Part shown: positions 1 to 64,000 of the stretch, in pieces | Numbering within the stretch: position 1 is the stretch's first letter | Layout of the letters: the number at the start of each line of letters is the position of its first letter | DNA from: a bacterium | GTDB taxonomy: Bacteria > Patescibacteriota > Saccharimonadia > CAILAD01 > JADZBC01 | Direction: 5' to 3' | Length of the DNA: 64,000 bases | Assembly: GCA_020852295.1 (NCBI GenBank) | Contig: JADZBC010000009.1 | Span: 104,628 to 168,627 of the forward strand | Position numbers and translations under genes: made by a program | Notes under the pieces: generated by a model | Told to the model about the DNA's origin: nothing | What the model saw: only the letters and a program-made list of their open reading frames with translations | Databases searched by the model: none

Positions 1-663
1 GGTGCGGAGCAGGTTGTTATCACGGTGGCCAAGGGGGTATATAGGGATTTTGTTACGATGGATGACGTGCTGAAGCGGGTGGTCGGCAAGAAGTCAGGCT
101 ATGGTCTGCTTTATGGTCCAATGCTAGCTTCTGAGATTCGCAATGCGCAGCCGGGCTATGGCCTATTGGCGCTCCAGAAGACCAACTTATCTCACGAGAT
201 TGCCCGGGACCTGTCCTTGGGGCACATCTACGCGGAGTTGACTGACGATATTCATAGTGTTGCGTTGTGCGGCGCTCTTAAAAATATCTACGCCGTTGGC
301 TTTGGTATTCATGATGGTTTGGGTTTTGGGGCGAACACAAAGGGGGCGCTTCTCACCAGGTCCCTCATTGAGATGGAGCATATCGTCGATCAGCTGGAGG
401 GTGATCCGCTGGTAGTCTTGAGTGTGGCTGGTGCCGGTGATCTGCTTGCGACTGGCTGGGGTGATCAGTCATTTAATCATCGAGTCGGCCAGGCAATCGC
501 ACTCAGTGGTATGCGCGACGACTTGGTAAGCGAAGGAATTGTGAGCCTCCGTGAGGTTTCGAGCAAGCTGACGCTCACGCAATACCCAATTCTCAATGTT
601 TTGTATCGCATTGTGCAGGGGCATACTCAGCCAGAAACGTTTCGGGAAGTGATTGATGTCTAG
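1..663 (+). CDS. gpsA: NAD(P)H-dependent glycerol-3-phosphate dehydrogenase, C-terminal part (gene starts upstream of window; frame open from nt 1)
   Basis: Translation matches the GpsA C-terminal domain (ALKNIYAVGFGIHDGLGFGANTKGALLTRSL...). The listed ORF starts at a GTG at 25, but the frame is open to position 1. Confidence 0.75.
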   Translation, partial: GAEQVVITVAKGVYRDFVTMDDVLKRVVGKKSGYGLLYGPMLASEIRNAQPGYGLLALQKTNLSHEIARDLSLGHIYAELTDDIHSVALCGALKNIYAVGFGIHDGLGFGANTKGALLTRSLIEMEHIVDQLEGDPLVVLSVAGAGDLLATGWGDQSFNHRVGQAIALSGMRDDLVSEGIVSLREVSSKLTLTQYPILNVLYRIVQGHTQPETFREVIDV

Positions 664-1831
664 TGCGCTCGCCGTTGTGCTGGATGTTGGTACAACAAAA
701 ATAAAGGCCATGGCCTTCAATAGTCAGCTCACGATGCTGCACCACGTTGAGGCTGATGTCAAAAAGACCAAGCCACAATCAGGCTGGGTAGAGCAGGATG
801 CAGAAGAGATATGGCAAATCTCACAGCGGTTACTGGCGCAAATCATTGGTGAATATCCCGGTGAATACATTCAGCTTGGTATTACCAACCAACGCGAGAC
901 GGTTGTAGCTTGGGGCCGAGAATCCGGCAAAGCACTTCATAATGCACTTGTCTGGGAAGACCATCGTGGGGCCGAGCTCTGTCAAAAACTGATCGACAAG
1001 GGGCACGATTCATTCGTGCGGCATCGCACGGGGCTTCACATCAGTCCGTATAGTTCGGCAAGCAAGATTCGATGGCTGCTGGATCAGGAGCAAATCACGC
1101 AGCACAAGGATCTTGTGATCGGCACGCTTGATAGTTGGCTGGCCTATAAGCTGACCGGCCAAGCACTGACCGACTGCACTAATGCCTGTAGGACCCTACT
1201 GTATGATATTCGCCGCCATCATTGGGATGATACATTGCTTGAATTATTCAACATCCCCAAGGGGATACTGCCGGCACTATCCGTGCCCGGAGAAAAAATT
1301 GGCCCAGTTGATAAGAACATATTTAATCGTGAGTTTGATCTAGTTGTAACGATCGGCGACCAGCAGTCGAGTCTTTTCGCGGCCGGGAGTGATCCGGGCA
1401 CATGCAAAATCACGTATGGCACTGGAGTCTTTCCGATGCGTATAGTCGGTAGTCGCTTTATTCTGCATGATTCGCTCATGACTACACTTGCGATCGGCGG
1501 TAACCTTAAGCCGGTTTATGCATGGGAGGGCAAAATTGATAATGCTGCGGCTCGGGTCTCGCCGGTTCTGAATAAGCCCAAAGAGCTCTACGCCACGATG
1601 ATGGAAATTGCCCAAGAAACCCAAAAGGTTCTTGATTTGATCATCGATGATTCGGTGACAGAGATTGTTGTTGACGGGGGCATAAGCCAAAACAATGATA
1701 TATTGCATCGACAGGCAGAGCTGAGCCACAAAGAGATAATCCGTCAAAAATACTACGAAGGTACGGCGCTGGGGGTCGCAAAGTATATCTTTAGCCGCAC
1801 GAAGAAATCAGACGATATGAGCCTGGTGTGA
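653..1831 (+). CDS. glpK: FGGY-family carbohydrate kinase, glycerol-kinase-like (short, 392 aa)
   Basis: N-terminal VLDVGTTKIKAMAF and GITNQRETVVAWGRESGKALHNALVWEDHRG resemble the GlpK signature. It overlaps the gpsA stop. It is shorter than the canonical ~500 aa. Confidence 0.6.
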   Translation: MMSSALAVVLDVGTTKIKAMAFNSQLTMLHHVEADVKKTKPQSGWVEQDAEEIWQISQRLLAQIIGEYPGEYIQLGITNQRETVVAWGRESGKALHNALVWEDHRGAELCQKLIDKGHDSFVRHRTGLHISPYSSASKIRWLLDQEQITQHKDLVIGTLDSWLAYKLTGQALTDCTNACRTLLYDIRRHHWDDTLLELFNIPKGILPALSVPGEKIGPVDKNIFNREFDLVVTIGDQQSSLFAAGSDPGTCKITYGTGVFPMRIVGSRFILHDSLMTTLAIGGNLKPVYAWEGKIDNAAARVSPVLNKPKELYATMMEIAQETQKVLDLIIDDSVTEIVVDGGISQNNDILHRQAELSHKEIIRQKYYEGTALGVAKYIFSRTKKSDDMSLV

Positions 1832-1849
1832 TAGAGTAGAAGCATAAGC

Positions 1850-3043
1850 ATGACACGATATCGCAAAATAGTAATAGTTGGCGGCGGGTTTGGCGGTGTT
1901 AAGGCAGCGCTAAGACTTGCCAATAAAGAAGGCTTCTGGGTGCGACTCATCTCGCCAAAGTCGTATTTTGAGTATCATGCAGCACTGTATCGATCTGCGA
2001 CAGGACATTCCCCACTTGAGGTTGCTATACCGCTCGACGAGCTCTTTGCGAGATCGAACAATGTCGAAGTGGTTGAGGATGCGGTTGTCGGTATGGACGC
2101 CGAGAAGAAGACGCTTACTGGCAAATCAGGGGCTCACTATGAATACGATGAGGTGATTTTTGCGCTGGGCTCAGTCACGAACTACTTTGGTATTCCTGGG
2201 GTTGATCGCTTTGCCTACGGTATGAAAAGTGTGCAGGAGGCTCTTGAGCTCAAAACGCATCTTCATGAACAACTCACAAACCACGATCACGACCATACGT
2301 ATGTCGTAATCGGTGGTGGCGCATCGGGCATCGAGCTCGCCGGGGAACTGGTTGGTTACGAATCTCGCATCCGCCGGGCCCATCACGTGCAGAATAAGTT
2401 TCAGGTAGATTTGATGGAGGCAGCCCCTCGGTTGGTGGCATCACTTGGTGAACGATATTCAAAGAAGATCCGCCAGCGCCTCGGTGCCCTCGGCGTTCAT
2501 GTTATGACCGATTCGTGCGTTGTAAAAGAGACGCTTGATGAGCTCAAACTCAAGCATACATCGGTTCATTCACATACAGTGGTCTGGACAGCTGGTCAAA
2601 CAACACATCCATTTTTTGCACAGTATCCAGAGGTATTTTCATTCAGCAAAAAAGGCAAAGTGAAGGTCGATATGTATATGCGTGCCGCAAAACACATCTA
2701 CGTGATAGGTGATTGTGCCGACACGCAGTATTCGGGTATGGCGCAAACCGCGATCCATGACGCCAACTACGTTGCCGATCAGCTTATTCGTCGATATTGG
2801 GATTGGGACGTAACTCCGTATCGGCCGAAGCGACCAGTCTACGTAATCCCAGTCGGGCCAAAGTGGGCGGCTGTCCGATGGGGTAATTTTGAAGCTTACG
2901 GCTATCTTGGCTGGCTGATTCGCCGCATAGCTGATTTGCGATTATTCCTTATGCTACTCAGTATTTCGCAGGCCTTCGCGGTTTGGCACTACGGTGTTGT
3001 CCGCGAAGAGGCGTGTCCAATCTGTCGGGTCGATACTCACTAG
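1850..3043 (+). CDS. ndh: type II NADH dehydrogenase / FAD-dependent pyridine nucleotide-disulfide oxidoreductase
   Basis: N-terminal Rossmann motif KIVIVGGGFGGV. A second dinucleotide motif YVVIGGGASGIELAGEL. Length is about 400 aa. Confidence 0.65.
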   Translation: MTRYRKIVIVGGGFGGVKAALRLANKEGFWVRLISPKSYFEYHAALYRSATGHSPLEVAIPLDELFARSNNVEVVEDAVVGMDAEKKTLTGKSGAHYEYDEVIFALGSVTNYFGIPGVDRFAYGMKSVQEALELKTHLHEQLTNHDHDHTYVVIGGGASGIELAGELVGYESRIRRAHHVQNKFQVDLMEAAPRLVASLGERYSKKIRQRLGALGVHVMTDSCVVKETLDELKLKHTSVHSHTVVWTAGQTTHPFFAQYPEVFSFSKKGKVKVDMYMRAAKHIYVIGDCADTQYSGMAQTAIHDANYVADQLIRRYWDWDVTPYRPKRPVYVIPVGPKWAAVRWGNFEAYGYLGWLIRRIADLRLFLMLLSISQAFAVWHYGVVREEACPICRVDTH

Positions 3044-3081
3044 GTTCGTGTCTAGTCGCCCAAGTGGTGTAAAATGGTCAC

Positions 3082-4236
3082 ATGACTAAAAACCACTCTT
3101 TTGATGAACTGGCCCTTGAGGCCCATGAAAAACTTCGCGGCAAGATAGAAGTTGTCGCCAAAACGGCTGTGCGCACAGCGGAGGATTTGAGCTTGTATTA
3201 CACGCCCGGTGTTGGCGCGGTTTCACGGCTGCTCGGCGAGAAGCCAGAGCTCGCCAAAGCTTACACGATCAAAAGCAACACCGTTGCGGTCGTATCCGAT
3301 GGCTCAGCAGTGTTGGGCCTGGGCAATATCGGCCCTGAGGGTGCGTTGCCGGTCATGGAGGGTAAGGCCATGCTCTTTAAAGAGCTCGCTGGTGTCGATG
3401 CGTTTCCGATCGTGCTTGATACGCAAGACGAGCAGGAGATCATTGATACTGTTGCGCGGATTGCCCCAGCTTTTGGCGGAATAAACCTTGAGGATATCGC
3501 GGCTCCAAAATGCTTTGCGATCGAGCGAGCTTTACAGGCGCAACTCAGTATACCGGTGGTACATGATGATCAGCACGCCACCGCTATTGTAGTGTTGGCC
3601 GGCCTTATGAATGCGACTAAGGTCGTCAATAAAGAACCGTCTAAGCTAAGGGTGGTAATTTCTGGAGCGGGAGCAGCTGGTAGTGGTGTGGCGCGCCTGA
3701 TTCATGCTTGGGGCGTCGCCGATATTGTCGTAACAGATAGTAAGGGGATCGTGAGTGCTGCGCGCGAAGATCTCAATGATGAGAAGCGGCAACTGCTTGA
3801 AGTGACGAACCAACAGGGCTTGAGTGGCTCAGTTGGTGATGCCCTGGAGGGCGCAGATGTGTTTCTGGGCCTATCGCAGCCAAACGTGATTAGCACGGAA
3901 GATGTTGCTCGCATGGCACCGAACCCGATTGTCTTTGCCATGGCAAATCCTCAGCCAGAGATACTCCCAGAAGATGCACTTCGGGGCGGCGCAGCAGTGG
4001 TAGCTACTGGCCGGAGCGACTATCCTAATCAGATAAACAACGTACTGGTATTTCCGGGCTTGTTCAAAGGACTTATTCGGTCTGGGGTGACCCATGTGAG
4101 CGACGGGATGAAGTTGGCCGCCGCCGCGGCGTTGGCTGCTGTCATCGAGTCGCCTACGGCCGAGCAGATCATACCATCAGTTTTTGATAAAACCGTTGTA
4201 GATGCAATAGCTAGGGCGGTGGAGGAGGTTAAATGA
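3082..4236 (+). CDS. NAD(P)-dependent malic enzyme (short MaeA/SfcA-type)
   Basis: YYTPGVGAVSRLL..., VVSDGSAVLGLGNIGPEGALPVMEGKAMLFKELAGVDAFPI and a VISGAGAAGSG Rossmann motif are typical of malic enzyme. Confidence 0.8.
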   Translation: MTKNHSFDELALEAHEKLRGKIEVVAKTAVRTAEDLSLYYTPGVGAVSRLLGEKPELAKAYTIKSNTVAVVSDGSAVLGLGNIGPEGALPVMEGKAMLFKELAGVDAFPIVLDTQDEQEIIDTVARIAPAFGGINLEDIAAPKCFAIERALQAQLSIPVVHDDQHATAIVVLAGLMNATKVVNKEPSKLRVVISGAGAAGSGVARLIHAWGVADIVVTDSKGIVSAAREDLNDEKRQLLEVTNQQGLSGSVGDALEGADVFLGLSQPNVISTEDVARMAPNPIVFAMANPQPEILPEDALRGGAAVVATGRSDYPNQINNVLVFPGLFKGLIRSGVTHVSDGMKLAAAAALAAVIESPTAEQIIPSVFDKTVVDAIARAVEEVK

Positions 4237-4874
4237 TTGTAGTTGACGTCGAAGCAAGTGGCATCGACCCGAAGAAAAATTCTATTCTTAGCCTAGGGGC
4301 AGTTGATTTTTTCAATCCCACAAACCAATTTTATGAAGAGTGTCGTGTTTGGCACGGTGCCGAGATTGATCATAGCGCGCTTGAATATTGCGGCTTCACC
4401 CTTCAAGAGGCGACCGACCCTAAAAAACAGTCTGATGGTGAGTTGCTGGAGCACTTTTTCAAATGGGCACAGGGCTGCCGCGAAATCACTATGGCTGGAG
4501 AAAATGTCGTATGGCTTGATCTGGCAATTATTAGCGCAACCGCAGAGCGTACTGGCATAGATCATGAGTTTGCTTTTAAGTCGCAGTTTAGTTACCAGGG
4601 CCCTATGCCGTTTGGTTATCGAACCGTTGATCTGCACTCGCTGTCTTACGCTCATCATTTAAGTCGAGACATCCGGCCGCGTATGCAAAAAGGGCTTTCA
4701 AAGTTGAGCCTCGATGAAACACTCCAGTACGTTGGTCTCGAGCCCGAGCCCAAGCCACACAACGGACTCAATGGCGCCAAGCTGGAGGCAGAGGCTTTTA
4801 GCCGACTCATGTATGGCAGACCACTGCTTGATGAGTACAAAAGCTTACCGATTCCAGAATATCTGCGCCGTTAG
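4233..4874 (+). CDS. DEDD-family 3'-5' exonuclease (DnaQ/oligoribonuclease-like)
   Basis: N-terminal IVVDVEASGIDPKKNSILSLGAV (Exo I motif). C-terminal H-x4-D pattern. ATGA overlap with the upstream gene. Confidence 0.6.
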   Translation: MIVVDVEASGIDPKKNSILSLGAVDFFNPTNQFYEECRVWHGAEIDHSALEYCGFTLQEATDPKKQSDGELLEHFFKWAQGCREITMAGENVVWLDLAIISATAERTGIDHEFAFKSQFSYQGPMPFGYRTVDLHSLSYAHHLSRDIRPRMQKGLSKLSLDETLQYVGLEPEPKPHNGLNGAKLEAEAFSRLMYGRPLLDEYKSLPIPEYLRR

Positions 4875-4903
4875 CCTGAAGCTGCTTATGCTATAATTCG
4901 AGC

Positions 4904-5914
4904 ATGACTTATCTGATAGTCGTTGCATTATTGTTGCTTTCAGCGCTTTTTTCCGGCATGAATCTTGGGTTGATGAGCCTCGACCCTCATGAACTAGAGC
5001 GTAAGATTGCGTTAGGTGATGCTCGCGCTGCAAAAATATTTCCATTGCGGCGACGCGGCAATCTATTACTGGTTACCCTGTTGATTGGTAACGTCGCCGT
5101 CAACTCAACCCTTGCAATTTTTATGGGCTCCATCGCAGTTGGTGTAGTAGCGGTTCTCGTCTCTACAGCACTCATCACTATTCTTGGAGAAATAATACCC
5201 CAAGCACTGTTTTCACGATACGCCTTAAGTGTCGGTTCAAAATTAGCTGGAATTGTTCGATTTTTTGTAATAGTTTTGTGGCCGATTTGTGCACCGATTG
5301 CTTGGGTGCTGGACAAAATATTCGGTGATGAATTGCCGACAGTGTACTCAAAAACAGAACTATTAAAAATTGTTGAGGAGCATCGTCGGTCTGAACATAG
5401 TGACGTTGATACTGACGAGCAGCGCATTATAAAAGGTGCATTGTCGTTTTCGGAGAGACTCGTCAATGAGGTAATGACGCCCCGTTCAATGATGGTCGCG
5501 ATCGAGGAGCATACGCCACTAACAACTCAGAAGATTGAAGAGCTGCAGGCGAGTGGGCAATCCCGGATACCCGTCTATGATACGCGTATCGATACCGTTG
5601 TAGGTATGCTCTACATGCGCGACCTGGTAGGGGTCACGCGTACTCAAAAAACGGCCGGTGACTTATGTCGTGAGAAGGTTTTCTTTATTCATGAACACGA
5701 TAGTCTCGACGATGCCCTCAACCAATTCCTTAAAACCCATCACCATCTCTTCATTGTCGTAAACGACTTCGCCGAGGTTGAAGGAGTACTGAGTATAGAG
5801 GATGTGCTTGAGGCTATCATCCACAAGGAAATAGTTGATGAATTTGATAAATATCACGACATGCGGGCGGTTGCCAAAAAACGGGCCCATGAATCAAAGC
5901 CTAAGATTGGCTAG
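4904..5914 (+). CDS. CNNM/DUF21 transmembrane domain + CBS-pair protein (hemolysin/TlyC/CorC family)
   Basis: LLSALFSGMNLGLMSLDP motif of DUF21. Downstream CBS-like segments. Confidence 0.75.
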   Translation: MTYLIVVALLLLSALFSGMNLGLMSLDPHELERKIALGDARAAKIFPLRRRGNLLLVTLLIGNVAVNSTLAIFMGSIAVGVVAVLVSTALITILGEIIPQALFSRYALSVGSKLAGIVRFFVIVLWPICAPIAWVLDKIFGDELPTVYSKTELLKIVEEHRRSEHSDVDTDEQRIIKGALSFSERLVNEVMTPRSMMVAIEEHTPLTTQKIEELQASGQSRIPVYDTRIDTVVGMLYMRDLVGVTRTQKTAGDLCREKVFFIHEHDSLDDALNQFLKTHHHLFIVVNDFAEVEGVLSIEDVLEAIIHKEIVDEFDKYHDMRAVAKKRAHESKPKIG

Positions 5915-5978
5915 CTTGCAGCAGATAGGCGTAAGAGCTATAGTTGTAGGTATAGTAAATAACTAAGGAAAGAATATT

Positions 5979-6326
5979 ATGCCAGCTACAAAAAAGGCTG
6001 CCTCGAGTGCAAAAGAAAAAGATCAAAACATTAAGACGATTGCCGCTCTGGCATATATCATTTTCTTCTTGCCGCTTCTGACCAACCGCGACTCGAAATT
6101 CGCCATGTATCACGCTAATCAGGGCTTGCTCGTACTCTTAACCTCAGTTGTACTCAACGTTGCCTTTTCAGTATTGAGCATTGCTCTCATCTTTAGCGGC
6201 CTGTTCTTCCTGTTCTGGGTACCAGGCGCCGTTACGGTTGTACTCGCAATCCTCGGTATTCTTAATGCGCTCAATGGCGAGATGAAGCCACTACCAGTAA
6301 TCGGAAATATTACGCTGATTAAATAA
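5979..6326 (+). CDS. small membrane protein, DUF4870-like
   Basis: AYIIFFLPLL...RDS.FAMYHANQGL motif followed by 2 TM helices. Confidence 0.5.
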   Translation: MPATKKAASSAKEKDQNIKTIAALAYIIFFLPLLTNRDSKFAMYHANQGLLVLLTSVVLNVAFSVLSIALIFSGLFFLFWVPGAVTVVLAILGILNALNGEMKPLPVIGNITLIK

Positions 6327-6931
6327 TGGACATTAAACGACGACCAACAAGCACGAAACCAGCAGCACAGCCAACCAATACGGTGGCTGCCGCAAGCGAT
6401 GCGCCTGCCAAATCCGGCAATAAGCGACGCAAGATACTGATTGTCGTCTCGGCAATTGTTGTTTGTGGTGTGCTTGGCTATGGCATCTATCAGTTGGTTA
6501 TTGGTATGCTTTTTCAGCAGAAACTATCAGAGATTCCAAAACCAAATGTAAGTATTGAGACGAAGGACGGGCGACTGACCCTCAAAGGGCCAAATGGTAA
6601 ATCTGTCACCACCGGTAGTAAACTTCCTCAAAACTTTCCATCCGATGTACTGATCTATAACGGGGCAAATATTCGAACCGCTATACAGTCTGGCGATTCT
6701 ACCAATGTCATCATGTATGTTCCTACTGAGATTGCCAAAGTCACCGATGCCTACAAGAAAGAGTCTGTTGCTAAGGGCTGGAAGCTGACTGGTCAGGGGA
6801 GTTCGCTCGGTAAAGTTACGGTACTTTCTTTTGAGAAAGATGGTCGACGATTATCCGTACAACTAACGGCTTCGACGCAGAATGGAAGCAATGGAACGGG
6901 CGTTAACCTCACGGTTGGCCCTAAGAAATAG
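6326..6931 (+). CDS. hypothetical membrane-anchored protein
   Basis: Long ORF with ATGA overlap with the previous gene. Single N-terminal TM. No recognised domain. Confidence 0.4.
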   Translation: MDIKRRPTSTKPAAQPTNTVAAASDAPAKSGNKRRKILIVVSAIVVCGVLGYGIYQLVIGMLFQQKLSEIPKPNVSIETKDGRLTLKGPNGKSVTTGSKLPQNFPSDVLIYNGANIRTAIQSGDSTNVIMYVPTEIAKVTDAYKKESVAKGWKLTGQGSSLGKVTVLSFEKDGRRLSVQLTASTQNGSNGTGVNLTVGPKK

Positions 6932-6967
6932 CTCAAAGCATAGCTGTATTGTGCTACACTAAACTCA

Positions 6968-7540
6968 ATGTTTCGTCACCTGTTTCCTAAAATATTTCGC
7001 ATTAGCCTAGCTGGTGCACTACTCATTATAAGTTTGAGCTTGGCTGCACTTGTTATTTCTAATCGTGCCAACATTGCTTCAAAGTTTAGCAATGCTGTTT
7101 CGCCGGTTGCCCAACAGTCTTTTGCAACGCAGCTACAGGGCTTGAATGATAATAAAGTCTTAAACTTCGCAGTCATTGTCATTACATGGAGTGGCGTCGG
7201 ACTCGTTGCCTACACCATCATCTGGATTGGTATGCTGATTTTGACAGAGGCTCGTAACGACATCGTTGTTGAGACTGAGTATGTAAATCGTGGACCGCTT
7301 AAAGATCGCTTAAGGGTGCCTCTCATCCAGATAGCGTTACTAGTAACCACATTGCTTGTTTTGGGCTTGAGTTTTAACAACCTTTTTCCGATATGGTCTG
7401 TCTTTTTTGCAGAGTTTGTATGGCGAATTCCAACCGATCTATTGGGGAGCATACCTAACTTCTTGATATCTGTTGGCGGGCTTTCGCTCAACGCCTATGT
7501 GGTCAAGGTATTGTTTACCGCGCTTATATCAATCGAGTGA
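6968..7540 (+). CDS. hypothetical polytopic membrane protein
   Basis: Long ORF with several hydrophobic segments. Confidence 0.4.
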   Translation: MFRHLFPKIFRISLAGALLIISLSLAALVISNRANIASKFSNAVSPVAQQSFATQLQGLNDNKVLNFAVIVITWSGVGLVAYTIIWIGMLILTEARNDIVVETEYVNRGPLKDRLRVPLIQIALLVTTLLVLGLSFNNLFPIWSVFFAEFVWRIPTDLLGSIPNFLISVGGLSLNAYVVKVLFTALISIE

Positions 7541-7541
7541 T

Positions 7542-8168
7542 TTAATACTTTCGGATGAGGCCAATCACGACGCCCTGTATCTTCAGGGGCGTGCCGGGCT
7601 CTACATAGATAGGCTCCATTGAGGAGTTGGCGGGTTGCAAACGAATGCGACGAGCCTCCTTGTAGTAGCGTTTGAGTGTAGCTTCTGAGTTATTGACGAG
7701 CGCAACAACGACTTCACCGTTACTCGGTACTTCCTTCTCTTGCACGACCACATAGTCACCGTCGTGGATGCCGTCTTCGATCATGCTCTCACCCTTTACC
7801 TGCAATACATAGCTATGCTTGCGGCCAACCATAAATGGTGGTACTTCGAGTGTTTCGGTGTGTCCTTCGGTCGTTTCAATTGGTCGACCTGCAGCGATCA
7901 GTCCAAGAATTGGCAAAGCTACGCCATCGCCTTGAGTGATAGCCGCTTCCACTTCTTCGACGGGGAGGAGAGAGCGAGCGGAGTTATTGCCCTTGGTGAG
8001 TAAGCCTTTACCGACCAAAGCCTCGATGTGCTGCGCCACGGTGGCGACCGAGCTAAGCTTTAAGCCATTGGCGATCTCGCGGTAGCTTGGTGAATACCCG
8101 CGTTGCTCAATAAAGCTCGTGACGTAGTCTAGAGTACGACGCTGTTTTTTGGTCAAGGCACTTTTCAT
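7542..8168 (-). CDS. lexA: LexA repressor (SOS regulator, S24 peptidase)
   Basis: N-terminal wHTH (YSPSYREIANGLKLSSVATVAQHIEALVGKGLL). AG cleavage site (LIAAGRP). Ser/Lys peptidase motif (VKGESMIEDGIHDGDYVVV). Confidence 0.85.
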   Translation of the reverse strand: MKSALTKKQRRTLDYVTSFIEQRGYSPSYREIANGLKLSSVATVAQHIEALVGKGLLTKGNNSARSLLPVEEVEAAITQGDGVALPILGLIAAGRPIETTEGHTETLEVPPFMVGRKHSYVLQVKGESMIEDGIHDGDYVVVQEKEVPSNGEVVVALVNNSEATLKRYYKEARRIRLQPANSSMEPIYVEPGTPLKIQGVVIGLIRKY

Positions 8169-8199
8169 ATTCCCTCCTTACAAAAACTATATTGGCTAT

Positions 8200-8229
8200 A
8201 GTATAACGAACAGTAACCGAACTTGTCAA
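8200..8229 (-). promoter_or_regulatory. sigma70-type promoter for lexA: TTGACA-N18-TATACT on the minus strand, with GTTCGGTTACTGTTCG in the spacer as a candidate operator
   Basis: The minus-strand reading gives GCTTGACAAGTTCGGTTACTGTTCGTTATACTAT about 35 nt upstream of the lexA ATG. Confidence 0.45.
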
Positions 8230-8231
8230 GC

Positions 8232-8277
8232 AAACAAATGCGGGAGGCTTATAAGCTTTTCCCGCATCTGTTTGTTG
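8232..8277 (-). terminator. hairpin after the small upstream gene (acaaatgcggga...tcccgcatctgt)
   Basis: About 13 bp imperfect inverted repeat around a palindromic loop (gcttataagc), immediately 3' of the 8279..8479 gene on the minus strand. Confidence 0.45.
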
Positions 8278-8278
8278 T

Positions 8279-8479
8279 CTAATTTTCTTCAGGTACGTTG
8301 AGTTCGTTGTACTGAGCTTCGGTAACAAATCGAGTTAGATTGGTGCCGTTGTTCTGCGCACGAACTGCGTAACGAGTCTGAGTGCTGCCATTCTTGGTCT
8401 CGCGGACAAACTTCTTCTTGGTCAGTTTGCTGTCGTCAATCTCGACCTTGGCACGGGCCTTTACGTCGTAAAACTGCAT
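8279..8479 (-). CDS. small hypothetical protein (66 aa), basic, upstream of lexA
   Basis: ORF has an SD-like aggagg upstream and its own terminator hairpin. No domain recognised. Confidence 0.45.
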   Translation of the reverse strand: MQFYDVKARAKVEIDDSKLTKKKFVRETKNGSTQTRYAVRAQNNGTNLTRFVTEAQYNELNVPEEN

Positions 8480-8619
8480 TTTTCTTCACCTCCTCCCTTA
8501 GTATGAATTTAGCCTCAGGTTCGCACAGCTCGCCTCACAATGCAATCATGAGCGCTATTCTAAGCTTGCGAATTTTTGTATCTCGGCGTTTAATAAGGCT
8601 AGTAAATAAGGTGTAGAGT

Positions 8620-9762
8620 ATGAAAAAACTAATTTTAGCTATGCAAGTTGGGCTCGTCGCGCTTGTGTTGGCGGTCATGACATTTGGCGTGGCTCACGCG
8701 GCCGAGACGCAGAAGCTTGTGACACTCGGCAAAGATGAAGTCTTCGACGGCTTTTTTGTACGAGCCGGCTCCATAATTAAAGTTAACGGTACAGTCAATG
8801 GTGATGTCTTTTTGGCTGGGCAGGACATCACTCTGGCGGGGCGTATCAATGGAAATGTTTACGCCGCAGCCCAGACGATTACGATCAAGGGCGAGGTGAC
8901 CGGTAGCGTACATCTGGCCGCCGCTCGAGTGGATGTCTCAGCTCCAGTCGATGGCACCGGCCTGGTGGCTGCTTCTGACCTTGAGGTTGCCAAAGAGGGG
9001 AGCTTTGGCCGCGGTTTGGTCAGCGGTGTGTCCACCGCCGACATTGCCGGAAAAGTCGGTGGGCCAATGTATCTCGGTGCATCGACGGTCAATCTCGAAA
9101 ACGAGGTAACTGGCTCTGCCACGATCGGCGCCGAGCAGATTGTAGTCTCGGGTGACGGCAAGTTTGGTAATGACCTTAAGTACTACTCTGACACCAAAGA
9201 TCAGGTTGCCAAAGAAAAAGTCGCTGGTCAGCTTACCTATGTGAAGCCACAAGCTGAGACGAGGACAAACGCAGCCACTGTACTGGCCTCGGTCATCTAT
9301 GGTCTTCTTGCGAGCCTTGTGCTTGGACTCACGCTGCTTTACCTGGCACCACGTAGTACTGCAGCAGTAGCTGACTACATCCAGCGCAAACCGTTTGTGG
9401 CGGTTGCATCTGGATTTGGTTTTGTCATCCTTGTACCGCTGGCGGTGATCTTTACCTTTGTAACTGTTATCGGTATTCCGCTAGCAGTGGTTGTGGGCTT
9501 ACTCTATGGCGTAACGCTCTTTGTCGGTGAGCTCTTTGTGGCGCTCTGGGTAGGACGTACACTGCTCAAGACGACCGACTCCAAGGTAGGCGCGAATGCG
9601 CTCGCACTCCTCGCCGGACTCGTTGTATTGGCAGCTCTCAAGCTGATACCGGTGGGTGGAGTATTTGTGGCACTGCTGGCATTCTTTGCCGGAGTGGGTG
9701 CTCTCGTGGCGCGCTCGATCGAGCGTATCAGTGCAGTACACCGCTCTCAGAGTCGAGCGTAA
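8620..9762 (+). CDS. bactofilin-like beta-helical repeat protein with C-terminal polytopic membrane domain
   Basis: Signal/TM at the N-terminus. Repeated V-x-G-x-V/INGNV/VTGSV motifs typical of polymer-forming bactofilin (DUF583) beta-helix. Four or more C-terminal TM helices. Confidence 0.5.
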   Translation: MKKLILAMQVGLVALVLAVMTFGVAHAAETQKLVTLGKDEVFDGFFVRAGSIIKVNGTVNGDVFLAGQDITLAGRINGNVYAAAQTITIKGEVTGSVHLAAARVDVSAPVDGTGLVAASDLEVAKEGSFGRGLVSGVSTADIAGKVGGPMYLGASTVNLENEVTGSATIGAEQIVVSGDGKFGNDLKYYSDTKDQVAKEKVAGQLTYVKPQAETRTNAATVLASVIYGLLASLVLGLTLLYLAPRSTAAVADYIQRKPFVAVASGFGFVILVPLAVIFTFVTVIGIPLAVVVGLLYGVTLFVGELFVALWVGRTLLKTTDSKVGANALALLAGLVVLAALKLIPVGGVFVALLAFFAGVGALVARSIERISAVHRSQSRA

Positions 9763-9850
9763 TCTGTCCTAACCTATTGACAAGCATTACCAGGTTGCGT
9801 AATCTGTAAACCGTAAGCGTATTATTAAGTAAATAAGGAAGAAAAACCAT

Positions 9851-10048
9851 ATGGCATTTTCACACGTCAACTCAAAAGGGCAGACTTACTACCTGCACCA
9901 ACGCGAAGTAACACTTAAGGGTGGTCGTCTTCAGACCATTTACTTCTTCGCTCGCGAAGTAAAAGATGGTGCAATCGATGAACTACCAGCAGGTATGACC
10001 ATCGTAGAAAACACCCGAACCGGTCTCCCAATTCTCAAGAAGGCCTAG
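9851..10048 (+). CDS. small hypothetical protein (65 aa)
   Basis: Good SD (aaggaag) 8 nt upstream. No domain recognised. Confidence 0.4.
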   Translation: MAFSHVNSKGQTYYLHQREVTLKGGRLQTIYFFAREVKDGAIDELPAGMTIVENTRTGLPILKKA

Positions 10049-10078
10049 TAGCGACTAATTAACTCAAGGAGGATTCCT

Positions 10079-10306
10079 ATGAACCCAACTGATCCAGCAA
10101 CTCCAGCAGTAGATCCTGCTGCAACACCAGCACCAGCTGCTGACCCAGCAATGGCACCAATGCCTGCCGACCCAGCTCCAGCTGCTCCGGCAGAAGAGCC
10201 AGTAAACCCAGCAGGCGACATGCCAACCGCTCCAGCCGGTGATGCACCAGCTCCAGATGCCGCTGCACCTGCTAGCGATACTCCGCCAGCTGCCCCAGGA
10301 ATGTAG
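10079..10306 (+). CDS. Pro/Ala-rich acidic low-complexity protein (75 aa)
   Basis: Strong SD aaggagga. Native A/T-ending codon use. Followed by a terminator. Confidence 0.45.
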   Translation: MNPTDPATPAVDPAATPAPAADPAMAPMPADPAPAAPAEEPVNPAGDMPTAPAGDAPAPDAAAPASDTPPAAPGM

Positions 10307-10321
10307 CTAAAGGCCATTCTC

Positions 10322-10353
10322 AAAAAGCCCCCGTACGTTTTGCGGGGCTTTTT
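10322..10353 (+). terminator. rho-independent terminator (aaaaaGCCCC..GGGGCttttt)
   Basis: GC stem flanked by an A-run and a T-run. Could act in both directions. Confidence 0.65.
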
Positions 10354-10396
10354 GATTTGGCAGAAAACAGGTTTGACAGTAAAATAGTGAGACGTA

Positions 10397-10480
10397 GGGG
10401 CTCGTAGCTCAGTGGTTGTTGCATCGTCAGGCGTGCTTCAGATGATACTGATCTAACCACGACTATTGAGCTACGATCCC
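10397..10480 (+). other. tRNA-like 5' fragment / degenerate tRNA remnant (acceptor + D-arm-like start, then non-tRNA sequence closed by a 13-bp stem)
   Basis: Starts gggctcgtagctcagtggtt like a tRNA but lacks anticodon and T arms. Ends gagctacgatccc, complementary to its 5' end. Confidence 0.4.
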
Positions 10481-10502
10481 TCATTGTGATCGTAAATATT
10501 GG

Positions 10503-10578
10503 GGGCCTGTAGCTCAGTGGTTAGAGCAGGCGGCTCATAACCGCTTGGTCGTTGGTTCGATCCCAACCAGGCCCACCA
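10503..10578 (+). tRNA. tRNA with CAT anticodon, most similar to tRNA-Ile2 (lysidine, k2CAU)
   Basis: 76-nt cloverleaf with anticodon loop cuCAUaa. Acceptor C4-G69/C5-G68. Anticodon arm is near-identical to E. coli ileX. Confidence 0.75.
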
Positions 10579-10690
10579 AAGATAATATTTAAAAAAGGCT
10601 CACAGTAAGCCTTTTTTGTTTGCGACGGGCTAGAAGAGCCTTGAATCTCATCTAGCTGTCGTTGCTTGAAAGTCGGAGTATAATAAAAGC

Positions 10691-10957
10691 ATGACAAAGC
10701 ACACTGAAGAATTTCGAGTGAATGGCGAAGACCTACTCAAAAAGGTGAAGAGTTTGCTCAATGAGGGCAATATTCGCCGGATATCCATCTTGAGTAAGGA
10801 TGGTAAGCAAATTGTTGAATTGCCGCTCACGGTTGGGGTGGTTGGCGCAGTACTGGCGCCACCACTGGCCGCCGTGGGGGCTATTGCCGCACTCGTTACC
10901 GAGTGTACGATAGTTGTAGAAAGGGAGGAGAAACATGAAGGAAAGGCTAAAAAATAG
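10691..10957 (+). CDS. DUF4342-like protein
   Basis: EFRVNGEDLLKKVKSLLNEGNIRRISI...LPLTVGVVGAVLAPPLAAVGAIAALVTECTIVVER matches the DUF4342 pattern. Confidence 0.5.
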   Translation: MTKHTEEFRVNGEDLLKKVKSLLNEGNIRRISILSKDGKQIVELPLTVGVVGAVLAPPLAAVGAIAALVTECTIVVEREEKHEGKAKK

Positions 10958-11129
10958 CAGTATGAATCGTGGCGGTGGCGATGCAGTGTATGGACTGGGG
11001 TTCATCGGGGCGCTCATCTACTACTTCCAGAATGCCACTAACTTTTGGATGGTATTAGTCGGAATCTTCAAGGCATTTTTCTGGCCAGCATTTTTGGTGC
11101 ACGCCTTGCTCGGTTTTTTGAAGATGTAG
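10935..11129 (+). CDS. small membrane protein (64 aa)
   Basis: Two TM segments. Overlaps the previous gene by 23 nt. Start uncertain. Confidence 0.35.
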   Translation: MKERLKNSSMNRGGGDAVYGLGFIGALIYYFQNATNFWMVLVGIFKAFFWPAFLVHALLGFLKM

Positions 11130-11182
11130 AGCAACCTTTGGTTGGCTTGCTATAATGACCTCACAGTAACGCGAGGGCATAC

Positions 11183-12049
11183 ATGAAAGTACGAAAAGCA
11201 ATTATCCCGGCAGCCGGTCTTGGTACCCGCTTCCTCCCGATGACTAAGGCGATGCCAAAAGAGATGTTGCCGATCATCGATAAGCCAGTTATTCAGTATG
11301 TCGTAGAGGAGGCGGTCGCGGCCGGCATCACCGACATTATTATTGTTACTGGGCAGCACAAGCGACCGGTCGAGGATCACTTCGACCACCAGTATGAGCT
11401 TGAGGCAAGCTTACGCGAAAAAGGTAAAGATGAGGTGGCTGACGAGCTAGCCCGCATCGCCGATATGGCCAATTTTATTTATGTTCGTCAAAAGGGCCAT
11501 TATGGTAACGGTACGCCGATCCTCAATGCGGCCCATCTAATTGGCGATGAGCCATTTCTCGTACTTTGGGCCGATGACTTTGTGCGTTCTACCGTGCCGC
11601 GCGCCAAGCAGCTGGTTGATGCCTATGAGCAGCTTCAGGCGCCCGTTATCTCACTCATCCCGATCAAGCCGTCTGATGCGAGCAAGTACGGCGTGCCAGC
11701 GATTCGCAGCAAGCGCGAGGCTGACCTTTTTGAGATCGAAAAACTCGTCGAGAAGCCAGGCGTTGATGAAGCGCCAAGTAAGTTTGGGTCGGTTGGTGGC
11801 TACATCCTCACGCCCGACATAATTCCACTACTAGAGGCACAGCATCCCGACAAGACCGGTGAAGTCTATCTGAGTACCGCGATTGACCAATTGGCCGCTA
11901 AGCGTCCGGTTTTTGGAAAGGTTATCGAAGGCACTTGGCATGATACTGGCAGTAAGACGACTTACCTGCAGGCCATTGTTGACGTTGCGCTCGAAGACAA
12001 GAAGATTGGGCCAGCCTTTCGCAAATATCTCGAAAATAAACTTAAATAA
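11183..12049 (+). CDS. galU: UTP--glucose-1-phosphate uridylyltransferase
   Basis: KAIIPAAGLGTRFLPMTKAMPKEMLPIIDKPVIQYVVEEA is the GalU signature. Confidence 0.85.
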   Translation: MKVRKAIIPAAGLGTRFLPMTKAMPKEMLPIIDKPVIQYVVEEAVAAGITDIIIVTGQHKRPVEDHFDHQYELEASLREKGKDEVADELARIADMANFIYVRQKGHYGNGTPILNAAHLIGDEPFLVLWADDFVRSTVPRAKQLVDAYEQLQAPVISLIPIKPSDASKYGVPAIRSKREADLFEIEKLVEKPGVDEAPSKFGSVGGYILTPDIIPLLEAQHPDKTGEVYLSTAIDQLAAKRPVFGKVIEGTWHDTGSKTTYLQAIVDVALEDKKIGPAFRKYLENKLK

Positions 12050-12150
12050 TTAGCACAAAGGGAAGCGGCTCGGTTGAGCCCCGCGAGTACGTCGTTGTAC
12101 CGCAGGACTCTTCCGAGCCGCGTGTGCCCATTCGGGCGGTTCCCCAGAGA

Positions 12151-13188
12151 TCAGGCCTCGTCGGCCTGTTGCCGGCGCGGCTTGCGCGCCAGCAGGATGG
12201 ACGATCCCGCCGCAAAGAGCAGCAGGCCGCCCGCCACCAGCCACGGCGTGTAGCTGTTGGGGCCGGTGCAGGCGAGCCCACGGGGTGGGCAGTCGCTGCT
12301 CGGCCTGTTGCCGGCTGAGCTGGGGGTGGTCGTGGTCACCGCCGGGGCGGTGGTCGACGTCGTGCTCGTGCTGGTCGTCGTGGTGACGATGTCGCTCGTG
12401 CACTTGCCGTCCAGTCCTGGCGTGATCGCCCCCGAAAGGGTGATCGTGCGTCCGTCCTCGGCTTGCGCCACCAGCTGGTAGCTCGTCACCGTGGTGGCGC
12501 CGGGCAGCTGGTAGTTGTGGGCTTCAGCCGTACCCTCGCGGAGGGAGAGTCCGGCAAGGCCGGGAAAGGTCGGTGAACTCGTCACCGTCCAGTTCACGTC
12601 GCCGTTGTTGGACGCCTCCACCCGGAGGGAGTACACACCGACCGTCTCGCACTTGGCGTAGGCCTGGGTCGAACCCAGCAGCTCCGTCGGTGGCTTGACG
12701 GTCGTGGTGGTCGTCTTCATGGTGGTGGTCGTGACCGGTGGCTTGCAGCCGGTGGCCTCGTAGACGGCTTCGCGGCTGTCGCCGCCATCGCCGTCCGTCC
12801 ACTCCATGTCGAAGAAGATCAACCCTTGGCCGACTGAAGTCTTGGCGAGCTTGAGGCTCGCGGACGCGGTCTGGCCGGGCTTGACCTCGCCGAGGTTCGC
12901 GTACACCGAGGTGTCGCGATCAACGGCCGAGACGTACATCGACCGATGGTCGTTGTTGGTGAAGGAGACCTTCACCACGACCGACTGACTGCCCTCGGGG
13001 CAGCTGGCCGACGCGCTGGTTTCCACCGTCCACGCGCCAGCCACTTGGGCCGTCGCGATGGTGAACAGGCAGCCGATGAGGGCCGCCACGAGAATACGCA
13101 ATTGGCGCATTTGAAAACTCAACTTTCTCTGGGGATGTGGGGAACACCGTGGTGCGGCCAGCCGAAGCGGCGCAAACACGGAAGGCAT
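12151..13188 (-). CDS. secreted, Thr-rich cell-wall-anchored surface protein with LAxTG-type sorting signal (high-GC, foreign)
   Basis: Signal peptide. Thr-rich linkers. C-terminal LACTG + hydrophobic stretch + RKPRRQQ tail. Local GC about 68% by eye, against about 50% background. Confidence 0.7.
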   Translation of the reverse strand: MPSVFAPLRLAAPRCSPHPQRKLSFQMRQLRILVAALIGCLFTIATAQVAGAWTVETSASASCPEGSQSVVVKVSFTNNDHRSMYVSAVDRDTSVYANLGEVKPGQTASASLKLAKTSVGQGLIFFDMEWTDGDGGDSREAVYEATGCKPPVTTTTMKTTTTTVKPPTELLGSTQAYAKCETVGVYSLRVEASNNGDVNWTVTSSPTFPGLAGLSLREGTAEAHNYQLPGATTVTSYQLVAQAEDGRTITLSGAITPGLDGKCTSDIVTTTTSTSTTSTTAPAVTTTTPSSAGNRPSSDCPPRGLACTGPNSYTPWLVAGGLLLFAAGSSILLARKPRRQQADEA

Positions 13189-13302
13189 AAGATACCATAA
13201 AATACAAAAAAAGTCAATATATTTCGCATCTAATGCTTAAGCTTGATCTGGAGGGGGAATTATTGTACTATAGCAATCCCGTTCCCAACCTGTGAGGTTA
13301 TC

Positions 13303-13848
13303 ATGAAGCTTTACCAGCAATGGTGCCGATTGCGCACCCGCCTGAAGCTGGGTCGCCGCCATGGCTTCCCGCCCGGACTCCAGAATGTGTCCACATCTCA
13401 GCCCGGCGAGTCGTTTCGCGCCCGCCCCAACTTCTACTGGTATCGAGCGATCGGATGGCCGAGCTACATGCCGGTCTATCCTCAGCCAGCGCTCGTTCGT
13501 GGTACCGCCATCACCGAAGGGTGGCCGTGCGAGTTTCGCAGCACGCGCTGGCGCGCCCGTTGGGCCGGCCCGTACTGTGTTGACTGCGACGACCCAGCAG
13601 GTGATTGGGTGCTCGTAGTCGGCCAGGTGCATGGTGAGTTGGTGCGCAACGAGCACAAGCTGGCGGATGGCACACATGAGTCGTCCGACATCTGGAACCG
13701 CATCAAGGCTCCAATCGAGAAGCTTCGGCCCGGTATTGATCCGGCCACGCTCAGGATCGATGCGACGGGCATGTTCGTCTACGGCTACGTGCCGGACCTC
13801 TGGTTCGGCAACACCGGCTGGCACGACATCCCAGACGAGGAAGGGTGA
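13303..13848 (+). CDS. hypothetical Trp/Arg-rich protein on the high-GC island
   Basis: Very high third-position GC in this frame, about 80% counted by hand. ATG at 13303 chosen over the upstream in-frame start; start uncertain. Confidence 0.45.
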   Translation: MKLYQQWCRLRTRLKLGRRHGFPPGLQNVSTSQPGESFRARPNFYWYRAIGWPSYMPVYPQPALVRGTAITEGWPCEFRSTRWRARWAGPYCVDCDDPAGDWVLVVGQVHGELVRNEHKLADGTHESSDIWNRIKAPIEKLRPGIDPATLRIDATGMFVYGYVPDLWFGNTGWHDIPDEEG

Positions 13849-13852
13849 ATCG

Positions 13853-13886
13853 CCCCGACAGGCTCCGCTTGTCGGGGTTTGTCGTT
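13853..13886 (+). terminator. hairpin ccccgac...gtcgggg + T-rich tail
   Basis: 7-bp GC stem immediately after the TGA of the island gene. Confidence 0.5.
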
Positions 13887-13932
13887 ATTGATGATTGCAC
13901 AATTTTCTCGGTAGTCGTAGGATAGATATGGT

Positions 13933-14697
13933 ATGGCAAAGAACGAAGCACTCATCAAGGTAAAGGACATCAAGAAATACTACGGCGATTTTGCCGCGGT
14001 TAAAGGTGTTAGCTTTGAAGTAAAGCCGGGTGAAGTTTTTGGCATTCTGGGGCCAAATGGTGCCGGTAAAACCACGACGCTCGAGATGATCGAGGGCTTA
14101 AAATCGATTGATGACGGTAAAGCCACGATCAACGGTCTTGATGTCGTCCGCGACCCCTATGGCGTCAAAGAAATTATTGGCGTACAGCTCCAGGCATCGG
14201 CTTTTTTCGATCATCTTTCACTAGTAGAGATACTGCATTTATTTTCAAACCTGTACGCCCAAAACAAAGATCCGCAAGAGCTTCTACGCGAAGTCGACCT
14301 GACCGAGAAGGCCAAGGCCTACGTCAAGAGCCTGTCGGGCGGGCAAAAGCAACGCTTTAGTATCGCTGCCGCGCTGGTCAATGACCCCGTTGCCTTGTTT
14401 CTTGATGAGCCAACAACTGGACTCGATCCGCAGGCGCGGCGCAACTTGTGGGATCTAGTTCAGGACATTCAGAAGTCCGGCAAGACGATCGTCATCACCA
14501 CGCACTATATGGAAGAAGCAGAAGTGCTCTGTGATCGGGTGGCAATTATGGATCACGGCGAGATTATTGCTCTGGATACCCCAAGTAAGCTCATTGATAA
14601 CTTGCTCAAAAAAGGCTTTAAGCCGAAGACGGAAGTAAAAAAGGCGACTCTTGAGGATGTATTTATTGATTTAACTGGGCATGAGTTGAGGGACTAA
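13933..14697 (+). CDS. ABC transporter ATP-binding protein
   Basis: Walker A GPNGAGKTT. LSGGQKQR signature. Walker B LFLDEPTTGLD. Confidence 0.85.
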   Translation: MAKNEALIKVKDIKKYYGDFAAVKGVSFEVKPGEVFGILGPNGAGKTTTLEMIEGLKSIDDGKATINGLDVVRDPYGVKEIIGVQLQASAFFDHLSLVEILHLFSNLYAQNKDPQELLREVDLTEKAKAYVKSLSGGQKQRFSIAAALVNDPVALFLDEPTTGLDPQARRNLWDLVQDIQKSGKTIVITTHYMEEAEVLCDRVAIMDHGEIIALDTPSKLIDNLLKKGFKPKTEVKKATLEDVFIDLTGHELRD

Positions 14698-14699
14698 TT

Positions 14700-15827
14700 A
14701 TGGCGAAACGAAAAATTACAGAATCTACTCGCTGGCTAACTGCTTTTCGATCACTGACGGTTGCAAGCACCAAGATGTATATGCGCAACTATACTGCACT
14801 CTTCTTTACGCTGTTTTTCCCGATCTTGCTCATCATTGTTTTTGGTTACCTGTTCAAGAACAATAGTTTCTCTACCAAGATTGCCCTGACCAACTACAGT
14901 CAAAATCTGCTTGCAAAGCAGACGGTCGAAACGCTCAAGAAGGTTGAGGCCTTCAAGATTACTGAGATGAGTGAGTCGGAGGCCCGTGATCAGCTCGGCA
15001 AGGGCAAGATCGATTCACAGATTGTGATCCCTGAGGAGTTTGGCGCCTTTGATCCTGCTACCCAACAGCTCAAGCCCGCCAAGCTCAAGAGTTACTACAA
15101 CGAAGCGCGTCCGCAGCAGGGTACGACAAATAACCTGATCATTGGTCAGATTTTGGCTGGCATCAACAGTGGCATCACGAAGTCGCCAGTGCTTGTGTCG
15201 GTCGATTCGCAGGGCGTAAAAACCAATAACCTCGGCTCGATCGACTTCTTCCTGCCAGGCGTGATCGCACTCTCGATCATGCAGCTGGGTATTTTCTCGG
15301 TCGCCTTTGGCTTTATTCAGTATAAGAGCACAGGGGCGCTTCGACGCCTGCAGGCTACTCCGGTACATCCGTTTGCCTTCGTCCTGGGGCAGGGTGTTGC
15401 TCGTTTGGTGGTTGCTTTCGTGCAAATTGGCTTGCTGCTCGGACTCGGTATGTTGATATTTGGCGCCAAGCTGGTTGGTCCGATTTGGGACTTTATGCTG
15501 GTTGCTACGATTGGTGCGATCGTCTTTCTCGGTTTTGGTTTTGCGATTGCTGGTTGGGCCAAGGACGAGAATCAGGCGGCACCTGTTGCACAGTTGATTC
15601 AGTTACCGATGCTGTTTTTGTCAGGGGTATTCTTTACCCGCGAGGGCTTGCCAAGTTTCCTACAGAAAGTAACTGACTATCTGCCGCTCACATTCCTGTC
15701 CGACGCGCTGCGAAAGATTGCCAACGAAGGCGCTTCGCTGTGGTCGTTGCGCGGTGATATCCTCGGTCTCATCGTCTGGGGTGTGGTAGTGTACTTTATC
15801 GCTGTCCGCGTCTTCAAGTGGGAGTAG
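14700..15827 (+). CDS. ABC-2 type transporter permease
   Basis: Six TM helices. Immediately follows the ATPase. Confidence 0.8.
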   Translation: MAKRKITESTRWLTAFRSLTVASTKMYMRNYTALFFTLFFPILLIIVFGYLFKNNSFSTKIALTNYSQNLLAKQTVETLKKVEAFKITEMSESEARDQLGKGKIDSQIVIPEEFGAFDPATQQLKPAKLKSYYNEARPQQGTTNNLIIGQILAGINSGITKSPVLVSVDSQGVKTNNLGSIDFFLPGVIALSIMQLGIFSVAFGFIQYKSTGALRRLQATPVHPFAFVLGQGVARLVVAFVQIGLLLGLGMLIFGAKLVGPIWDFMLVATIGAIVFLGFGFAIAGWAKDENQAAPVAQLIQLPMLFLSGVFFTREGLPSFLQKVTDYLPLTFLSDALRKIANEGASLWSLRGDILGLIVWGVVVYFIAVRVFKWE

Positions 15828-15859
15828 TGCAGCTAGCATAAGCGTAGTACAATAGCGTC

Positions 15860-17698
15860 ATGAAAAAAGCACTCGTCGTCCTAACACTCGTCAGTGCTTT
15901 TTTGTTGGCGCCATTTGGCGCGCAAGCTCGCACCATAAAGTCAGATCCTACACGCGAAAGCCTCACTAAGTTCAATAGCCAGATTGTGGTGGGCGACGAT
16001 GGCATGGCTGATGTGGTGGAAGAAATCACTTACGACATGGGCGGTGTTCAGCATCACGGCCTTGAACGAATCATACCGATTGTCCAATACATCAAAGATC
16101 CCTCGACAGGTGTCAAAAAATACCTCAATTATGACTTTAAATTTTTAGAGGCCGCCGAAGATGGTAATGCGAATGCACCGTACACCGTCAGCGGAAAAGA
16201 GAATGGCCAGGTAATAGTTGTGCGAATAGGTGATGCCAATGTGACGAAGACAGGCATTCACACCTACCGACTACGCTATAGCTTTGGACCAATCACACGC
16301 CGCGACAATGTGGCGGACTATATCAGCTACAACATCGTCGGTTTTGATTGGCCAATTCCGGTGCGGGAAGTTACTGCCACGATGACACTCCAGAAGCCGC
16401 CGATTCTCAGCCAGACCTATTGCTACACCGGAACATCTGGATCAAAAGCTTCTGACTGTTCGGTGGATATTCTTGGCAATACTGTCCGCGTAGAGTCTCG
16501 CTCACCACTCGCCATCGGCGAAACTATCAGCATGGAAGTCGACTATCCGGTCGGAACATTTGCTAACGTATTGGGGCTCGCTGAACAACCGAGTGCAAAA
16601 TATGCCGACACCGATACCTCGGGTGGCGATTTAGGCAGTATGAAAACGGTACTTTGGTTTATGCTTATTTTCTTCATTATGCTCGTTATCGGCTTGATTC
16701 GATTCGTTGTGAGTAAGTTTCGGGAGTGGACCTACAAAAGAAAACAGACAGTGATCGCGCACTACGAATCACCCGACAAGCTGAAGCCTGCCGAGATTGG
16801 TTTACTGTCGGATAAAGCCGCCGGCAATAGGGAGCTGACGGCGACATTGGTTGATATCGCAATACGTGGCTATATTCGTATTCGTGAAATCAAGCCTAAG
16901 TCCTTCTGGTCTGGTGCTCAGTATGAATTTGAGATTCTCAAAGACCTGACCGGGCTAGAAAAATATGAGCTCAGCGTTTTGAGTCTTGTTTTCGTCAAAA
17001 CACCACTAGCCAATGGTTCAAAAGCAGTCCTGAAGCGTGAAGCGAACTATGCGCGCGAGGGAATTCTTAAGACCATCAATGAAGAGCTCAAAGACCGACT
17101 TGAGCAAAAAGGATATTTTTTACCACGTAAGTTCTGGAAGAAGCAACAAAAAGCTGCCGGAAAAATACATCCAAGAACTATGACGATCATTACGATAGTA
17201 GGCACCATTGGGCTATTTATTGGACTTATTATTTACCTCAATGGCAATTTTAGAATCGCCGAGATGTTGCTATATTTTGGCATTGCAGCTATGGCGCTGT
17301 TTTTCATGCGTCCAGCGCGCTACACCAAGCTCGGGTATGAACAATGGGCAAAGGTAAAAGGATTTGAACAGTTCATGACGGTCACTGAAAAGGATCGAAT
17401 GAAATTTGAAAATGCGCCTGAAAAAACCCCAGCGTTGTTTAATAAGCTATTGCCATATGCCATTGCCCTTGGTGTGGAGAAAAAGTGGGCCAATCAGTTT
17501 GCCGATATCTCGCTGACCGCAGCGCAGACTGGTTGGTACGTGGGATCGACACCATATCTCAACTCAACAATGCTCGCCAACGATCTCAATAGTAGCTTTG
17601 TGTCATCGATGTCTTCGACGATGGGTACCTCAGGCTCCTCGATGAGCGGTGGCGGTGGCGCCGGTGGTGCTGGCGGTGGTGGTGGCGGCGGCTGGTAG
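15860..17698 (+). CDS. DUF2207-family membrane protein with poly-Gly C-terminus
   Basis: Signal peptide. Extracellular domain. Central TM segments. C-terminal GGGGAGGAGGGGGGGW typical of DUF2207. Confidence 0.65.
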   Translation: MKKALVVLTLVSAFLLAPFGAQARTIKSDPTRESLTKFNSQIVVGDDGMADVVEEITYDMGGVQHHGLERIIPIVQYIKDPSTGVKKYLNYDFKFLEAAEDGNANAPYTVSGKENGQVIVVRIGDANVTKTGIHTYRLRYSFGPITRRDNVADYISYNIVGFDWPIPVREVTATMTLQKPPILSQTYCYTGTSGSKASDCSVDILGNTVRVESRSPLAIGETISMEVDYPVGTFANVLGLAEQPSAKYADTDTSGGDLGSMKTVLWFMLIFFIMLVIGLIRFVVSKFREWTYKRKQTVIAHYESPDKLKPAEIGLLSDKAAGNRELTATLVDIAIRGYIRIREIKPKSFWSGAQYEFEILKDLTGLEKYELSVLSLVFVKTPLANGSKAVLKREANYAREGILKTINEELKDRLEQKGYFLPRKFWKKQQKAAGKIHPRTMTIITIVGTIGLFIGLIIYLNGNFRIAEMLLYFGIAAMALFFMRPARYTKLGYEQWAKVKGFEQFMTVTEKDRMKFENAPEKTPALFNKLLPYAIALGVEKKWANQFADISLTAAQTGWYVGSTPYLNSTMLANDLNSSFVSSMSSTMGTSGSSMSGGGGAGGAGGGGGGGW

Positions 17699-17731
17699 TT
17701 GTCCAGCGCCGGTCAGTGATACAATAGGAAC

Positions 17732-18115
17732 GTGCGCAAAGCGTTTGATTTCACTCGAATAGCTTTTTGGATAGGTCTTCTTTTGGTGATCTATATCTTT
17801 GCTGTGCTCGTACACGAGAGTTCGCAGAACTATCAGTTGCGACAGCAGGCCGACAGTCTCGATGTTGACATCGCAAAGCTACAGAGTGAGATAGAGAATC
17901 TTGGTTATAAGGTAACCTACTACCAGACTGATCTCTATAAAGAAAAACTTGCTCGGGAAAAACTGGGTCTTCAGAAGTCGGGCGAGCAAGTCATCATTAT
18001 TCGCAACAATGATCAGGCGGCACAGCCAAGCACACCAGGTACGAAGGCTGGTGCCGGGAAAGACGGCGCCAAGACCAATCTTCAGCAGTGGATTGATTTC
18101 TTGTTCGGATCTTGA
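17732..18115 (+). CDS. septum formation initiator FtsB/DivIC-like protein
   Basis: N-terminal TM followed by a coiled coil (QLRQQADSLDVDIAKLQSEIENL). GTG start. Confidence 0.55.
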   Translation: MRKAFDFTRIAFWIGLLLVIYIFAVLVHESSQNYQLRQQADSLDVDIAKLQSEIENLGYKVTYYQTDLYKEKLAREKLGLQKSGEQVIIIRNNDQAAQPSTPGTKAGAGKDGAKTNLQQWIDFLFGS

Positions 18116-18158
18116 CCTGAGTACAAAAACAGGTTAGAATAGCAGGTGCATTTGTTAT

Positions 18159-18234
18159 CGCGGGGTAGAGCAATTGGCAGCTCGTCGGGCTCATAACCCG
18201 GAGGTTGCAGGTTCGAGTCCTGCCCCCGCCACCA
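18159..18234 (+). tRNA. initiator tRNA-fMet (CAT)
   Basis: C1-C72 mismatch. Three G-C pairs closing the anticodon stem (tcGGGcuCAUaaCCCgg). Near-identical to E. coli metZ. Confidence 0.9.
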
Positions 18235-18247
18235 AAATAATCCAATA

Positions 18248-18269
18248 ACTCCCATCGGGGAGTTTTTTT
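18248..18269 (+). terminator. rho-independent terminator after tRNA-fMet
   Basis: actccc-atcg-gggagt followed by T7. Confidence 0.75.
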
Positions 18270-18330
18270 GTTGATTTTTATGCTTTAGTCAATCTATACT
18301 GGAGCATAAGTACAATAAAAAGGGACTCCC

Positions 18331-19506
18331 ATGAAAATTTCTCGAGATAGTATTACGAAGTCGATAAGCATATTATCGGCTAGTTTATTGATTGGCGTTA
18401 CAAGCGTATCTGCACAAACGCCCGGTACGAATGGTCGGCTGATTTTTGCTAATATCGGTGGCACGTATAATGGCGGAACAGAAGTAGGGACCGGTATGTT
18501 CACCATAAAAAATGATGGTACTGGACCGCATCAATTCAGCATGCCGTTCGTGAATACAGGTGGCGACACAAGTGCCTCATACTCCCCTGACGGCACAAAG
18601 ATTGCCTACGCGGGCGAATATGTAGATGGTAATACTAACATTGATATCCTTGTTCGAAGCGCAGATGGGACTGGTACTGTAACGCGTGTTACTAGCTCCT
18701 CATCAGGCTTTGACGAGCATCCTCGCTGGAGCCCAGATGGAACCAAGATAGTATTCACTAGAAATGTATCTGGTGATCGTGAGGTAATCACTGTAAATTC
18801 TGATGGAACAGGTAGCGAGGAGGCTATCACCACGAATGGAGCCGGTGGGGGCGAAGATCCAACCTATACGCCAGATGGGAACTCAATTGTTTTCGTACGA
18901 GGCACGGGTGCGATCGTATCGCTAGATTCGACAGGAACAGAACAGAATGCCACCGCCATCACTTCAGGTAGCGCAACTCGACAGAACCCAGATGTATCGC
19001 CAGATGGTAGCACAGTTGTGTATTCGCTAAGCGATACCAGTACGTCACAATCGATTCGTACGGTAGCTATAGGGGGCGGCAGTGATGCCACTCTGGTTAC
19101 TGCTGCATCGGACAATATGTACAAAGGCTATCCATCATACTCTCCTGATGGCACAAAAATCGCCTTTATTCGCAGTAGTAGCAGTAGCTCACCTAATGCA
19201 GTGGATGACATCCGTGTGTACACAATTGCTGGTGGCGCGACGACATCAATTTTCTCTTTCGACGCCAACAGTGGTGCGCAGTCAAACGGAAATCTGTATT
19301 CGTTGACATGGGGGACCAATAACGCGACTCTAACGAATAACCTAGGCGGTGACGCATTCAACACTGGGCTACCTGACACTGGATCGAAAGCACCAAAGCC
19401 TTTTAATGGTCTACTGCCAGCAATTCTAGCAGCCGGTGCGGTACTGTTGCTCGGTGCATTTGGGTTCGTGTGGTACAAGCGCGAATTTGGACGCAAGAAT
19501 CGCTAG
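18331..19506 (+). CDS. LPXTG-anchored surface protein with PD40/TolB-like beta-propeller repeats
   Basis: Signal peptide. Repeated SPDGTKIAY/SPDGTKIVF/TPDGNSIVF/SPDGSTVVY motifs. C-terminal LPDTG + hydrophobic stretch + KREFGRKNR. Confidence 0.75.
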   Translation: MKISRDSITKSISILSASLLIGVTSVSAQTPGTNGRLIFANIGGTYNGGTEVGTGMFTIKNDGTGPHQFSMPFVNTGGDTSASYSPDGTKIAYAGEYVDGNTNIDILVRSADGTGTVTRVTSSSSGFDEHPRWSPDGTKIVFTRNVSGDREVITVNSDGTGSEEAITTNGAGGGEDPTYTPDGNSIVFVRGTGAIVSLDSTGTEQNATAITSGSATRQNPDVSPDGSTVVYSLSDTSTSQSIRTVAIGGGSDATLVTAASDNMYKGYPSYSPDGTKIAFIRSSSSSSPNAVDDIRVYTIAGGATTSIFSFDANSGAQSNGNLYSLTWGTNNATLTNNLGGDAFNTGLPDTGSKAPKPFNGLLPAILAAGAVLLLGAFGFVWYKREFGRKNR

Positions 19507-19515
19507 AGGTCTCTC

Positions 19516-20280
19516 ATGAGCTCACCTGAGCCTGTTCTTTGTGATCATTGTAAGAAAGAGATGGAGCAGGTTCAGGCAGATTTTTGGGGTAAGAAGCCAC
19601 CAAAAAAAAAGCAGCCACGATCGACTCAGGATAGATGGCTGCTTTGGGGATCACGCATCGCGCTTGTGATGATGTTTTTTATCGCTGAAGTGATGGGTAT
19701 GTATTGGTGGGCGAGCCATAATACGCCGCAGATTGACGGCTCGGTCGGAGATCTCAATATCATAGTTCCGGCCGCCACGCTCGAAAGGGCCGATGCCGCC
19801 CCATCTGCAGCACCAAGTGGCTACAATGGTACGGTCACGGGAGGCACGTATACCCTGGCGATCCAAAAACTTGGTTTGCGAGCACCAGTTGTACCTGTTG
19901 GTAAGACGGCCAGCGGCAATATGGACACGACGCCATCGCTGTATCAGGTAGCGTGGTATAAGCTCGGTGCGCGCCCGGGCGAGAAGGGTAATGTGGTACT
20001 GGCTGCCCACTATGGCGCCCCTGATCAAGAGGGGGTATTTCGTTCAATCGATCAGCTCAACCCAGGCGATCAGCTAACCATTGTAGTGAAAGACAATCCA
20101 AACCTGACGTATCAGGTTGTTCGGAAAGAGTACTACCCAGTCGATAACGCGCCACTAAATGCGATCTTTGGACCAAACAACAAAGCAGCTCTCAATCTGA
20201 TTACTTGCGCTGGCGACTGGGATGCAGGGTCGCGCTCGTACAACAAGCGCCTCGTTGTCTATACTGAGCTGGTGAAATGA
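19516..20280 (+). CDS. sortase (transpeptidase)
   Basis: N-terminal TM. Catalytic TLxTC-type motif LNLITCAGDW. Conserved His region. Sits directly downstream of the LPXTG substrate. Confidence 0.8.
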   Translation: MSSPEPVLCDHCKKEMEQVQADFWGKKPPKKKQPRSTQDRWLLWGSRIALVMMFFIAEVMGMYWWASHNTPQIDGSVGDLNIIVPAATLERADAAPSAAPSGYNGTVTGGTYTLAIQKLGLRAPVVPVGKTASGNMDTTPSLYQVAWYKLGARPGEKGNVVLAAHYGAPDQEGVFRSIDQLNPGDQLTIVVKDNPNLTYQVVRKEYYPVDNAPLNAIFGPNNKAALNLITCAGDWDAGSRSYNKRLVVYTELVK

Positions 20281-20344
20281 TTAGGACTGGAAAAAGAGGC
20301 CAAAAAATAGTAATATAGCGTGGTTCTTGTACCATATATTGTAT

Positions 20345-20421
20345 GGCTGCGTAGCTCAGTTGGTTAGAGCGCGGGACTCATAAGCCTGAGGTCGGAGGTT
20401 CAATTCCTCCCGCAGCCACCA
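20345..20421 (+). tRNA. elongator tRNA-Met (CAT)
   Basis: 77-nt cloverleaf. Acceptor and D-arm ggctgcgtagctcagttggttagagc resemble E. coli metT. Anticodon loop cuCAUaa. Confidence 0.8.
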
Positions 20422-20457
20422 AATACAGATCACAGAGGTGGTCTGCTTTTGTATCTA

Positions 20458-20493
20458 TTGACAATTAATAATACTTATGGTAATATTGTGCGG
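20458..20493 (+). promoter_or_regulatory. sigma70-like promoter TTGACA-N17-TAATAT upstream of the island gene
   Basis: Consensus -35 and near-consensus -10 in AT-rich native-looking sequence just before the GC jump. Confidence 0.5.
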
Positions 20494-20529
20494 TCATTTG
20501 ACAATCCCATCGACGGCTCAGGAGGCCGA

Positions 20530-20914
20530 CATGCTCACAGCAATGATTTCCACACAGGTCGCCTGGATGGCGACCGGCATCGGCCTGCTGGTGTACAGCT
20601 GGATCTTCGGCTCGCGCTACCTGCAGAGCCAGCCCCAGCCCATCGACAAGCTGATCGCGGCCTACTACCTCGGCGTCGCCGAGATCGGCCTGATCCTGAT
20701 CGCCGCGAACACGCCGTACGCGAGCTGGCCCTTCTGGGGGATCGTGCTCAACTGCGTCGGGTTCCCGATCATGATCTTCGGCTTCATCTGGGGCGTCCGC
20801 GTCCTCGAGGCCACGCCGATCATGGCGAAGATCCCGGTGCTGGCCTACAGCAAGACGCTTGGCGTCTTCGGTGTCGGTCTCGGCATCATGGCGACATCGT
20901 TCATGGTCAAGTGA
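20530..20914 (+). CDS. hypothetical 4-TM membrane protein on a high-GC island
   Basis: aggagg SD then ATG at 20530. GC about 65% by eye. Four hydrophobic helices. Confidence 0.5.
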
Positions 20915-21013
20915 TCAACTGCGCCGCTGGTCGCGTAATACCAGCAAACCCCATAGTTCACAATTTGGTTGTGGCCTGTGGGGTTTTTGTATAGCACCTC
21001 ACTGCGCGGTACA

Positions 21014-22354
21014 ATGGTGCTAATGCTACAAATTCTCAACGACCATCTTGTGAAGACCGATTTGCTGCCGCGTAATGCGAAGTTAGTGCTGGCAGTTTCT
21101 GGAGGCATTGATTCAGTCGTACTACTTGATGCCCTGAGCAAACTGCAGCCTGATTGGGGGTGGCAGATTGGGGTGGCGCATCTTGATCACAACGTCCGGG
21201 ACGATTCGGCCGATGATGCACAGTTTGTCTCTGGTTTAGCAGATAGCTATGGGTATAAGTTTTTCTTGGGCCAGCTCGACGGCACGAGCCAGGATGAAGG
21301 CTCCATGCGCCAGCTTCGTTATGATTTTCTCGATGAAATTGCTGATGGCTTCGGCGCCGATTATGTCGTGACCGCCCATCACCAAGATGATCTCATCGAG
21401 ACGACGATATTCAATACGATTCGCGGTTCGGATAGACGTGGCCTCAATGCCTTGCGCCAAAAGCGGGGTCGTCTGGTTCGACCACTGCTTGGTATCGAAA
21501 AAGGGCGGATTGTCGCATATGCGCACAGCCGAGGACTGGATTGGCGAGATGACCCTACGAACCAGGATGCAAGCTATAGTCGTAATGTGTTACGCCAGCA
21601 TGTACTAACTGACGTCCCGCTATCTGCGCCACATTTTCGGAATGACTACCTCGCGAGTCTTGGCCGACTGCAGGCGGCAGATGACCGGATCAACTCTGCA
21701 TTGTCGCAAACTTTTGAGCTCATGAGGCAACCAACGAACTTGCCGGGTGCGCTTGCCTTTTCGCGGAGTGGGTTTTTGAAATTAAGTCTGGATGTACAGA
21801 AAGCACTTTTGGTTTGGATGATCGAGCAGTTGCGTCCTGGTTTTGAACTGAGCCAGGCCAATCTCAAGGCGACGTTGCGCTATATGATTTCAGCTCCGAC
21901 CGGTAGCGTTGCTAACCTGATTTCCGGGTTGCACGTCGAGCGTAGCTATGATACATTTGTCCTTGCGTTGCAAGATAGTATTGCACAGTTGACGACAACC
22001 CCAGCCACACAGATATTGCGTCCCGACAATACGCTCACGCACCTTAATCGACGTTTTCGTCTCAGTGCCCAGCCACAAGCGACAGACCACATCGCGGTCT
22101 TTGTGGAGCCACAGGAAGTATATATCCGGACTTTTCAGGCCGGTGATCGACTCAGACCGGTTGGCATGCAGGGCAGCAAGAAGTTGTCAGACATTTTTAC
22201 CGATCAAAAAATTTCTCGCATCGAACGTAAACTATGGCCAGTTATAGTAAATCGGGCCAACAAGGTTATCTGGGTTCCTGGTCTCGCGGCAGATCGTGAA
22301 ATGACTAAGGACACACCGCAGGGCAATTATCAACTAATCTGTGAGGTGTTATGA
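21014..22354 (+). CDS. tilS: tRNA(Ile)-lysidine synthetase
   Basis: PP-loop LAVSGGIDSVVL. Length about 450 aa. The start could be the ORF-track start at 20969 or the ATG at 21014. Confidence 0.8.
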   Translation: MVLMLQILNDHLVKTDLLPRNAKLVLAVSGGIDSVVLLDALSKLQPDWGWQIGVAHLDHNVRDDSADDAQFVSGLADSYGYKFFLGQLDGTSQDEGSMRQLRYDFLDEIADGFGADYVVTAHHQDDLIETTIFNTIRGSDRRGLNALRQKRGRLVRPLLGIEKGRIVAYAHSRGLDWRDDPTNQDASYSRNVLRQHVLTDVPLSAPHFRNDYLASLGRLQAADDRINSALSQTFELMRQPTNLPGALAFSRSGFLKLSLDVQKALLVWMIEQLRPGFELSQANLKATLRYMISAPTGSVANLISGLHVERSYDTFVLALQDSIAQLTTTPATQILRPDNTLTHLNRRFRLSAQPQATDHIAVFVEPQEVYIRTFQAGDRLRPVGMQGSKKLSDIFTDQKISRIERKLWPVIVNRANKVIWVPGLAADREMTKDTPQGNYQLICEVL

Positions 22355-24198
22355 AAAAATCGAACCGAACTATTTTATATGTAATTGCTGGCCTTTTGCT
22401 GCTCGGTGCAGTTATTAGTTTTAGTGCTGCAGGCACCACCAAGGTGGCCGATGTCACTCTAAGTCAGGCAATCGAACAGATCAATAAGGGTGAAGTCGAT
22501 AACGTTGTTGTTGAGGGAGAAACCCTAACTCTTACACTCAAAGACGGCACCAAAGAACAAACTTTCAAAGAGCCAAGTGCCAACATCAAAGACTACGGCA
22601 TCGATCCAACCAAGGTGAAGGTTGAGACCAAGAATCCAAATGACGGTTCGGGTCGTTGGCTGGACATTGTTTTAGCGTTCTTGCCGATCATTATCATCAT
22701 TGGTTTCTTCTACTTTATGATGCGTCAGGCGCAGGGTAGTAACAACCAGGCGATGAGCTTTGGTAAGTCGCGAGCTCGAGTTTTTGGTCTAGAGAAGGGC
22801 AAAGTGACCTTTGCTGATGTAGCCGGAGCAATTGAGGCGAAGACTGAACTGCAGGAAATTGTTGAATTCTTGAAGTACCCTCAGAAATTCGAGGCGCTTG
22901 GTGCGAAGATTCCAAAGGGTGTTTTGCTGTTTGGGAGTCCAGGTACTGGAAAGACTTTGCTTGCTCGAGCGGTCGCCGGTGAGGCCAATGTGCCATTTTT
23001 CTCAATCTCCGGATCAGAGTTTGTCGAGATGTTTGTCGGTGTTGGTGCCTCGCGCGTACGTGATCTTTTTGGCAAGGCCAAGAAGAATGCGCCATGTATC
23101 ATTTTCATCGATGAGATTGATGCGGTTGGTCGTCAGCGTGGCACCGGACTCGGTGGTGGTCACGACGAACGCGAGCAGACACTCAATCAGATCTTGGTTG
23201 AGATGGACGGTTTTGAGCAGGGCACCAACGTGATCGTGATGGCGGCCACCAACCGTCCTGACGTACTTGATCCTGCGTTGCTACGACCGGGTCGATTTGA
23301 CCGACGTGTCACACTTGATCTACCTGATATGAAGGCGCGAGAAGAGATTCTCGGTGTTCACACGGCGAAGAAGCCACTCGCTAATGATATCGACCTTGCT
23401 GAGATAGCTCGCAAAACTCCAGGTGTGTCAGGTGCAGATTTGGCAAACATTGCCAACGAAGCAGCCATTTACGCTGCACGCCATGATCGCAAGAAAGTAT
23501 CGCAAGCTGATTTTCATGAAGCAGTAGAAAAAGTTGCCCTCGGTCCTGAGCGCAAAAGTCATGTGCTCAATGAAAAGGAGAAAAAGATCACAGCATTTCA
23601 CGAAGCAGGGCATGCAATACTTTCGCATTTGTTGCCAAACTGTAATCCAGTTCACAAGGTTTCGATTGTATCCCGCGGTATGGCTGGCGGTGTGACGTGG
23701 AGTCTGCCAATCGAAGACAAGCACATGCACTCAGTGTCGGACTTTATGGACGATATCGCGATGAGCCTTGGTGGTCGTACCGCAGAAAAAATTGTTTTTG
23801 GTGAGATAACAACTGGCGCCGAGAGTGATCTACGACACGCCAACGGATTGGCACGGCGCATGATCACCGAATACGGTATGGGTAAAGACCTGAACAATCA
23901 GGTGTTTGGTCACAGCGAGGGATCGGTCTTTCTCGGCCGTACTTTCTCAGAGGGCCGAAACTATTCTGAAGAAGTCGCAGCAAAAATTGACGAAGAAGTC
24001 GCCAAGATCATTAAAAAGGCCTCAGCGCACGCCGAAGATGTCATTAGCAAAAATCGCGCCAAACTTGATCTGATCGCCAACACCTTGCTGGAGAAGGAGA
24101 CGATCGAGGGTAAAGATTTTGAGAAGCTGATCGACGACGTCGATAAAAAAGCTCCCAAGAAAGACACCGAGACTGCCGTAGAGCCCGAAACAGCCTAG
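22351..24198 (+). CDS. ftsH: ATP-dependent zinc metalloprotease FtsH
   Basis: AAA Walker [12 protein letters not shown] region. HEAGHA zinc motif. Two N-terminal TM. Confidence 0.95.
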
Positions 24199-24243
24199 TC
24201 TATCGGCTAACTTCAGCCAGATTTACTGGTATAATAGCCACTA

Positions 24244-25824
24244 GTGAAGGACATCATCAGAAAAATAAATAAGTCACACACGCTTGGTGTGGCGGCGTTC
24301 TTAATATCGCTGTCATTTTTGTTCAGTCGTGTGCTTGGGTTGTTCCGCGATCGCCTGCTCGCCACCAATTTTGGCGTTGGTCCAGCCGCCGACGCCTATA
24401 CTGCCGCCTTTCGAATACCGGATCTTCTGTTTACGCTGCTCATATCAGGCGCTTTTGCAGTTTCGTTTATTCCCGTTTTTGTTGGCTACATCGAAAAGAA
24501 GAAAACCGAAGAGGCCTGGGAGATTGCCAATATCGTTCTCAATACGATCAGTGTACTGACGATTGGACTGGCAGTTTTAAGCTTTATCTTTACCGAGCCG
24601 TTGGTAAAAATAATTGTTCCTGGCTTTGATAAAGAACGATTTGATCTGACGGTAAACCTGACTCGCATTATGCTCGTGACGCCATTTCTATTTGGGCTTT
24701 CGTCGGTCTTCGCGGCGATCCAGCAGTCGTTCAATCGGTTTACGCTGTTTGCTCTATCCAGTGCGTTTTATAATGTCGGCATCATTGCGGGTATATTATT
24801 CTTTAGTAATTACACGGCGCAACCTATCTACGGCGTTGCCTTTGGTGTAGTCTTTGGTACTCTTATTCAGGTTTTGGCTCAGCTGATTGGCATGGTGGGT
24901 CTTGGGTTCAAATACCAGTTCAAATTGCGTTTTTGGCATCCGGCAGTCTTAAAGATCATAGGTTTGATGGTGCCACGCTCGCTAGATCTTGGCATTGATC
25001 AACTCCACACGATCATAGAAACGGCCATTGGATCGCGCCTAGCAACAGGGAGCTTAGCGTCATACTACTACGCAAACAATCTTAAAAATGTTCCGGTCGG
25101 TCTTTTCGGTGGCGCTATCGCGACGGCAATATTCCCAAGCCTCATACGCGCCGCCAAGTCGGCGGATCCGTCGAAGCTCATTCGTAGCATTGTCAACAAC
25201 CTTCGGCTTGTAAGTTTCTTGGTTATTCCGGCAACAGCTGTGGCGATTATCTTGCGTGGCTATATCGTACGTTTGTTATTTGGCTTTGGTGACCAGGCGA
25301 CGGCCGATACGCTAGGATGGTTGGCGCCAACTATTGCTGCCCAGAGTATTTTCTTTGTGGTGGCACGAATATTTTACTCGCTCGAGGACACAAAAACACC
25401 CCTCCTTACCAGCCTTGCATCCGTGGTGGTCAATATTATCTTTAGCTTTGCCTTGTCGGCTCAATATGGTGTTTCTGGATTAGCTATGGCTATGTCGATC
25501 GCGATGGCGCTTGAGCTCGTCATACTTATGGTTCTGTTGCGTCGTAAAATTGGACCATTTGGATTTCGTGGAATTGCAATTCATGCCATAAAGGTTGCTG
25601 CAGCGAGCCTGGCAATGTCGGTTGCAATGTATCTGATGACCTATGACGTCTTTCCGATTCTCAAAAATGACGTCGGCTTCTCGCTAGTTGCACCAAAGTT
25701 TGCTGCGATTTGCCTTGTTGGGCTTGCAGTTTTCGGAGTGTTCTCGTATGCTCTACGGATTGGCGAGACGAAGATAGTCCTTAATTGGACCAGGCATAAT
25801 ATTCGTCGATTACGTTTTTGGTAG
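24244..25824 (+). CDS. murJ: lipid II flippase MurJ
   Basis: 14-TM protein with the MurJ/MviN N-terminal motif (FSRVLGLFRDRLLATNFGVG...AYTAAFRIPD). Confidence 0.85.
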   Translation: MKDIIRKINKSHTLGVAAFLISLSFLFSRVLGLFRDRLLATNFGVGPAADAYTAAFRIPDLLFTLLISGAFAVSFIPVFVGYIEKKKTEEAWEIANIVLNTISVLTIGLAVLSFIFTEPLVKIIVPGFDKERFDLTVNLTRIMLVTPFLFGLSSVFAAIQQSFNRFTLFALSSAFYNVGIIAGILFFSNYTAQPIYGVAFGVVFGTLIQVLAQLIGMVGLGFKYQFKLRFWHPAVLKIIGLMVPRSLDLGIDQLHTIIETAIGSRLATGSLASYYYANNLKNVPVGLFGGAIATAIFPSLIRAAKSADPSKLIRSIVNNLRLVSFLVIPATAVAIILRGYIVRLLFGFGDQATADTLGWLAPTIAAQSIFFVVARIFYSLEDTKTPLLTSLASVVVNIIFSFALSAQYGVSGLAMAMSIAMALELVILMVLLRRKIGPFGFRGIAIHAIKVAAASLAMSVAMYLMTYDVFPILKNDVGFSLVAPKFAAICLVGLAVFGVFSYALRIGETKIVLNWTRHNIRRLRFW

Positions 25825-25833
25825 GAAAGTAGA

Positions 25834-27609
25834 ATGGATTCAATTAGAAACTTTTGTATTATTGCCCATATTGATCATGGTAAAAGCACGCTAGCTGATC
25901 GGCTTATCGAGCTGACTGGTACCGTGGAGAAGCGTGCTATGCAGGCTCAGCTACTCGACAGTATGGAGCTTGAGCGCGAGAAGGGGATCACGATCAAGCT
26001 GCAGCCGGTTCGGATGCAGTGGCGCGAACATACGCTCAACCTGATCGATACACCGGGACATGTAGATTTTAGCTATGAAGTATCTCGTTCGCTTGCAGCC
26101 TGTGAAGGCGCACTCTTGGTGGTTGACGCTGCTCAGGGTATCCAGGCGCAGACCCTGGCCAATGTCTATCTCGCTATTGAGGCAGACCTGACAATCATCC
26201 CGGTTTTAAATAAGATCGATCTCCCCGCCGCCGAGCCAGAACGTGTCAGCGCCGAAATTGTGAAGCTGCTTGGTTGCGATCCGGAGGATATTATCCAGGT
26301 TTCCGCCAAAGAGGGTACCAATGTTGATCGTGTGCTCGATGCTGTCGTTGAAAAGGTGCCATCGCCGCGTGGCGACAAAGACAAGCCAACTCGGGCGCTT
26401 ATTTTTGACTCAGTCTATGATGAATATCGCGGTGTCATACTGTATGTTCGTCTGGTTGATGGACAGCTCAAGACCGGTGGCCAGATATTTCTACTTGGTT
26501 CCGGTAAAAAAGCGCTGGCCGTTGAAGTTGGTCACTTTAGCCCCGACAAACGTCCGGACCAAGTACTTGAGTGTGGTCAGATTGGCTATATTGTGACGAA
26601 CCTCAAGACCATCGAAGACGCGCGGGTCGGTGATACCGTCACGACGGCAGCGGGTGGCTCGACTGATGCCTTGCCAGGTTATGCGCGAGTCAAGCCGTAT
26701 GTCTACGCCGGTTTCTTTCCGACCACCGGAGAAGACTATCCGCAACTACGTGACGCACTCGAAAAACTAAAGCTCAACGATGCGGCACTCGAATTTACTC
26801 CTGAAAACTCAAGCGTACTCGGCTTTGGTTTCCGACTTGGCTTCTTAGGACTATTACACCTTGAGATCATCAAAGAACGCTTGGAGCGCGAGTATGATCT
26901 GAGTCTTGTCGTGACAAATCCTTCGGTTGACTACCAAGTAACAACTACGGGCGGTGGTGACATCGTGATACGTAACGCCGCTGAGCTGCCTGATGTGAGT
27001 CGCATTATCGAAATCCGTGAGCCATGGATCAAGGGTGAGATTGTGGTGCCGAGTCGGTACGTTGGGGCGGTCATGCAGCTGGTGACGAACTCGCGCGGCC
27101 ATCAAACCAATCTCAATTATCTAGACGAAACACTCTGTCTGTTTCACTTTGAGGCGCCATTGAGCAATATCCTGACCGACTTTTACGACAGCCTAAAGAG
27201 TGTCACTGCTGGCTACGGGTCTTTCAACTATGAACTAACAGGCTATCGCGCGGAGAATCTCGTACGTCTCGACATCCTAGTGGGTGGCGAGATGGTGGAC
27301 AGTTTGAGTCTCATGACACACCGCACTGAGGCAGAACGCCTTGGCCGTCAGATTGTGGAGAAGCTCAAAGAAGTCATACCACGGCAGCTCTTTGAGGTGA
27401 GCTTGCAAGCGGCGATTGGTGGCAAGGTCATTGCCCGTGAAGATGTCCGCGCGATGGGCAAAAATGTAACCGCCAAACTCTATGGTGGAGATGTGACACG
27501 CAAAAACAAGCTACTCGACAAGCAGAAAAAGGGTAAGGCGCGCATGAAAAAGATCGGCAAAGTTGATATTCCGCCAGAAGCATTCATGGTGCTTGTGAAG
27601 CGCGACTAA
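25834..27609 (+). CDS. lepA: elongation factor 4
   Basis: IRNFCIIAHIDHGKSTLADRL... and a LepA-specific C-terminal domain. Confidence 0.95.
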   Translation: MDSIRNFCIIAHIDHGKSTLADRLIELTGTVEKRAMQAQLLDSMELEREKGITIKLQPVRMQWREHTLNLIDTPGHVDFSYEVSRSLAACEGALLVVDAAQGIQAQTLANVYLAIEADLTIIPVLNKIDLPAAEPERVSAEIVKLLGCDPEDIIQVSAKEGTNVDRVLDAVVEKVPSPRGDKDKPTRALIFDSVYDEYRGVILYVRLVDGQLKTGGQIFLLGSGKKALAVEVGHFSPDKRPDQVLECGQIGYIVTNLKTIEDARVGDTVTTAAGGSTDALPGYARVKPYVYAGFFPTTGEDYPQLRDALEKLKLNDAALEFTPENSSVLGFGFRLGFLGLLHLEIIKERLEREYDLSLVVTNPSVDYQVTTTGGGDIVIRNAAELPDVSRIIEIREPWIKGEIVVPSRYVGAVMQLVTNSRGHQTNLNYLDETLCLFHFEAPLSNILTDFYDSLKSVTAGYGSFNYELTGYRAENLVRLDILVGGEMVDSLSLMTHRTEAERLGRQIVEKLKEVIPRQLFEVSLQAAIGGKVIAREDVRAMGKNVTAKLYGGDVTRKNKLLDKQKKGKARMKKIGKVDIPPEAFMVLVKRD

Positions 27610-27632
27610 AGCGCTCATGCTACTATAGCTAT

Positions 27633-27953
27633 ATGCGTAAAGTAAGCTGCAAAAAAACGGAAGAGCGAAATATCCTGATCGATGCCCTCATGATTGTGCC
27701 GGGGCTTGTATTGACCGGATTGGTGGCAGTGAAAATATTGCCAGCTAGTATTTTTTATTATCTTTTTGCGCTCCAGTGCGGGGCAATTATTTACCTTGGG
27801 TTTATTGCTGAGTATTTACCTGGATACAACAAAAAACAGGGCTTGGCGTATGCTTATCGCGGTAAGATTGCTGAACATCGAGCCACCGGACTACTGCTTT
27901 TCACTGTCGCGAACTTTTTATTCAACTTGTTGGTACTACCAAGCCTATTCTAG
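27633..27953 (+). CDS. small hypothetical membrane protein
   Basis: ORF with 3 TM segments. Confidence 0.4.
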   Translation: MRKVSCKKTEERNILIDALMIVPGLVLTGLVAVKILPASIFYYLFALQCGAIIYLGFIAEYLPGYNKKQGLAYAYRGKIAEHRATGLLLFTVANFLFNLLVLPSLF

Positions 27954-28651
27954 TAGATGTATTGAAAACTACTCGCGGCGGCCCAGCGACTGCTACGTAC
28001 ATTCCAGCCGACATAGTTCATCTCTGAGACACGAACTTTATCACCAACCACTTCCTCGACGTAGGCAACATGGCCCCAGGTGCCGCTCGGTGTCCAGGCT
28101 ATTGCCCCGACCGTTGGGTGTGGGCCGGTCAGCCAGCCCATGGCTTTGGCGCGGGGTAGCCAGTCTCGGGCGTTGCCCCAGTTGCCAGGTACTGGTCGAC
28201 GTGACGCAACATAGGCGGTACAGTGACCGTACGAGTAGCCGGCAGTGTTGTATTGCTGGGCAGTTGATGGTCCGCTGCCACTATTACCCGTGTCGGCCGG
28301 GAGTGCCATAAGGCTCTGTGATGGTTTTGGCGCGGTCGGCGATGCGGCAGTCTTGGTGTTGACCTTGGGTGCCTGCTTGGTGTTGAGCTTGATCGTTGCT
28401 TGGTCGGGGGCCTCGGCTTTTTGAGCCATAAAAGCACTGGCCGTCTGACCAAGGATTGCATCGGACTGGTTGCCGAAGAGCCAATTACCAAATCCAAGTA
28501 GCATTAAAATCGCCAGGACGGTAACGCGCGTGCGTGGTAACTTCTCTATAGCAACACGCTTGGAGACCCGCGCTTCAATCTTGTGTGGGTCCGCTACGCG
28601 TTTAAGATATTTTTGTATGAGGCGAAAATCAGCCTCACTCATGAGTGCCAT
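27950..28651 (-). CDS. membrane-anchored CHAP-domain peptidoglycan hydrolase
   Basis: N-terminal TM. C-terminal CHAP with the Cys of YGHCTAYVA and the His of GHVAYVEEV. Confidence 0.7.
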   Translation of the reverse strand: MALMSEADFRLIQKYLKRVADPHKIEARVSKRVAIEKLPRTRVTVLAILMLLGFGNWLFGNQSDAILGQTASAFMAQKAEAPDQATIKLNTKQAPKVNTKTAASPTAPKPSQSLMALPADTGNSGSGPSTAQQYNTAGYSYGHCTAYVASRRPVPGNWGNARDWLPRAKAMGWLTGPHPTVGAIAWTPSGTWGHVAYVEEVVGDKVRVSEMNYVGWNVRSSRWAAASSFQYIY

Positions 28652-28760
28652 ATGGCAATTTCCTTACAAACAATCGACTATTGTATAACAAAAAAACATA
28701 TTATGCAAGCACTTATTCAGATTGTAAATAGCAAAAGAGTTTTGTGAAAAATGCTACAAT

Positions 28761-29756
28761 ATGCTTATGAATGGGATACCTGGATTTGAAGCGGCTCCAC
28801 CTGAGGGGATGCATAGCCCTGCCTCTGAGGCGGAACAAGATATGCGCTCAGCGTATGAAGTTGGCCGTGCTGAATTTAGTGAAACACCAAGCGATGAGGA
28901 GCTGGCGAGAAGACTTGGTGAGGCAGAATCTACGGCTGCATTGTCTCTAGAGAAAATCGCGGCTCTTGAGCGCAGAGTGCAGGAGCTCGAAGAGGAGAAC
29001 AGGACACTTAAAGCCCAGCGCCGTGATTCACACATGGCTGATGCAGCCACAACTGCTGATCTGGAGGCCCACTCGCAGCGAGTTCACGAGCTAGAACACG
29101 AAAATCGCCGGCTCAATGAGGAGCGTTTTACCGATCAGATGACCGGACTCAAGAATAAAGCTGCGCTCGATGCCGCACTTGATCATCTCGCGACCCAGCA
29201 AAAAGCGTACCGTAGCTATGAAGAGAACCCTGATCAGTATGATCCGAGTCAGTTTGGCCAATCCGCCGAAGTGCCAGCCAAGCCCAAGAAGATAGTGTTT
29301 TTTGATGCCAATAACTTCGGCAAGATCAATAAGCATGGTCGGTTTGGGCAAAAATATGGCGATACTGCCATTGTGAATGTCGGCAATGCCATCAAGGCTG
29401 CCGGAGAAGAGTTTGGTATCGAGATTCGTGATATGTTCCGGGTAGGCGGCGACGAGTTTGTGGTACTGGTTGACGAAGGCAAGGCCGAGGACTTCATACA
29501 AAGCGTTCAGAAAAATTTTGGCATTCATATCTATAATCGTGCGGGATACCATCGGGTCAGCTTCGATGAAGAGCGCAATACCGGTGCACTCTATGATCTG
29601 GATGATGAGGCGAGTGCAATCGTGACAGTTTCTGGCAAGGCCGGCGATGAATACAATGAGGCAAGCCATTTGACCGCCGAGAAAACAATGACCAAAGGCT
29701 TGGCGCGGCGAAAAGTAGGAGAGCTCTTTCATCAATACCACAGCGGCGAAAAATAG
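28761..29756 (+). CDS. GGDEF-domain diguanylate cyclase with N-terminal coiled coil
   Basis: MTGLKNKAAL..., FFDANNFGKINKHGR..GD and an intact RVGGDEFVVL motif. Confidence 0.7.
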   Translation: MLMNGIPGFEAAPPEGMHSPASEAEQDMRSAYEVGRAEFSETPSDEELARRLGEAESTAALSLEKIAALERRVQELEEENRTLKAQRRDSHMADAATTADLEAHSQRVHELEHENRRLNEERFTDQMTGLKNKAALDAALDHLATQQKAYRSYEENPDQYDPSQFGQSAEVPAKPKKIVFFDANNFGKINKHGRFGQKYGDTAIVNVGNAIKAAGEEFGIEIRDMFRVGGDEFVVLVDEGKAEDFIQSVQKNFGIHIYNRAGYHRVSFDEERNTGALYDLDDEASAIVTVSGKAGDEYNEASHLTAEKTMTKGLARRKVGELFHQYHSGEK

Positions 29757-29758
29757 AC

Positions 29759-29785
29759 TTAGCACTCTTGACAGCCGAGTGCCAA
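29759..29785 (+). promoter_or_regulatory. CIRCE operator 1 (TTAGCACTC-N9-GAGTGCCAA) embedding a TTGACA -35
   Basis: Matches the HrcA-binding CIRCE consensus TTAGCACTC-N9-GAGTGCTAA with one mismatch. Confidence 0.8.
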
Positions 29786-29803
29786 TTTTCTAAACTATTC
29801 TTG

Positions 29804-29830
29804 TTAGCACTTAACCGACTTCAGTGCTAA
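29804..29830 (+). promoter_or_regulatory. CIRCE operator 2 (TTAGCACTT-N9-CAGTGCTAA), followed by TATGAT
   Basis: Second near-consensus CIRCE inverted repeat 45 nt downstream of the first. Confidence 0.8.
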
Positions 29831-29908
29831 TATGATATGCAAGGACGACAGTCCGGTGGCGCGCAGTTTGGTGTAAATCGGCTGCGCTACACCTAATAAT
29901 AATCCAAT

Positions 29909-30600
29909 ATGACACCACGCCAACACGATATATTGCAAGCAGTTGTTCGCCACTATGCCGACACGGCTGAGCCGGTAGGGTCACTGGCGCTTTCTGAGGC
30001 ATTTGGTGTCAGCCCAGCTACAATTCGTGCCGAAATGGCGACCCTTGAGCGTCTCGGCTACATTTACCAGCCACACACATCGGCCGGTCGTGTGCCGACG
30101 GACAAAGGCTATCGCTACTACGTCAACAGCATATCCCCAGACCAGCCCAAGGCTCGCACGGTTCAGACAATCGAAAAGCGAGTCAGCTCATTAAAAGACC
30201 AAACCGACCAAGCTATCAAGATCGCGGCCGAAACTCTATCTGAACTGACCGGCAACACCGCCTTTGCGACGTTGAGCGACAGTCTCTATTACTATGGACT
30301 CAATCAGCTTTTCTCACAGCCGGAGTTTGTTGATCAGATTCGCGCCAGTATGGCCGCTCGATTTTTGGACGCTATGCAAGACTGGCTATTCACGAGTCCA
30401 TTTGATGAGCCGATCGAAGTTTATATCGGTCGAGAAAACCCTGTTGTCGAGACCTCGGGCCTCACGACAGTGATCTCTCGTTTTGAGTCGCCATACTCAC
30501 GCAATAGCTACATCGGCATAGTTGGTCCAACCCGACAAAGTTACGGTAAAGTCATTAGCCTGGTCGATGCCGTCGGCCGCCAATTGGAGGAGGTATTAAA

Positions 30601-30604
<4 letters not shown>
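29909..30604 (+). CDS. hrcA: heat-inducible transcription repressor HrcA (short form)
   Basis: N-terminal wHTH (RQHDILQAVVRHYADTAEPVGS). First gene behind the CIRCE elements. Confidence 0.8.
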
Positions 30605-33005
<2,401 letters not shown>

Positions 33006-33368
33006 ATGGCTATCGCCACCGGACAGGAATTTCTAGGGAAGACGATCGAAGTTATCTTTGATCGTCCCCTGGGCTCCATCCATCCCAAGTACGACGACAT
33101 GATCTACCCAGTAAACTATGGGTATGTACCTGGTACGAAAGCCGGCGACGGCGATGAGATAGATGTATACTACCTCACTGGCGATAAGCCGCTAGAAAAG
33201 GTCACCGCCAAGTGTATTGGCTACGTTAGGCGACTTGATGACAATGACGATAAGCTCATTGCTACCGCGGGTGAGCTGTACACAGTGGAAGAGATCGAGA
33301 AAAAACTTGAATTTCAGGAAAAATGGTTCAAGCATGAGATAATTTTAGAGAGTAAGAGAAAAGATTAA
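33006..33368 (+). CDS. short family-I inorganic pyrophosphatase-like protein (120 aa)
   Basis: FDRP...YPVNYGYVPGT..GDGDEIDV aligns to the PPase core (FVDR, YP-NYGY, DGDPxDV). It lacks about 55 aa of the canonical enzyme. Confidence 0.55.
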   Translation: MAIATGQEFLGKTIEVIFDRPLGSIHPKYDDMIYPVNYGYVPGTKAGDGDEIDVYYLTGDKPLEKVTAKCIGYVRRLDDNDDKLIATAGELYTVEEIEKKLEFQEKWFKHEIILESKRKD

Positions 33369-34114
33369 TGAAAACAATTGTATTTATAGATGGTGAAAAC
33401 TTCGTTTACCAGATGCGTGACAGTCTCGCCAAACGGCGACTAATCAAGTACCGTGACGAGTTGGCGCGAGTTGATATTCGCAAGTTACTGAGTGATCTAC
33501 TGCAAGATCCAACCATGAAACAAAGCAAGATTTTATACTACGCAGCGAAAGTGCGGGTGGTTGATAATACGCCAGAACTCAAAGAGCGCACCGAGCGCTA
33601 TGCCACCGAAGCGGAAAAATGGAAGGCAGTGCTGGCCAGTCAGAACGTCGAATATATTGAGGCTGGCCATCTGTTGGTGCGTGATGGTAAGCCGTGTCAG
33701 CAGTGTGGCCACAAAGAGCCAGTTCTTACCGAAAAGGGTGTCGATGTACAGCTGGCTACCGATCTTATTCGGAGCTCGGGTGAAAATGTCCGACTTGTAC
33801 TGCTAAGCTCAGACGGCGACCTCATTCCGGCGGTTGAAGAATCCAAGCGTCGTGGAGCTGAGATCGTGTATGTTGGTTTTTATGGGGTGAGCAACAATAC
33901 ACTGGCCAATGCTGCGAGCCGTAAGCTCATCATCAATGGCAAGATTGCCGCTGCAGCACTCGGTCCTAAGCCAAAAGAAGAGGCGCCGCGCAGCCAAAAA
34001 GAAGGTACGTCGCGCAAACCACGTAAGTCACAGGGCCGTCCTAATTTTGCTGAAGACTCACTGATGGCCGCGATTGAACAGCAGCATACTCAGCATGATC
34101 ATGGTGATAACTAA
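33368..34114 (+). CDS. NYN-domain (LabA-like) protein with basic C-terminal tail
   Basis: VFIDGENF...GVDVQLATDLI...LLSSDGDLIPAV are the acidic residues of a NYN/PIN-like RNase fold. Confidence 0.65.
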   Translation: MKTIVFIDGENFVYQMRDSLAKRRLIKYRDELARVDIRKLLSDLLQDPTMKQSKILYYAAKVRVVDNTPELKERTERYATEAEKWKAVLASQNVEYIEAGHLLVRDGKPCQQCGHKEPVLTEKGVDVQLATDLIRSSGENVRLVLLSSDGDLIPAVEESKRRGAEIVYVGFYGVSNNTLANAASRKLIINGKIAAAALGPKPKEEAPRSQKEGTSRKPRKSQGRPNFAEDSLMAAIEQQHTQHDHGDN

Positions 34115-34123
34115 GAGGAAACA

Positions 34124-34462
34124 GTGGTAAAGCGAATTCATCATCGACTTTCGTATATTCTTCTCGCGATTAGCGCGCTGTATATACTTTTCGGGTTTAG
34201 TGCTATTGCCGCCAAGCGAGGACTGAATTACCGGCCAAACCCCACTGCCGCAGTTGACTTGGCCGACAGCGTAAAGCTCGATCGTGCGCGCTATGTGAAT
34301 GCCGTTGACTGGTTGCTCGATACGTCGAAAAATTCCCTTCCATTGACCGCTAATCATGTCGCAAGCTATGACCCGATCGATCTTAAGTTGGCCGGTGTAA
34401 TCTTTGTGGTGTCACTTGCTTCGCTTTTTGTACATAAGAAGATGGAGGTGCGCAGTGAGTAA
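34124..34462 (+). CDS. small hypothetical membrane protein
   Basis: ORF with 2 TM segments between the NYN gene and dnaJ. Confidence 0.4.
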
Positions 34463-35363
34463 GCGTGATTACTATGAAGTGCTTGGCGTCAGCAAGGGTG
34501 CAAGTAAGGATGAGATAAAGAAAGCCTTTCGCAAGAAAGCGATCGAGCATCATCCTGACAAAGGTGGTGACGAAGCGAAGTTTAAAGAGGTCAATGAGGC
34601 CTACGAAGTACTCAGTGACGACCAGAAAAAAGCTGCCTATGATCAATTTGGCCATGCGGCAGGAGCTGCAAATGCTGGAGGTCCTGGGGGAGGTAATCCG
34701 TTTGAGGGCTTCGACGGGCAGGGCTTTGGTGGTTTTGATTTCTCTGGTTTTCAGGGCGGTGCCGGCGGTGGTCTGAACGATATTTTTGATATGTTCTTTA
34801 CCGGTATGCGCAACCGAGCACGGGATGTAGAGGTGGCGCTGACCATTGATTTTGAAGAGGCTGTCCGTGGTACCACCAAAGAATTGAGCCTGCGCATTGT
34901 CAATAATCAAAAGCAGGAACGCGAGAATAAGACGGTCAAAGTTAAGATTCCAGCTGGTATCGACGACGGTCAATCGATCAAGCTCGCTGGTCACGGTGAG
35001 GTGAGTCCGAACGGCACTAAGGGCGATCTGTATGTCCATATTCGGGTGCGTCCAAGTAAGGAGTTTGAGCGAGAAGGTCCCCACATAATCTCGCGGCTGC
35101 ATATCGATATGATAGATGCAGCACTCGGTACGACGGCTGAGATCAATACCCTCGATGGTAAGGTGAAGATTAAGATTCCGGCAGGCAGTCAGCACGGCAA
35201 AGTCATCAAGCTGTCTGGCAAAGGCATGCCAGTTGTGCAGTCTGACCGACATGGCGATCACCTCATTGAATTGCTCGTCGATATTCCAACCAAGCTTAGC
35301 TCCAAACAAAAAAAGCTGCTTGAAGAGTACCGCAACGCTGGCAAAGGTCGCCATTTCTGGTAA
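34455..35363 (+). CDS. dnaJ: J-domain chaperone DnaJ lacking the Cys-rich zinc-finger domain
   Basis: GTG start with GGAGG 6 nt upstream. J domain DYYEVLGV...HPDK. G/F-rich region. C-terminal substrate-binding domains. No CxxCxGxG repeats. Confidence 0.85.
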
Positions 35364-35398
35364 TCGCTAAGCATAAGGACTGATGATATACTAGCGGT

Positions 35399-35905
35399 AT
35401 GGTCCACATGGCCGCACTACCCAATATTAATTTCAATGCTAAGGCGCTGATCGTCGTCGGTATCATCTTGGTGCTTGGTATTGTGCTGGGTGAACACCGC
35501 GCCAAGCGGATTGCTATGGGCTCTTTTGTGGGTTTTATCGTCGCTGACAAGCTTGGACAGGGCGCATTTAACTACCTGCAGAAACAAACCTGGGGACAGG
35601 GCGTGAGCCTCTCGACCGTTCAGATTGTGCTCTTCGCAGCCTTTGTTTTGCTACTCACCGCCGGCCATAGCGAGGAGCTCGGTCGCGGCCACATCAACCT
35701 CAAACTGATCATTCTATCCTTGCTTACCTCGGTGTTTATCATCGCTTCGCTCATTGGATTTTTGCCGCCCGGTAGCCGCGAACAGCTCGTGACCGACTAC
35801 AACATTGCGGCCCTGATCTACAATTGGCAGTATGGCTGGCTGCTTGCTACCGCACTTTGGATGGCACTTCTCAACTATTTACCCAAGCCAGACAAGAAAA
35901 AATAA
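35399..35905 (+). CDS. hypothetical membrane protein (4-5 TM)
   Basis: ORF with hydrophobic helices. Confidence 0.4.
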   Translation: MVHMAALPNINFNAKALIVVGIILVLGIVLGEHRAKRIAMGSFVGFIVADKLGQGAFNYLQKQTWGQGVSLSTVQIVLFAAFVLLLTAGHSEELGRGHINLKLIILSLLTSVFIIASLIGFLPPGSREQLVTDYNIAALIYNWQYGWLLATALWMALLNYLPKPDKKK

Positions 35906-36009
35906 TATTGACAAGAGTGCTCCGCATCTCTAGTATTGACCCGTACTTATAACTAAACAAAAAACAACGAAAATTAATTGATTGCCAGCCTCAAGCGCAA
36001 TGAGGTAAA

Positions 36010-36927
36010 GTGGAGTTGACTATGAAAATTTACATACTTGCTCGACCAAATAGAAAGAACGGTGCCGAACGCCTTTTGCAGGCGGCGCTAGAGCGTGGTC
36101 ACGATGCGAAGCTCGTCGACTACACCAAGTGTTATTGTAATATCGAGAAGAGCAATCCTGAGATTCACTACGACGGTAAGGTGCTCGAGAAGCCAGATGC
36201 TATCATTCCGCGTATTTCGATCGCGTCGCAGAGCTATGGTTCTGCTATCATCCGTCAGTTTGAGATGATGAATGTCTTTAACACCACTGGCTCTTTGGCG
36301 TTTCTTCGCGCTCGTGACAAACTACGTAGCATGCAGCTACTCGCGCGTCACAGTATTGATTTTCCAAAAACAGCTTTTGCGATGGAGACCCAGCACATCG
36401 ATAACCTTATCGCCATGGTTGGCGGTGCACCACTCATAATCAAGGTTACACGTGGTAGTCAGGGCGTCGGCGTCATGCTTGCAGAGTCCAAAAATGCTGC
36501 CAAGTCAATCATCCAGACGCTCTACTCCCAGAACGTGAATATTATGGTGCAAGAGTACATCGCTGAATCGGCCGGTGCCGATGTACGCGTCTTTATTGTT
36601 GGAAGCAAGATTGTCGGGGCATTCAAACGTCAAGCTGTCGAAGGAGAGTTTCGTAGCAACATTCACACCGGTGGTGAAGGCAAGCCTATCCGCCTCACGA
36701 AGGAAGAGCGCAAGATGGCTCTGGCTGTCGCCAAGAACCACAACCTCTCCATCGCCGGAGTGGATCTGCTTCAATCCGATCGCGGTCCGCTCGCCATGGA
36801 GGTCAACGCGTTTCCAATGATGAACGCGATTGAGCAGGTGACTGGCAAAGACATCGCTGGCAGCATCATCAAATACGTCGAAGAGCAGGTGCCAAAGAAG
36901 CCAAAGCGCGACAAGGTTGGTGTCTAG
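36010..36927 (+). CDS. rimK: RimK-family ATP-grasp alpha-L-glutamate ligase
   Basis: ATP-grasp fold with RimK-like motifs (IIKVTRGSQGVGVML, VQEYIAE, GVDLL). Confidence 0.75.
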   Translation: MELTMKIYILARPNRKNGAERLLQAALERGHDAKLVDYTKCYCNIEKSNPEIHYDGKVLEKPDAIIPRISIASQSYGSAIIRQFEMMNVFNTTGSLAFLRARDKLRSMQLLARHSIDFPKTAFAMETQHIDNLIAMVGGAPLIIKVTRGSQGVGVMLAESKNAAKSIIQTLYSQNVNIMVQEYIAESAGADVRVFIVGSKIVGAFKRQAVEGEFRSNIHTGGEGKPIRLTKEERKMALAVAKNHNLSIAGVDLLQSDRGPLAMEVNAFPMMNAIEQVTGKDIAGSIIKYVEEQVPKKPKRDKVGV

Positions 36928-36936
36928 CCGAGGGCT

Positions 36937-37542
36937 TTGTTTATGAAAAAGCTCAATGTCCTGCTGATCGACAACGACACTCATTACAAGCAAAAGCTTC
37001 GCAATTTGTTGGCCGCTCATGATCTCACGGTTATTGATTACACCCAAATCGGCGAGATTGAGCAGACTGACTATGATGTCATCGTACTCTCGGGCGGAGG
37101 TATTAAGACCGAGGATGGCCGCCGCCGTTCCCTCAAACGTTTCTCGCATCTGTATGAAGATCAGATCAAGCTTGTCAAAGAAGCTAAAGTACCAATTGTT
37201 GGTATCTGCCTTGGCTGTCAGATTATCGGTCATGCTTATGGCGCAAAGCTTTCGCGTCAGTTCAAGATCCGCCGCAAGGGCCTGAGCGATATTGTTACCA
37301 TTCGCCACAGTGCGGTCATGGGTGATCTGCAAGAAGCAACAGTATTCCAGTCAAACCGCTGGATTATTACCGACCTACCAGATGATCTTATTTGTATCGC
37401 TGCTTCTGACGAAGGGGCAGAGGTGATTCGTCACCGTAGCAAGCCGCTCTATGGCGTGCAATTCCACCCCGAGCGTCGGGTTGGCAAAAACGACGGCGCC
37501 AAGATTTTTAATAACATCCTCAAAGTTATTTTTTCGAAGTAG
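36937..37542 (+). CDS. class-I glutamine amidotransferase / peptidase C26-like protein
   Basis: Nucleophile elbow GICLGCQ. C-terminal GVQFHPE. Confidence 0.7.
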   Translation: MFMKKLNVLLIDNDTHYKQKLRNLLAAHDLTVIDYTQIGEIEQTDYDVIVLSGGGIKTEDGRRRSLKRFSHLYEDQIKLVKEAKVPIVGICLGCQIIGHAYGAKLSRQFKIRRKGLSDIVTIRHSAVMGDLQEATVFQSNRWIITDLPDDLICIAASDEGAEVIRHRSKPLYGVQFHPERRVGKNDGAKIFNNILKVIFSK

Positions 37543-38236
37543 CTTTTTTCTTGGGTCGCTCGGTGGCGTAGAAGTTTTCGAAAATCACCTCGCCAATGTG
37601 GCGCGAAAACGGCATGCGACCGCGCTCGTGTCGACCAAGCCAGTTGCTTGGGAGGTGACGGGTAATGTGCTGGGTGATGATTGTTTTGGCGGTACGCTTA
37701 CTGATCTCCGGATGAAACTGTACGCCGTAGATATTGAGTAACTTATGCTCATAGGCCTCTATCTTGCAGCGCGCCGAGCTCGCGGTGATGATGAAGCCTT
37801 TCGGCAGACTCACGACGTCATCGTGATGGTGTTCAAACGCATAGAAGTTGTGTGGCAACCCGGCCAGCAGACGGCTCTCGCCATGACGGGTCATGCGAAA
37901 CCAGCCAGTTTCGGGGTTGACGTAGCTTTCAATGGCATCGCTACCCTCAAGGGCGGCCGCAATCATTTGGTGGCCAAAGCAAACCCCGAGGATCGGTATC
38001 TCTTCGCGGACTGCTTGGCGAATCAGCTTTTGCAAGTGGGGTAGGGTTGGGTCGTCCATCGAGACACGCCCGCCACCACCGGTGAGTACGACGTGACTAT
38101 AGTCATCGAGTTTTTTGGGTAGATCGTCATGAGCACGTACGGCGACGTCGTATTTGGCGCGGACGTCTTCGCGAAATACCGAGCACTTGTTGCAGAACTT
38201 CTGGAGGTGATTATCGATGATCAGTATATTGCGCAT
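37526..38236 (-). CDS. class-I glutamine amidotransferase / peptidase C26-like protein (second copy, convergent)
   Basis: GVCFGHQ and GVQFHPE catalytic motifs. Confidence 0.7.
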   Translation of the reverse strand: MRNILIIDNHLQKFCNKCSVFREDVRAKYDVAVRAHDDLPKKLDDYSHVVLTGGGGRVSMDDPTLPHLQKLIRQAVREEIPILGVCFGHQMIAAALEGSDAIESYVNPETGWFRMTRHGESRLLAGLPHNFYAFEHHHDDVVSLPKGFIITASSARCKIEAYEHKLLNIYGVQFHPEISKRTAKTIITQHITRHLPSNWLGRHERGRMPFSRHIGEVIFENFYATERPKKKATSKK

Positions 38237-38404
38237 TGTTTTATTGTATCAAAGCACAAGCACTTCAGAATACTTGCCAAATTATAACTTTTATGCTATA
38301 ATTTGCCACTGACGTCCCAGGTGTAATAACCTGGGCGCGTTCATCTACATCCACCACCACTTCAAGACCTCCTGAAGAAGGAGGCATGCCAAGGAAGTAT
38401 CACC

Positions 38405-38959
38405 ATGACCGAATTGCGCGATTACTTCGCGTACGGCTCCAACAACGACGCGCAGATGCTGGAGCGCCTCGGTCGACTGCCGTCCAAGGCGGTTGGCTTC
38501 GCCGAGCTGCATGGCTTTCGACCCGCCTTCATGGGTCGGAGCGTCAAGCGGTTCTGTGCCACGCTCACCGCCGTTCACACCGGCGACTTCGCCGATCGCG
38601 TGTTCGGCACGCTGTACCTCGACCTGACGGAAGAGGAGTTCGCCATCCTCGACCGCAAGGAAGGGGTGAAGTACGACGATCAGGGCAAGCCGACGGGCCG
38701 CTACATGCGGATCAGCCGACCGGTGACGATCAACGAAGGCGAGACCGCCGATCGTCAGGCTGAGCTCTACGTGATGACCGGCAACCTGCAGGTCGATCGC
38801 GAGGAGCGTGCGCCCAGCACGGACTACCTCTACAACGTCCTACAGGCCGCCTTCACGGCGGGCATGCCCGACTGGTACATCAAGAAGTACCTCATGGTGC
38901 CCACCGAGAACGTCGTGCGCCACGAGCGCATGCCGATCGACGACTGGCAGCCCGCCTGA
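38405..38959 (+). CDS. gamma-glutamylcyclotransferase (AIG2/GGCT-like), high-GC foreign gene
   Basis: N-terminal YFAYGSN motif. GC about 65% by eye with strong GC3 bias. Confidence 0.65.
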   Translation: MTELRDYFAYGSNNDAQMLERLGRLPSKAVGFAELHGFRPAFMGRSVKRFCATLTAVHTGDFADRVFGTLYLDLTEEEFAILDRKEGVKYDDQGKPTGRYMRISRPVTINEGETADRQAELYVMTGNLQVDREERAPSTDYLYNVLQAAFTAGMPDWYIKKYLMVPTENVVRHERMPIDDWQPA

Positions 38960-38967
38960 TCTTCGGG

Positions 38968-39012
38968 ATGGTGGTGGAAGTACGGGTGGGGCTTCGGCCC
39001 CACCCACCACCT
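38968..39012 (+). terminator. long GC hairpin (ggtggtgg..gggtggggc-ttcg-gccccaccc..ccaccacc)
   Basis: Perfect 9-bp core stem extended by ggtggtgg/ccaccacc, right after the GGCT stop. No clear T-tract. Confidence 0.45.
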
Positions 39013-39082
39013 CTATACTTTGCCGACAGATTGACTATTTTACTATTTTGAGCTTAAATATATGAGTTCATTGCCCCGTTGA

Positions 39083-39184
39083 GGCCCTTAGCTCAGTTGG
39101 TTGTCTCGCTTTGCGAGCTTCAAAATATGTGCTCGGACATTAACAGATTAAATACTTCGCTCCACGAACATTAATTTAATTCGT
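39083..39184 (+). other. tRNA-like 5' fragment (first about 20 nt identical to tRNA-Lys 5' end) followed by hairpin-rich spacer
   Basis: ggcccttagctcagttggtt is identical to the start of the adjacent tRNA-Lys, then diverges. No anticodon or T arm. Confidence 0.4.
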
Positions 39185-39261
39185 GGGCCCTTAGCTCAGT
39201 TGGTTAGAGCACCTGCCTTTTAAGCAGGGTGTCGTGGGTTCGAGCCCCACAGGGCCCTCCA
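39185..39261 (+). tRNA. tRNA-Lys (TTT)
   Basis: Cloverleaf with anticodon loop cuUUUaa. T-arm gtgggttcgagccccac. CCA encoded. Confidence 0.9.
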
Positions 39262-39265
39262 TTTT

Positions 39266-39290
39266 TTATAAAGACCTCATGGTCTTTTTT
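39266..39290 (+). terminator. rho-independent terminator after tRNA-Lys (agacc-tcat-ggtct + T7)
   Basis: Hairpin plus T-run. Confidence 0.7.
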
Positions 39291-39360
39291 TGTTGTCTAT
39301 TGACGGCCTATTACTAATGTATTATTGTTAGGCCAACTATAAGCATAATGAAAATAAAAA

Positions 39361-39981
39361 ATGCCTGCCAAAAAACAAAAAAGCTTCGTACCTTCAATAA
39401 AATCAGTTAAATCACCTTCAAAGCGCCGCATAATTGTTGGACTATTATTAATTGCCGTCCTCGGCGGTGTAGCATTAGTATTGCGAAGTCTTGCCGCCGG
39501 ACCATATACGCTTGTTCGAACTATGGGCAGGTCGGCGGGTTTCAGCTATAACGACGGGATATATATGGGAGTTAATGCTGGATCTCCGCCGACATGTTCT
39601 AGAACCTCAGTATATGATGATCGCTGGAAGTTTAATGTGGCAGTACTTGGGTGCCAGCAGCGCGGCAACTACGCAGATCATGTATGGGCACACGCAAGGT
39701 GGGATAACCCTGGAGCAGGAAATTGGAAATTGTGCGCATGGGTAATTGGTGTCTCAAAGGGGCTGCTGTTCGAGGTTTTTCTCGGTTCGAAGGAAGGTGG
39801 AACAAAAATACTTAATGAAAGGATTCCTATCTTCAATAACTCTCAATATCAGTACCTATGTACGCAGAATAGTATATGGGCTGATTATGGTAAAACCTAC
39901 GGCGCTCAGATAGCTGTATATCCCTATGCTGATTCGGGGACCATAGTTCGTGTGGCATCAATCAATCTCGTTCGACAGTAG
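39361..39981 (+). CDS. hypothetical membrane-anchored secreted protein
   Basis: Basic N-terminus with a single TM. Cys-containing extracellular domain. No recognised domain. Confidence 0.45.
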   Translation: MPAKKQKSFVPSIKSVKSPSKRRIIVGLLLIAVLGGVALVLRSLAAGPYTLVRTMGRSAGFSYNDGIYMGVNAGSPPTCSRTSVYDDRWKFNVAVLGCQQRGNYADHVWAHARWDNPGAGNWKLCAWVIGVSKGLLFEVFLGSKEGGTKILNERIPIFNNSQYQYLCTQNSIWADYGKTYGAQIAVYPYADSGTIVRVASINLVRQ

Positions 39982-40030
39982 GCTCTACTAACTAGAATAT
40001 TGAGGCAAGTGCCTGTTATCATAGCCACAA

Positions 40031-40585
40031 ATGGAACAAAATAGTTTAGCTCTTAGCTACCTCCTCGGCGCCTTTTTGGTCGTCAATTTGTTGCACCTCT
40101 ACTTGATCATCTCGCAGCGCGACGCACGTAAGGGGGCAATTAGCTACTACGCACTCAAAAGCCGACAGACCTACTGGCTATTTTTGACTGGGCACATAGT
40201 GGGCGCCTGGTTTTTCTATCGTTTCGCAGAGCTTTTCTTCCTGCAGACCTATGGTCTTAAGGTGGCTTATTGGTTTGCTGTCATCGGGGTCACGGCTGAG
40301 ATCGTGCAAGCCATCATTCCCGCGCAAGGTGCCGCGGAGAAATATCACCGCCTTGTGGCATACATAGTAGCCTGGACGACGGTGGGTATGGGGTTTGTCT
40401 GTTCGCTCGGTCTTCCGCTCACGACATCCGTACGTGTGGCGGGCTATACGTTGGTCGCAATCGTGGTGCTGCTCATGGCATCGGCAAATGTATTCGTGAA
40501 GCCAAAACACTTTTGGATTCTGCAGATGGTCGCTATCCTGGTTTTTTATGCTCAAATGTTTTTGATGGTCTACACCGCTCGCTAG
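40031..40585 (+). CDS. hypothetical polytopic membrane protein
   Basis: Five hydrophobic segments. Confidence 0.45.
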   Translation: MEQNSLALSYLLGAFLVVNLLHLYLIISQRDARKGAISYYALKSRQTYWLFLTGHIVGAWFFYRFAELFFLQTYGLKVAYWFAVIGVTAEIVQAIIPAQGAAEKYHRLVAYIVAWTTVGMGFVCSLGLPLTTSVRVAGYTLVAIVVLLMASANVFVKPKHFWILQMVAILVFYAQMFLMVYTAR

Positions 40586-40597
40586 CACCGCTCATGC

Positions 40598-42046
40598 TTG
40601 CGACGGGTCACTTTTTGGCGCAACAATACGTACATGAAGCGATCACAACAGATAGTAGTGGCTGCACTCGGGTTTCTTATGGGTATTGCGCTGGCGCAGT
40701 TCTATCTCTTTAGTATCAATGCGGCGTGGCTTGGTGTGTTTGCCTTTGGATGTGTCGCACTGCTTGTAGTTCGGTCTCGTATTGGGCTGATTATACTTGT
40801 TGGCTTAGGGATCATGGTGGGGGTTGGTCGGTACGAGCTGTTTGTGGCGCGGCAACCCGCTCAGAGCATAGATCGTTTTTACTATGAGAAAGTAGTGGTG
40901 ACCGGCGTGGTGGACGGCGAGCCCAGCTGGGACGATAGACGACAATACATCTTTTACCTAAAAGATCTGAGGATCGATGGTGTAGCTGTGCCGGGGAGTT
41001 TGCGAATACATTCGTTGGTCGGCAGCGCCAGAGAGGGGTATCGTATCGAAACGAAAGGTAAACTCTATCCAAGTCTCGGCAAGGCTGGCGGACAACTCTA
41101 CTATGCACCGACTCTGATCGTTGATGTGCAAGTGCCTTGGTACATCACCCTCAAGCAGTCGTTTTATAGCGGCCTTCAGATTGCGCTCGGTGAAAAATTG
41201 GCAGGATTTATGATGGGGCTTTTGATTGGAGCGCGTAGCCTGATCGGTAAGGATTTGGGTGATGCCCTCAGTACGGTAGGCCTGTCGCATATGGTGGCAG
41301 TGTCGGGTTATAACCTAACCATTATTGTCGCATTGTTATATCGCATCATCGGCAGGAGGTGGCGCTGGGCTGGCTTTGTGGTGGCTAGCTGGTTTTGTGC
41401 GTTCTTCGTCATTATCAGTGGGGCGTCGGCCTCTATCGTGCGCGCGGCCGTGATGCTGTTTGTGCTGCTTCTGTGCCGACACTTTGGTCGACGACTATCA
41501 ATGCCTGCCGCGTTAGGGATCGGGGCAATCGTGACGGTTGGCTTCAACCCTGCTTACTTGCTTGGTGATCTGGGTTGGCAACTATCATTCCTGTCGCTAC
41601 TTGGCATTATTCTTTTTGCTCCGGTCATCCAAGGACTACTCCCAAAGCGATTTGGGATTATTACCGAGATAGTAGCAGTAACGCTGGCTGCTCAGCTAAC
41701 CACCGCTCCGCTCATTGCCTATCACTTTGGGGTACTCTCACTCATTGGTCCGTTGGCTAATGTGCTCATCATGCCAATCGTACCAATCTTGATGCTCGCC
41801 GGCTTTGTCGCCGGCACAGTTGGAGTAGTGTTGCCTGGCGTGGCCTTTGCGCTACTCACACCGATTCGCTTTGTGGGCGAGCAGATCATCGACCTCATCT
41901 ACTACTTGGCATCATTACGCTGGTCGCAGATTGGTGAATCCGCCTTGCCACAGCTCACCATGCTCACTGCATATAGCATACTGTTGGTATTTGCGCTCAT
42001 CGGGGCACGTCGTCGGCGTATCCAATCAGCTTCAAATCTGATCTGA
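40598..42046 (+). CDS. comEC: ComEC/Rec2-family DNA internalisation channel (no C-terminal metallo-beta-lactamase domain)
   Basis: Competence-domain motif GLSHMVAVSGYNLTIIV plus multiple TM segments. Confidence 0.8.
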   Translation: MRRVTFWRNNTYMKRSQQIVVAALGFLMGIALAQFYLFSINAAWLGVFAFGCVALLVVRSRIGLIILVGLGIMVGVGRYELFVARQPAQSIDRFYYEKVVVTGVVDGEPSWDDRRQYIFYLKDLRIDGVAVPGSLRIHSLVGSAREGYRIETKGKLYPSLGKAGGQLYYAPTLIVDVQVPWYITLKQSFYSGLQIALGEKLAGFMMGLLIGARSLIGKDLGDALSTVGLSHMVAVSGYNLTIIVALLYRIIGRRWRWAGFVVASWFCAFFVIISGASASIVRAAVMLFVLLLCRHFGRRLSMPAALGIGAIVTVGFNPAYLLGDLGWQLSFLSLLGIILFAPVIQGLLPKRFGIITEIVAVTLAAQLTTAPLIAYHFGVLSLIGPLANVLIMPIVPILMLAGFVAGTVGVVLPGVAFALLTPIRFVGEQIIDLIYYLASLRWSQIGESALPQLTMLTAYSILLVFALIGARRRRIQSASNLI

Positions 42047-42085
42047 AAAATGATAAAATTGGGCTGAAATTACGGGAGTACAAAC

Positions 42086-42823
42086 ATGTCTGGACACTCA
42101 AAGTGGCACTCAATCAAACATCAAAAAGCCATTACCGATGCGAAGCGTGGCAAGGCGTTTACCAAGGTCGCTTCAGAGATCGCGGTAGCGGCTCGCGATG
42201 GTGCTGATCCCGAGATGAATTATCGTTTGCGACTCGCTATCGCCAAGGCCAAGCAAGTAAATATGCCAGCGGCGAATATCGAGCGAGCAATTGCTCGTGG
42301 CGCTGGCACGGCGGGTGGCGCTGCACTCGAGGAGCTGGTCTATGAGGGTTATGGCTCAAATGGGGTGGCGGTAATGGTCAAGGCCCTGACAGACAATCGC
42401 AATCGAACCGGAGCTGATGTGAAGTCCGCCTTTTCGAAGTATGGTGGCAATCTTGGTTCGCCAGGATCGGTCAGCTATCTGTTTGAAACCAAAGGAATTA
42501 TTTTGTGCAAAGAGGGCGTTGATAAGGATGAGGTCGGTTTGCAGGCCATAGAAGCTGGCGCGGCGGATATTGATGATAGTGGTGAACAGCTAGTGATATA
42601 TACAGCGCCAACCGATCTTGAAAAAGTTCGCGATGCACTCGGGGCCGATGTGGTTGAGTCGGCCGAGATTGAACAGACTGCCACGCAGACGGTAGTAGTC
42701 GATGACGAGAAGAAGGCGAGCAGTCTCATGAAGATGATTGATATGCTTGATGATCTTGATGATGTCGTGAGTGTTAGCGCCAATTTTGATATACCTGAAG
42801 ACATTCTACAGAAGCTTGGTTGA
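42086..42823 (+). CDS. yebC: YebC/PmpR-family transcriptional regulator
   Basis: MSGHSKWHSIKHQKA...KRGK N-terminus diagnostic of YebC. Confidence 0.9.
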   Translation: MSGHSKWHSIKHQKAITDAKRGKAFTKVASEIAVAARDGADPEMNYRLRLAIAKAKQVNMPAANIERAIARGAGTAGGAALEELVYEGYGSNGVAVMVKALTDNRNRTGADVKSAFSKYGGNLGSPGSVSYLFETKGIILCKEGVDKDEVGLQAIEAGAADIDDSGEQLVIYTAPTDLEKVRDALGADVVESAEIEQTATQTVVVDDEKKASSLMKMIDMLDDLDDVVSVSANFDIPEDILQKLG

Positions 42824-42826
42824 TCA

Positions 42827-43309
42827 ATGATTATCTTTGGTATTGATCCCGGCACAGCAACGACTGGCTTTGGCGTTATTGAACTTGCTGCGGATCGTAC
42901 CATCAAGACACTTGATTACGGGATAATTAGCACCCCGAAAGAAGAGCACATGCCAGCCCGTCTTGATATGCTCTATGGTGATTTGCGGCAATTGCTCAAT
43001 CAATACCAGCCAGCAGCCGTCGCGATCGAGCAATTGTTTTTTGCACGCAATGTCACGACTGCCATATCGGTCGGACAAGCGCGCGGAGTCGCGATCTTGG
43101 CCTGTGAGCAGCAGCATATACCGATTGCGGAGTACACACCGTTGCAGGTCAAGCAGGCGGTCACGGGTTTTGGTAAGGCCGAGAAGAAGCAAGTTCAGAA
43201 GATGGTTCAGACGATATTGACGCTCAAGTCGGTACCAAAACCAGATGATGCAGCTGATGCTCTTGCTATCGCCATTGCACACTCCGCCACGCTGAAACTG
43301 AAAAATTGA
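42827..43309 (+). CDS. ruvC: Holliday junction resolvase RuvC
   Basis: IIFGIDPGTATTGFGVIE and the catalytic acidic residues. Confidence 0.9.
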   Translation: MIIFGIDPGTATTGFGVIELAADRTIKTLDYGIISTPKEEHMPARLDMLYGDLRQLLNQYQPAAVAIEQLFFARNVTTAISVGQARGVAILACEQQHIPIAEYTPLQVKQAVTGFGKAEKKQVQKMVQTILTLKSVPKPDDAADALAIAIAHSATLKLKN

Positions 43310-43340
43310 CACCTTTTTTAATAGCGCCTATGCTAATGTC

Positions 43341-43832
43341 ATGGTAGGTCTCTACTTTTTCTTTGTGATGTTGCTCGTCTATGTAGGTATTCCGGCGGGC
43401 ATTGTGTATTTGATTGTGAAACTTACTTCTCACAATAAGCATCAAGGGGAGCCTGGTGTTACCCATACTACCAGCATTACCCGAGATGTGAGTCTGGCCT
43501 TTCTCATGTTGGCTGGGCTCTTTATTGGTATCGTTACCGCCATCAATGTTCCGACCCAGCTTTTCGGCTTTCAGAGCAATGCCGCGATTTTTGTGACCCA
43601 GGTTATCCTAGGGATTGCACTCTTGCTGGGAGGCTTGGCGGCTAGTGGTGTGCTGCGCAATTTTCTTTTGGTCGTAAGTATCCTGACACTTCTGATTGCG
43701 AGCCCATTTGTATTCGATAGCTTCGGATCAGCCGCCGCCCTTGTGGCCCTGTTCTTGGCGATGGTGGTTCTTGTCGTGGTAACGATTCGACTCAGTAGAC
43801 ACGGAAGTATACGAGGTAAAAAGCATGAATAG
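43341..43832 (+). CDS. hypothetical membrane protein
   Basis: Four TM segments. Confidence 0.4.
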   Translation: MVGLYFFFVMLLVYVGIPAGIVYLIVKLTSHNKHQGEPGVTHTTSITRDVSLAFLMLAGLFIGIVTAINVPTQLFGFQSNAAIFVTQVILGIALLLGGLAASGVLRNFLLVVSILTLLIASPFVFDSFGSAAALVALFLAMVVLVVVTIRLSRHGSIRGKKHE

Positions 43833-44442
43833 AGTAGTTAAGGCATTTTTGGCGATCGCGGTTGCAATCATTTATCCAAGCTTTGTGTTCTTGGCGGTCG
43901 TCACTTTTCTACCCGACAAAGCTGCTGATATGCCAAAGGCTCCAGACTATCCAAGGTCGCCAAGCTGTTCACGATACAACTATGATTACAACGGCAACAG
44001 CTCGTCCAAGTCAAATTACTCCAGGGACTGCCAGCAAGAGTGGGCAGATTATGACCGAGCCCAAATTGATTATCGCGAGCAGTCTAATGCCTACAATCGT
44101 GAGATGGCAGCTTACAACAACCTTCGTGATTCTCGCAGCAAACAGCGTGCAGAACTAGCGATTGGCTTCGGTATCTTTGGTTTGGTGCTCATCTACTTCA
44201 TCCGTGACATTACGGCACTGGTCATTGGCTTTACGGTTTCGAGCACGAGCATCCTGGTGGTTGCCACCGCAACCCTTGCTAACATTGGCGAAAAAGTGAA
44301 GGCGCCTCTGGCGAGTGGCTTGTCGCTTCTCAGCTTTATCATCATTGTCTGTATGATTTGGCTCGTTGATCGAGTACTCTATCCGCGTCCCGCTGGTGCC
44401 TCTCAGGCTCCTGCGCAGTCAGACACCAAAAAAACAGACTAG
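43825..44442 (+). CDS. hypothetical membrane protein with Tyr/Asn/Arg-rich extracellular segment
   Basis: ORF with N- and C-terminal TM segments. Confidence 0.4.
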   Translation: MNRVVKAFLAIAVAIIYPSFVFLAVVTFLPDKAADMPKAPDYPRSPSCSRYNYDYNGNSSSKSNYSRDCQQEWADYDRAQIDYREQSNAYNREMAAYNNLRDSRSKQRAELAIGFGIFGLVLIYFIRDITALVIGFTVSSTSILVVATATLANIGEKVKAPLASGLSLLSFIIIVCMIWLVDRVLYPRPAGASQAPAQSDTKKTD

Positions 44443-44466
44443 CGTCCAATCTGTTAGAATAAAACC

Positions 44467-45024
44467 ATGATTGCTTCGCTACACGGCATTGTGCGAGAAA
44501 AGTTCGATACTAGCTATATCCTAGAGGTCGGCGGTATTGGCTACGAGATATTTCCGACCGCCCAAGAGTACTTCACTCTAGAGGCTGGTCAAACGGTCAC
44601 AGTTTATATTGCCGAAAGTATCAAAGAGGACAGCTATACACTTTTTGGTTTTTCGCAATTGCCCGCTCGCCAAGCTTATTTTCGACTAACATCGGTCAGC
44701 GGGGTTGGTCCGAAAGCAGCTATGTCTATTCTTTCAAAACACAGCGTAGAGGAAGTTGATACTGCGATTGCACAGGGCAACATCACGCTTTTTAGTGACG
44801 TCTCGGGCATCGGTAAAAAAACTGCTCAGCGCATTATCCTCGAGCTGAAGGGCAAGCTCGTGTCGGCGCCTAACAAGAAAGACCTGAGTGCCGATCCCGC
44901 CTATCAAGCACTGCTGAGCCTTGGCTTCTCGGCCGCTCAAGCAGGCACTGTGATAAAAGATCTGCCCGCAGAGCTAGGGCTTGATGAAAAGGTTCGGCGC
45001 GCTCTTAAGGAAATCGGTCGATGA
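44467..45024 (+). CDS. ruvA: Holliday junction branch migration protein RuvA
   Basis: MIASLHGIV... OB-fold N-terminus and HhH motifs ([17 protein letters not shown]). Confidence 0.85.
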
Positions 45025-46067
45025 TTGAGCGACCACAAGACCAGGCTGAAGAAGAGGTGGTGGTGCCGTCGGTCGAAAAAGACGAGCAGCGCTTCGAGGA
45101 TACTTTACGACCGCGACGATTTGATGACTACATTGGTCAGGAAGAGATCAAAACGAATTTACTCCTTGCGATACAGGCAGCTCAAAAGCGACTTGAAAGC
45201 CTGGATCATGTTTTGCTCTATGGCCCACCAGGGCTCGGTAAGACCACATTGGCAGGAGTTATTGGCAACGAGATGAGTTCAAATGTGAAGATAACGAGCG
45301 GCCCTGCAGTTGAGCGTGCGGGTGATTTGGCATCGATGCTGACAAATCTACAAGACGGCGACATACTTTTTATCGACGAGGTTCATCGTTTGCCACGGAC
45401 TGTCGAAGAAATTCTTTATCCGGCCATGGAGGATTATGTGATCGATATTATGCTTGGGAAGGGTCCAACTGCTCAAAGCCTCCGCTTGGATCTGCCGCGC
45501 TTTACTATTATCGCGGCGACCACGCGGTTTGGTGCACTGTCGAGTCCGTTTCGCGATCGCTTCGGGCACATCCATCGACTTGACTACTACAACGAGCCTG
45601 AGATCGAGAAGATCATCAACCGGTCGGCTAGGCTCATGGGTCTTACGATCGACAAATCGGCTGCCGCCGAGTTGGCACACCGCGCTCGCCTGACTCCACG
45701 TATCGCTAATCGATTACTCAAACGCGTACGCGACTATGCACAGGTGCATGCTGACGGCATCGTTACGAAAGACTTAGTACACAAGGCACTTGATCTACTG
45801 CAAGTAGACTCACTTGGGCTAGATCCAAACGATCGTCGGGTGCTCATGGCAATCATTGAAAATTTCTCTGGCGGCCCGGCGGGTGTCGATGCTATTGCTG
45901 CGGCCACAAGCGAGGAGCGACAGACCATCGAGGACGTGTACGAGCCCTATCTCATCCAACTTGGCTTGCTCGAGCGAACGACGCGCGGCCGTAAAGTGAC
46001 GCCAAAAGCCTACCTACATCTTGGCGTTGAGCCGCCAGCTGACAATGCGAGCTTAAAACTGGTATAA
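45021..46067 (+). CDS. ruvB: Holliday junction helicase RuvB
   Basis: [12 protein letters not shown], Walker [10 protein letters not shown] and DEVHRL. Confidence 0.95.
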
Positions 46068-46090
46068 TACGCCCAGTTAACAGATGGGAG

Positions 46091-46687
46091 GTGGTAGTGG
46101 AAAATATTGATCGCTATCCTGGCCAACCAAAAGATGAAATCACGCAGCACGTATTCTTCAAGAGTGTGTTTGCTATTACGCCTTTTCTTTTCGCTAGTCT
46201 TATCTTGGGGCTCGTGAGTCTCTATGGTATATACTACGGTGCACGCTATCAGCCAAAAGTGTCCCAGCAGGTTGCGGGCTTGCCGCTGAATGTTGCGTTT
46301 TTAAGCTTGATCATGCTCATCGTAACGGTGCTTCTGACATGGGGTGTGGTTTGGGTGTGGCGTCGCAACCGAATTGTCGTGACCAATGAGCACATTGTGG
46401 ATATTGATCAGCGGGGGATTTTTAATAAAAAAGTTTCGACACTTTCGTTGGTAAAGATTCAGGACGTGACGGCAAAGGTTAGGGGGCCATGGCAGACACT
46501 CTTTCAATATGGCACGGTTATCATCCAGACTGCTGGTGAAAAAGAGAACTTTTCTATGGATTATATTTCCTACCCGTATCAGACTGAACAGTATATCCTG
46601 GAAGTTCATCGTCAGTTTGTTCACAAAGTAAACCAAAAGCACCTCGAGCACGAGGAAGGTCACGCTCCGTCAGCGGACGATCTTTAG
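46091..46687 (+). CDS. hypothetical membrane protein (2 TM + cytoplasmic domain)
   Basis: Long ORF. Possibly a bacterial PH-domain protein; not certain. Confidence 0.4.
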   Translation: MVVENIDRYPGQPKDEITQHVFFKSVFAITPFLFASLILGLVSLYGIYYGARYQPKVSQQVAGLPLNVAFLSLIMLIVTVLLTWGVVWVWRRNRIVVTNEHIVDIDQRGIFNKKVSTLSLVKIQDVTAKVRGPWQTLFQYGTVIIQTAGEKENFSMDYISYPYQTEQYILEVHRQFVHKVNQKHLEHEEGHAPSADDL

Positions 46688-46692
46688 CCTCG

Positions 46693-47121
46693 CTACTTCT
46701 CGACTTTGACTTCGTATAGGCCGCCAGAGTCTGGCTTGGCTTGTTTGTCGTGAATATTCTCTAGCTGAGCATCAAGAACAAAGCCGGTTGCAGGATTGCC
46801 AATTGGTGTGTAGCGATAAGGGTTTTTGGTGCGTGGATCAGTCGGCAATGTCCGCAGATAGGGGGTTGCTCCCTTAGTCAGCTCATCAAGATTTTGTGGG
46901 AAATTGCCATTTTCTGCATAAAAACTCTCGAGTGCTCCTCGCAGGGTGTTTGACAGAGCAGCTTTACGCTGGGAGTCACGGGCACTAGCCGGCCCCGCAA
47001 TAATGTTTGGAATAATTAGCCCTGCCAAGATGACAGTAAAAAGACCGACAAAGACGATTTCAATCAGGGTGAAGCCTTTTTGCTGAGGAGTTGGTTTAAC
47101 AAGTGTAAATTTCATACGCAT
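46693..47121 (-). CDS. type IV pilin (prepilin with class III leader)
   Basis: KG|FTLIEIVFV cleavage and N-methylation motif followed by a hydrophobic helix. Confidence 0.75.
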   Translation of the reverse strand: MRMKFTLVKPTPQQKGFTLIEIVFVGLFTVILAGLIIPNIIAGPASARDSQRKAALSNTLRGALESFYAENGNFPQNLDELTKGATPYLRTLPTDPRTKNPYRYTPIGNPATGFVLDAQLENIHDKQAKPDSGGLYEVKVEK

Positions 47122-47145
47122 AGTGATTGTATAGCCGCCCTATTT

Positions 47146-48822
47146 TTAGGTCAATATTCCAACGCCCTGGCTGAGCAGCGACAAAATCCGACTAACCTCT
47201 TCGACGCTGGTGTCACCAAGTAGTATTTTTTTAATCGCAGCCATACGCAGACTGGTCATTCCACTGCTCTCCTCGGCATGCTGAATCTTCAAACTGTCAC
47301 CACCCCCAAGGATTGCCTCGCCGATTTTCTCGTTCATCTGCATGACTTCAAAAATTGCGCTGACTCCTATGTAGCCAGTGTTTTGGCAGTGTTCGCAGCC
47401 TGTAGCTCGATATAATTTGAGGTGGTTGATGATGTAGTTGATCGGCGGAATTTTCACGACTGGCTCGCCAGGCTGAGAGACTACTACTTGCGGTGTCGGT
47501 GTTTGGCTCAGCTGCTCTTCGGGTAACGGTTGCGGCTCTGGTGCCGGTGGTGCAGTTGGTTCATTGATGCTGCGGTTGAGTACAGCTGGATCCTCGCTGA
47601 TACGCTCGAGTATCGAGTGTCCTACGAGTGAGGACGCAGGTGGCGCAGGTATAACCAAACGGTCGAGGGCATGTGCGCGATTTGGATCAGTCGGCTGGGC
47701 GGACGGGTAGCTTTGTGGTGGCGGTTCATCTGCTGGTGCGGGTGCGGGAGCTTGTTGGGCAACTGGTTGCGGTGCCGGCGGTGGAGTTTGTTCGGGGTTC
47801 GCCGGCTCGTATGTCTTGAAGGCATCTATCTGTGGTGAGTTTTTGACGGCAGTATCAAGGTCAAAGTTTTGTCGTAAGAAGCCGATTTCTTCAGCATTGG
47901 GTGTGTATGGTTGTTTGCAAAATGGACAAAGTAGGCGCAACAATCGCTGGTTCACGACGACTAGTAAGTTGGAAGCTATCTGAAAGGGCTGAGCCTTGAA
48001 GCCGCGCATAAAACCAACTGTCTCTCCGATCGACGAAGTGAACATGCCAGCTAAGATCTGATGATCGGATGTGGTAGCATCAAGGGCTGTCGTGACGGTG
48101 GTACCATCAGTGATTTGGCTGAGCATGATAGTCTGCTTGCCTTGCGCGACAAGCACTTTGAGGCCTTCACCTATGCTGCTACCCTTATCGACATTGACCT
48201 TGTTTTGGCTAACACCAATAAGCTTTGATTTTACATCGAGCTCAAGCGTGGTGACGGGGGTCTGCTTCGTATCAATTGTCGAAATGATGCTATACAGGGT
48301 CGTGGTCTTACCGGACTTCGGTGGTCCAATCACTACAAGGAGTCCACGTCCTCGTGACAGAAAATCACTAACAATATCTTGCTCCTGTTGGCTCATACCA
48401 AGTCGCGCCAAAGGAGAATTGATTTGTCCCTCGGTCTGCAGTTGGAGCAATATACTATCGCCGTTGACAGTTGGCATTACCGAGACATTGACACCGATCT
48501 TCTTATCTCCAACCACGAGTTCAAAGTGGCCCTCGACCTGTTGATTGCTCAGGATGCTGATCCCGGCATATTGTCGGGTAGCGCGATCAATCGTGGTGAA
48601 CTGGCTGCTCGAGAGTACGCCCATATCACGTAGCTCGAGTCCGATGCGAAAGCGCAGCATGACTTCGCCAGCGCTCGGGGTAAAGTGAACATCGCTCGCG
48701 CCAAGCACGACTGCTTGCTGCAAAATTGCTGGCAGGGAAGTGATAGCAATACGAGAGTTGGCGGTGGTACTGAGCGGGGATGGTGCAGCACTATTTCCAG
48801 ATGGGCTTTGTGCCTGATTCAT
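47146..48822 (-). CDS. pilB: type IV pilus assembly ATPase PilB/GspE family with about 150-aa Pro-rich insertion
   Basis: Walker A GPPKSGKTT. Asp/His boxes. Tetracysteine motif (CPFC...CEHC) split by a PAPQP-rich low-complexity segment. Confidence 0.85.
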   Translation of the reverse strand: MNQAQSPSGNSAAPSPLSTTANSRIAITSLPAILQQAVVLGASDVHFTPSAGEVMLRFRIGLELRDMGVLSSSQFTTIDRATRQYAGISILSNQQVEGHFELVVGDKKIGVNVSVMPTVNGDSILLQLQTEGQINSPLARLGMSQQEQDIVSDFLSRGRGLLVVIGPPKSGKTTTLYSIISTIDTKQTPVTTLELDVKSKLIGVSQNKVNVDKGSSIGEGLKVLVAQGKQTIMLSQITDGTTVTTALDATTSDHQILAGMFTSSIGETVGFMRGFKAQPFQIASNLLVVVNQRLLRLLCPFCKQPYTPNAEEIGFLRQNFDLDTAVKNSPQIDAFKTYEPANPEQTPPPAPQPVAQQAPAPAPADEPPPQSYPSAQPTDPNRAHALDRLVIPAPPASSLVGHSILERISEDPAVLNRSINEPTAPPAPEPQPLPEEQLSQTPTPQVVVSQPGEPVVKIPPINYIINHLKLYRATGCEHCQNTGYIGVSAIFEVMQMNEKIGEAILGGGDSLKIQHAEESSGMTSLRMAAIKKILLGDTSVEEVSRILSLLSQGVGILT

Positions 48823-48884
48823 AGCTTCAATTATACCATAAGCACATTTATACGACTTGAAGAACTTACGCTTTACTTTCGGTA

Positions 48885-50207
48885 ATGAGTGGTATTAATA
48901 TTTTGTTTATGAACAAGGGGGTTCAACTACTCATCATCTTCATTGTGGCACTAGTTGCTACAGTCATTGCACCAGTTGCTGCATGGGCCAATGATGCGCC
49001 ACGGCTACTCATTACAGAGATATCGCCAGGCAGTAAGGATAGCGCAACCGACGAATTTGTAGAAATCTACAATCCATCCAGTGTGACAATTGATTTGTCA
49101 GCGGATAAGATTCAATACAAGTCAGCTTCTGGCAAAACCTGGACTACCAAAGCCAAGATTGACGATGGCACCGAACTGGCGCCAGGTCAGTACATGGTGC
49201 TTTCTACTAAAGATAATTTTACTGCGCATTTACAGAGTGGAATGGCCCAAGCAGCTGGAAATATTCGTCTGGTTGATGCGGAGGATACGGTGCTCGATCA
49301 GGTCGGCTGGGGTACGGCTGATGCGGCGCTTGTAGCGCCAGCAGAGCCTGTCGTAGTGGGACAAACAATATCTCGTAAATTGATCGACAGTAAATATGCT
49401 CAGAGTCAGAATAACCTTGGTGATTTTGTGGCTGGCGAGCCAACGCCGGGGAATCCAACCAAGGTTGCTGCTCAATCTGAGCTTGCGTCTGTGGCAAGCG
49501 ATTTCTCGCTTGATATCATCATCAATGAGCTGTTACCCGATCCAACCAGTCCTCTGACAGACAGCGAAGATGAATTTATTGAGCTCTTTAACGATGGCTC
49601 AGGGGCGCAGGACCTGACCGGCTATAGTCTGATGGATGCGTCGGGGCATAGCTTTAAGCTTGATGGCCGCACTATTGGCGCGGCTGGCTATTTGGTAATT
49701 CGCTCGGCGGAGTCAAAAATCAGCCTCAATAACGATGGCGATACGGTGAAGCTTCTTGCGCCAAACGGTGAGACTATAGATATAACTGAAGATTACGGCA
49801 AAGCAAAGTCAAATCTGAGCTGGGGCCGTACAGGAGATGGTTGGTCTTGGACAAATGCACCAACGCCTGGTTCGGCTAATGCTTCTGTGCTGATTGAGCA
49901 AGCTGATTCGGCAAATGCAGCAAAAACTACCACTAGCAAGAAGTTGGCGACCAAGAAGACAACTGCGAGAACCAATACAGCGCGCGCAAAAGCCGCAGCA
50001 AAGCCGGCCAATACTTCACAAATAGGAACGGTCAGCAATGAGCAGGGCCCCAATGTACCTGCCTCCAATTGGTCGTGGTTGCTGATTACTCTGGGAGTCG
50101 CTACCATAGGGTATGGAATATATGAATACAGACCAGAAATTACAATTTTCTTCCACAAGCTCCGAGCAAAGCTTGGCCTGGGGCAAAAAGCTCGGCCAAA
50201 ATCTTAA
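48885..50207 (+). CDS. lamin-tail-domain (LTD) protein, two LTD repeats, C-terminal TM
   Basis: LLITEISPGS...EFVEIYNP and IIINELLPDP...EFIELFNDG are LTD signatures. Basic Ala/Lys-rich linker. C-terminal TM helix. Confidence 0.7.
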   Translation: MSGINILFMNKGVQLLIIFIVALVATVIAPVAAWANDAPRLLITEISPGSKDSATDEFVEIYNPSSVTIDLSADKIQYKSASGKTWTTKAKIDDGTELAPGQYMVLSTKDNFTAHLQSGMAQAAGNIRLVDAEDTVLDQVGWGTADAALVAPAEPVVVGQTISRKLIDSKYAQSQNNLGDFVAGEPTPGNPTKVAAQSELASVASDFSLDIIINELLPDPTSPLTDSEDEFIELFNDGSGAQDLTGYSLMDASGHSFKLDGRTIGAAGYLVIRSAESKISLNNDGDTVKLLAPNGETIDITEDYGKAKSNLSWGRTGDGWSWTNAPTPGSANASVLIEQADSANAAKTTTSKKLATKKTTARTNTARAKAAAKPANTSQIGTVSNEQGPNVPASNWSWLLITLGVATIGYGIYEYRPEITIFFHKLRAKLGLGQKARPKS

Positions 50208-50595
50208 GCTCGGCCAGCTCATTGAGTTTGTCGGTGATCTTGGTGGTGGCAAGACCACGATCATCAAGGGCATTGCGCAAGGTTTAGGTATCGAAAAAAC
50301 CGTGACCAGCCCGACGTTCAATGTGATGCGTAGCTATGAGCTTAAATCCGGCGGTAGTTTAGGCCATTATGATCTGTATCGGATTGGCGATGATGATGTC
50401 GTTGCGCGTGAGCTGCGCGAACTTGTAGAAGCCGGGCAGTCGATTGTGGTAGTTGAGTGGTCGCGACCGTTTGTCGAGAGCATCAAGTCAGACTATTTGC
50501 GCATTGGCATTGAGGTGAAGCCGGATGATGAGCGGATCGTCACTCTTACCGCTCATGGCCCGCAGAGTTTTCGGGTGCTGGAGGCTATACGATGA
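50125..50595 (+). CDS. tsaE: tRNA threonylcarbamoyladenosine biosynthesis protein TsaE
   Basis: P-loop GDLGGGKTT. The start lies inside the 3' end of the LTD gene (different frame); exact start uncertain. Confidence 0.75.
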   Translation, partial: NTDQKLQFSSTSSEQSLAWGKKLGQNLKLGQLIEFVGDLGGGKTTIIKGIAQGLGIEKTVTSPTFNVMRSYELKSGGSLGHYDLYRIGDDDVVARELRELVEAGQSIVVVEWSRPFVESIKSDYLRIGIEVKPDDERIVTLTAHGPQSFRVLEAIR

Positions 50596-50984
50596 TACTC
50601 GCCATTCGCACTGACAAGCCAATTGCGGAGCTGCATCTGGTGGACATGGATGGCAGGACAGTGCATACACATGAGTGGCAGGCAGATAGGCAACTGGCCG
50701 ACACGCTTCTCAAGACAATGCTCGATTTTCTCAAGCGTCATGATGTCTCACCAGAGCAGCTGGATGGCATCGCCGTCTTTACCGGCAAAGGCTCATTTAC
50801 CGGATTGCGAATTGGCACAACGGTTGCAAACGCATTCGCCTATAGCTTGAACAAAAAAGTTGTCGCGGTTCAGGGCGAAGACTGGCTATCGCACTGTGCA
50901 AAAAAAATACAGACAGCGACGATCGGCGAGTATGCTATGCCAAAATATGACGGCGAGCCGAACATCACTAAGCCAAAGGCCTGA
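50592..50984 (+). CDS. tsaB: TsaB (YeaZ)-like N-terminal domain protein
   Basis: MILAIRTD...GKGSFTGLRIGTTVANAFAYSL is typical of TsaB. Only 130 aa. Confidence 0.65.
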   Translation: MILAIRTDKPIAELHLVDMDGRTVHTHEWQADRQLADTLLKTMLDFLKRHDVSPEQLDGIAVFTGKGSFTGLRIGTTVANAFAYSLNKKVVAVQGEDWLSHCAKKIQTATIGEYAMPKYDGEPNITKPKA

Positions 50985-51161
50985 TTGACTATACTCTCCA
51001 AAAAGCGTTTAATGATAGCAGTAAAGTAACTAATTCAAACTCAGTAGTTTTTGCATAAAGTTCAGATCCGATACTCGTTTAGTTTTATTCAACACATCCA
51101 AATCATCCGATACTCAACCCGTAGTGAACTCGCAGAAGCTGCCTGATAGAAAAGGTGGAAG

Positions 51162-52679
51162 ATGGATATCGTTTTTATTATCGTCGCACTGGCTGGTGGG
51201 GCAGGTGCCGGCTATGGCACGAAGCACGTTTTGTCTAAGAAGAAATCGCAAAACGCTGAGGCCAAGGCAAGTAAGCTCGTCGAAGAGGCCAAGGCAAAAG
51301 CCAAAGAAGTTGAGCTAGCTGCGAAAGAGGCCGCCATCAAAATGGCGGATGAAGCTAAGAAAGAAGATAAGGAGCGCCGGGAGCGCTTAGAGGCTCAGGA
51401 AAAACGATTAGCAGAACGCGAAAAAATGCTCGACAACAAACTCGACTCGCTTGAGCGCAAGACCGAATCGCTTCATGAGAACGAGAAAGAGATCGACGCT
51501 ATAAAAGAAGAGCTCAAAAGTATTCGAGTTCGTCAGCAAGAGAACTTGGAAAAGATTGCCAAACTCAAAAAAGAAGAAGCTCAAGAAAAATTGATGCAGA
51601 TGACCGAAAAAGACATCAAGGCAGATCTCGTCAGTCTCATCGCCAAGCGCAAAGACGAAGCCAAAGAGAAGGCTGACGAGTACGCACGAGAACTGCTCGC
51701 TGATGCGATGGCTCGTATGGCTACTGAAGCTTCCGGTGAGCGCACCATCACGACGGTGAAGATTCCTGACGACGAGATGAAGGGTCGGATCATCGGTAAA
51801 GAGGGTCGCAATATTCAGACAATTGAGCGAATGACTGGTGTCGATGTTTTGATCGACGAAACACCGGGCGTTATCACACTGAGTAGCTTTGATCCGATTC
51901 GCCGGCAGGTTGCTCGCGTTGCGATCGAGACGCTGGTAAAAGATGGGCGGGTGCATCCAGCGCGTATTGAGGAAGTTGTGAAGAAGGCCGAAAAAGAAAT
52001 CGATGCCGAGATCAAAAAAGCCGGAGAAGACGCCGCTCGTGAGGCTAAAGTATTAGGCTTACCAGCTGAGATTAACAAGACAATGGGTATGCTGAAGTTT
52101 CGTACGAGCTACTCGCAAAATGTCTTGCACCACAGTATTGAGATGGCGCATCTTGGCGCTATGCTGGCCGCTGAGATTGGTGCCAATGTACAGGTGACCC
52201 GTGCTGCTTCCTATCTCCATGATCTTGGTAAGGCTGTTAGTCATGAAGTCGATGGTAATCATCATCACATTACTGGCGAGATGCTCCGTAAGTATGGTAT
52301 TGATGAAGCCATTGCCCATGCTGCCGAAGCGCACCATGACGACATTGAAGCCACGACACCAGAAGCTATGATCGTGCGAGCAGTCGACGGTCTGAGTGGC
52401 GGACGACCTGGGGCACGTGGTGATACACTCGAGCGATTTGCTGATCGTATGAAAGACCTTGAGAATCTCGTGAACTCATTCGATGGCATCGAGAAGACTT
52501 TCGCAATGAGCGCTGGTCGCGAGATTCGCGTCTTTGTTAGGCCACAGCACGTCGATGATCTTTCGGCTATCAAGATGGCTCGCGATATTGCAAATAAGAT
52601 AGAAGCCACACTCAAATATCCTGGTACTATCAAAGTGAATGTTATCCGCGAGACCCGCGCAGAGGAATACGCAAAGTAG
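51162..52679 (+). CDS. rny: ribonuclease Y
   Basis: N-terminal TM. Long coiled coil. KH domain (GRIIGKEGRNIQ). HD domain (LHDLGKA...H). Confidence 0.9.
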   Translation: MDIVFIIVALAGGAGAGYGTKHVLSKKKSQNAEAKASKLVEEAKAKAKEVELAAKEAAIKMADEAKKEDKERRERLEAQEKRLAEREKMLDNKLDSLERKTESLHENEKEIDAIKEELKSIRVRQQENLEKIAKLKKEEAQEKLMQMTEKDIKADLVSLIAKRKDEAKEKADEYARELLADAMARMATEASGERTITTVKIPDDEMKGRIIGKEGRNIQTIERMTGVDVLIDETPGVITLSSFDPIRRQVARVAIETLVKDGRVHPARIEEVVKKAEKEIDAEIKKAGEDAAREAKVLGLPAEINKTMGMLKFRTSYSQNVLHHSIEMAHLGAMLAAEIGANVQVTRAASYLHDLGKAVSHEVDGNHHHITGEMLRKYGIDEAIAHAAEAHHDDIEATTPEAMIVRAVDGLSGGRPGARGDTLERFADRMKDLENLVNSFDGIEKTFAMSAGREIRVFVRPQHVDDLSAIKMARDIANKIEATLKYPGTIKVNVIRETRAEEYAK

Positions 52680-52685
52680 CACTCG

Positions 52686-52967
52686 ATGAAAAAGATCGAC
52701 AGTGTTTATCGCGTGGCTCAACAATATGGCTTAACCAAGCGCACCGCCCTGGGTGTTGTCAACGATGTTCTTAGCCAGATTGAGGATGAGGTCGCAAAGG
52801 GTGAGAAAGTGGTAATTAGCGGCTTTGGTGTATTTAGTCGAACTATGCGGAAGAAGCGCACCGGCATCAATCCAAATACAAAGGAGAAGCTTACGATTCC
52901 CGCTATGCCGACAGTGAAGTTTTCGGCTGGTACGAAATTTACCAAAAAAGTCCGACAAAAGAAATAG
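52686..52967 (+). CDS. hup: HU/IHF-family DNA-binding protein
   Basis: GFGVFSRTMRKKRTGINPNTKEKLTIPAMPTVKF is the HU arm signature. Confidence 0.85.
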   Translation: MKKIDSVYRVAQQYGLTKRTALGVVNDVLSQIEDEVAKGEKVVISGFGVFSRTMRKKRTGINPNTKEKLTIPAMPTVKFSAGTKFTKKVRQKK

Positions 52968-53012
52968 CATAACTGTATTTCACTATAAACTTGGGCGAGA
53001 TATAATAGCAGC

Positions 53013-54287
53013 ATGGAAGAGCTTAATAGCTGGCAGAAGAAAGCAAGACGATTTCTTAGACGACTTGGTCCTGGTCTCGTAACCGGTGCAGCCGACGACG
53101 ATCCGTCGGGTATAGGTACTTATTCGCAGACCGGTGCGCAATATGGTTTTAAGCTCAACTGGAGCATGCTCTTTATGCTGCCCCTTATGGTATCTGTCCA
53201 GGAGATGGCTGGACGAGTTGGGCTTGTCACCGGCAAGGGCTTGGCTCGAATCATCAAAGACCACTACAACATCTGGATTCTTTATCTGATGGTGTTCTTT
53301 TTGGTCTTCGCAAACGTGGTCAATATCGGTGCTGATATTGGGGCAATGGCGGCTTCAGCTCAGCTTCTCATACCCTTGCCGTTTGTTTTTTGGACACTAT
53401 TCTTCACGATAGGCATTGTGATCCTAGAGATAGTTATTCCGTATAAGCAGTATGCCAAGATACTCAAGTGGCTGACACTATCACTGTTTGCATACATCAT
53501 CACCGCTGCAATTGTGCAGATGCCGTGGGGCGAAGTGTTGCATAATATGGTGGTGCCACACATTCAGCTGACTCCCGAGTATATTGTTCTGTTTGTTGCG
53601 TTGCTTGGTACAACTATCTCGCCATATCTCTTCTTCTGGGAGCCAAGCCAGGAGGTTGAGGAGGAGATCGAGCATCGTTGGCTCAAAAAGTCTGGTGGCG
53701 AACCTCAGGTAACTGCTCATCGTCTGGCACGCTTCCGACAAGACAACGCGATTGGTATGGTTTTTTCGCAAATCGTTGCTTTTTTCATCATGATTGTCGC
53801 TGCAGCCACTCTCAATAAAAATGGTATTGTCGATATCGCTTCGGCCGATCAAGCGGCCAAAGCACTTGAGCCGTTGGCGGGTGAGTTTGCGAAGGTGATT
53901 TTTGCGGTTGGAGTAATTGGAACAGGGCTACTTGCCATTCCGGTTTTAGCTGGGTCGGCCGCCTATGCATTGAGTGAGGCGCTTGATATCAAGGAGGGTC
54001 TTTATCAGAAAGTACACCGAGCGAGAGGTTTTTACGCCATCATCGCTGGCGCAACGATATCTGGACTTCTCATCAACTTCGTCGGAATTGACCCAATCAA
54101 GGCACTGGTCTATGCGGCGGTCATCAATGGTGTTCTGGCAGTTCCGCTGATCTTTATGATTATTCGTATTAGCAACAACCCCGATGTAATGGGCGACTAC
54201 AAGAGCGGTCGACTGGTGAACTTCTTTGGGGTAATCGCTCTTATTACAATGGCACTCGCCAGTCTGGCGATGATTTTTATTCGCTAG
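53013..54287 (+). CDS. mntH: NRAMP-family divalent metal (Mn2+/Fe2+) transporter
   Basis: GPGLVTGAADDDPSGIGTYSQTGAQYGF motif and 11 TM segments. Confidence 0.85.
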   Translation: MEELNSWQKKARRFLRRLGPGLVTGAADDDPSGIGTYSQTGAQYGFKLNWSMLFMLPLMVSVQEMAGRVGLVTGKGLARIIKDHYNIWILYLMVFFLVFANVVNIGADIGAMAASAQLLIPLPFVFWTLFFTIGIVILEIVIPYKQYAKILKWLTLSLFAYIITAAIVQMPWGEVLHNMVVPHIQLTPEYIVLFVALLGTTISPYLFFWEPSQEVEEEIEHRWLKKSGGEPQVTAHRLARFRQDNAIGMVFSQIVAFFIMIVAAATLNKNGIVDIASADQAAKALEPLAGEFAKVIFAVGVIGTGLLAIPVLAGSAAYALSEALDIKEGLYQKVHRARGFYAIIAGATISGLLINFVGIDPIKALVYAAVINGVLAVPLIFMIIRISNNPDVMGDYKSGRLVNFFGVIALITMALASLAMIFIR

Positions 54288-54747
54288 TGATAGCTAGAAT
54301 AGTAAGCTGACGCTCCCGGTCCGCAATATTTGCCGTAACGGTGTCGCCGGTCTTTTTGTCCAGTAATGCGTCTGCAATCGGCGAGACGTAGGAGACGACC
54401 ATAGGGTCTGTATTATAGCTCCGGTAGCTACCGATCGTGATCGTAATCGGCGATCCGCCATCTATCTCGTAAGTAACACGCGAGCCAATCTGCACCTTGT
54501 TTGATTTCTGCTTGGGGGTAACTATCTTCGCGTGTCTGAGGATCTGCTCTTTGTCTCGCAGGTGGGTCATATACAGATCGTGACGGCGCATCAGCTCTTC
54601 ATGCTCGATGTTGTCATGCCATGTTTCAGATCCTTGTGAAGTGCTGGCGCCAACCTGGGCCTTGATGTCGCGGATCTGGCCTTTGAGCTTAGTAATCTCC
54701 GCGAGCGATGCGTCATAGTCTGACTGTAGAAAAAAATATATGATCAT
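54277..54747 (-). CDS. greA: transcription elongation factor GreA-like
   Basis: N-terminal coiled coil and C-terminal FKBP-like domain. Start trimmed so it does not read through tRNA-His. Confidence 0.65.
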   Translation of the reverse strand: MIIYFFLQSDYDASLAEITKLKGQIRDIKAQVGASTSQGSETWHDNIEHEELMRRHDLYMTHLRDKEQILRHAKIVTPKQKSNKVQIGSRVTYEIDGGSPITITIGSYRSYNTDPMVVSYVSPIADALLDKKTGDTVTANIADRERQLTILAITSE

Positions 54748-54750
54748 CAA

Positions 54751-54828
54751 ATAGTAAATGGGGCGAATGATGGGGCTCGAACCCACGGCCTACGGGACCA
54801 CAACCCGTCGCTCTAACCAACTGAGCTA
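54751..54828 (-). tRNA. tRNA-His (GTG) with encoded G-1
   Basis: Anticodon loop uuGUGgu. Extra 5' G. CCA encoded. Confidence 0.9.
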
Positions 54829-54887
54829 CATCCGCCATGTCGTCACAGGAAAAAATTATATCATCAAAGTACCAATCTGAACAGATA

Positions 54888-54964
54888 TGGTGCCCCCGGT
54901 AGGATTCGAACCTACGACCTTGAGCTTAGAAGTCTCCTGCTCTATCCAACTGAGCTACAGGGGC
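54888..54964 (-). tRNA. tRNA-Arg (TCT)
   Basis: Good acceptor, D and T arms. Anticodon loop cuUCUaa. The anticodon stem has two terminal mismatches in my fold. Confidence 0.7.
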
Positions 54965-54970
54965 ACGATG

Positions 54971-55495
54971 CTAATTACTATATAGAATTTTGCGTAAAAA
55001 CTCGAGCAGAGCGCTATTGTAGTGACTAAAGCGTATTACATCTGTAGCGCGGCTACGGCGGTACTCACACGTTGAGTAGCTACCACTATATCTCCCGGTA
55101 TGTATTGCGTAGTCTGTATCAATACCATCGACTTCACTTTTGCAATTCTGTAGTTTTTCATTGGTGTCGGCCGGTTGGACTGTTAGCTCTTTGAGCTTTG
55201 AGAGGTCGGTGGCATCAAGCTGGCTAGCTTTGGTGGTTTTTTGGTTGATGAGCAAATAGTCACCGTTGGTGTAGATGGTGAGTTGAGAGCATTTTTTCTC
55301 GGCGCCATCAGCGCAGCCACCGACGTCTTTTGTGGTGATCAACTTGTCTTGTGAAGTGATCTTGGTTGCAGCCTTGTTGACCACGTTGAAGATGAGGCTA
55401 TAAACGGCAAACGCTCCAGCAGCCAGTGAGGCAATCGCCAAGATTACAAATATGATTGCGGTATTGCGATGGTGGTGTGGAGACGAATTTGTCAT
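54971..55495 (-). CDS. hypothetical membrane-anchored protein
   Basis: His-rich N-terminus, one TM, Cys-containing extracellular domain. Lies between tRNA genes. Confidence 0.4.
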   Translation of the reverse strand: MTNSSPHHHRNTAIIFVILAIASLAAGAFAVYSLIFNVVNKAATKITSQDKLITTKDVGGCADGAEKKCSQLTIYTNGDYLLINQKTTKASQLDATDLSKLKELTVQPADTNEKLQNCKSEVDGIDTDYAIHTGRYSGSYSTCEYRRSRATDVIRFSHYNSALLEFLRKILYSN

Positions 55496-55500
55496 ATTTC

Positions 55501-55575
55501 TTGGAGCGGGTAGCGGGAATCAAACCCGCATCGCCTGCTTGGAAGGCAGGAATAATAATCTTTATACCATACCCG
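55501..55575 (-). tRNA. tRNA-Gly (TCC)
   Basis: 75 nt. Anticodon loop cuUCCaa at standard positions. GC-rich T-arm. A/U-rich D-arm without G18G19. Confidence 0.8.
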
Positions 55576-55678
55576 CATGGTTTTGTAGGTACTATTATAA
55601 ACCATTGAAAATACTACCATATTATTATATAATCAGCAAATCGCTATACACTCGACAACCCCCGGAAGGGAGCACGCG

Positions 55679-56341
55679 ATGGCGAAGAACCGTGACAAGA
55701 AGAAGGGCAGCAAGAAGCCCCAGATGAAGGCCGCCACGCCGGTCAAGTCGGGCAAGAAGAAGCCAGGGAAGGGCAAGCACGCCCACAAGAAGGTTGCTGC
55801 GATCATCGACTCGCACGACCAGAGCAAGATGGTGGTGGCTCGAGATGAGCTCAACGTTGCGATCGCGGCGTTGTCGCTCAGCAAGCCGCTGGCGGTGCTG
55901 GGTCTGAAGCCGCGCATCATGGCCATCTTCTCGAAGCTGGGTGTGGAGACGATCGGTCAGCTACTCGCCTTCCCGGACGAGACCTGGCGCCATCGCGGCA
56001 TCGGCTACGTGTCGCTGCGCGAGATCGATCGGGCATTGCGCCCGTTGGGCCTCGAGCTTGATCATCAGCCGGCGTCCGGCTACCACCTCACCACATCGAG
56101 ACTTACGCTCGAAGACCTCAGTGTCGTCGTTCCGCGAGTGGTTCGGGGTGGTGACAGTTCCGTGATCTGCTGCATCGAGCTGCAGAAGCGGTTCGGCGTG
56201 GTGACGGTCGCCGATCTGCTGGCGCTCGATGATCAGACCATCAGAGCCAGCCTGCCAGACAACGAGGAGTTGCCCATCTTCATGGAGGCAGTCGGTGAGC
56301 TGAGGGAGGCTCAGCGCCGCCTCGAAGCGTCGGCGGACTGA
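55679..56341 (+). CDS. high-GC foreign gene: Lys-rich N-terminal tail + two RpoA-alphaCTD-like helix-hairpin-helix modules
   Basis: GC about 65% by eye. LGLKPRIMAIFSKLGVETIGQLL and IELQKRFGVVTVADLL resemble alpha-CTD HhH motifs. Confidence 0.45.
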   Translation: MAKNRDKKKGSKKPQMKAATPVKSGKKKPGKGKHAHKKVAAIIDSHDQSKMVVARDELNVAIAALSLSKPLAVLGLKPRIMAIFSKLGVETIGQLLAFPDETWRHRGIGYVSLREIDRALRPLGLELDHQPASGYHLTTSRLTLEDLSVVVPRVVRGGDSSVICCIELQKRFGVVTVADLLALDDQTIRASLPDNEELPIFMEAVGELREAQRRLEASAD

Positions 56342-56362
56342 CCAGCTCACAGTCACGGTCGA

Positions 56363-56400
56363 AGGCAGGGTGGGTGTTCAACGAAGAACACTCACCCTGC
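56363..56400. terminator. bidirectional terminator hairpin between convergent genes
   Basis: 15-bp stem ggcagggtgggtgtt/aacactcaccctgcc. Followed by T-run on +. Confidence 0.6.
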
Positions 56401-56406
56401 CGCAGG

Positions 56407-56901
56407 CTACTTTATTTTTCGAGACTTCTCGCTCAAGAAAGTGTCGAGCACGCAGAGCACAAAGAAGTAAACTCCCGAGGCCAAGATGGCGTGGTCGAGG
56501 TCAAATAGATACAGACTGAGCCCAGCTATTACATAGAGACTCGCTACCGAAAGGTAGTATTTTTTTTGCTCAAGCCAGCCGGTCAGAACATAGCCGCCGG
56601 CACACATGTAGAACCAGCCATGCAGCATACCAGTGAGCAGTCGGAATATTCCGGAGTATTCGAGATAGGTTAAGATACTGCCCCCAACGACAATGCTGAT
56701 CCATAGCCACTGGATCCAGCGATCCGTTTTTGTGCGCGTGCCGCCGAGTAGATATTGGACCATGATGCCGACCAGGCCGACACTGAGCCAGCTTGCGAGT
56801 AGCCAACCGGGGCTATCGAGATAATAAAAGCTGGTAAGGTAACCAGCCAAAATCAATACGCCCCATACGATCATGATCTTTTGATAGAGGCGCTTTTGCA
56901 T
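56407..56901 (-). CDS. hypothetical polytopic membrane protein
   Basis: Five TM segments. Confidence 0.4.
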   Translation of the reverse strand: MQKRLYQKIMIVWGVLILAGYLTSFYYLDSPGWLLASWLSVGLVGIMVQYLLGGTRTKTDRWIQWLWISIVVGGSILTYLEYSGIFRLLTGMLHGWFYMCAGGYVLTGWLEQKKYYLSVASLYVIAGLSLYLFDLDHAILASGVYFFVLCVLDTFLSEKSRKIK

Positions 56902-56984
56902 GCCGACATTATAGCATAAGTATTATTTTTCACCTGTTGTGATCTGTGCTAGTATTATGGCAATAATAACTGTTAGGAGACATC

Positions 56985-57362
56985 ATGAAGTTAAATATCA
57001 AATCTAACCTTGCCCGCACCGGGATGGTGGCATCTATGGCAGCCCTACCAGCGGCTCGTGCTTTAGCAGCATATGACGACTACTCAAGTTCAAATGCAGC
57101 ATCGGGCGCTGCGGCCGCAGGCTTTCTTGGTCTCTTTGGTGCGTTCTTCTTCGTGATTATTGCTGTGGCGATTGCATCTTTTGTATTTTGGCTACTGATG
57201 CTCATTGACGCAATCAATCGAACGAACTGGGAAGACGATAATCAGAAAAACACCTGGCTGATTATTTTAGTCGTTTCATTTTTCTTCGGCGCTTCACTGA
57301 TTGCAGCTGCTGTGTACTACTTCACCGTCAAAAAGAAACTCGGTACGCCTAAGAAGAAATAG
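56985..57362 (+). CDS. hypothetical membrane protein
   Basis: Ala-rich N-terminus, 2 TM, basic tail. Confidence 0.4.
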   Translation: MKLNIKSNLARTGMVASMAALPAARALAAYDDYSSSNAASGAAAAGFLGLFGAFFFVIIAVAIASFVFWLLMLIDAINRTNWEDDNQKNTWLIILVVSFFFGASLIAAAVYYFTVKKKLGTPKKK

Positions 57363-57409
57363 TCATTGCCTGATCAAATACAAAAGGCCGGGTTTGACCC
57401 GGTCTTTTG

Positions 57410-58786
57410 TTATCGCCAGCTCGGTAGCCAGAAATGCATATTGTAGTAGTCGAGGCTGACTGGGTAGCCGTAGGTGAGTGGTGAGAAAAAGAGATAAGAA
57501 GCGCAAGCGAGTCCAAGTAGGACATTGAAGTAGGTGTTGCGCTTTTGTCGCGGTAATTTGTCGATCAAATACATCAAGATAAGGATTGAAAAGACAAGTG
57601 CTGTCAGATAGTGATAGAGGAACATGACTCGTTTTATCTGTATGAATGGCAAGAGGTTGATGATGTAGGCAAAGTAAAGAATCTCAAGCTGCCCAGTAAT
57701 TTTGACGCGCTTCGTTAGGAGGCCAATAACGCCTAGCACCACTGCAGCCAGGGCCGCATACCAGATGACAGGGTTGCCGAGGAGATAGATATTCTCAACC
57801 CGCGGATCTGACTTATCCGTGCCTTCCCAGTAGTAGACACCTCGCTGCATGAGCGGCCAACTGTACCACTTGCTGCCATAGGGGTGGGAGTCGCCGCCGA
57901 TACCAGTGTTTGACTGGTACATAACACGGTTAAGCTCAATGAACTTTTCGAACTGGCTGGCGGTTTTGAGGTCTGCCACACTTCCATATTTGTTGCCCTC
58001 AAGTGTGCGTTGAAATTCCTGTGACATATAGTCGTCGCCCGGGCCAGATTTTGTGAGCAATGAGAAATGCACCATAAAGACCGAAACGTAGAGTAGGATC
58101 GGTGGAATCATATAGAGAAAGATGCGCAAGATAGTTTTGCCTTGAGGCCACCACTTGCGCTTACCCCAGTGTGCAATCAGCTCATAAACGAGCGGAATCA
58201 TTAGGAAGGTGAGTCCGGTCCATTTTATCGAGGCGGCCGCACCGCCCAGCAGTCCCGATGCGACAAAGAAGAGGATATTTTTATTGCGCCGATACAGTAG
58301 ATAGAGCAGTAGTGAGAGAAATCCAAATAGCAGCAAAAAGCTATCGAGCAAAATGAATCGGGATTGTACGATCAAGGCGTTTTCTAGAGAGACAAGTAGA
58401 CCAGTAGCGGTGGCGGCCCGGAGGCTAAAGCCAAGCTCGATTGCCAAGAAGAAGAGTACGAGGGGGAGCAGTGTGCCGGCCAAGGAGGGCAAAAACCGGA
58501 GTATCATGTAGCCGTTGTCGGCGTATTGCGCACCAATTTTTTCAAACTCGGAGGTTGGTACGTAGCCAGCAGCTTTTGCAAAACCGGTGATGAGCAGCTT
58601 GCCGAGTGGCGGATGGATATCGAAATAGTATTGATTATTGTAGTAGCTTGATACGAACTTACCGAAGTAAACCTCATCGAAAACTGCTTCTTTTGGAGTA
58701 CCAAAAAACGCAAAGTGCGTAACGAGGCTAACAATCAAAACTGCTAGAGCAGCAAATACCTTAGGTCGTTTCTTTACGAATTCCAT
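57410..58786 (-). CDS. GT39/PMT-family protein O-mannosyltransferase-like glycosyltransferase
   Basis: N-terminal DE-containing loop (AVFDEVYFGKF) and HPPLGK motif. Multiple TM segments. Confidence 0.7.
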   Translation of the reverse strand: MEFVKKRPKVFAALAVLIVSLVTHFAFFGTPKEAVFDEVYFGKFVSSYYNNQYYFDIHPPLGKLLITGFAKAAGYVPTSEFEKIGAQYADNGYMILRFLPSLAGTLLPLVLFFLAIELGFSLRAATATGLLVSLENALIVQSRFILLDSFLLLFGFLSLLLYLLYRRNKNILFFVASGLLGGAAASIKWTGLTFLMIPLVYELIAHWGKRKWWPQGKTILRIFLYMIPPILLYVSVFMVHFSLLTKSGPGDDYMSQEFQRTLEGNKYGSVADLKTASQFEKFIELNRVMYQSNTGIGGDSHPYGSKWYSWPLMQRGVYYWEGTDKSDPRVENIYLLGNPVIWYAALAAVVLGVIGLLTKRVKITGQLEILYFAYIINLLPFIQIKRVMFLYHYLTALVFSILILMYLIDKLPRQKRNTYFNVLLGLACASYLFFSPLTYGYPVSLDYYNMHFWLPSWR

Positions 58787-58809
58787 TATTGCTCATCATA
58801 CCATAGCTT

Positions 58810-60178
58810 GTGGTATGGGTGCTGCAGGGGATACAATTGTACATAAGTACTATGAACGTATCTCCGTACATCCAGAAAAAACTCGGCTGGCCAATGATTA
58901 TTGGTGCTGCCTTTGTGGTGCCCACAATACTGTGGCTAACCATACACCCGGTCGGTGACGTGGTGAGTTCATGGACGAGCTTAGCCTATGGGCTCGGCAG
59001 GTTATTTGGCATATGGGGTGTTTGTCTGTATGCCATCAATCTAGTAATGTCTGCTCGTTGGCGTTGGCTTGAGCCATGGTTTGGAGGGCTCAATCGTGTC
59101 TACATTGCCCATCACACGACCGGTGGCATAGCGCTGGTCTTGCTGCTCTTTCATCCTGTTTTTCTGGCATTACAAAAACTAGCTATCTCCGCCTTCACTG
59201 CGGCCCGCTTCTTGTTGCCTGGCTATAGTTTTGCGACTGATCTTGGTTTAATCGCATTGTTTGGGATGGTCTTCTTGCTCTTTCTTACTTTTTACACCAA
59301 GCTCCCATATGAGATTTGGAAATTCAGCCACAAATTCCTAGGAGTTTTCTTTGGTGTGAGCGGGCTTCACATCCTACTGATTGAATCAGGTGACATGGAG
59401 AGCTCAATCTTACTCAAAGCCTACGTACTTGCCATTATGGCAGCAGGGGCATTTGCCTATACTTATCGAACATTGCTACCAAAAATATTTTGTTCGAACC
59501 TACGAGTATGAGGTGGAGGGGGTCCGCCAGCCATGGAAAGAGGTGATTGAGATGACACTCAAGCCCAAGAATCAGCTCATGAACTTCCAGCCTGGTCAGT
59601 TCGTGTTTGTGTCGTTTACTGATTCGCAATTGGTAGCGCGGGAATCACATCCATTTTCGATTGTGTCTGCTCCAAAGGATGGGCGGCTCATTTTGACAGC
59701 CAAGACGCTCGGCGACTACACGGCCAGCCTGATCAAACTTAAGTCGGGTACAACTGCCAAGATCGAGGGTGCTTTTGGTAAGTTCTCCTACATCAATTTT
59801 AAAAACAATGACCAGATATAGATCGCGGGTGGTATCGGAATCACGCCATTTGTCTCAATGGCGCGCTCACTCGAGATGACGCCAGACTGCAAGGTCGATA
59901 TGTTTTATAGCTGCAAAACAGAGCCAGAGCTGATCTACCTCGATGTCATACGTCAAACTGTCGAAACACACAACAAAAACTTCCGGATTTTCCCCTGGAC
60001 AGCCGATAAGATGGGCATGATTACCGCTGACAAGATCAAGCAAAAAGTTGGCGATGTTAAGGGTAAAGACATCTTTTTGTGTGGACCACCACCAATGATG
60101 AAGGCACTCCGTGAGCAGTTTATCAAGCTGGGTGTGCCAAATGACCATATTCATAGTGAGGAGTTTTCAACCAAATGA
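58810..60178 (+). pseudogene. ferric-reductase-like flavocytochrome (TM heme domain + FAD-binding + NAD-binding) disrupted by a frameshift near 59490 and an in-frame TAG at 59819
   Basis: Three consecutive ORFs encode the TM His domain, the FAD domain (HPFSIVSAP) and the NAD domain (IAGGIGITP). Frame 1 to frame 2 switch at an AAAAATATTTT run. TAG directly before GGIGITP. Confidence 0.6.
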
Positions 60179-60918
60179 AAATCAAGCTCAACACCAGGTT
60201 CTTTACTACGGTCGGCTTTGTACTTGCTCTCGTCATCGCGCTTCTCGTCATCGCGATAGGCTTACTTGGCTCCACGCGAGGGGTGCCCAATTGGCAAATC
60301 TTGCTCAACAAATGGAAGGGCGTCGCCACAACTTACCGTACCGGACCAACCGGTAGCGAGAGCTCAGATGCGACTACTTCGCTGGATACAACCGACCCGA
60401 CGATAGATGGCAGTAACGGCGACACAAGCCCAGACCAATCTACACCAAACAACGGCGGTGGCGGTACCGATACCAATACGCCCGGTAGTGGTGGCTCTGG
60501 AGGTAGAGGATCGGCCACCCCAAAGCCGAGTAGCTCTACAACTACTCCACCGTCATCGGGTGGGGGTGCGAGTACGCCAAAGCCAACGGGCAACTCGACT
60601 CCACAACCAACGCCTGCGCCAACTCCAACGCCGACCCCTGCACCAGCTTGCTCGGCCGGAGGATCGTGTACGGCAGCGCAGGTTGCTACCCACAACACTC
60701 AGGGCAATTGCTGGGTGATCTATGGATCGAAAGTTTATAATGTGACTGGTTACGTTGGGCAACACCCCCCTGGACCAAGCTATTTCAACTCATCTGTTTG
60801 CGGTAAAGACGTATCAAGTTTTCTCGGCGGCAGCTCATCGGTCAATGGCAACCGACATCGTCACTCCAACAGTGCTTATTCGATTCTCAATAGCTATTGG
60901 TATGCAAATCTCATATAA
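60175..60918 (+). CDS. membrane-anchored Ser/Thr/Pro-rich protein with C-terminal cytochrome b5-like heme-binding domain
   Basis: N-terminal TM. Low-complexity linker. HNTQGNCWVIYGSKVYNVTGYVGQHPPGPS resembles the cyt b5 motif (HxxxxDCWxxIxGxVYDVTxFxxxHPGG). Confidence 0.55.
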   Translation: MKIKLNTRFFTTVGFVLALVIALLVIAIGLLGSTRGVPNWQILLNKWKGVATTYRTGPTGSESSDATTSLDTTDPTIDGSNGDTSPDQSTPNNGGGGTDTNTPGSGGSGGRGSATPKPSSSTTTPPSSGGGASTPKPTGNSTPQPTPAPTPTPTPAPACSAGGSCTAAQVATHNTQGNCWVIYGSKVYNVTGYVGQHPPGPSYFNSSVCGKDVSSFLGGSSSVNGNRHRHSNSAYSILNSYWYANLI

Positions 60919-60938
60919 TTTGTAAAAGGAATTTCACA

Positions 60939-61505
60939 ATGCCCGCCACTCCACTACAACCACAAAAACAACATAGCTCTCAAAAGCTTCAGCTCTTTGT
61001 TATGATGGCGCTTTTTGCAGGTATTGGCGTAGGAGCAGTCGGTATGGGGTTGGCTGGTAATTCTCGTCAGCCTGTTGGCGTGAGTCCAAGTATGCAGCCG
61101 CGCCGCGACGCTGTCTCTGAAGTAAAAAAGGTCGGTGAGATGATCGAAGTCGACAATGTTAGTTTTGGAGTTGATGCAGTCAATCTCAATCAGGCGGCCG
61201 ATGCTGTTTACAAACCAAACCCGGGGAATCGTTTCGTAGTGGTCAGTGTCACGATAGCTAATAAAACTACCCAACAGCGACCGGTCGTTCCGGTAACTCA
61301 GGTGTATTTGAAGGATCAGGACGGTAATACATATTTTATGTCGCCGGCACCCATGAAAAATCCGATTGCTGCTGGCAACTTGCTTGCCGGAGACAATCTC
61401 AAAGGGCAGCTTTCATTTGAGGTGCCAGACTCGGTCAAGCAGCTAAAACTGTATTTTGATCCCGGCTGGAACAACGTCTCGCCATTCGTGGTTGGACTGA
61501 ATTAG
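60939..61505 (+). CDS. DUF4352-like secreted/membrane-anchored protein
   Basis: TM, then Ig-like domain with the GNRFVVVSVTIANKT pattern. Start uncertain. Confidence 0.5.
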   Translation: MPATPLQPQKQHSSQKLQLFVMMALFAGIGVGAVGMGLAGNSRQPVGVSPSMQPRRDAVSEVKKVGEMIEVDNVSFGVDAVNLNQAADAVYKPNPGNRFVVVSVTIANKTTQQRPVVPVTQVYLKDQDGNTYFMSPAPMKNPIAAGNLLAGDNLKGQLSFEVPDSVKQLKLYFDPGWNNVSPFVVGLN

Positions 61506-62635
61506 ATACTAATGGTGCGCTCGAGGATTGCATCAACCTCGACGTGCTTATTCTTGAGTAATTGACGAGCTTGATCCTGTTTTTCGGTAATTGCGCGTTC
61601 GAGATTTTGTAGCCCATCGGCTCTCGCCGCTCCATTACCATGAACTACTTCGCGCAGATTACTAATGCCGAACTTGCGTGCGTAAGACTCGGCAAAGATC
61701 ACGCTTAGGTGGTCAACAATTGTGTCTCGGTCGCGGTTAGGAAAATCCTCAAGCGTTACTTCAATTGAGCTCTCAATTTTTTTTAGTAGGCGCGGCAGGG
61801 TGGCGATCGCAAGCTCTGTTGGGTTTTCAAATTTTTGTAATTCCGGCTTGACAACATACCGGTCAATTAGCTGGTGAATATGTTCACGATCAAGCTGGTA
61901 TGTACGTGCAAGTAGCTCGTGATCAGTTGCGGCACGGAGATTTGTTTCGACTGTTGCATTGTGCTTCTCAAATTTATCGACAAACTGTACTTCGAGCTGT
62001 GGAACCAAAAAGCTGATGCCACCATAGTTAACTGATTCTGCAGTATCATGCAGAAGGGTCTCTGGTAGTCCGTGCAGCCCTTTTGTGGCGGTTACGGGAT
62101 AGATTTCCTGCGAACCAAATACTGCACGAAACCTTTCGGAATGTGGAATAGCCATGTAGTCGTCTGTACTCACCGCGTAAATTTCAAAGTCGCTGTGCGT
62201 CCGGTAGTCTGGGCTCTCTTGAGTTTTGGTTCGCCCGACTACTTCGCCCTGGAGTGCTAGCTCGGCGCCAACACCTTTGCCAAACAGATAGTAAGTTGTG
62301 CCATCCTCGCCCTGTTGAGGCATAAGCGCTCGAGCCAAAATGACCTTTGTTGTAAAGGTATCAATGTCGTTCATCTCAATACCATCAGTAAAGGTTTCTT
62401 CTCGCCAGCGGTGTAGAGCATTGAGCTGGGTGGGTGTTGGTTCTTGAGTAAAGTTGCCAGATTCATCAAGCTGCAGTTCAAACTGATTGCGCAGAAAGTC
62501 GAGCGAGCGCTTCACGCGGCGCTCTACTTCGCTGTTCTGCGCAAGTGCTTCACGAGCATCGTCGTTCTCTACCGGACTCGTGAATGTGTCTTTGCTGTCG
62601 TCTTGTGGATTAAGCTGGTCCGATGGTTGATCCAA
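61502..62635 (-). CDS. hypothetical protein (about 375 aa), start uncertain
   Basis: Long ORF. The listed N-terminus reads through tRNA-Pro, so the start is trimmed to a possible TTG at 62635. No domain recognised. Confidence 0.4.
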   Translation of the reverse strand: MDQPSDQLNPQDDSKDTFTSPVENDDAREALAQNSEVERRVKRSLDFLRNQFELQLDESGNFTQEPTPTQLNALHRWREETFTDGIEMNDIDTFTTKVILARALMPQQGEDGTTYYLFGKGVGAELALQGEVVGRTKTQESPDYRTHSDFEIYAVSTDDYMAIPHSERFRAVFGSQEIYPVTATKGLHGLPETLLHDTAESVNYGGISFLVPQLEVQFVDKFEKHNATVETNLRAATDHELLARTYQLDREHIHQLIDRYVVKPELQKFENPTELAIATLPRLLKKIESSIEVTLEDFPNRDRDTIVDHLSVIFAESYARKFGISNLREVVHGNGAARADGLQNLERAITEKQDQARQLLKNKHVEVDAILERTISI

Positions 62636-62647
62636 GTTATTACCTTT

Positions 62648-62724
62648 CTGGTCGGGGTGGCCGGACTTGAACCGACGACCTCGTCGTCCCGAACGACGCG
62701 CGCTAGCCAGCTGCGCCACACCCC
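62648..62724 (-). tRNA. tRNA-Pro (CGG)
   Basis: Anticodon loop uuCGGga, G37, CCA encoded. Confidence 0.9.
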
Positions 62725-62737
62725 GGCGATCAATTCG

Positions 62738-62992
62738 CTATTCTTTCTCTTTGCTGGCCTTGCTGCCAAATTGCTTCTTGCTGAAGTAGAAAAAGTACAA
62801 GATTTCGAGAATCCCAATTGTATTGACTACGAGAAGCAAAATATACCAGACTTTGTCGCCTTTACGGGCTGCCTTCCAGAGAGCGAGGCCCTTCCAGGCA
62901 ACAGACCACACCAGTAGTATCGTAAATATCCAGGCATTTTGCGCCAGCCAGGCACCGATGGTTTGGTTGAAAACTACATCATTGCTATTCAT
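62738..62992 (-). CDS. small membrane protein (84 aa) between the two tRNA-Pro genes
   Basis: Two TM segments, Trp-rich. Confidence 0.45.
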   Translation of the reverse strand: MNSNDVVFNQTIGAWLAQNAWIFTILLVWSVAWKGLALWKAARKGDKVWYILLLVVNTIGILEILYFFYFSKKQFGSKASKEKE

Positions 62993-63015
62993 ACACTTAT
63001 TTTACTCCTTTCTAT

Positions 63016-63054
63016 CCAAGAAAAAAGCCCGAGACAGTACTCGGACACTTTTCT
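63016..63054 (-). terminator. rho-independent terminator after tRNA-Pro(TGG)
   Basis: ccgag...ctcgg hairpin followed by T-run on the minus strand. Confidence 0.6.
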
Positions 63055-63131
63055 TGGTCGGGGTGAAAGGACTCGAACCTTCGACCTCGCGGTCCCAAAC
63101 CGCGCGCGCTAGCCAGCTGCGCCACACCCCG
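63055..63131 (-). tRNA. tRNA-Pro (TGG)
   Basis: Anticodon loop uuUGGga. Acceptor and D-arm identical to the CGG isoacceptor. Confidence 0.9.
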
Positions 63132-63194
63132 CTATTTGTGTGTAAATAACGACTATTACCATAGCAATTTATACCTGAAAAAGCAATATTCAGA

Positions 63195-63521
63195 CTAGAT
63201 CTTGAGGTGCTTGGCACGGCGATAGAGAAACCACGGGAAAACGACACAGGCACCAACCGTAAACATGCCGATAAGCGGCAGCGCCCAGCGCTTGAGGCCG
63301 ATGCGCTTACTCTCGAAATACATAAAGGGTATAAAGGCACTGACGGCCAGCGACAGGTCAATTCCGATGAAGCGTGCTGAATTATTGACCGTTGCATCGC
63401 GCACAAAGCGAGCGACATCAAACCCGCCCGGTTCTTGCAGGAGAGGGATAGTGGCAATTAGGGCAATTGCAATCGTTGCGATTAGCAGCCAAAGATAGAA
63501 AGTACTTTGCTTGAATTTCAT
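63195..63521 (-). CDS. hypothetical membrane protein (108 aa)
   Basis: Three TM segments. Confidence 0.4.
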   Translation of the reverse strand: MKFKQSTFYLWLLIATIAIALIATIPLLQEPGGFDVARFVRDATVNNSARFIGIDLSLAVSAFIPFMYFESKRIGLKRWALPLIGMFTVGACVVFPWFLYRRAKHLKI

Positions 63522-63524
63522 CGA

Positions 63525-63989
63525 TTACGACTTACCTGTAGTCATGGGCCGGACAAAACGGTGGTAGCCAAGATAGAGCACGACAACAAGGCCGACGCTG
63601 ACGCCAACAAACACATACTTACTGTTTTGCGAAGCGAAGCCGCGCGCCAGACCATACACGAGCGAGAAGAGCCCACCAAGCATGACGCCATCGGACATGA
63701 TGCGAATCTTTTTCTCAAACGCCAGACTAACAACCAAAAACACCACCGATGCGATGAGCATCACGATCGATACATTGCGGTTGTATGGCTTCATCTTTTC
63801 GTCGTAGACGGCTATCTTGGTGTCAAATTCGCGCTGCATCTCGACTTGTTGAGGCGTGAGTTCTTTGCCGTATGAGTTGAGCTCTATCGGCATCTTGGGC
63901 GATTCGGGGCCTGGGTAAAATGTGTCCACTCCGACGCCAACAAAGATGGCGAACAGGAGCCCCAAGAAGAATGTGTAAATGAGACGCAA
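63525..63989 (-). CDS. hypothetical membrane protein (154 aa)
   Basis: Four TM segments. Start near the window end. Confidence 0.4.
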   Translation of the reverse strand: MRLIYTFFLGLLFAIFVGVGVDTFYPGPESPKMPIELNSYGKELTPQQVEMQREFDTKIAVYDEKMKPYNRNVSIVMLIASVVFLVVSLAFEKKIRIMSDGVMLGGLFSLVYGLARGFASQNSKYVFVGVSVGLVVVLYLGYHRFVRPMTTGKS

Positions 63990-64000
63990 GATTTTGTTTT

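Follow-up and report, generated by a model that had tools for sequence, protein, structure and literature searches.

The locus between lepA and hrcA

The window, the whole stretch of DNA analysed here, is 64 kb in length. The best named relatives of its LepA protein are from Candidatus Saccharibacteria/Saccharimonadia (72–73% identity). The host is a Saccharibacterium, which agrees with the reduced genome surmised in an earlier sequence-only reading of this DNA. Saccharibacteria are ultra-small epibionts that have very little regulatory machinery. Between lepA and hrcA is a lineage-specific, variable slot that contains the gene of a GGDEF protein. Genes and signals of this region are:

27633–27953, + strand: 106 aa protein without a family match, predicted to span the membrane three times
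27950–28651, − strand: membrane-anchored CHAP peptidoglycan hydrolase
28752–28760, + strand: extended −10 promoter element TGcTACAAT (consensus match only)
28767–29756, + strand: GGDEF protein gene, 329 aa plus stop codon, with an in-frame alternative ATG at 28761
29759–29785 and 29804–29830, + strand: two CIRCE operators
29768–29773 and 29791–29796, + strand: −35 (TTGACA) and −10 (TAAACT) elements of the hrcA promoter
29909–30604: HrcA

The neighbour of the GGDEF gene had been read as a CHAP peptidoglycan hydrolase, and this is borne out by Pfam (PF05257, 59 bits), together with a PcsB-like NCBIfam match. The CHAP gene is divergent from the GGDEF gene and belongs to the same lineage-specific slot. 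The third slot gene encodes the 106 aa membrane protein, which is conserved in related assemblies (82% identity in L120 and 61% in L127). The GGDEF gene is intact in six assemblies (L001, L120, L121, L125, L127 and L132), and the CHAP and GGDEF genes are found together in all six. The GGDEF gene is not on a phage or mobile element; in the six assemblies it is chromosomal, between lepA and hrcA, with no adjoining phage genes. The position upstream of a CIRCE-controlled hrcA was also correctly recognized, as two operator matches are found against 0.03 expected by chance. The hrcA control region (29759–29830) starts 3 nt past the GGDEF stop codon.

Membrane protein, CHAP and GGDEF genes side by side bring to mind a holin/endolysin lysis remnant of a prophage. 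This is not supported: the membrane protein has no phage family match, the CHAP protein resembles PcsB-type cell-wall hydrolases, and the genes of both evolve at ordinary rates. A recent horizontal acquisition of the GGDEF gene is not supported either, given its native-like GC and GC3.

The open reading frame (28761–29756, + strand, 331 aa) is uninterrupted and carries the sequence FRVGGDEFVVL. The ATG at 28767 is probably the start codon, giving 329 aa; it is the start used in public gene calls, where an identical 329 aa product is found (P0001).

Domain organization of the GGDEF protein

The protein consists of an N-terminal region, a stalk and a GGDEF domain, with these features (all + strand):

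28767–28892: N-terminal region (aa 1–42), predicted to be disordered (pLDDT 47–56)
28890–28934: stalk-start motif SDEELARRLGEAEST (aa 42–56; alignment)
28893–29126: coiled-coil (leucine-zipper) stalk (aa 43–120), model helices 43–88 and 94–120
29127–29753: GGDEF domain (aa 121–329), with lineage-specific insertions at aa 144–175 and 256–283
29304–29333: DANNFGKINK (aa 180–189), equivalent to PleD D327–D336 in alignments
29445–29459: GGDEF motif (aa 227–231), preceded by IEIRDMFRV, without an RxxD I-site
29682–29696: KTMTK (aa 306–310), in which K306 is PleD K442 and K310 is PleD R446

Despite its predicted disorder, the N-terminal region is conserved inside the lineage, and identity over aa 1–58 (91% in L125, 81% in L132 and 55% in L120) follows the divergence of the flanks. 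The stalk-start motif SDEELARRLGEAEST fits the consensus [ST]D.E[LI]..RLG.AES[ST], a pattern preserved in each of the five locus variants; D43, E45, R49, L50, G51, A53, E54 and S55 are invariant in the alignment of both types of stalk-plus-domain cassette described below. The long N-terminal coiled coil of the sequence-only reading is upheld by the model helices and by an unbroken heptad register, with Leu, Ile or Val at positions a and d and Asn at two a positions (EEENRTL and EHENRRL). Weak bZIP/TSC22 Pfam matches are found at aa 64–86. From these sequence properties the protein would be expected to dimerize through the leucine zipper. The stalk is also the most variable segment between alleles, including a 25 aa indel.

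The GGDEF domain matches Pfam PF00990 at 38.7 bits (cut-off 23.8), with the best stretch at profile positions 30–95 of 161; the TIGR00254 match is borderline, at 37.2 bits against a cut-off of 37.4, i.e. 0.2 below. In both cases only the middle of the profile is matched. The AlphaFold2 model of the protein has a mean pLDDT of 84, with values >90 across most of the domain. Neither insertion is found in other members of the clade to which the domain belongs (see below), and that at aa 256–283 is modelled at low confidence. The fold is the GGDEF palm, distinct from that of other nucleotide cyclases. The domain is a true GGDEF domain rather than a cyclase of another class, and its motif is intact, as first read. 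The best Foldseek matches are cyclases with a stalk and a GGDEF domain: SiaD, SadC, GCN4-WspR, WspR and DgcB.

SiaD of Pseudomonas aeruginosa (PDB 7e6g) and DgcB of Caulobacter crescentus (PDB 6ttr) likewise join a coiled-coil stalk to a GGDEF domain, and the GCN4-zipper-WspR fusion (PDB 3i5c) has a similar design. However, the window protein is only 17–21% identical in sequence, has Gly at K332 (PleD numbering) and no RxxD I-site. It also differs from them in its compact C-terminal half, its K...K phosphate motif and its N-terminal peptide, and from SiaD in that no SiaABC-type partner genes are near.

Active site and I-site

PleD of C. crescentus (PDB 1w25) is the reference for catalytic positions. 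Six of seven are kept in the window protein, one of them as a conservative R-to-K change: D327 is D180, N335 is N188, D344 is D199, GGEEF is G227–F231, K442 is K306 and R446 is K310. The exception is K332, which is G185. In addition, PleD D336 is Lys (K189), so that PleD K332, D336 and R446 correspond to Gly, Lys and Lys. The sequence-only reading had claimed Mg/GTP-binding residues and proposed a check of active site and I-site. The claim stands for the GGDEF motif and for the residues that bind Mg (Asp), guanine (Asn and Asp) and phosphate (Lys), and fails at K332, which is among the seven residues by which GGDEF domains are judged to be active (PMC6629876). An RxxD I-site was not found; the residues at positions −9 to −6 are I-E-I-R. 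The receiver domains of PleD are absent, as is its I-site (R359xxD362); without an I-site, the usual product inhibition is not expected.

Conservation in the clade bears on these substitutions. T126, D180, N188, G198, G227–E230 and K306 are invariant across 70 clade sequences, and the guanine-binding D199 is conserved in at least 90% of the clade alignment. In 113 clade sequences, positions 332/336 are G/K in 92 and K/D in 14; thus, the two positions covary inside the clade, which favours compensation over decay. The usual Lys of position 332 would be replaced by the Lys at 336, with K189 or K186 perhaps compensating, as judged from sequence. At the fourth position after the K306 equivalent, 92 members have K and 16 have R. 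An I-site is present in two of the 113 members, compared with 40 of 84 canonical GGDEF domains.

In Hypr enzymes, which produce cGAMP, the guanine-binding Asp (PleD D344) is replaced by Ser; the window protein retains this Asp as D199. Nor does it resemble OptS of the mCpol/Panoptes type, a minimal palm without a GGDEF motif that is paired with an S-2TMbeta effector. Alignments show two inserted residues in the N188–D199 loop.

A mostly phage-borne GGDEF clade

The window domain belongs to a rare clade that comprises approximately 1,400 of 532,000 GGDEF cluster representatives and is mostly phage-borne. In an exhaustive search with the clade profile, the window protein was found at E 1.2e-50, and ∼1,398 representatives at E ≤ 1e-30 among 532,064 GGDEF hits. 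On the clade HMM, which was built without Saccharibacteria proteins, the domain scores 88.8 bits against 69.3 on a canonical GGDEF HMM (130.7 against 82.1 for P0003). In a neighbour-joining tree it groups with the phage-associated clade; there the branch of the Saccharibacteria stands as sister to the phage sequences and is not nested in them. The clade signature is FDANNFGxxNK, RVFRxGGDEFVVL, VSLSGTxG and LQxxKxxxK, with no I-site.

Clade members are either compact stand-alone phage proteins, encoded on phage contigs of ∼55 kb, or domains embedded in giant polyvalent proteins of phages (800–6,158 aa), one of which carries Pfam LPD38. The polyvalent-protein GGDEF domains (PMC5512222) share clade and signature with the window domain, whereas the latter is part of a 329 aa chromosomal Saccharibacterium protein, is fused to a zipper and carries two additional insertions. 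It is only 30–38% identical to the viral domains. The stand-alone proteins of uncultured phages (e.g. P0133, L095 and L130) are also compact (∼150–195 aa) and without an I-site, but have the N-terminal motif ADxxFPEG[KR]ExR in place of a zipper. The clade profile by which the window protein is detected gives P0133-type proteins scores of up to 250 bits. Bordetella phages FP1 and CN1 and YuA-like Pseudomonas phages encode a compact 'diguanylate-cyclase GGDEF domain protein' without an I-site, and the CN1 protein is among the BFVD structure matches of the window protein. Unlike the window protein, the FP1 protein has AGDEF and the canonical K/D at positions 332/336.

A tblastn search of 50,697 deposited phage genomes with the window domain gave nothing at E ≤ 1e-3; matches were obtained with the phage-clade query P0133 alone. 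Matches in PHROGs are confined to unnamed families that contain GGDEF. A scan of a genome collection yielded, among the matches listed, only canonical GGDEF domains (23–44% identity); as it was made by the FRxGGDE pattern alone, the lack of a close relative among these matches is weak evidence. No assayed member of the clade was found in the literature searched.

Divergence and cassette exchange

The GGDEF gene is the fastest-diverging gene of its neighbourhood. Compared with the L125 allele, it has a dS of 0.92 and a dN of 0.085, and the flanking genes have a dS ≤ 0.22 and, grpE excepted, a dN ≤ 0.004. Identity to the L120 protein is 41%, against 66–92% for neighbouring genes. The domain is nonetheless under strong purifying selection: relative to the L125 allele, the whole gene has a dN/dS of 0.09 and the GGDEF domain one of 0.055, and the low domain value holds despite a dS of 0.66–0.9.

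The stalk-plus-domain cassette is found as two non-orthologous types, whose distribution among the five or six alleles sampled disagrees with the flank phylogeny. The C-terminal two thirds of the gene are exchanged as a cassette by recombination among related genomes. Both types keep the N-terminal motif, the coiled coil and a GG[DE]E[FI] domain without an I-site, a sign that selection acts on the activity itself. New here are the membership of the domain in a rare phage-type clade, the lineage-specific slot, and the fastest divergence with two cassette types; slot, clade and cassette exchange had all been passed over in the sequence-only reading. Cassette exchange at this fixed locus is a small, clear case of alleles being replaced as modules in a reduced genome.

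Predicted function

On balance, the protein is best explained as an active, feedback-insensitive, zipper-dimerized diguanylate cyclase. The parallel leucine-zipper stalk (aa 43–120) would hold two GGDEF domains together, and the paired domains would condense two GTP to c-di-GMP. Without an RxxD I-site, output would be free of product feedback and set instead by the amount of protein and the conformation of the stalk. Perhaps the N-terminal peptide and the SDxELAxRLGxAES motif are a partner site on the stalk, comparable to that of SiaC on SiaD. Control of pili or adhesion, raised in the sequence-only reading, is a conjecture.

An unlikely alternative, which leaves c-di-GMP as a possible product, is that the protein serves in conflict rather than in housekeeping signalling. 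It might provide Panoptes-like phage defence or decoy signals, interfere with phages, or manipulate the epibiont's bacterial host; cassette turnover would then arise from diversifying or balancing selection. The higher score on the phage-clade profile and the position in the tree are consistent with this, as are relatives that are stand-alone phage genes or domains of giant viral proteins. Interference with host nucleotide signalling was proposed by Iyer et al. (2017) as the role of GGDEF domains in polyvalent proteins, together with delivery of polyvalent proteins into the cell on invasion (PMC5512222). The lineage-specific slot, the divergence hotspot and the incongruence of cassette type with flank phylogeny also fit. 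However, PADLOC finds no defence system (only an insignificant Cas10d match, E 0.006), the gene has no adjoining effector that carries a nucleotide-sensor domain, and the protein has no secretion signal or known effector-delivery motif. The native-like composition makes any acquisition an old one, and the sister position of the Saccharibacteria branch leaves the direction of transfer unfixed. The few alleles sampled are insufficient for a formal test of balancing selection and, with the low dN/dS, the pattern could simply be recombination of old alleles. In its specific form, a one-slot, feedback-free cyclic dinucleotide synthase with a repeatedly replaced cassette, one version of which derives from the phage-associated clade, serving as a weapon or decoy against phages or the epibiont's host, the idea is speculative and rather improbable; if correct, no conflict module based on nucleotide signalling would have been described before it in the Candidate Phyla Radiation.

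Degenerate GGDEF proteins elsewhere act as nucleotide-binding or scaffolding modules. A weak or inactive domain of this kind, which might sense GTP or work with the neighbouring cell-wall hydrolase, could account for the missing K332, Lys in place of R446, the partial HMM match with a borderline TIGR00254 score and the large insertions. It would also suit the lack of visible partner enzymes: as the sequence-only reading had stated for EAL, HD-GYP and PilZ, none is found in the 64 kb window, nor is MshEN or a c-di-GMP riboswitch. Rfam at gathering thresholds gives nine tRNAs and no GEMM riboswitch in the window, and its sole T2SSE ATPase has no MshEN c-di-GMP-binding domain. Nevertheless, inactivity is decidedly improbable. 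Degenerate GGDEF domains normally lose the GGDEF motif, the metal and base ligands and K442, but here these do not vary among 70 sequences; the covariation of K332/D336 with G332/K336 has a compensatory look, and selection on the domain is strong. The RxxD I-site, the usual c-di-GMP-binding feature of receptor-type GGDEF proteins, is missing. Least probable is an active enzyme with another product (cGAMP or c-di-AMP as in Hypr enzymes, or a linear or 2′-5′ nucleotide), which the divergence of the clade, the loop insertion and the other nucleotides made by the palm-fold relatives mCpol and Cas10 (PMC12657218) would allow, but the guanine-specifying N335/D344 pair is kept, with N188 invariant and D199 nearly so.

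c-di-GMP signalling in Saccharibacteria is not described in the literature searched. An apparently functional cyclase suggests that at least one lineage invests in c-di-GMP chemistry, and the window protein is a concrete candidate for an enzyme assay. The clade is a large, mostly phage-borne GGDEF branch with a putatively relocated catalytic lysine and no feedback site, and an assay of one member would reveal how phages use such enzymes.

A simple promoter scan does not list the extended −10 element at 28752–28760 because the −35 region is poor. The element ends 7 nt upstream of the start codon at 28767, suggesting that the mRNA of the GGDEF gene is leaderless.

The GGDEF protein and its surroundings

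The GGDEF protein of the window is, on balance, probably an active diguanylate cyclase that would be dimerised by its zipper stalk and free of product feedback, with control via the stalk and an N-terminal motif as a possibility. The analysis establishes the fold, the conservation and covariation of residues, purifying selection, clade membership, synteny and the incongruence of the cassettes; activity, product, oligomeric state and physiological role are inferred. The sequence-only reading had described an uninterrupted GGDEF motif with an N-terminal coiled coil, beside a CHAP hydrolase, upstream of a CIRCE-controlled hrcA and without a partner in the window, and all of these points hold. The motif FRVGGDEFVVL is encoded within an ORF at 28761..29756 (+ strand, 331 aa). 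A second ATG, at 28767 (329 aa), is the start used for the gene in public assemblies (P0001, the public copy). An extended -10 element, TGcTACAAT, lies at 28752-28760, 7 nt from its end to ATG 28767, and no Shine-Dalgarno sequence precedes ATG 28761 or ATG 28767; thus the latter is the better-fitting start, and we infer that translation from it is leaderless. GC content (0.511; GC3 0.503) is native-like.

Features of the GGDEF protein and the adjacent gene
Residues 1-42: N-terminal region, predicted disordered
Residues 43-88 and 94-120: stalk, long helices in the structure model
Residues 121-329: GGDEF domain, joined directly to the stalk via D123-x-x-T-G-L
27950..28651, minus strand: CHAP hydrolase, confirmed by Pfam

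The protein is a member of the GGDEF family. The Pfam GGDEF profile matches at 38.7 bits (cut-off 23.8), its best stretch covering only profile positions 30-95 of 161, and TIGR00254 falls 0.2 bits below its cut-off; the domain is therefore real yet divergent. Both stalk helices share one unbroken heptad register with Leu, Ile or Val at a and d, two of the a positions being Asn (EEENRTL, EHENRRL); by sequence, this is the pattern of a leucine zipper that forms a parallel dimer. Over residues 64-86 there are weak Pfam matches to bZIP/TSC22. The best Foldseek matches are the stalk-plus-GGDEF cyclases SiaD, SadC, GCN4-WspR, WspR and DgcB, a well-known kind of protein.

Two CIRCE operators lie at 29759-29785 and 29804-29830 (0.03 expected by chance), and the hrcA -35 box is within the first, 12 nt past the GGDEF stop codon. 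Precomputed Pfam tables, Pfam scans, Rfam and motif regular expressions revealed no EAL, HD-GYP, PilZ or MshEN domain and no GEMM riboswitch anywhere in the 64 kb. A T2SSE-family secretion or pilus ATPase (47146-48822, minus strand, 558 aa; ATPase domain at residues 25-311) is without an N-terminal MshEN/T2SSE_N domain. It has a C-terminal extension of ~250 aa with no family match. The suggested role in pili or adhesion is neither supported nor contradicted within the 64-kb window. LepA, DnaK and FtsH of the window match proteins of an NCBI MAG with full identity. The best named relatives of the window LepA are from Candidatus Saccharibacteria and Saccharimonadia (72-73% identity), and the gene content (sortase, ComEC, RNase Y, T2SSE ATPase, RuvABC) is consistent with Saccharibacteria.

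A mostly phage-borne clade

Searched as a single sequence against 5.8 billion proteins, the window protein had only eight matches. An IMG/VR scan gave better matches than those listed from 185,579 species genomes, which were scanned with one pattern only. Viral matches are of two kinds. In the first, the GGDEF domain lies inside reading frames of 845-3,784 aa, several cut by contig ends, and one such frame carries Pfam LPD38 ('large polyvalent protein associated domain'); GGDEF domains within polyvalent proteins were noted earlier (Iyer et al., 2017; PMC5512222). The second comprises proteins of 165-200 aa that stand alone. With a profile search, over 100 clusters of small stand-alone GGDEF proteins came to light, many of them on contigs of 36-60 kb; around one such protein the neighbours encode ThyX, an RNase H-like exonuclease and helicases of the SNF2 and UvrD families, and every gene is on the same strand. 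Annotated small GGDEF proteins also occur in FP1-like phages of Bordetella and YuA-like phages of Pseudomonas. No biochemical study of polyvalent-protein or small phage GGDEFs was found in the literature searched.

Exhaustive HMMER searching of 1.84 billion representatives gave 532,064 GGDEF proteins at E <= 1e-3 and 1,398 at E <= 1e-30, with the window protein at E 1.2e-50. About 65 of the top 150 exceed 800 aa (maximum 6,158 aa), and most others are below 260 aa. With Saccharibacteria proteins kept out of its construction, a clade HMM gives the window protein 88.8 bits versus 69.3 for a canonical cellular GGDEF HMM; the corresponding values for the related protein P0003 are 130.7 and 82.1. 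In a neighbour-joining tree, the window protein, P0002 and P0003 form the sister group to the phage-associated clade, a placement that is only indicative because the tree carries no bootstrap support. The clade is not viral alone, as P0006 has an ordinary chromosomal setting.

The I-site raised as a check in the sequence-only reading is missing: residues -9 to -6 before GGDEF are IEIR, with no RxxD. RxxD is likewise missing from 111 of 113 relatives and is present in 40 of 84 canonical GGDEFs.

The top match of the exhaustive search, P0249 (2,385 aa), was matched in two stretches. Three giant viral ORFs of 2,168-3,784 aa (L082:5139-16490, L086:2-6505, L093:645-7706) have GGDEF as sole Pfam match, except that L093 also has LPD38 and a weak match of bestrophin type, and are uncharacterised over nearly their whole sequence. 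The protein annotated as 'diguanylate-cyclase GGDEF domain protein' in Bordetella phage FP1 (L131:2932-3402), a minimal phage GGDEF of only 156 aa, has AGDEF in place of GGDEF. A YajQ-family gene is located 6 kb from the GGDEF gene of P0006 (L123:3510-4007 and L123:10001-10741). The YajQ family has been reported to bind c-di-GMP in some bacteria, and the proximity may be coincidence.

A variable slot between lepA and hrcA

The gene order TilS-FtsH-MurJ-LepA-[slot]-HrcA-GrpE-DnaK is common to Saccharibacteria. Only in near relatives of the window (loci L001/L121, L125/L126, L132, L120 and L127) does the slot hold the small membrane protein, CHAP and GGDEF genes; genomes with LepA at 80% and 72% identity have unrelated small proteins there. 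Compared with L120, the GGDEF protein is 41% identical and its neighbours 66-92%. Against L125 the GGDEF gene has dS 0.92 and dN 0.085, and the flanks dS 0-0.22 and dN <=0.004, save grpE. The GGDEF gene is the fastest-diverging of its locus within the lineage, with its domain under purifying selection (dN/dS 0.055 versus L125).

One position within the slot is taken by either of two cassette types.

Cassette types
Type A: window, L125, L120; FDANNFGKINK; in the phage-associated clade
Type B: L127, L132/P0004; DLNALKAIND; better on the canonical profile, groups with cellular GGDEFs

Identity of the CHAP N-terminal 140 aa, and of the stalk end plus domain
Window vs L125: 99%, 92%
Window vs L132: 84%, 25%
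Window vs L120: 64%, 44%
Window vs L127: 50%, about 30%
L132 vs L127: 47%, 59%

Cassette type conflicts with the flanks because CHAP and domain identities disagree. L132 is ~80% identical to the window at 28230-28961 (5' part of the CHAP gene, intergenic region and first ~65 GGDEF codons); past about codon 65 no nucleotide similarity is detectable up to the stop codon and CIRCE. The incongruence thus implies that recombination replaced the cassette at least once, with breakpoints near codon 65 and at the 3' end. Common to the five variants are [ST]D.E[LI]..RLG.AES[ST] at the stalk start, a coiled coil and a GG[DE]E[FI] domain that lacks the I-site.

Such turnover of alleles, the affinity to the phage clade and the lack of feedback control would suit a conflict-related role, which we nevertheless consider unlikely, as the adjoining genes include no defence-type partner and PADLOC gave no match.

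The flanking grpE (30601-31113) is the sole neighbour with raised non-synonymous divergence from the 96%-identical relative (L125:3654-4341; dN 0.036, dN/dS 0.74). Between its grpE and dnaK, L125 has a 70-aa ORF call that is missing from the lineage of the window.

The active site

Residues were mapped onto PleD through HMMER alignments to solved cyclases and family alignments.

PleD positions and window residues
D327: D180, kept
K332: G185, lost
N335: N188, kept
D336: K189, now Lys
D344: D199, kept
GGEEF: G227-F231, kept as GGDEF
K442: K306, kept
R446: K310, conservative change

Seven positions have been used for calling GGDEF domains active (D327, K332, N335, D344, E370, K442, R446; PMC6629876), and six are kept or conservatively replaced. 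The sequence-only reading had called the cyclase intact, and this stands for all of the seven but K332. Its loss might mean an inactive protein, which seems quite improbable: of 113 relatives, 92 have G/K at positions 332/336, 14 have K/D and seven have other combinations, a covariation that a relocated catalytic lysine would give, unlike a decaying site. A different nucleotide product is highly improbable, since N335 and D344 are retained.

Three aspects of the protein exceed routine annotation: membership of a large, mostly phage-borne subclade with a putatively relocated lysine and no I-site, exchange of its cassette at a fixed chromosomal slot, and its presence in Saccharibacteria. Counts of diguanylate cyclase genes exist for Patescibacteria MAGs (PMC9938205); c-di-GMP signalling in Saccharibacteria is not described in the searchable literature.

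Other features of the window

A high-GC island (12050-13850; 0.615 versus ~0.50 elsewhere) contains an ORF at 12151..13188 (minus strand) for a 345-aa protein with no Pfam match. It has a signal-peptide-like N-terminus, Thr-rich linkers and a C-terminal LAxTG-type sortase signal (GLACTG), hydrophobic stretch and basic tail, and is possibly a surface protein anchored in the cell wall and acquired horizontally. The window also has a sortase gene, at 19516-20280. Three tRNA-Met (CAT) genes lie inside 10 kb (10503-10578, 18159-18234, 20345-20421), presumably initiator, elongator and tRNA-Ile2 precursor, which would fit tilS at 20969-22354. The LexA repressor gene (7542-8168, minus strand) adjoins the gene for a 380-aa protein (8620-9762, plus strand), an unusual fusion whose N-terminal half is bactofilin-like and whose C-terminal half has several membrane passes.

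Follow-up and report, generated by a model that had tools for sequence, protein, structure and literature searches.

A Saccharibacteria rimK locus variant with adjoining class-I amidotransferase-fold genes and an exchangeable GGCT slot

Genes and features of the locus

The window, i.e., the whole 64-kb stretch of DNA that was analysed, carries four adjacent genes: rimK, two class-I glutamine amidotransferase (GATase) genes, here called GatA and GatB, and a GGCT gene. All four were found where the original prediction had placed them, with two of the starts slightly corrected. The genes and the features around them are as follows.

35399-35905, + strand: small membrane protein of 168 aa, without a Pfam family
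35908-35936, + strand: promoter-like site 5' of rimK, TTGACA-17-TAGTAT, with 10/12 consensus matches (a consensus match only)
36022-36927, + strand: rimK, RimK-family ATP-grasp alpha-L-glutamate ligase, 301 aa
36943-37542, + strand: GatA, class-I GATase fold, 199 aa, ATG start, pI 9.3, Cys89/His175/Glu177
37526-38236, - strand: GatB, class-I GATase fold, 236 aa, pI 9.2, standalone GuaA-like group
38274-38309, no strand: two overlapping divergent promoter-like sites, palindromic (TGCCAAATTATA / TATAATTTGCCA), one toward GGCT and the other toward GatB
38303-38404, + strand: putative leader 5' of the slot gene; two hairpins, one at the 5' end and one (CCUCCU...AGGAGG) over the Shine-Dalgarno sequence
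38405-38959, + strand: predicted GGCT (human type), 184 aa, YFAYGSN motif, Glu86, a GC-rich exchangeable cassette
39083-39102, + strand: 20-nt exact copy of the tRNA-Lys 5' end (repeat D1), 103 nt upstream of the tRNA gene
39185-39261, + strand: tRNA-Lys(UUU), which closes the variable slot on its downstream side in nearly all related loci

The open reading frame list starts rimK at GTG 36010, whereas ATG 36022 is likely the start since it has GGAG upstream and gives 301 aa, the length of the genes called in relatives. The encoded protein scored 201 bits with Pfam RimK (PF08443), 104 bits with Rimk_N (PF18030) and 224.9 bits with NCBIfam TIGR00768 (cut-off 143.4), and is thus a member of the RimK family, while for PRK10446, the S6-glutamate ligase equivalog, the score was 322.4 bits against a cut-off of 331 over a full-length match (5-295 / 1-291). 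Identity to the relatives across Saccharibacteria was 52% to 97%; in comparison to the RimK proteins linked with RimB it was about 50%, with nothing to indicate an altered active site. The S6 gene, rpsF, was absent from the 64-kb window and from all retrieved loci, and the gene and Pfam table of a 10-kb extension beyond the right edge of the window did not reveal it either. Homologues of the 168-aa membrane protein were found 5' of rimK in loci L005-L025, L089 and L091, and dnaJ and rimK always flank its gene in this clade; as a syntenic neighbour of rimK it is a candidate module member at most.

GatA starts 15 nt past rimK with GAGGG upstream, and the two genes are therefore probably co-transcribed. 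The GatA sequence is identical to database protein P0001, which is named gamma-glutamyl-GABA hydrolase family protein by NCBI. GatB is convergent with GatA, the 3' ends overlapping by 17 nt, and the two proteins share 27% identity. Both carry GATase motifs, namely the elbows GICLGCQ and GVCFGHQ, respectively, plus GVQFHPE; the HPE motif was kept in every relative and paralogue scanned, the elbow motif was kept in 26 of 28 GatA sequences, and C89, H175 and E177 of GatA were invariant in an alignment of 21 GatA sequences. With the Cys-His-Glu triads intact, both enzymes look active as far as their sequences tell. The ratio of dN/dS was low for all three genes (0.02 for rimK, 0 for GatA and 0.09 for GatB). 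The pI of the GATases is 9 to 10.6 in every species, a basic character which fits acidic partners.

Family assignment of the two GATases

The class-I GATase profile PF00117 (cut-off 22.8) gave 101 bits for GatA and 95 bits for GatB, which places both in this fold. The C26 profile PF07722 (cut-off 20.5) gave 36 and 47.6 bits, respectively, which is above the cut-off in the C-terminal half only, and PF00117 outscores C26 two- to threefold. The structural model of GatA (pLDDT 80) had as its nearest folds the glutamine-binding GuaA-A/PabA/TrpG subunits with TM of 0.64 to 0.69, while the C26 structure 3fij was only at rank 32 with TM of 0.57; the nearest PDB sequences of GatA were also GuaA-A/PabA/TrpG, with 23% to 29% identity to the solved subunits. 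The PDB sequence matches of GatB include TM1158 and the plant gamma-glutamyl peptidase GGP1. The original prediction had held that the two proteins resemble C26 peptidases as much as glutamine amidotransferases, which is not borne out, since profiles, PDB sequences and folds all rank GuaA-A/PabA/TrpG above C26; assignment as C26 peptidases was rejected with the half-length, weaker PF07722 match and the low rank of the C26 fold. The profile classification it had proposed (C26 versus GuaA/PabA-like) comes down nearest to GuaA/PabA/TrpG, yet far below the cut-offs of those families, the scores for GatA and GatB being 85 and 105 bits with NF001975 (cut-off 198) and 66 and 42 bits with TIGR00566 (cut-off 121).

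These matches raise the question of whether GatA and GatB are simply ordinary glutaminase subunits of GMP, aminodeoxychorismate or anthranilate synthase, which lie beside rimK by accident, as GMP synthase subunit A, TrpG and PabA head their NCBIfam and PDB matches. We regard this as extremely improbable, because besides the low scores and identities a cognate synthase subunit was present in none of about 30 loci, and membership in the GMP synthase A, TrpG or PabA families was rejected on the same grounds. Saccharibacteria generally lack amino-acid biosynthesis, which is probably true of the present organism too, and this likewise speaks against such subunits. Furthermore, GatA-type proteins (at least 40% identity) are confined to Saccharibacteria and were all found directly 3' of rimK, in 20 GTDB species representatives and in metagenome loci, and GatA-like proteins of less than 40% identity in other phyla were not beside rimK.

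Conservation of the neighbourhood and relation to RimB

The order rimK-GatA-GatB is repeated in about 25 species-level Saccharibacteria genomes, and the possibility raised with the original prediction, that the neighbourhood is conserved nowhere else, thus clearly fails. In most bacteria rimB precedes rimK. Among 107 non-redundant rimK loci, 67 had a RimB-like gene without a GATase, 29 had a GATase without RimB, 10 had neither and one had both, although the sample mixed GatA-seeded and RimK-seeded searches and the split of 29 versus 67 is therefore not an unbiased frequency. No RimB-like open reading frame (PF05618) was found at the window locus or in the 29 GATase-type loci, so that they do not belong to the rimBK type; RimB of locus L090 was confirmed as PF05618 / NF052261-like. 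Since RimB and GATase occur together in L095, and farther apart in L144, the GATase does not strictly take the place of RimB. Per locus, between one and three GATase-fold enzymes of class I, all small and basic, lie directly against rimK in the RimB-less clade.

Three layouts of GATases abutting rimK were observed, GAT...RimB-RimK, GAT-RimK-GAT and RimK-GatA-GatB, all within a fixed dnaJ...comEC frame, which argues against passive synteny. The lineages with the GAT-RimK-GAT layout (L026, L027, L088 and L093) lack GatB. Synteny from dnaJ to comEC is generally strong in Saccharibacteria, and some of the conservation, above all where GatB and the slot are concerned, could reflect inherited gene order.

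In L089 the cluster also contains a gene of the MATCAP family, which includes deglutamylating carboxypeptidases (PMC10499314). Distant GatA-like genes were found beside other glutamate ligases, namely FolC (L028), a CofE-like folate gamma-glutamate ligase (L030) and a LysX-type cluster (L033), the FolC and CofE adjacencies being one locus each. The MATCAP gene and the FolC and CofE-like neighbours, the latter with a logic like that of folylpolyglutamate synthase and gamma-glutamyl hydrolase, would suit a reading in which GatA and/or GatB remove glutamates from the RimK product as analogues of RimB and GGCT clears gamma-glutamyl fragments. So would the near mutual exclusion of RimB and GATase beside rimK, the passing of the C26 cut-off by both proteins, the NCBI name of P0001 and the suitability of basic proteins for poly-glutamate. 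Such trimming is nevertheless unlikely in our judgement, given that RimK-family ligases form alpha-peptide bonds whereas the chemistry of GATase1 and GGCT concerns gamma-glutamyl amides, the Cys-His-Glu triad being directed at the gamma-carboxamide. Because of this mismatch in linkage the enzymes cannot simply reverse one another, and a simple module making and breaking the same bond is not established. The stronger PF00117 scores, the GuaA-A/PabA/TrpG neighbours ranked above 3fij, and the presence of both RimB and GATase in L095 count against trimming as well. The combination of RimK, GATases and an exchanged GGCT without RimB was not found described in the literature searched.

The slot gene and its exchange

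Of the species with a visible slot between GatB and tRNA-Lys, most have a GGCT-fold gene in it. In the window, the slot protein scored 41.5 bits with PF13772 (cut-off 27), and its model (pLDDT 93) was closest to human GGCT, with TM of 0.73 to 0.81 to 2rbh, 3cry and 2i5t. Among 45 related sequences E86, which we take to be the equivalent of E98 in human GGCT, was invariant and F8-A9-Y10-G11-S12-N13 were at least 90% conserved. By predicted fold, YGSN-type motif and catalytic glutamate, the slot protein is assigned to the human-type GGCT family.

The composition of the gene is foreign, with GC of 0.64 and GC3 of 0.87 in comparison to a window mean of 0.55 (sd 0.09; z = 3.7). Between strains its dS was 0.008, versus 0.23 to 0.58 in the flanks, and in one related strain (about 93% DNA identity) the slot allele was only 38% identical, the swap spanning exactly the open reading frame. 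A sister species has an orthologue with 77% identity, and close relatives of the gene were found only in the slot of other Saccharibacteria. GGCT is thus a long-standing cassette, exchanged between strains without an outside donor. The foreign composition and the exchange between strains agree with the earlier claim of a horizontally acquired GGCT, while a one-off landing beside a native pair is at odds with the orthologue in the sister species and the slot relatives. The wider reading of a functional module has to be revised in the same way: a conserved unit with a recurring GGCT-fold slot gene stands, and the C26 assignment and the simple landing of GGCT do not.

GGCT-fold slot genes were found in the window and in L003, L006, L010/11, L014, L021 (two copies), L024, L025 (two copies), L089, L092 and L171, and the slot was empty or had unrelated genes in L023, L009, L013 and L017, so that GGCT is dispensable. 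The variants seen were GGCT types 1-3, an uncharacterised His/Asp/Glu family, ABC transporter genes, or nothing. Boxes similar to the -35/-10 boxes of the window were seen 5' of the slot gene in other species. For the putative leader, z was -2.0 in the window, -3.8 in L014 and -3.9 in L005; no Rfam family matched the leader and no consensus could be aligned across all species. PADLOC defence models gave no match for RimK, GatA, GatB, GGCT, the L003 GGCT allele, the uncharacterised slot family, MATCAP or the membrane protein.

The variability of the slot bears on the reading that only rimK and GatA form a functional pair, and that GatB and GGCT are neighbours through inheritance and a tRNA-Lys recombination or integration hot spot, with no role in glutamate tails. 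In nearly all species tRNA-Lys adjoins the slot, and the adjacent 20-nt copy may be left over from an earlier integration or recombination. Mosaic recombination extends across the whole region in the population, many contigs end at the slot, one strain (L001) has a GGCT pseudogene, and GatB is absent from the GAT-RimK-GAT lineages, all of which would fit. On the other hand, what recurs is not random cargo but a set of GATase copies, GGCT types 1-3 and MATCAP, three kinds of enzymes whose substrates are related, the uncharacterised slot family is also found 5' of rimK in other layouts (L022, L026, L027 and L088), GatB and the slot gene have a compact divergent promoter region in common, and no integrase or mobile-element genes were found in the locus. 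Restriction of the function to rimK and GatA thus appears doubtful. It corresponds to what the original prediction had named as its chance alternative.

Proposed working of the locus

Our preferred reading, with a probability of roughly 0.45, is that the locus represents a Saccharibacteria-specific variant of the rimK locus which couples glutamate ligation to the hydrolysis of gamma-glutamyl amides, glutamine first. The analysis shows which families the genes belong to, that their catalytic residues and adjacency are conserved, that GATase and RimB nearly exclude each other, and that the GGCT cassette is mobile; the substrates, any physical coupling, and whether GatA would feed RimK or undo its product are all inferred. 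As its family suggests, RimK would ligate L-glutamate to an acceptor at the expense of ATP. GatA, judging from its fold, triad and strict adjacency, would form a gamma-glutamyl thioester on Cys89 and hydrolyse glutamine or another gamma-glutamyl amide, so that L-glutamate (and NH3) would be released and the glutamate passed to RimK. GatB and GGCT, going by their families, may convert other gamma-glutamyl amides to glutamate, or to 5-oxoproline and an amine, and the locus as a whole would be a unit for supplying and turning over glutamate, centred on a glutamate ligase. To our knowledge there is no precedent for a glutaminase which passes on glutamate instead of ammonia.

Glutaminase subunits of the GuaA/PabA/TrpG type normally function only together with a synthase that activates a carboxylate. 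GatA is a minimal glutaminase of this kind by sequence and fold, and it is never apart from, and probably co-transcribed with, an ATP-grasp enzyme, which would be in line with an amidoligase in which GatA donates ammonia, RimK gives the acyl-phosphate and a carboxylate is amidated, e.g., a glutamate tail is capped or neutralised. We consider this quite improbable, as RimK is a near-equivalog of E. coli RimK with an apparently unaltered active site, neither an ammonia channel nor a docking domain is evident in the 199-aa GatA, and GatB, GGCT and the FolC and CofE contexts would be left unexplained. It also seems to us not very probable that RimK and GatA form a new glutaminase/ATP-grasp complex displacing RimB in one clade, be it as a glutamine-fed ligase or as an amidating RimK, beside a slot which swaps GC-rich gamma-glutamyl-processing enzymes between strains.

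S6 glutamylation of the RimK type is a known device of translational control, its regulation so far being tied to the RimB protease. Here a whole clade of ultra-small episymbiotic bacteria appears, from its gene content, to have exchanged the RimB partner for GATase-fold enzymes. No major paradigm is changed, all function being inferred, and the locus offers a testable handle on the role of RimK in organisms with minimal metabolism, on the roles of many 'orphan' stand-alone class-I GATases, and on glutamine/glutamate supply versus ribosome modification. The GC-rich cassette also illustrates, in compact form, how recombination acts at the level of single genes in populations of uncultivated Saccharibacteria.

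Comparison with known systems

Several known systems combine comparable enzymes. In butirosin biosynthesis, BtrJ, an ATP-grasp gamma-glutamyl ligase, is found with BtrG, a GGCT-fold deprotecting enzyme, glutamate being added and later removed as 5-oxoproline. An ATP-grasp glutamate ligase and a GGCT-fold enzyme are likewise in one cluster here, whereas the butirosin enzymes act in carrier-protein-bound secondary metabolism and the present locus has a RimK orthologue and a human-type GGCT in a variable slot.

The Pseudomonas rimBK / rimABK system comprises the RimK glutamate ligase and the retropepsin-like protease RimB (PMC7343187, PMC11957791), which trims glutamate from RpsF and stimulates RimK (PMC11957791). 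The ligase belongs to the same family (near-equivalog score), an accessory enzyme gene is in the same operon, and other Saccharibacteria-like loci in the same dnaJ...comEC frame have the classical RimB-RimK(-DUF192). The window locus differs in that it has neither RimB nor the EAL-domain RimA, its acceptor protein is only presumed, and the partners are Cys-His-Glu GATase-fold enzymes, downstream and convergent, plus the GGCT slot.

Folylpolyglutamate synthase with gamma-glutamyl hydrolase (C26), and PuuA with PuuD, share the logic of an ATP-dependent glutamate ligase and a GATase1-fold hydrolase; the linkages there are gamma, unlike the alpha linkages made by RimK, and GatA and GatB are nearer to GuaA/PabA/TrpG than to C26. 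In carbamoyl-phosphate synthetase (ATP-grasp and GATase1) and MurT/GatD, the gene of a carboxylate-activating ATP-dependent enzyme also adjoins that of a small glutaminase subunit, but the locus here is without sign of ammonia transfer or a docking domain, and RimK is of the Glu-ligase family. As for the gamma-glutamyl cycle (GGCT; plant GGP1), although no genes for gamma-glutamyl transpeptidase, glutathione synthesis or 5-oxoprolinase were seen in the locus, GatB matches GGP1 and TM1158-type standalone GATases and the slot protein, by its model, is structurally a GGCT.

Structure of the locus and family assignment

The four genes that the original prediction had described as neighbours form a real cluster, in which rimK, two class-I amidotransferases (GATases) and a gamma-glutamyl cyclotransferase gene (GGCT) lie in the order dnaJ - membrane protein - rimK - GatA - GatB - GGCT - tRNA-Lys, all between dnaJ and comEC. 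GatA and GatB are our own names for the two GATases, and the interval between GatB and tRNA-Lys(UUU), occupied in the window by GGCT, is called the slot. Numbers such as L003 denote related loci or strains fetched for comparison, each with its own coordinates.

Features of the cluster in the window
35399-35905: small membrane protein, first gene listed after the dnaJ side of the dnaJ...comEC frame
36022-36927: rimK (ATG at 36022; the ORF list begins at GTG 36010)
36943-37542: GatA, class-I GATase, 199 aa
37526-38236, minus strand: GatB, class-I GATase, 236 aa, convergent with GatA
168 nt: GatB-GGCT intergenic region
38405-38959: GGCT, 184 aa
39185-39261: tRNA-Lys(UUU)

The cluster was confirmed by family scores, ribosome-binding motifs and gene spacing. 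RimK scored 201 bits with PF08443 and 224.9 bits with TIGR00768 (cut-off 143.4), while its score with the S6-glutamate ligase equivalog was 322.4 bits, slightly below the cut-off of 331, and GGCT scored 41.5 bits with PF13772 (cut-off 27). The motifs GGAG and GAGGG are well spaced from the ATG of rimK and GatA, respectively, and the gap between these genes is just 15 nt. GatA and GatB overlap by 17 nt at their 3' ends (37526-37542), and these ends abut or overlap in nearly all species, with the same junction in L005-L025; since this leaves no terminator space, their transcripts would overlap in antisense. A tblastn search with an approximate E. coli S6 query gave no match in the window or the related loci scanned, and the gene table for 10 kb beyond the right window edge contained no ribosomal-protein family.

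Conservation of the neighbourhood and near-exclusivity of RimB and GATases

About 40 close relatives of GatA were found, with 54-100% identity and all metagenomic, and a GatA profile scan with one genome per species matched about 20 species representatives, most of them labelled Saccharibacteria or Saccharimonadia and the others carrying generic labels only (Patescibacteria, 'bacterium'). The order dnaJ - membrane protein - rimK - GatA - GatB, with GatB convergent, was kept in these loci wherever the contig was long enough, the exceptions being two loci with a GAT-RimK-GAT layout, so that the neighbourhood is indeed conserved in relatives. None of the distant GatA-like genes from other phyla (27-39% identity) adjoins rimK.

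A RimK profile scan of metagenome contigs, with neighbours classed locally, gave 107 non-redundant rimK loci, a sample which is biased because part of the loci were found via GatA. A gene resembling RimB, the retropepsin-like protease that is the usual partner of rimK, lies directly upstream with no GATase in 67 of the 107, GATases without RimB are found in 29, neither in 10, and both in one (L095); in L144 a GATase is present as well, though farther upstream. In every GATase-type locus RimK is at least 57% identical to that of the window and lies in a Saccharibacteria frame.

Layouts of rimK loci
RimB-RimK-DUF192: e.g. L090
GAT...RimB-RimK-DUF192: L095, L144
GAT-RimK-GAT-DUF192: L026, L027, L088, L093
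RimK-GatA-GatB: window type
RimK-GatA-MATCAP-GatB-GGCT-GATase: L089

The results showed that rimK-GatA adjacency is obligatory and that RimB and GATases are near-exclusive beside rimK. The GATases always abut rimK in varying layouts while the outer genes are fixed, which goes beyond inherited gene order. RimB trims glutamates off polyglutamylated RpsF and stimulates RimK (PMC11957791); the survey in that paper names no amidotransferase partner. Our literature search found no paper joining Saccharibacteria with RimK, and the RimB papers searched for amidotransferase terms gave nothing, while the amidoligase neighbourhood survey of Iyer et al. 2009, where RimK-GATase links would most likely have come up, may already mention it; the cluster is thus undescribed within the searchable literature. 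We regard it as a variant of the rim locus specific to this lineage, with GATase-fold partners where RimB would normally stand, plus an exchangeable GGCT cassette.

Classification of the two GATases

The two GATases had been thought to resemble gamma-glutamyl hydrolases of peptidase family C26 as much as glutamine amidotransferases, and this was not upheld by profile or fold. PF00117 outscored Peptidase_C26 for both GatA (101 against 36 bits) and GatB (95 against 47.6 bits), and the nearest folds to the AlphaFold model of GatA (21-sequence alignment, pLDDT 80, pTM 0.84) were GuaA subunit A, PabA and TrpG with TM 0.64-0.69, ahead of the C26 structure 3fij, which ranked only 32nd with TM 0.57. 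PDB sequence matches were likewise to TrpG, GuaA subunit A and PabA, and for GatB they also included GGP1, a gamma-glutamyl peptidase of plants, and the TM1158 group of stand-alone GATases.

These likenesses would suit ordinary synthase subunits, yet the scores argue against that identity, which we regard as highly improbable: the top NCBIfam match, GMP synthase subunit A, gave 85 bits for GatA and 105 bits for GatB against a cut-off of 198, and the TrpG and PabA models also matched far under their respective cut-offs. GatA and GatB, which share 27% identity, thus constitute families of their own and cannot be recognised as subunits of any synthase already described. All 21 aligned GatA sequences have the catalytic Cys, His and Glu, the HPE motif is kept in all GatA, GatB and related GATase ORFs scanned, and the elbow motif in all but two of the 28 GatA sequences; GatA and GatB alike have a basic pI, of 9-10.6, whatever the species. 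On the profile scores, the folds and the intact catalytic residues, we consider GatA and GatB to be active-looking minimal GATases, of glutaminase rather than C26 type.

The GGCT cassette and the variable slot

The structure model of GGCT, built from 45 relatives (pLDDT 93), best matched human gamma-glutamyl cyclotransferase (2rbh, 3cry, 2i5t; TM 0.73-0.81), with ChaC2, AIG2-like proteins and GGACT ranking behind. The 45 relatives share an N-terminal FAYGSN conserved to at least 90% and an invariant Glu86, which presumably corresponds to Glu98, the catalytic residue of human GGCT. In nearly all species the slot is flanked by tRNA-Lys. Its contents vary, and the GGCT-fold genes in it fall into three types.

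Contents of the slot
GGCT-fold gene: window, L003, L006, L010/L011, L014, L021 (2 copies), L024, L025 (2 copies), L089, L092, L171
GGCT type with GC-rich composition and a 10-residue insertion: window type
GGCT type of normal composition: L089, second copies of L021 and L025
Divergent GGCT type: C-terminal extension common to the 260-360-aa slot family, 53% identity over 64 residues
Uncharacterised 260-360-aa family, invariant His/Asp/Glu: L005 7524-8453, L008 3493-4575, L018 7174-7953, L091 7464-8399
ABC-transporter-like genes: L009, L013, L017
Empty slot: L023

The cassette is foreign in composition, exchanged by recombination, circulating inside Saccharibacteria and at home in this slot. 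GGCT has a GC of 0.64, and its GC3 of 0.87 exceeds the mean of 0.55 for the window (z = 3.7); slot genes likewise exceed their loci in GC in L006 (0.64 against 0.44), L005 (0.58 against 0.42) and L014 (0.60 against 0.43). In comparison with L004 (about 95% DNA identity), dS was only 0.008 for GGCT, as against 0.58 for rimK, 0.28 for GatA and 0.23 for GatB; the low-divergence tract begins near 38168, continues to 39210, where the contig stops, and holds 8 mismatches in about 1040 nt, and its flanks, a mosaic with some near-identical parts, show 5-18 mismatches in every 100 nt across large parts. In L003 the flanks are the same as in the window and the GGCT allele is only 38% identical, the swap spanning 38416-38955, exactly the ORF body. 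An exhaustive HMMER search of 1.84 billion representatives returned just 100 GGCT relatives (E <= 1e-3), the closest being slot genes of other Saccharibacteria, with no outside donor, actinobacterial or other, and a sister species carries an orthologue with 77% identity and a GC3 of 0.83. Taken together, composition, dS contrast, allele swap, relatives and orthologue argue for circulation within Saccharibacteria and no single unrelated donor. Horizontal acquisition of GGCT, as first proposed, therefore stands in its foreign GC3 and strain-to-strain exchange, while a one-off chance arrival does not. High-GC Saccharibacteria are a plausible source of the cassette, an example being L091 (locus GC 0.58, GC3 0.75-0.85).

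Several further observations were made on these strains. Over 35368-39210, blocks with 0-3 and with 10-18 mismatches per 100 nt alternate between the window and L004, a strongly mosaic divergence which points to homologous recombination as a frequent event in this population of Saccharibacteria. In L001, 99.5% identical to the window, GGCT (7360-8034) and the next gene of 206 aa (8436-9054) are both split by frameshifts, being either pseudogenes or assembly errors. A 20-nt exact duplicate of the tRNA-Lys 5' end (39083-39102 = 39186-39205), 103 nt upstream of the tRNA gene, may be an integration or recombination scar. The GGCT ORF is bracketed by a 14-nt inverted repeat at 38346-38359 and 38969-38982 (TACATCCACCACCA / TGGTGGTGGAAGTA), kept in the close relative L003 despite its different allele and missing from other species; it was rejected as a cassette recombination site and, being absent outside these two, is perhaps due to chance. 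A 423-aa gene of the HopA1 family (PF17914, a type III effector family), missing from the window, is inserted between dnaJ and the membrane protein in L003 (1043-2314) and L004 (169-1440).

The 260-360-aa family is tied to rimK-GATase loci rather than to the slot alone, since members lie upstream of rimK, too, in L022, L026, L027 and L088. Its alignment has invariant H49, D63, D91, H98, H120 and E194, and the L005 member has its C-terminal 64 residues in common with the GGCT-like protein of L014. N-formylglutamate amidohydrolase, suggested by motifs, was rejected, as PF05013 (FGase) matched one of eight members with E = 0.11 and the other seven not at all; no NCBIfam model matched either, and profiles of three or eight sequences found no PDB sequence, so the family is left unassigned. 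A defence-system reading of the slot was also discarded, with no PADLOC match and only generic GGCT/GATase 'moron' families in PHROGs.

Proposed function

Enzymes cutting glutamyl bonds have been repeatedly recruited to the locus, including a MATCAP-family (PF08014) metallopeptidase in L089 (6598-8037); weaker relatives of the latter lie in or near the rimK clusters of L110 and L132. Animal MATCAP members strip C-terminal glutamates and polyglutamylation, acting as tubulin C-terminal carboxypeptidases/deglutamylases (PMC10499314). Among the loci examined, the six most distant GatA-like ones include three in which the GATase adjoins another kind of glutamate ligase.

Glutamate ligases beside distant GATases
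L028 6001-7788: FolC, TIGR01499 291 bits, Doudnabacteria
L030 2841-4294: CofE-like 'folate gamma-glutamate ligase', TIGR04132 221 bits (under cut-off), Bdellovibrionales
L033 3245-7792: LysX-type amino-group-carrier cluster, GATase fused to an aminotransferase, betaproteobacterium

Our tentative reading, to which we give a probability of about 0.45, is one of supply and turnover. RimK would ligate glutamate onto S6 or a similar acidic C-terminus, GatA would hydrolyse glutamine or a gamma-glutamyl amide and so provide glutamate from glutamine at RimK, and GatB and GGCT would act on gamma-glutamyl compounds to recover glutamate or 5-oxoproline. A glutaminase that supplies glutamate would suit the FolC and CofE contexts, too, whatever the linkage. 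Direct trimming of the glutamate tail, as by RimB, seems rather unlikely: the bonds made by RimK are alpha-peptide bonds, whereas the substrates of GATase1 enzymes and GGCT are gamma-glutamyl amides, and this chemistry favours supply and turnover. Ammonia transfer, in which glutaminase-type GATases would serve an amidating reaction, is less likely still.

GatB and GGCT might also be mere neighbours at a hot spot, which we doubt. The dN/dS values of 0.02 for rimK, 0 for GatA and 0.09 for GatB denote purifying selection on the three genes. In general, comparative genomics has largely borne out the proposal of a co-selected glutamyl toolkit.

Regulatory features and other GC3 outliers

Promoter-like sites, each a consensus match only, were located as follows.

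35908-35936: promoter-like site before rimK
38274-38309: two overlapping divergent promoter-like sites, palindromic, between GatB and GGCT

Boxes resembling the latter pair were seen in other species, and because each -35 box overlaps the other's -10 box, the GatB and GGCT promoters would compete or share an operator. The slot-gene leader (38303-38404) is predicted to fold into a 5' hairpin and a second hairpin over the Shine-Dalgarno sequence, and a hairpin of this second kind is also predicted for the leaders of L005 (7440-7529) and L014 (4434-4517); the z values of the leaders are -2.0 in the window, -3.9 in L005 and -3.8 in L014. The L005 and L014 leaders look alike by eye even though their genes encode different enzymes. 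A riboswitch was rejected, as there was no Rfam match and the leaders of 10 species gave local hairpins only, with no common alignable consensus.

Three further genes in the window lie well above its mean GC3 of 0.55, and for none of them was there a significant match in Pfam.

12151-13188, minus strand: GC3 0.85
13243-13848, plus strand: GC3 0.74
55679-56341, plus strand: GC3 0.82

In one outlier protein, of 345 aa, the N-terminus resembles a signal peptide, Thr-rich repeats are present, and the C-terminus carries LACTG, then a hydrophobic stretch and RKPRR. The LAxTG sortase sorting signal is typical of Actinobacteria, and the likeness of this C-terminus to it makes the gene a candidate for transfer from a host.

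Follow-up and report, generated by a model that had tools for sequence, protein, structure and literature searches.

Partial direct repeats of a tRNA gene next to the intact gene, with variable gene content around them, are typical of tRNA-associated genomic islands and prophages inserted by integrases. Integrases that target tRNA genes reportedly duplicate the 3' end of the tRNA as a rule. Hypervariable allelic loci with conserved flanks, such as the staphylococcal agr specificity groups and the pneumococcal pherotype and capsule loci, swap by homologous recombination. Human GGCT (C7orf24; PDB 2I5T, 2PN7, 2RBH, and 3CRY; Pfam AIG2_2 / GGACT) is the closest described enzyme. In the icaR mRNA of Staphylococcus aureus, pairing between the 5'UTR and the 3'UTR controls translation and RNase III decay (PMC3868564).

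In this study, a GGCT-family gene upstream of a tRNA-Lys gene was analyzed in a 64,000-nt stretch of bacterial DNA (the window). The locus resembles a tRNA-associated island in its partial tRNA repeat and variable surroundings. It differs in that the repeat covers the tRNA's 5' part, as far as the D-loop, the interval is 102 nt, no integrase was seen, and GGCT lies outside the interval. With the agr, pherotype, and capsule loci it shares deeply divergent alleles, near-identical backgrounds, sharp identity boundaries at conserved flanks, and co-occurrence in communities; however, GGCT is a single metabolic-type enzyme, not a signalling or surface function, and all its alleles have a strong GC3 excess. 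Human GGCT is matched in profile, YGSN motif, and catalytic Glu, while the window subfamily is clade-restricted, has a C-terminal extension of ~25 aa, consists of members 35–53% identical to each other, and shows extreme GC3 and inter-strain allele replacement. As in icaR, a 3'UTR segment is complementary to the 5'UTR of its own mRNA over ~20 bp or more. In contrast to icaR, the GGCT pairing is only predicted, the SD is uncovered, and the duplex lies directly after the stop codon beside a terminal hairpin that could compete for pairing.

The GGCT gene and its neighbours

The gene under study is the following:

38405–38959, + strand: GGCT-family (AIG2_2) gene, allele A; 184 aa, GC3 0.87; Pfam match

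The earlier note described a high-GC GGCT/AIG2 gene with a YFAYGSN motif, and this description was borne out by Pfam, by GC, and by GC3, for which the gene is an outlier. The ORF matched Pfam AIG2_2 (PF13772) with an E-value of 1.9e-10 and 41.5 bits against a cut-off of 27, and its 184-aa product contained the motif DYFAYGSNN. Relatives of the protein also matched GGACT (PF06094). Human GGCT (2I5T/2PN7) matched the family profile with an E-value of 3.7e-24 over residues 18–162. The human catalytic residue E98 ('DEQEGV') aligned to E86 ('DRKEGV') of the window family, which was invariant in 11 sequences. The catalytic Glu was kept across all alleles, and allele B had AIGSN in place of AYGSN. 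By profile and motif, the product is a member of the GGCT/AIG2 family. The enzyme would release 5-oxoproline from gamma-glutamyl conjugates made or processed by the adjacent ligase and hydrolases. An exact look-up of the protein gave no record, NCBIfam and PADLOC scans of GGCT, X168, and p206 gave no named family and no defence system, and a literature search found nothing on GGCT in Saccharibacteria.

Homologues were searched by a full HMMER scan of 1.84 billion representatives, and a word-indexed search gave two clusters. Only seven clusters matched the window GGCT at E<1e-10. Synteny was shared by all six clusters with visible neighbours (6/6); the seventh, P0008, was on a 770-nt contig without neighbours. 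The shared order was DnaJ-X-RimK-GATase-GATase(−)-GGCT, with tRNA-Lys adjoining wherever that flank was recovered. Metagenomes were scanned for relatives by RimK alignment. The relatives came from sludge, for example the PRJEB19935 runs, from freshwater, and from soil; together with the gene content, these sources may point to a Patescibacteria/Saccharibacteria-like bacterium. A GGCT-family gene occupied the slot in the window clade, L002, L086, L090, L098, L115, and L191, and the relatives' GGCT proteins in this slot were 41–77% identical. No empty GGCT site was found among these lineages. The earlier note had proposed a search for empty sites in relatives; the only one seen, in L095, was for a 102-nt insertion in the tRNA-Lys leader. 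Other genes occupied the slot in the distant or rearranged relatives L113, L116, and L117. A scan of genome contigs with the adjacent GATase gave only homologues of 24–38% identity from unrelated phyla and no syntenic relatives.

The annotated genes between 34.4 and 44.4 kb were DnaJ, RimK, two GATases, GGCT, tRNA-Lys, ComEC, and YebC; the other scanned ORFs had no family match. No integrase or recombinase was matched among these neighbours or on the relatives' contigs. Since the same slot and the same neighbours were present in all relatives found, the locus was considered resident, not an insertion. The best explanation, which is likely when taken as a whole, is that GGCT is a long-resident, monocistronic gene. 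Upstream of tRNA-Lys, in a clade with small genomes, it would close a conserved cluster made up of a RimK ligase, two class-I GATases (peptidase C26-like), and GGCT itself.

The tRNA-Lys leader

Downstream of GGCT, the following features were found:

39031–39059, + strand: putative upstream promoter of tRNA-Lys, TTGACT-17-TTAAAT; found by eye, promoter scan silent
39083–39102 and 39105–39117 (module 39083–39118), + strand: tRNA-Lys 5' mimic and 5-bp hairpin CUCGC-UUU-GCGAG; exact repeat
39083–39184, + strand: 102-nt insertion relative to the near-identical L095, made of the fragment and a spacer of 82 or 83 nt and bounded by 20-nt direct repeats; alignments
39185–39261, + strand: intact tRNA-Lys(UUU) with encoded CCA; ARAGORN, Rfam 72.3 bits
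39270–39287, + strand: intrinsic terminator and T-run after tRNA-Lys; terminator scan

The succession of a tRNA-Lys 5' fragment and an intact tRNA-Lys, as the earlier note had it, was confirmed. The fragment was an exact 20-nt copy of tRNA-Lys positions 2–21, with a chance expectation of 0.01, and the intact gene has these bases 103 nt further downstream. ARAGORN and Rfam detected no tRNA at the fragment, and Rfam at E<=10 over 38200–39400 detected only the tRNA. The putative tRNA-Lys promoter was identical in L095 and conserved in L002.

The 102-nt insertion was present in every same-species allele-A contig covering the site and in no allele-B contig. The fragment was absent from L095, L002, and L086, all of which carry GGCT. 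A blastn search of the fetched loci found only same-species copies of the spacer. Viral contigs scanned with the 83-nt spacer, with its junction to the tRNA, and with the junction of fragment and hairpin had no matches, or only chance ones in GC-rich phage genes. The fragment and hairpin module was conserved in L090/L092/L093, ~93 nt upstream of their tRNA-Lys and with L090-specific tRNA letters. According to the earlier note, conservation of the fragment within a longer structured RNA would speak against its reading; this was seen in part, as the fragment and the adjacent hairpin recurred in the distant L090. The fold of the tRNA leader was not unusual (z −0.83), with no sign of a structured leader. 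The same favoured explanation, taken as a whole, treats the fragment as a feature separate from GGCT: by the alignments it belongs to a strain-specific insertion/deletion polymorphism of 102 nt in the tRNA-Lys leader, in which the fragment and hairpin module would be old and evolving in concert with the tRNA.

Another possibility, less likely than not but of appreciable weight, is that the fragment is a recombination scar at the D-loop of tRNA-Lys and not a functional leader element. It would have been left by a small element with its own tRNA 5' end or by a truncated tandem duplicate of tRNA-Lys. The 102-nt insertion with its 20-nt direct repeats and the precise empty site in L095 agree with a scar, and the native upstream context GCCCCGTTG precedes the fragment, not the intact tRNA-Lys. 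In L115, a 179-aa ORF was flanked by two full copies of tRNA-Lys, of which one is decaying, and this fits a scar; the z-score of the leader fold also fits a non-functional scar. However, the junction of GGTT with GTCTCGC..GCGAGC was also found in L090, whose RimK is only 63% identical. In L090 the fragment carried L090's own tRNA variants, and in the window it was identical to the tRNA at 20/20 positions. This matching of the letters in both lineages indicates concerted evolution or constraint rather than a decaying scar. An autonomous element would also have to be much larger than the 102-nt insert, whose spacer had no other homologue among the fetched loci and viral contigs.

The untranslated regions of the GGCT transcript

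The features around the coding sequence were as follows:

38274–38309, both strands: overlapping divergent sigma-70-like promoters of putative function; promoter scan and inverted repeat
within 38274–38309, + strand: candidate promoter TTGCCA-17-TATAAT with extended TG, for GGCT; promoter scan
within 38274–38309, − strand: candidate promoter GTGGCA-17-TATAAT, for the GATase at 37526–38236; promoter scan
38311–38341, + strand: predicted 5'-proximal stem-loop of the GGCT transcript, GACGUCCCAGGU...ACCUGGG.CGCGU; seen in the transcripts of the window, L095, and L002 by MFE and centroid folding
38346–38378, + strand: 5'UTR duplex arms 38346–38359 UACAUCCACCACCA (containing the left CCACCACC of the earlier note) and 38370–38378 UCCUGAAGA, with a 10-nt bulge between
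38960–38982, + strand: 3'UTR arm UCUUCGGGAUGGUGGUGGAAGUA, immediately past the stop codon; predicted to pair with both 5'UTR arms
38984–39005 and 39006–39011, + strand: 3' terminal GC hairpin GGGUGGGGC-UUCG-GCCCCACCC and ACCACC, the latter within the right CCACCACC; inverted repeats

The divergent promoters formed a 12-nt inverted repeat, TGCCAAATTATA/TATAATTTGCCA, and their sequence was conserved in L001, L002, and L095. A conserved UTR pair, TATGCTATAATYTGCMACTGA ... GGGTGGGGCTTCGGCCCCACCC, surrounded GGCT.

The CCACCACC repeats said to flank the gene were located at 38351–38358 (+), 38970–38977 (as GGTGGTGG), and 39004–39011 (+). The copies are thus present, but their direct-repeat relation was weak, with an exact match of 8 nt or 80% identity over 15 nt. 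The inverted relation was stronger: 38346–38359 and 38969–38982 were complementary at 13/14 positions. The window contained 14 copies of CCACCACC against 1.3 expected, a ten-fold excess. In L002 the left copy was CAACCACCC and the right copy was CCGCCACC, so the copies were not conserved as direct repeats. The hairpin in the right repeat region was found as described, with the DNA form GGGTGGGGC-TTCG-GCCCCACCC at 38984–39005 and a core conserved in L002 and L095. This 9-bp GC hairpin resembles a terminator but was not called a Rho-independent one: it is followed by ACCACCUCUAUACUUUG with no U-tract, and the terminator scan was silent.

The 5'UTR copy of CCACCACC paired with GGUGGUGG of the 3'UTR in a predicted 22-bp duplex. 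The duplex was evaluated on segments without the GC hairpin core, since the core confounds the test. The window duplex (38346–38378 / 38960–38982) had a dG of −32.8, compared with −19.0±2.8 for shuffled sequences (0/1000), and was present in both the MFE and the centroid of the whole-transcript fold. Four transcript folds contained the closing helix in both MFE and centroid. GGUGGU of the 3'UTR arm had a possible alternative partner at 39006–39011. The predicted L002 duplex had a dG of −32.7 (6/1000 and 2/1000 shuffles), and both of its helices used other letters and registers: AUCUC..CCACC.CAUC..GACCCG paired with CGGGUC.GAUG.GGUGG..GAGAU. The UTR covariation was based on two alignable lineages (two or three independent lineages overall). 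L086 had a different 5' hairpin at the position of the window stem-loop and an unrelated 8-bp 5'-3' pair, CCCACUGA/UCAGUGGG, which was not significant against shuffles. The likely SD, AAGGAAG at 38391–38397, was unpaired in the MFE and lies outside the predicted duplex.

RNA pairing was favoured over att sites because L002 loses the left CCACCACC as a repeat but keeps its complementarity to the 3'UTR. Rather than att sites, the CCACCACC copies are probably elements that pair the two mRNA ends. As modelled, the GGCT transcript would be closed by the 5'-3' UTR duplex between the 5' stem-loop and the 3' GC hairpin, and the duplex would control the stability or the translation of the mRNA.

Allele exchange and GC3 content

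Allele B encodes 207 aa, is 41% identical to allele A, has a GC3 of 0.92, and replaces allele A from start to stop codon in some near-identical strains. Protein identity between the window and L094/L095 was 97% for RimK, 100% for GAT1, 96% for GAT2, and 99% for X, compared with 41% for GGCT. DNA identity was 88–98% up to the start codon, 47–55% within the ORF, and near-identical from the stop codon onward. Both alleles occurred in several independent assemblies, including sibling assemblies of one study, and the HopA1-gene background was shuffled with respect to the GGCT allele. In L099 the GGCT gene was a pseudogene with a 20-bp duplication and a TAG stop. As judged from these sequences, the GGCT coding sequence alone is exchanged between near-identical strains. 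Homologous recombination, perhaps following natural transformation, would transfer the alleles, with crossovers in the conserved UTRs and flanks. A ComEC gene is located 1.6 kb downstream. For the high-GC gene at 55679, a contig look-up showed no allele replacement.

The GC of the GGCT ORF was 0.61–0.64, compared with about 0.49 in the flanks, and its GC3 was 0.87, whereas 59 other window ORFs averaged 0.54 (sd 0.08). GC1 and GC2 were normal. The GC3 of GGCT was 0.87 in the window, 0.83 in L002, 0.84 in L086, 0.92 in L094/L095, 0.70 in L090a, 0.47 in L115, and 0.46 in L098. The neighbour genes had a GC3 of 0.30–0.67, and GGCT was above its neighbours in six lineages and wherever a comparison was possible. 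Only GGCT and three other ORFs of high-GC islands exceeded a GC3 of 0.66 in the window; expression-linked codon bias is therefore an unlikely source of the excess.

Between the window and L002, the pS of the flanking genes was 0.74–0.85, near saturation. After allowing for codon bias, the synonymous sites of GGCT were as near saturation as the flanks (z 2.6 vs 0.2–3.0). The lower pS of GGCT was considered as a sign of recent transfer between the window and L002 and was rejected, as codon bias explains it. The GC3 bias has outlasted synonymous divergence close to saturation and so does not mark foreign DNA that has yet to ameliorate.

The predicted folding of the ORF was compared with synonymous-codon shuffles. 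The z-scores were −3.8, −3.1, −2.5, −3.6, and −1.6 in five lineages, and eight ordinary control genes in the same test gave −1.1 to +1.7. The L086 ORF had no excess structure (z −0.06) despite a GC3 of 0.84, so selection for structure cannot be the whole explanation of the GC3. Another high-GC window ORF, 12151–13188, also had excess structure (z −3.1), and this may be a general property of GC-rich genes in the window. An ongoing force would keep the GC3 high; it may be selection that favours a structured, compact mRNA, or else a hot spot of recombination with GC-biased repair.

A broader reading combines these observations, and it is a tentative one. The GGCT slot would be a diversifying allelic cassette, exchanged ORF for ORF between mutually pairing conserved UTRs, with its high GC3 held in place by a gene-specific force; the tRNA-Lys 5' mimic and hairpin would form a functional, concertedly evolving leader module.

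An unlikely alternative is xenologous replacement, in which each GC3-rich allele (A, B, P0003...) was recently imported from GC-rich members of the same clade, and the GC3 is a donor signature renewed by repeated import. GC-rich genomes do exist in the clade, as L116 has a GC of 0.58, a GC3 of 0.75–0.85 in its annotated cluster genes, and the same RimK-GATase-GATase cluster. The replacement of A by B, or the reverse, between near-identical strains fits import, as does the comparison of L086 with L098, where GAT2 is 81% identical but GGCT is 47% identical with a GC3 of 0.84 vs 0.46. However, the host-type UTRs of alleles A and B are identical as far as the start and stop codons, and a donor with other flanks must break exactly at the ORF ends, twice. 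Divergence between the window and L002 alleles was similar to that of their flanks, and the two alleles still have a GC3 of at least 0.83. L116 itself has no GGCT in the slot, and among the homologue contigs examined, none had a GGCT of this family in surroundings that were GC-rich throughout.

The earlier note called GGCT a foreign cassette and likened the region to a decayed tRNA-targeted integration with att-like repeats; in such a model, the cassette would have entered at tRNA-Lys by site-specific recombination, and the CCACCACC copies and the tRNA 5' fragment would be decayed att sites. The coding sequence is indeed swapped between strains, but the gene is resident in its slot and its GC3 is not a relic. 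Although the high GC of the ORF, the 8-nt direct repeat on either side of it, the exact 20-nt fragment beside tRNA-Lys, and the variable tRNA-Lys neighbourhood among relatives all point to it, decayed tRNA-targeted integration is highly improbable: every relative found, even at 39% identity, has a family member in the slot; the scanned neighbours included no integrase; GGCT lies upstream of both tRNA copies, outside a repeat-bounded interval that encloses only 82 or 83 nt; three lineages have GGCT without the fragment; the left CCACCACC, over-represented ten-fold window-wide, is lost in L002, whereas the 3'UTR complementarity is conserved; the GC3 was maintained through near-saturated divergence; and the tRNA was duplicated at its 5' rather than its 3' end.

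When atypical GC lies beside a tRNA gene, an island gained by horizontal transfer is the routine interpretation, and GGCT shows the same signature in a resident gene. Because GGCT keeps its GC3 excess at one locus after synonymous turnover, composition-based island calls can mislead for such genes. The locus illustrates, cleanly and in nature, allele replacement with ORF precision between near-identical, uncultivated, small-genome bacteria. It also offers a testable candidate for bacterial 5'-3' UTR mRNA pairing and shows that a tRNA leader can contain a conserved mimic of the tRNA 5' end. If biased repair or selection on mRNA structure drives the GC3, GGCT would be convenient for separating these two forces. 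If the slot is an allelic cassette, it would represent a compositional regime that mimics horizontal transfer yet is maintained in place.

The GGCT gene and its slot

The earlier note read this locus as a foreign gamma-glutamylcyclotransferase (GGCT) cassette, left by a decayed tRNA-targeted integration with att-like repeats. The sequence features it described were real and were found at the places described, while the integration itself was unsupported. The features of the locus were as follows.

38351–38358 and 39004–39011: copies of CCACCACC
38405–38959: GGCT ORF, 184 aa, N-terminus MTELRDYFAYGSNN, Pfam AIG2_2 (E 1.9e-10)
38970–38977: complement of CCACCACC
38984–39005: hairpin GGGTGGGGC-TTCG-GCCCCACCC, amid the CCACCACC copies
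39083–39102: tRNA-Lys fragment, exact 20-nt copy of tRNA positions 2–21 (chance expectation 0.01)
39185–39261: intact tRNA-Lys(UUU), Rfam 72.3 bits

The family profile matched human gamma-glutamylcyclotransferase structures (E 3.7e-24). E86 aligned with the catalytic Glu98 of the human enzyme and was invariant across all alleles. When 1.84 billion representative proteins were scanned in full with HMMER, only seven clusters reached E<1e-10. Contigs were looked up for all seven, and synteny was judged where the contig was long enough to include neighbours. Every contig showing neighbours had the same order: DnaJ, small protein X, RimK-family ligase, class-I GATase, a second GATase on the opposite strand, and GGCT. 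The tRNA-Lys followed GGCT in the loci with a recovered downstream flank (L001, L002, L086, L090, L095, and L115), and for the window, L001, and L086 the genes next in line were ComEC and YebC. The seventh cluster (P0008) was a single 770-nt contig without neighbouring genes. The GGCT proteins were mutually 35–53% identical, except for the window and L002 pair (77%). Since homologues this divergent share the slot, the comparison indicates that the gene has been resident at the locus through deep divergence and was not inserted. None of the neighbouring genes was recognised as an integrase or recombinase.

In more distant or rearranged relatives, recovered by the RimK profile, the slot was occupied by other genes. 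ABC-transporter-like genes lay there in L113 and L117, the latter with an additional 255-aa ORF faintly similar to the GGCT C-terminus; in the GC-rich L116, the slot before tRNA-Lys held an unrelated 302-aa ORF. In some lineages GGCT-family genes formed a tandem pair (L090 5001–6063; L191 5001–6088), with a GC3-rich first copy (0.70 in L090, 0.63 in L191) and an ordinary second one (0.38 and 0.47, respectively); in L090 the copies shared 40% identity.

Allele replacement between near-identical strains

A second allele (B) was carried by contigs L094–L097 and L101, from four assemblies and one Logan read-run assembly. The flanking proteins of these strains were close to those of the window (RimK 97%, the GATases GAT1 100% and GAT2 96%, X 99%), while their GGCT was 207 aa and 41% identical. 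DNA identity between A and B strains was 88–98% across the GATase gene, the entire promoter, and the 5'UTR, fell to 47–55% between the GGCT start and stop codons, and returned to near-identity at the first base past the stop. UTRs shared to the base suggest that the alleles were exchanged by homologous recombination, the crossovers falling in the conserved flanks. Allele A (184 aa) was carried by the window, L001, L100, L102, L103, and L107. Within single studies, both alleles turned up across sibling assemblies (ERZ926121/ERZ926127; ERZ27296353/ERZ27296357/ERZ27296359). The comparison suggests that A and B are a long-standing polymorphism rather than the product of illegitimate insertion. With a ComEC gene 1.6 kb downstream, natural transformation is a possible uptake route.

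A HopA1-effector-family gene (PF17914, E 3.5e-14; 423 aa) was inserted 3 kb upstream, between DnaJ and X, in some same-species strains (L101 1043–2314; L102 169–1440). It was absent from the window, where the corresponding site is ~35364–35398. It accompanied either GGCT allele, indicating that the region has been shuffled by recombination. In L099 (7349–8262), allele A had become a pseudogene, carrying a tandem duplication of 20 bp (CTTTCGACCCGCCTTCATGG) and a nonsense mutation (CAG to TAG); at least some strains can therefore do without GGCT.

Just 3' of tRNA-Lys, a secreted or membrane-anchored 206-aa protein (window 39361–39981, compared with L095 1927–2544) was hypervariable between near-identical strains. 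Its first ~50 residues were nearly identical in a BLASTP alignment; beyond them DNA identity was 38–54%, and protein identity was 49% overall. At 0.40, the GC3 of its gene was the lowest of the window, and the protein had no Pfam match. The tRNA-Lys thus lies between two hypervariable genes with opposite compositional skews.

Third-position GC of the GGCT gene

The gene was high in GC, as first noticed (0.61–0.64 versus a window mean of 0.50). GC1 (0.63) and GC2 (0.41) were ordinary, and GC3 was 0.87 versus 0.54±0.08 in the 59 other window ORFs. The compositional anomaly is synonymous and maintained.

GC3 of GGCT and of neighbouring genes
Window: GGCT 0.87; neighbours 0.40–0.64
L002: GGCT 0.83; neighbours 0.39–0.52
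L086: GGCT 0.84; neighbours 0.35–0.51
L094/L095: GGCT 0.92; neighbours 0.38–0.67
L090, first copy: GGCT 0.70; neighbours 0.39–0.53
L115: GGCT 0.47; neighbours 0.30–0.38
L098: GGCT 0.46; neighbours 0.30

In the window–L002 comparison, the flanking genes were saturated at synonymous sites (pS 0.74–0.85). The GGCT pS was 0.44, lower because of strong codon bias. Identical codons in GGCT had a frequency of 0.66 versus 0.56 expected at saturation (z 2.6), and the excess was as small in RimK (z 2.8) and YebC (z 3.0). The GGCT GC3 stayed at or above 0.83 in both lineages despite this turnover, so it has been kept. A foreign relic would have ameliorated; the comparison argues for a present-day force on GC3. 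This retention and the shared slot both speak against a foreign origin.

Selection for a compact mRNA is one candidate reason. Against shuffles preserving protein and codon usage, the ORF fold z was −3.8 for allele A, −3.1 for allele B, −2.5 for L002, −3.6 for L115, −1.6 for the first L090 copy, and −0.06 for L086. Eight ordinary control genes gave −1.1 to +1.7, the second L090 copy −0.8, and another GC-rich window ORF (12151–13188) −3.1. With L086 combining a z of −0.06 and a GC3 of 0.84, mRNA structure cannot be the whole cause. The main alternative to compact-mRNA selection is GC-biased repair at a recombination hot spot.

Other GC-rich patches lay at 12000–13900 and 55650–56400. They held ORFs 12151–13188 (minus strand; GC 0.67, GC3 0.85), 13243–13848 (GC3 0.74), and 55679–56341 (GC3 0.82), the last adjoining tRNA-Gly (55502–55576). 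None of these three had a significant Pfam match, and no allele replacement was found at the 55679 gene in 10 same-species contigs. The genome of L116, a clade member with a 65%-identical RimK, is rich in GC (0.58), and its DnaK, DnaJ, RimK, and GATase genes have a GC3 of 0.75–0.85.

Predicted UTR pairing and the tRNA-Lys fragment

As a direct repeat, CCACCACC was weak (8 nt exact, or 15 nt at 80%). The inverted relation was stronger, with 13 of 14 positions complementary between 38346–38359 and 38969–38982. The window held 14 copies versus 1.3 expected, a ten-fold over-representation; 10 of the 14 lay on the minus strand and so read GGTGGTGG on the plus strand, which is mostly coding. The predicted transcript (38303–39020) was folded whole and compared with dinucleotide shuffles. 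Its fold z was −8.5, with 5'UTR–3'UTR pairing in both MFE and centroid structures. Such pairing was likewise predicted for the transcripts of allele B (z −6.4), L002 (z −5.8), and L086 (z −2.65).

In a restricted test, the 5'UTR was paired with a 27-nt segment that runs from the stop codon right up to the hairpin. The predicted window duplex had 22 bp (38346–38359/38969–38982 and 38370–38378/38960–38968), with a dG of −32.8 versus −19.0±2.8 when shuffled (0/1000). L002 reached −32.7 (6/1000 and 2/1000) with other letters and registers (AUCUC..CCACC.CAUC..GACCCG versus CGGGUC.GAUG.GGUGG..GAGAU). Its left copy is no longer CCACCACC, yet the predicted pairing is kept; this and the over-representation argue against att-like repeats. 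L086 had only an unrelated 8-bp pair (CCCACUGA/UCAGUGGG), alone not significant. GGUGGU of the middle element has an alternative partner, ACCACC at 39006–39011, which would lengthen the terminal hairpin. The folding results suggested that the three copies are probably RNA elements, forming a 5'–3' closing helix beside the 3' hairpin. A terminator scan did not call this hairpin, which has no U-tract. Among described systems, the icaR mRNA of S. aureus (PMC3868564) comes closest; unlike in icaR, the likely Shine-Dalgarno of GGCT stays unpaired in the predicted fold.

At the tRNA-Lys fragment, ARAGORN and Rfam (E≤10) found no tRNA. The near-identical strain L095 reads ...GCCCCGTT-GTG-GGCCCTTAGC... 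with the tRNA intact, and the window reads ...GCCCCGTT-GA-GGCCCTTAGCTCAGTTGGTT, 80 nt, then GTG-GGCCCTTAGC.... Relative to L095, the window thus has 102 nt inserted, with the 20-nt repeat at the borders. Upstream of the fragment is the native context, which L002 shares. The insert was present in every same-species allele-A contig covering the site and absent from all allele-B contigs, L002, and L086. Its spacer had no homologue in the fetched loci or viral contigs. The repeat-bounded interval excludes GGCT, which, with no integrase or recombinase among the neighbours, counts against tRNA-targeted integration of the gene.

The fold of the tRNA leader was unremarkable (z −0.83). The earlier note held that conservation of the fragment in relatives, as part of a longer structured RNA, would contradict its reading, and this was partly borne out. 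L090, L092, and L093, with RimK just 63% identical to the window's, had the same fragment–hairpin junction ~93 nt 5' of tRNA-Lys. In L090, GAGCCCGTAACTTGAGGTGGTT is joined to GTCTCGC-GCCA-GCGAGC; in the window, GAGGCCCTTAGCTCAGTTGGTT is joined to GTCTCGC-TTT-GCGAGC. The L090 fragment bears that genome's own tRNA variants (CCCG, GGTGG), and the remaining spacer is unalignable. These alignments indicate an old ~45-nt module (tRNA 5' mimic plus 5-bp hairpin) in concerted evolution with the tRNA. One possibility is a functional leader element that recombination between the repeats has removed repeatedly; another is that the module represents one conserved end of a small D-loop insertion. The fragment is a feature separate from GGCT, independent and partly conserved.

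Whole-gene duplication of tRNA-Lys also occurs in the clade. In L115, two tRNA-Lys(UUU) copies (8000–8076 and 8893–8969), each with ~75 nt of shared upstream sequence, flank a 179-aa ORF, and one is decaying, with acceptor-stem mismatches (GAGCCC...). The window also has three tRNA-Met(CAT) genes in a 10-kb span (10503–10578, 18159–18234, and 20345–20421).

The locus is a resident GGCT gene with ORF-precise allelic replacement, a maintained GC3 excess, and a predicted UTR closing helix formed by CCACCACC. Judged from the protein families, the enzyme, the RimK ligase, and the C26-like amidotransferases presumably act jointly in gamma-glutamyl turnover.
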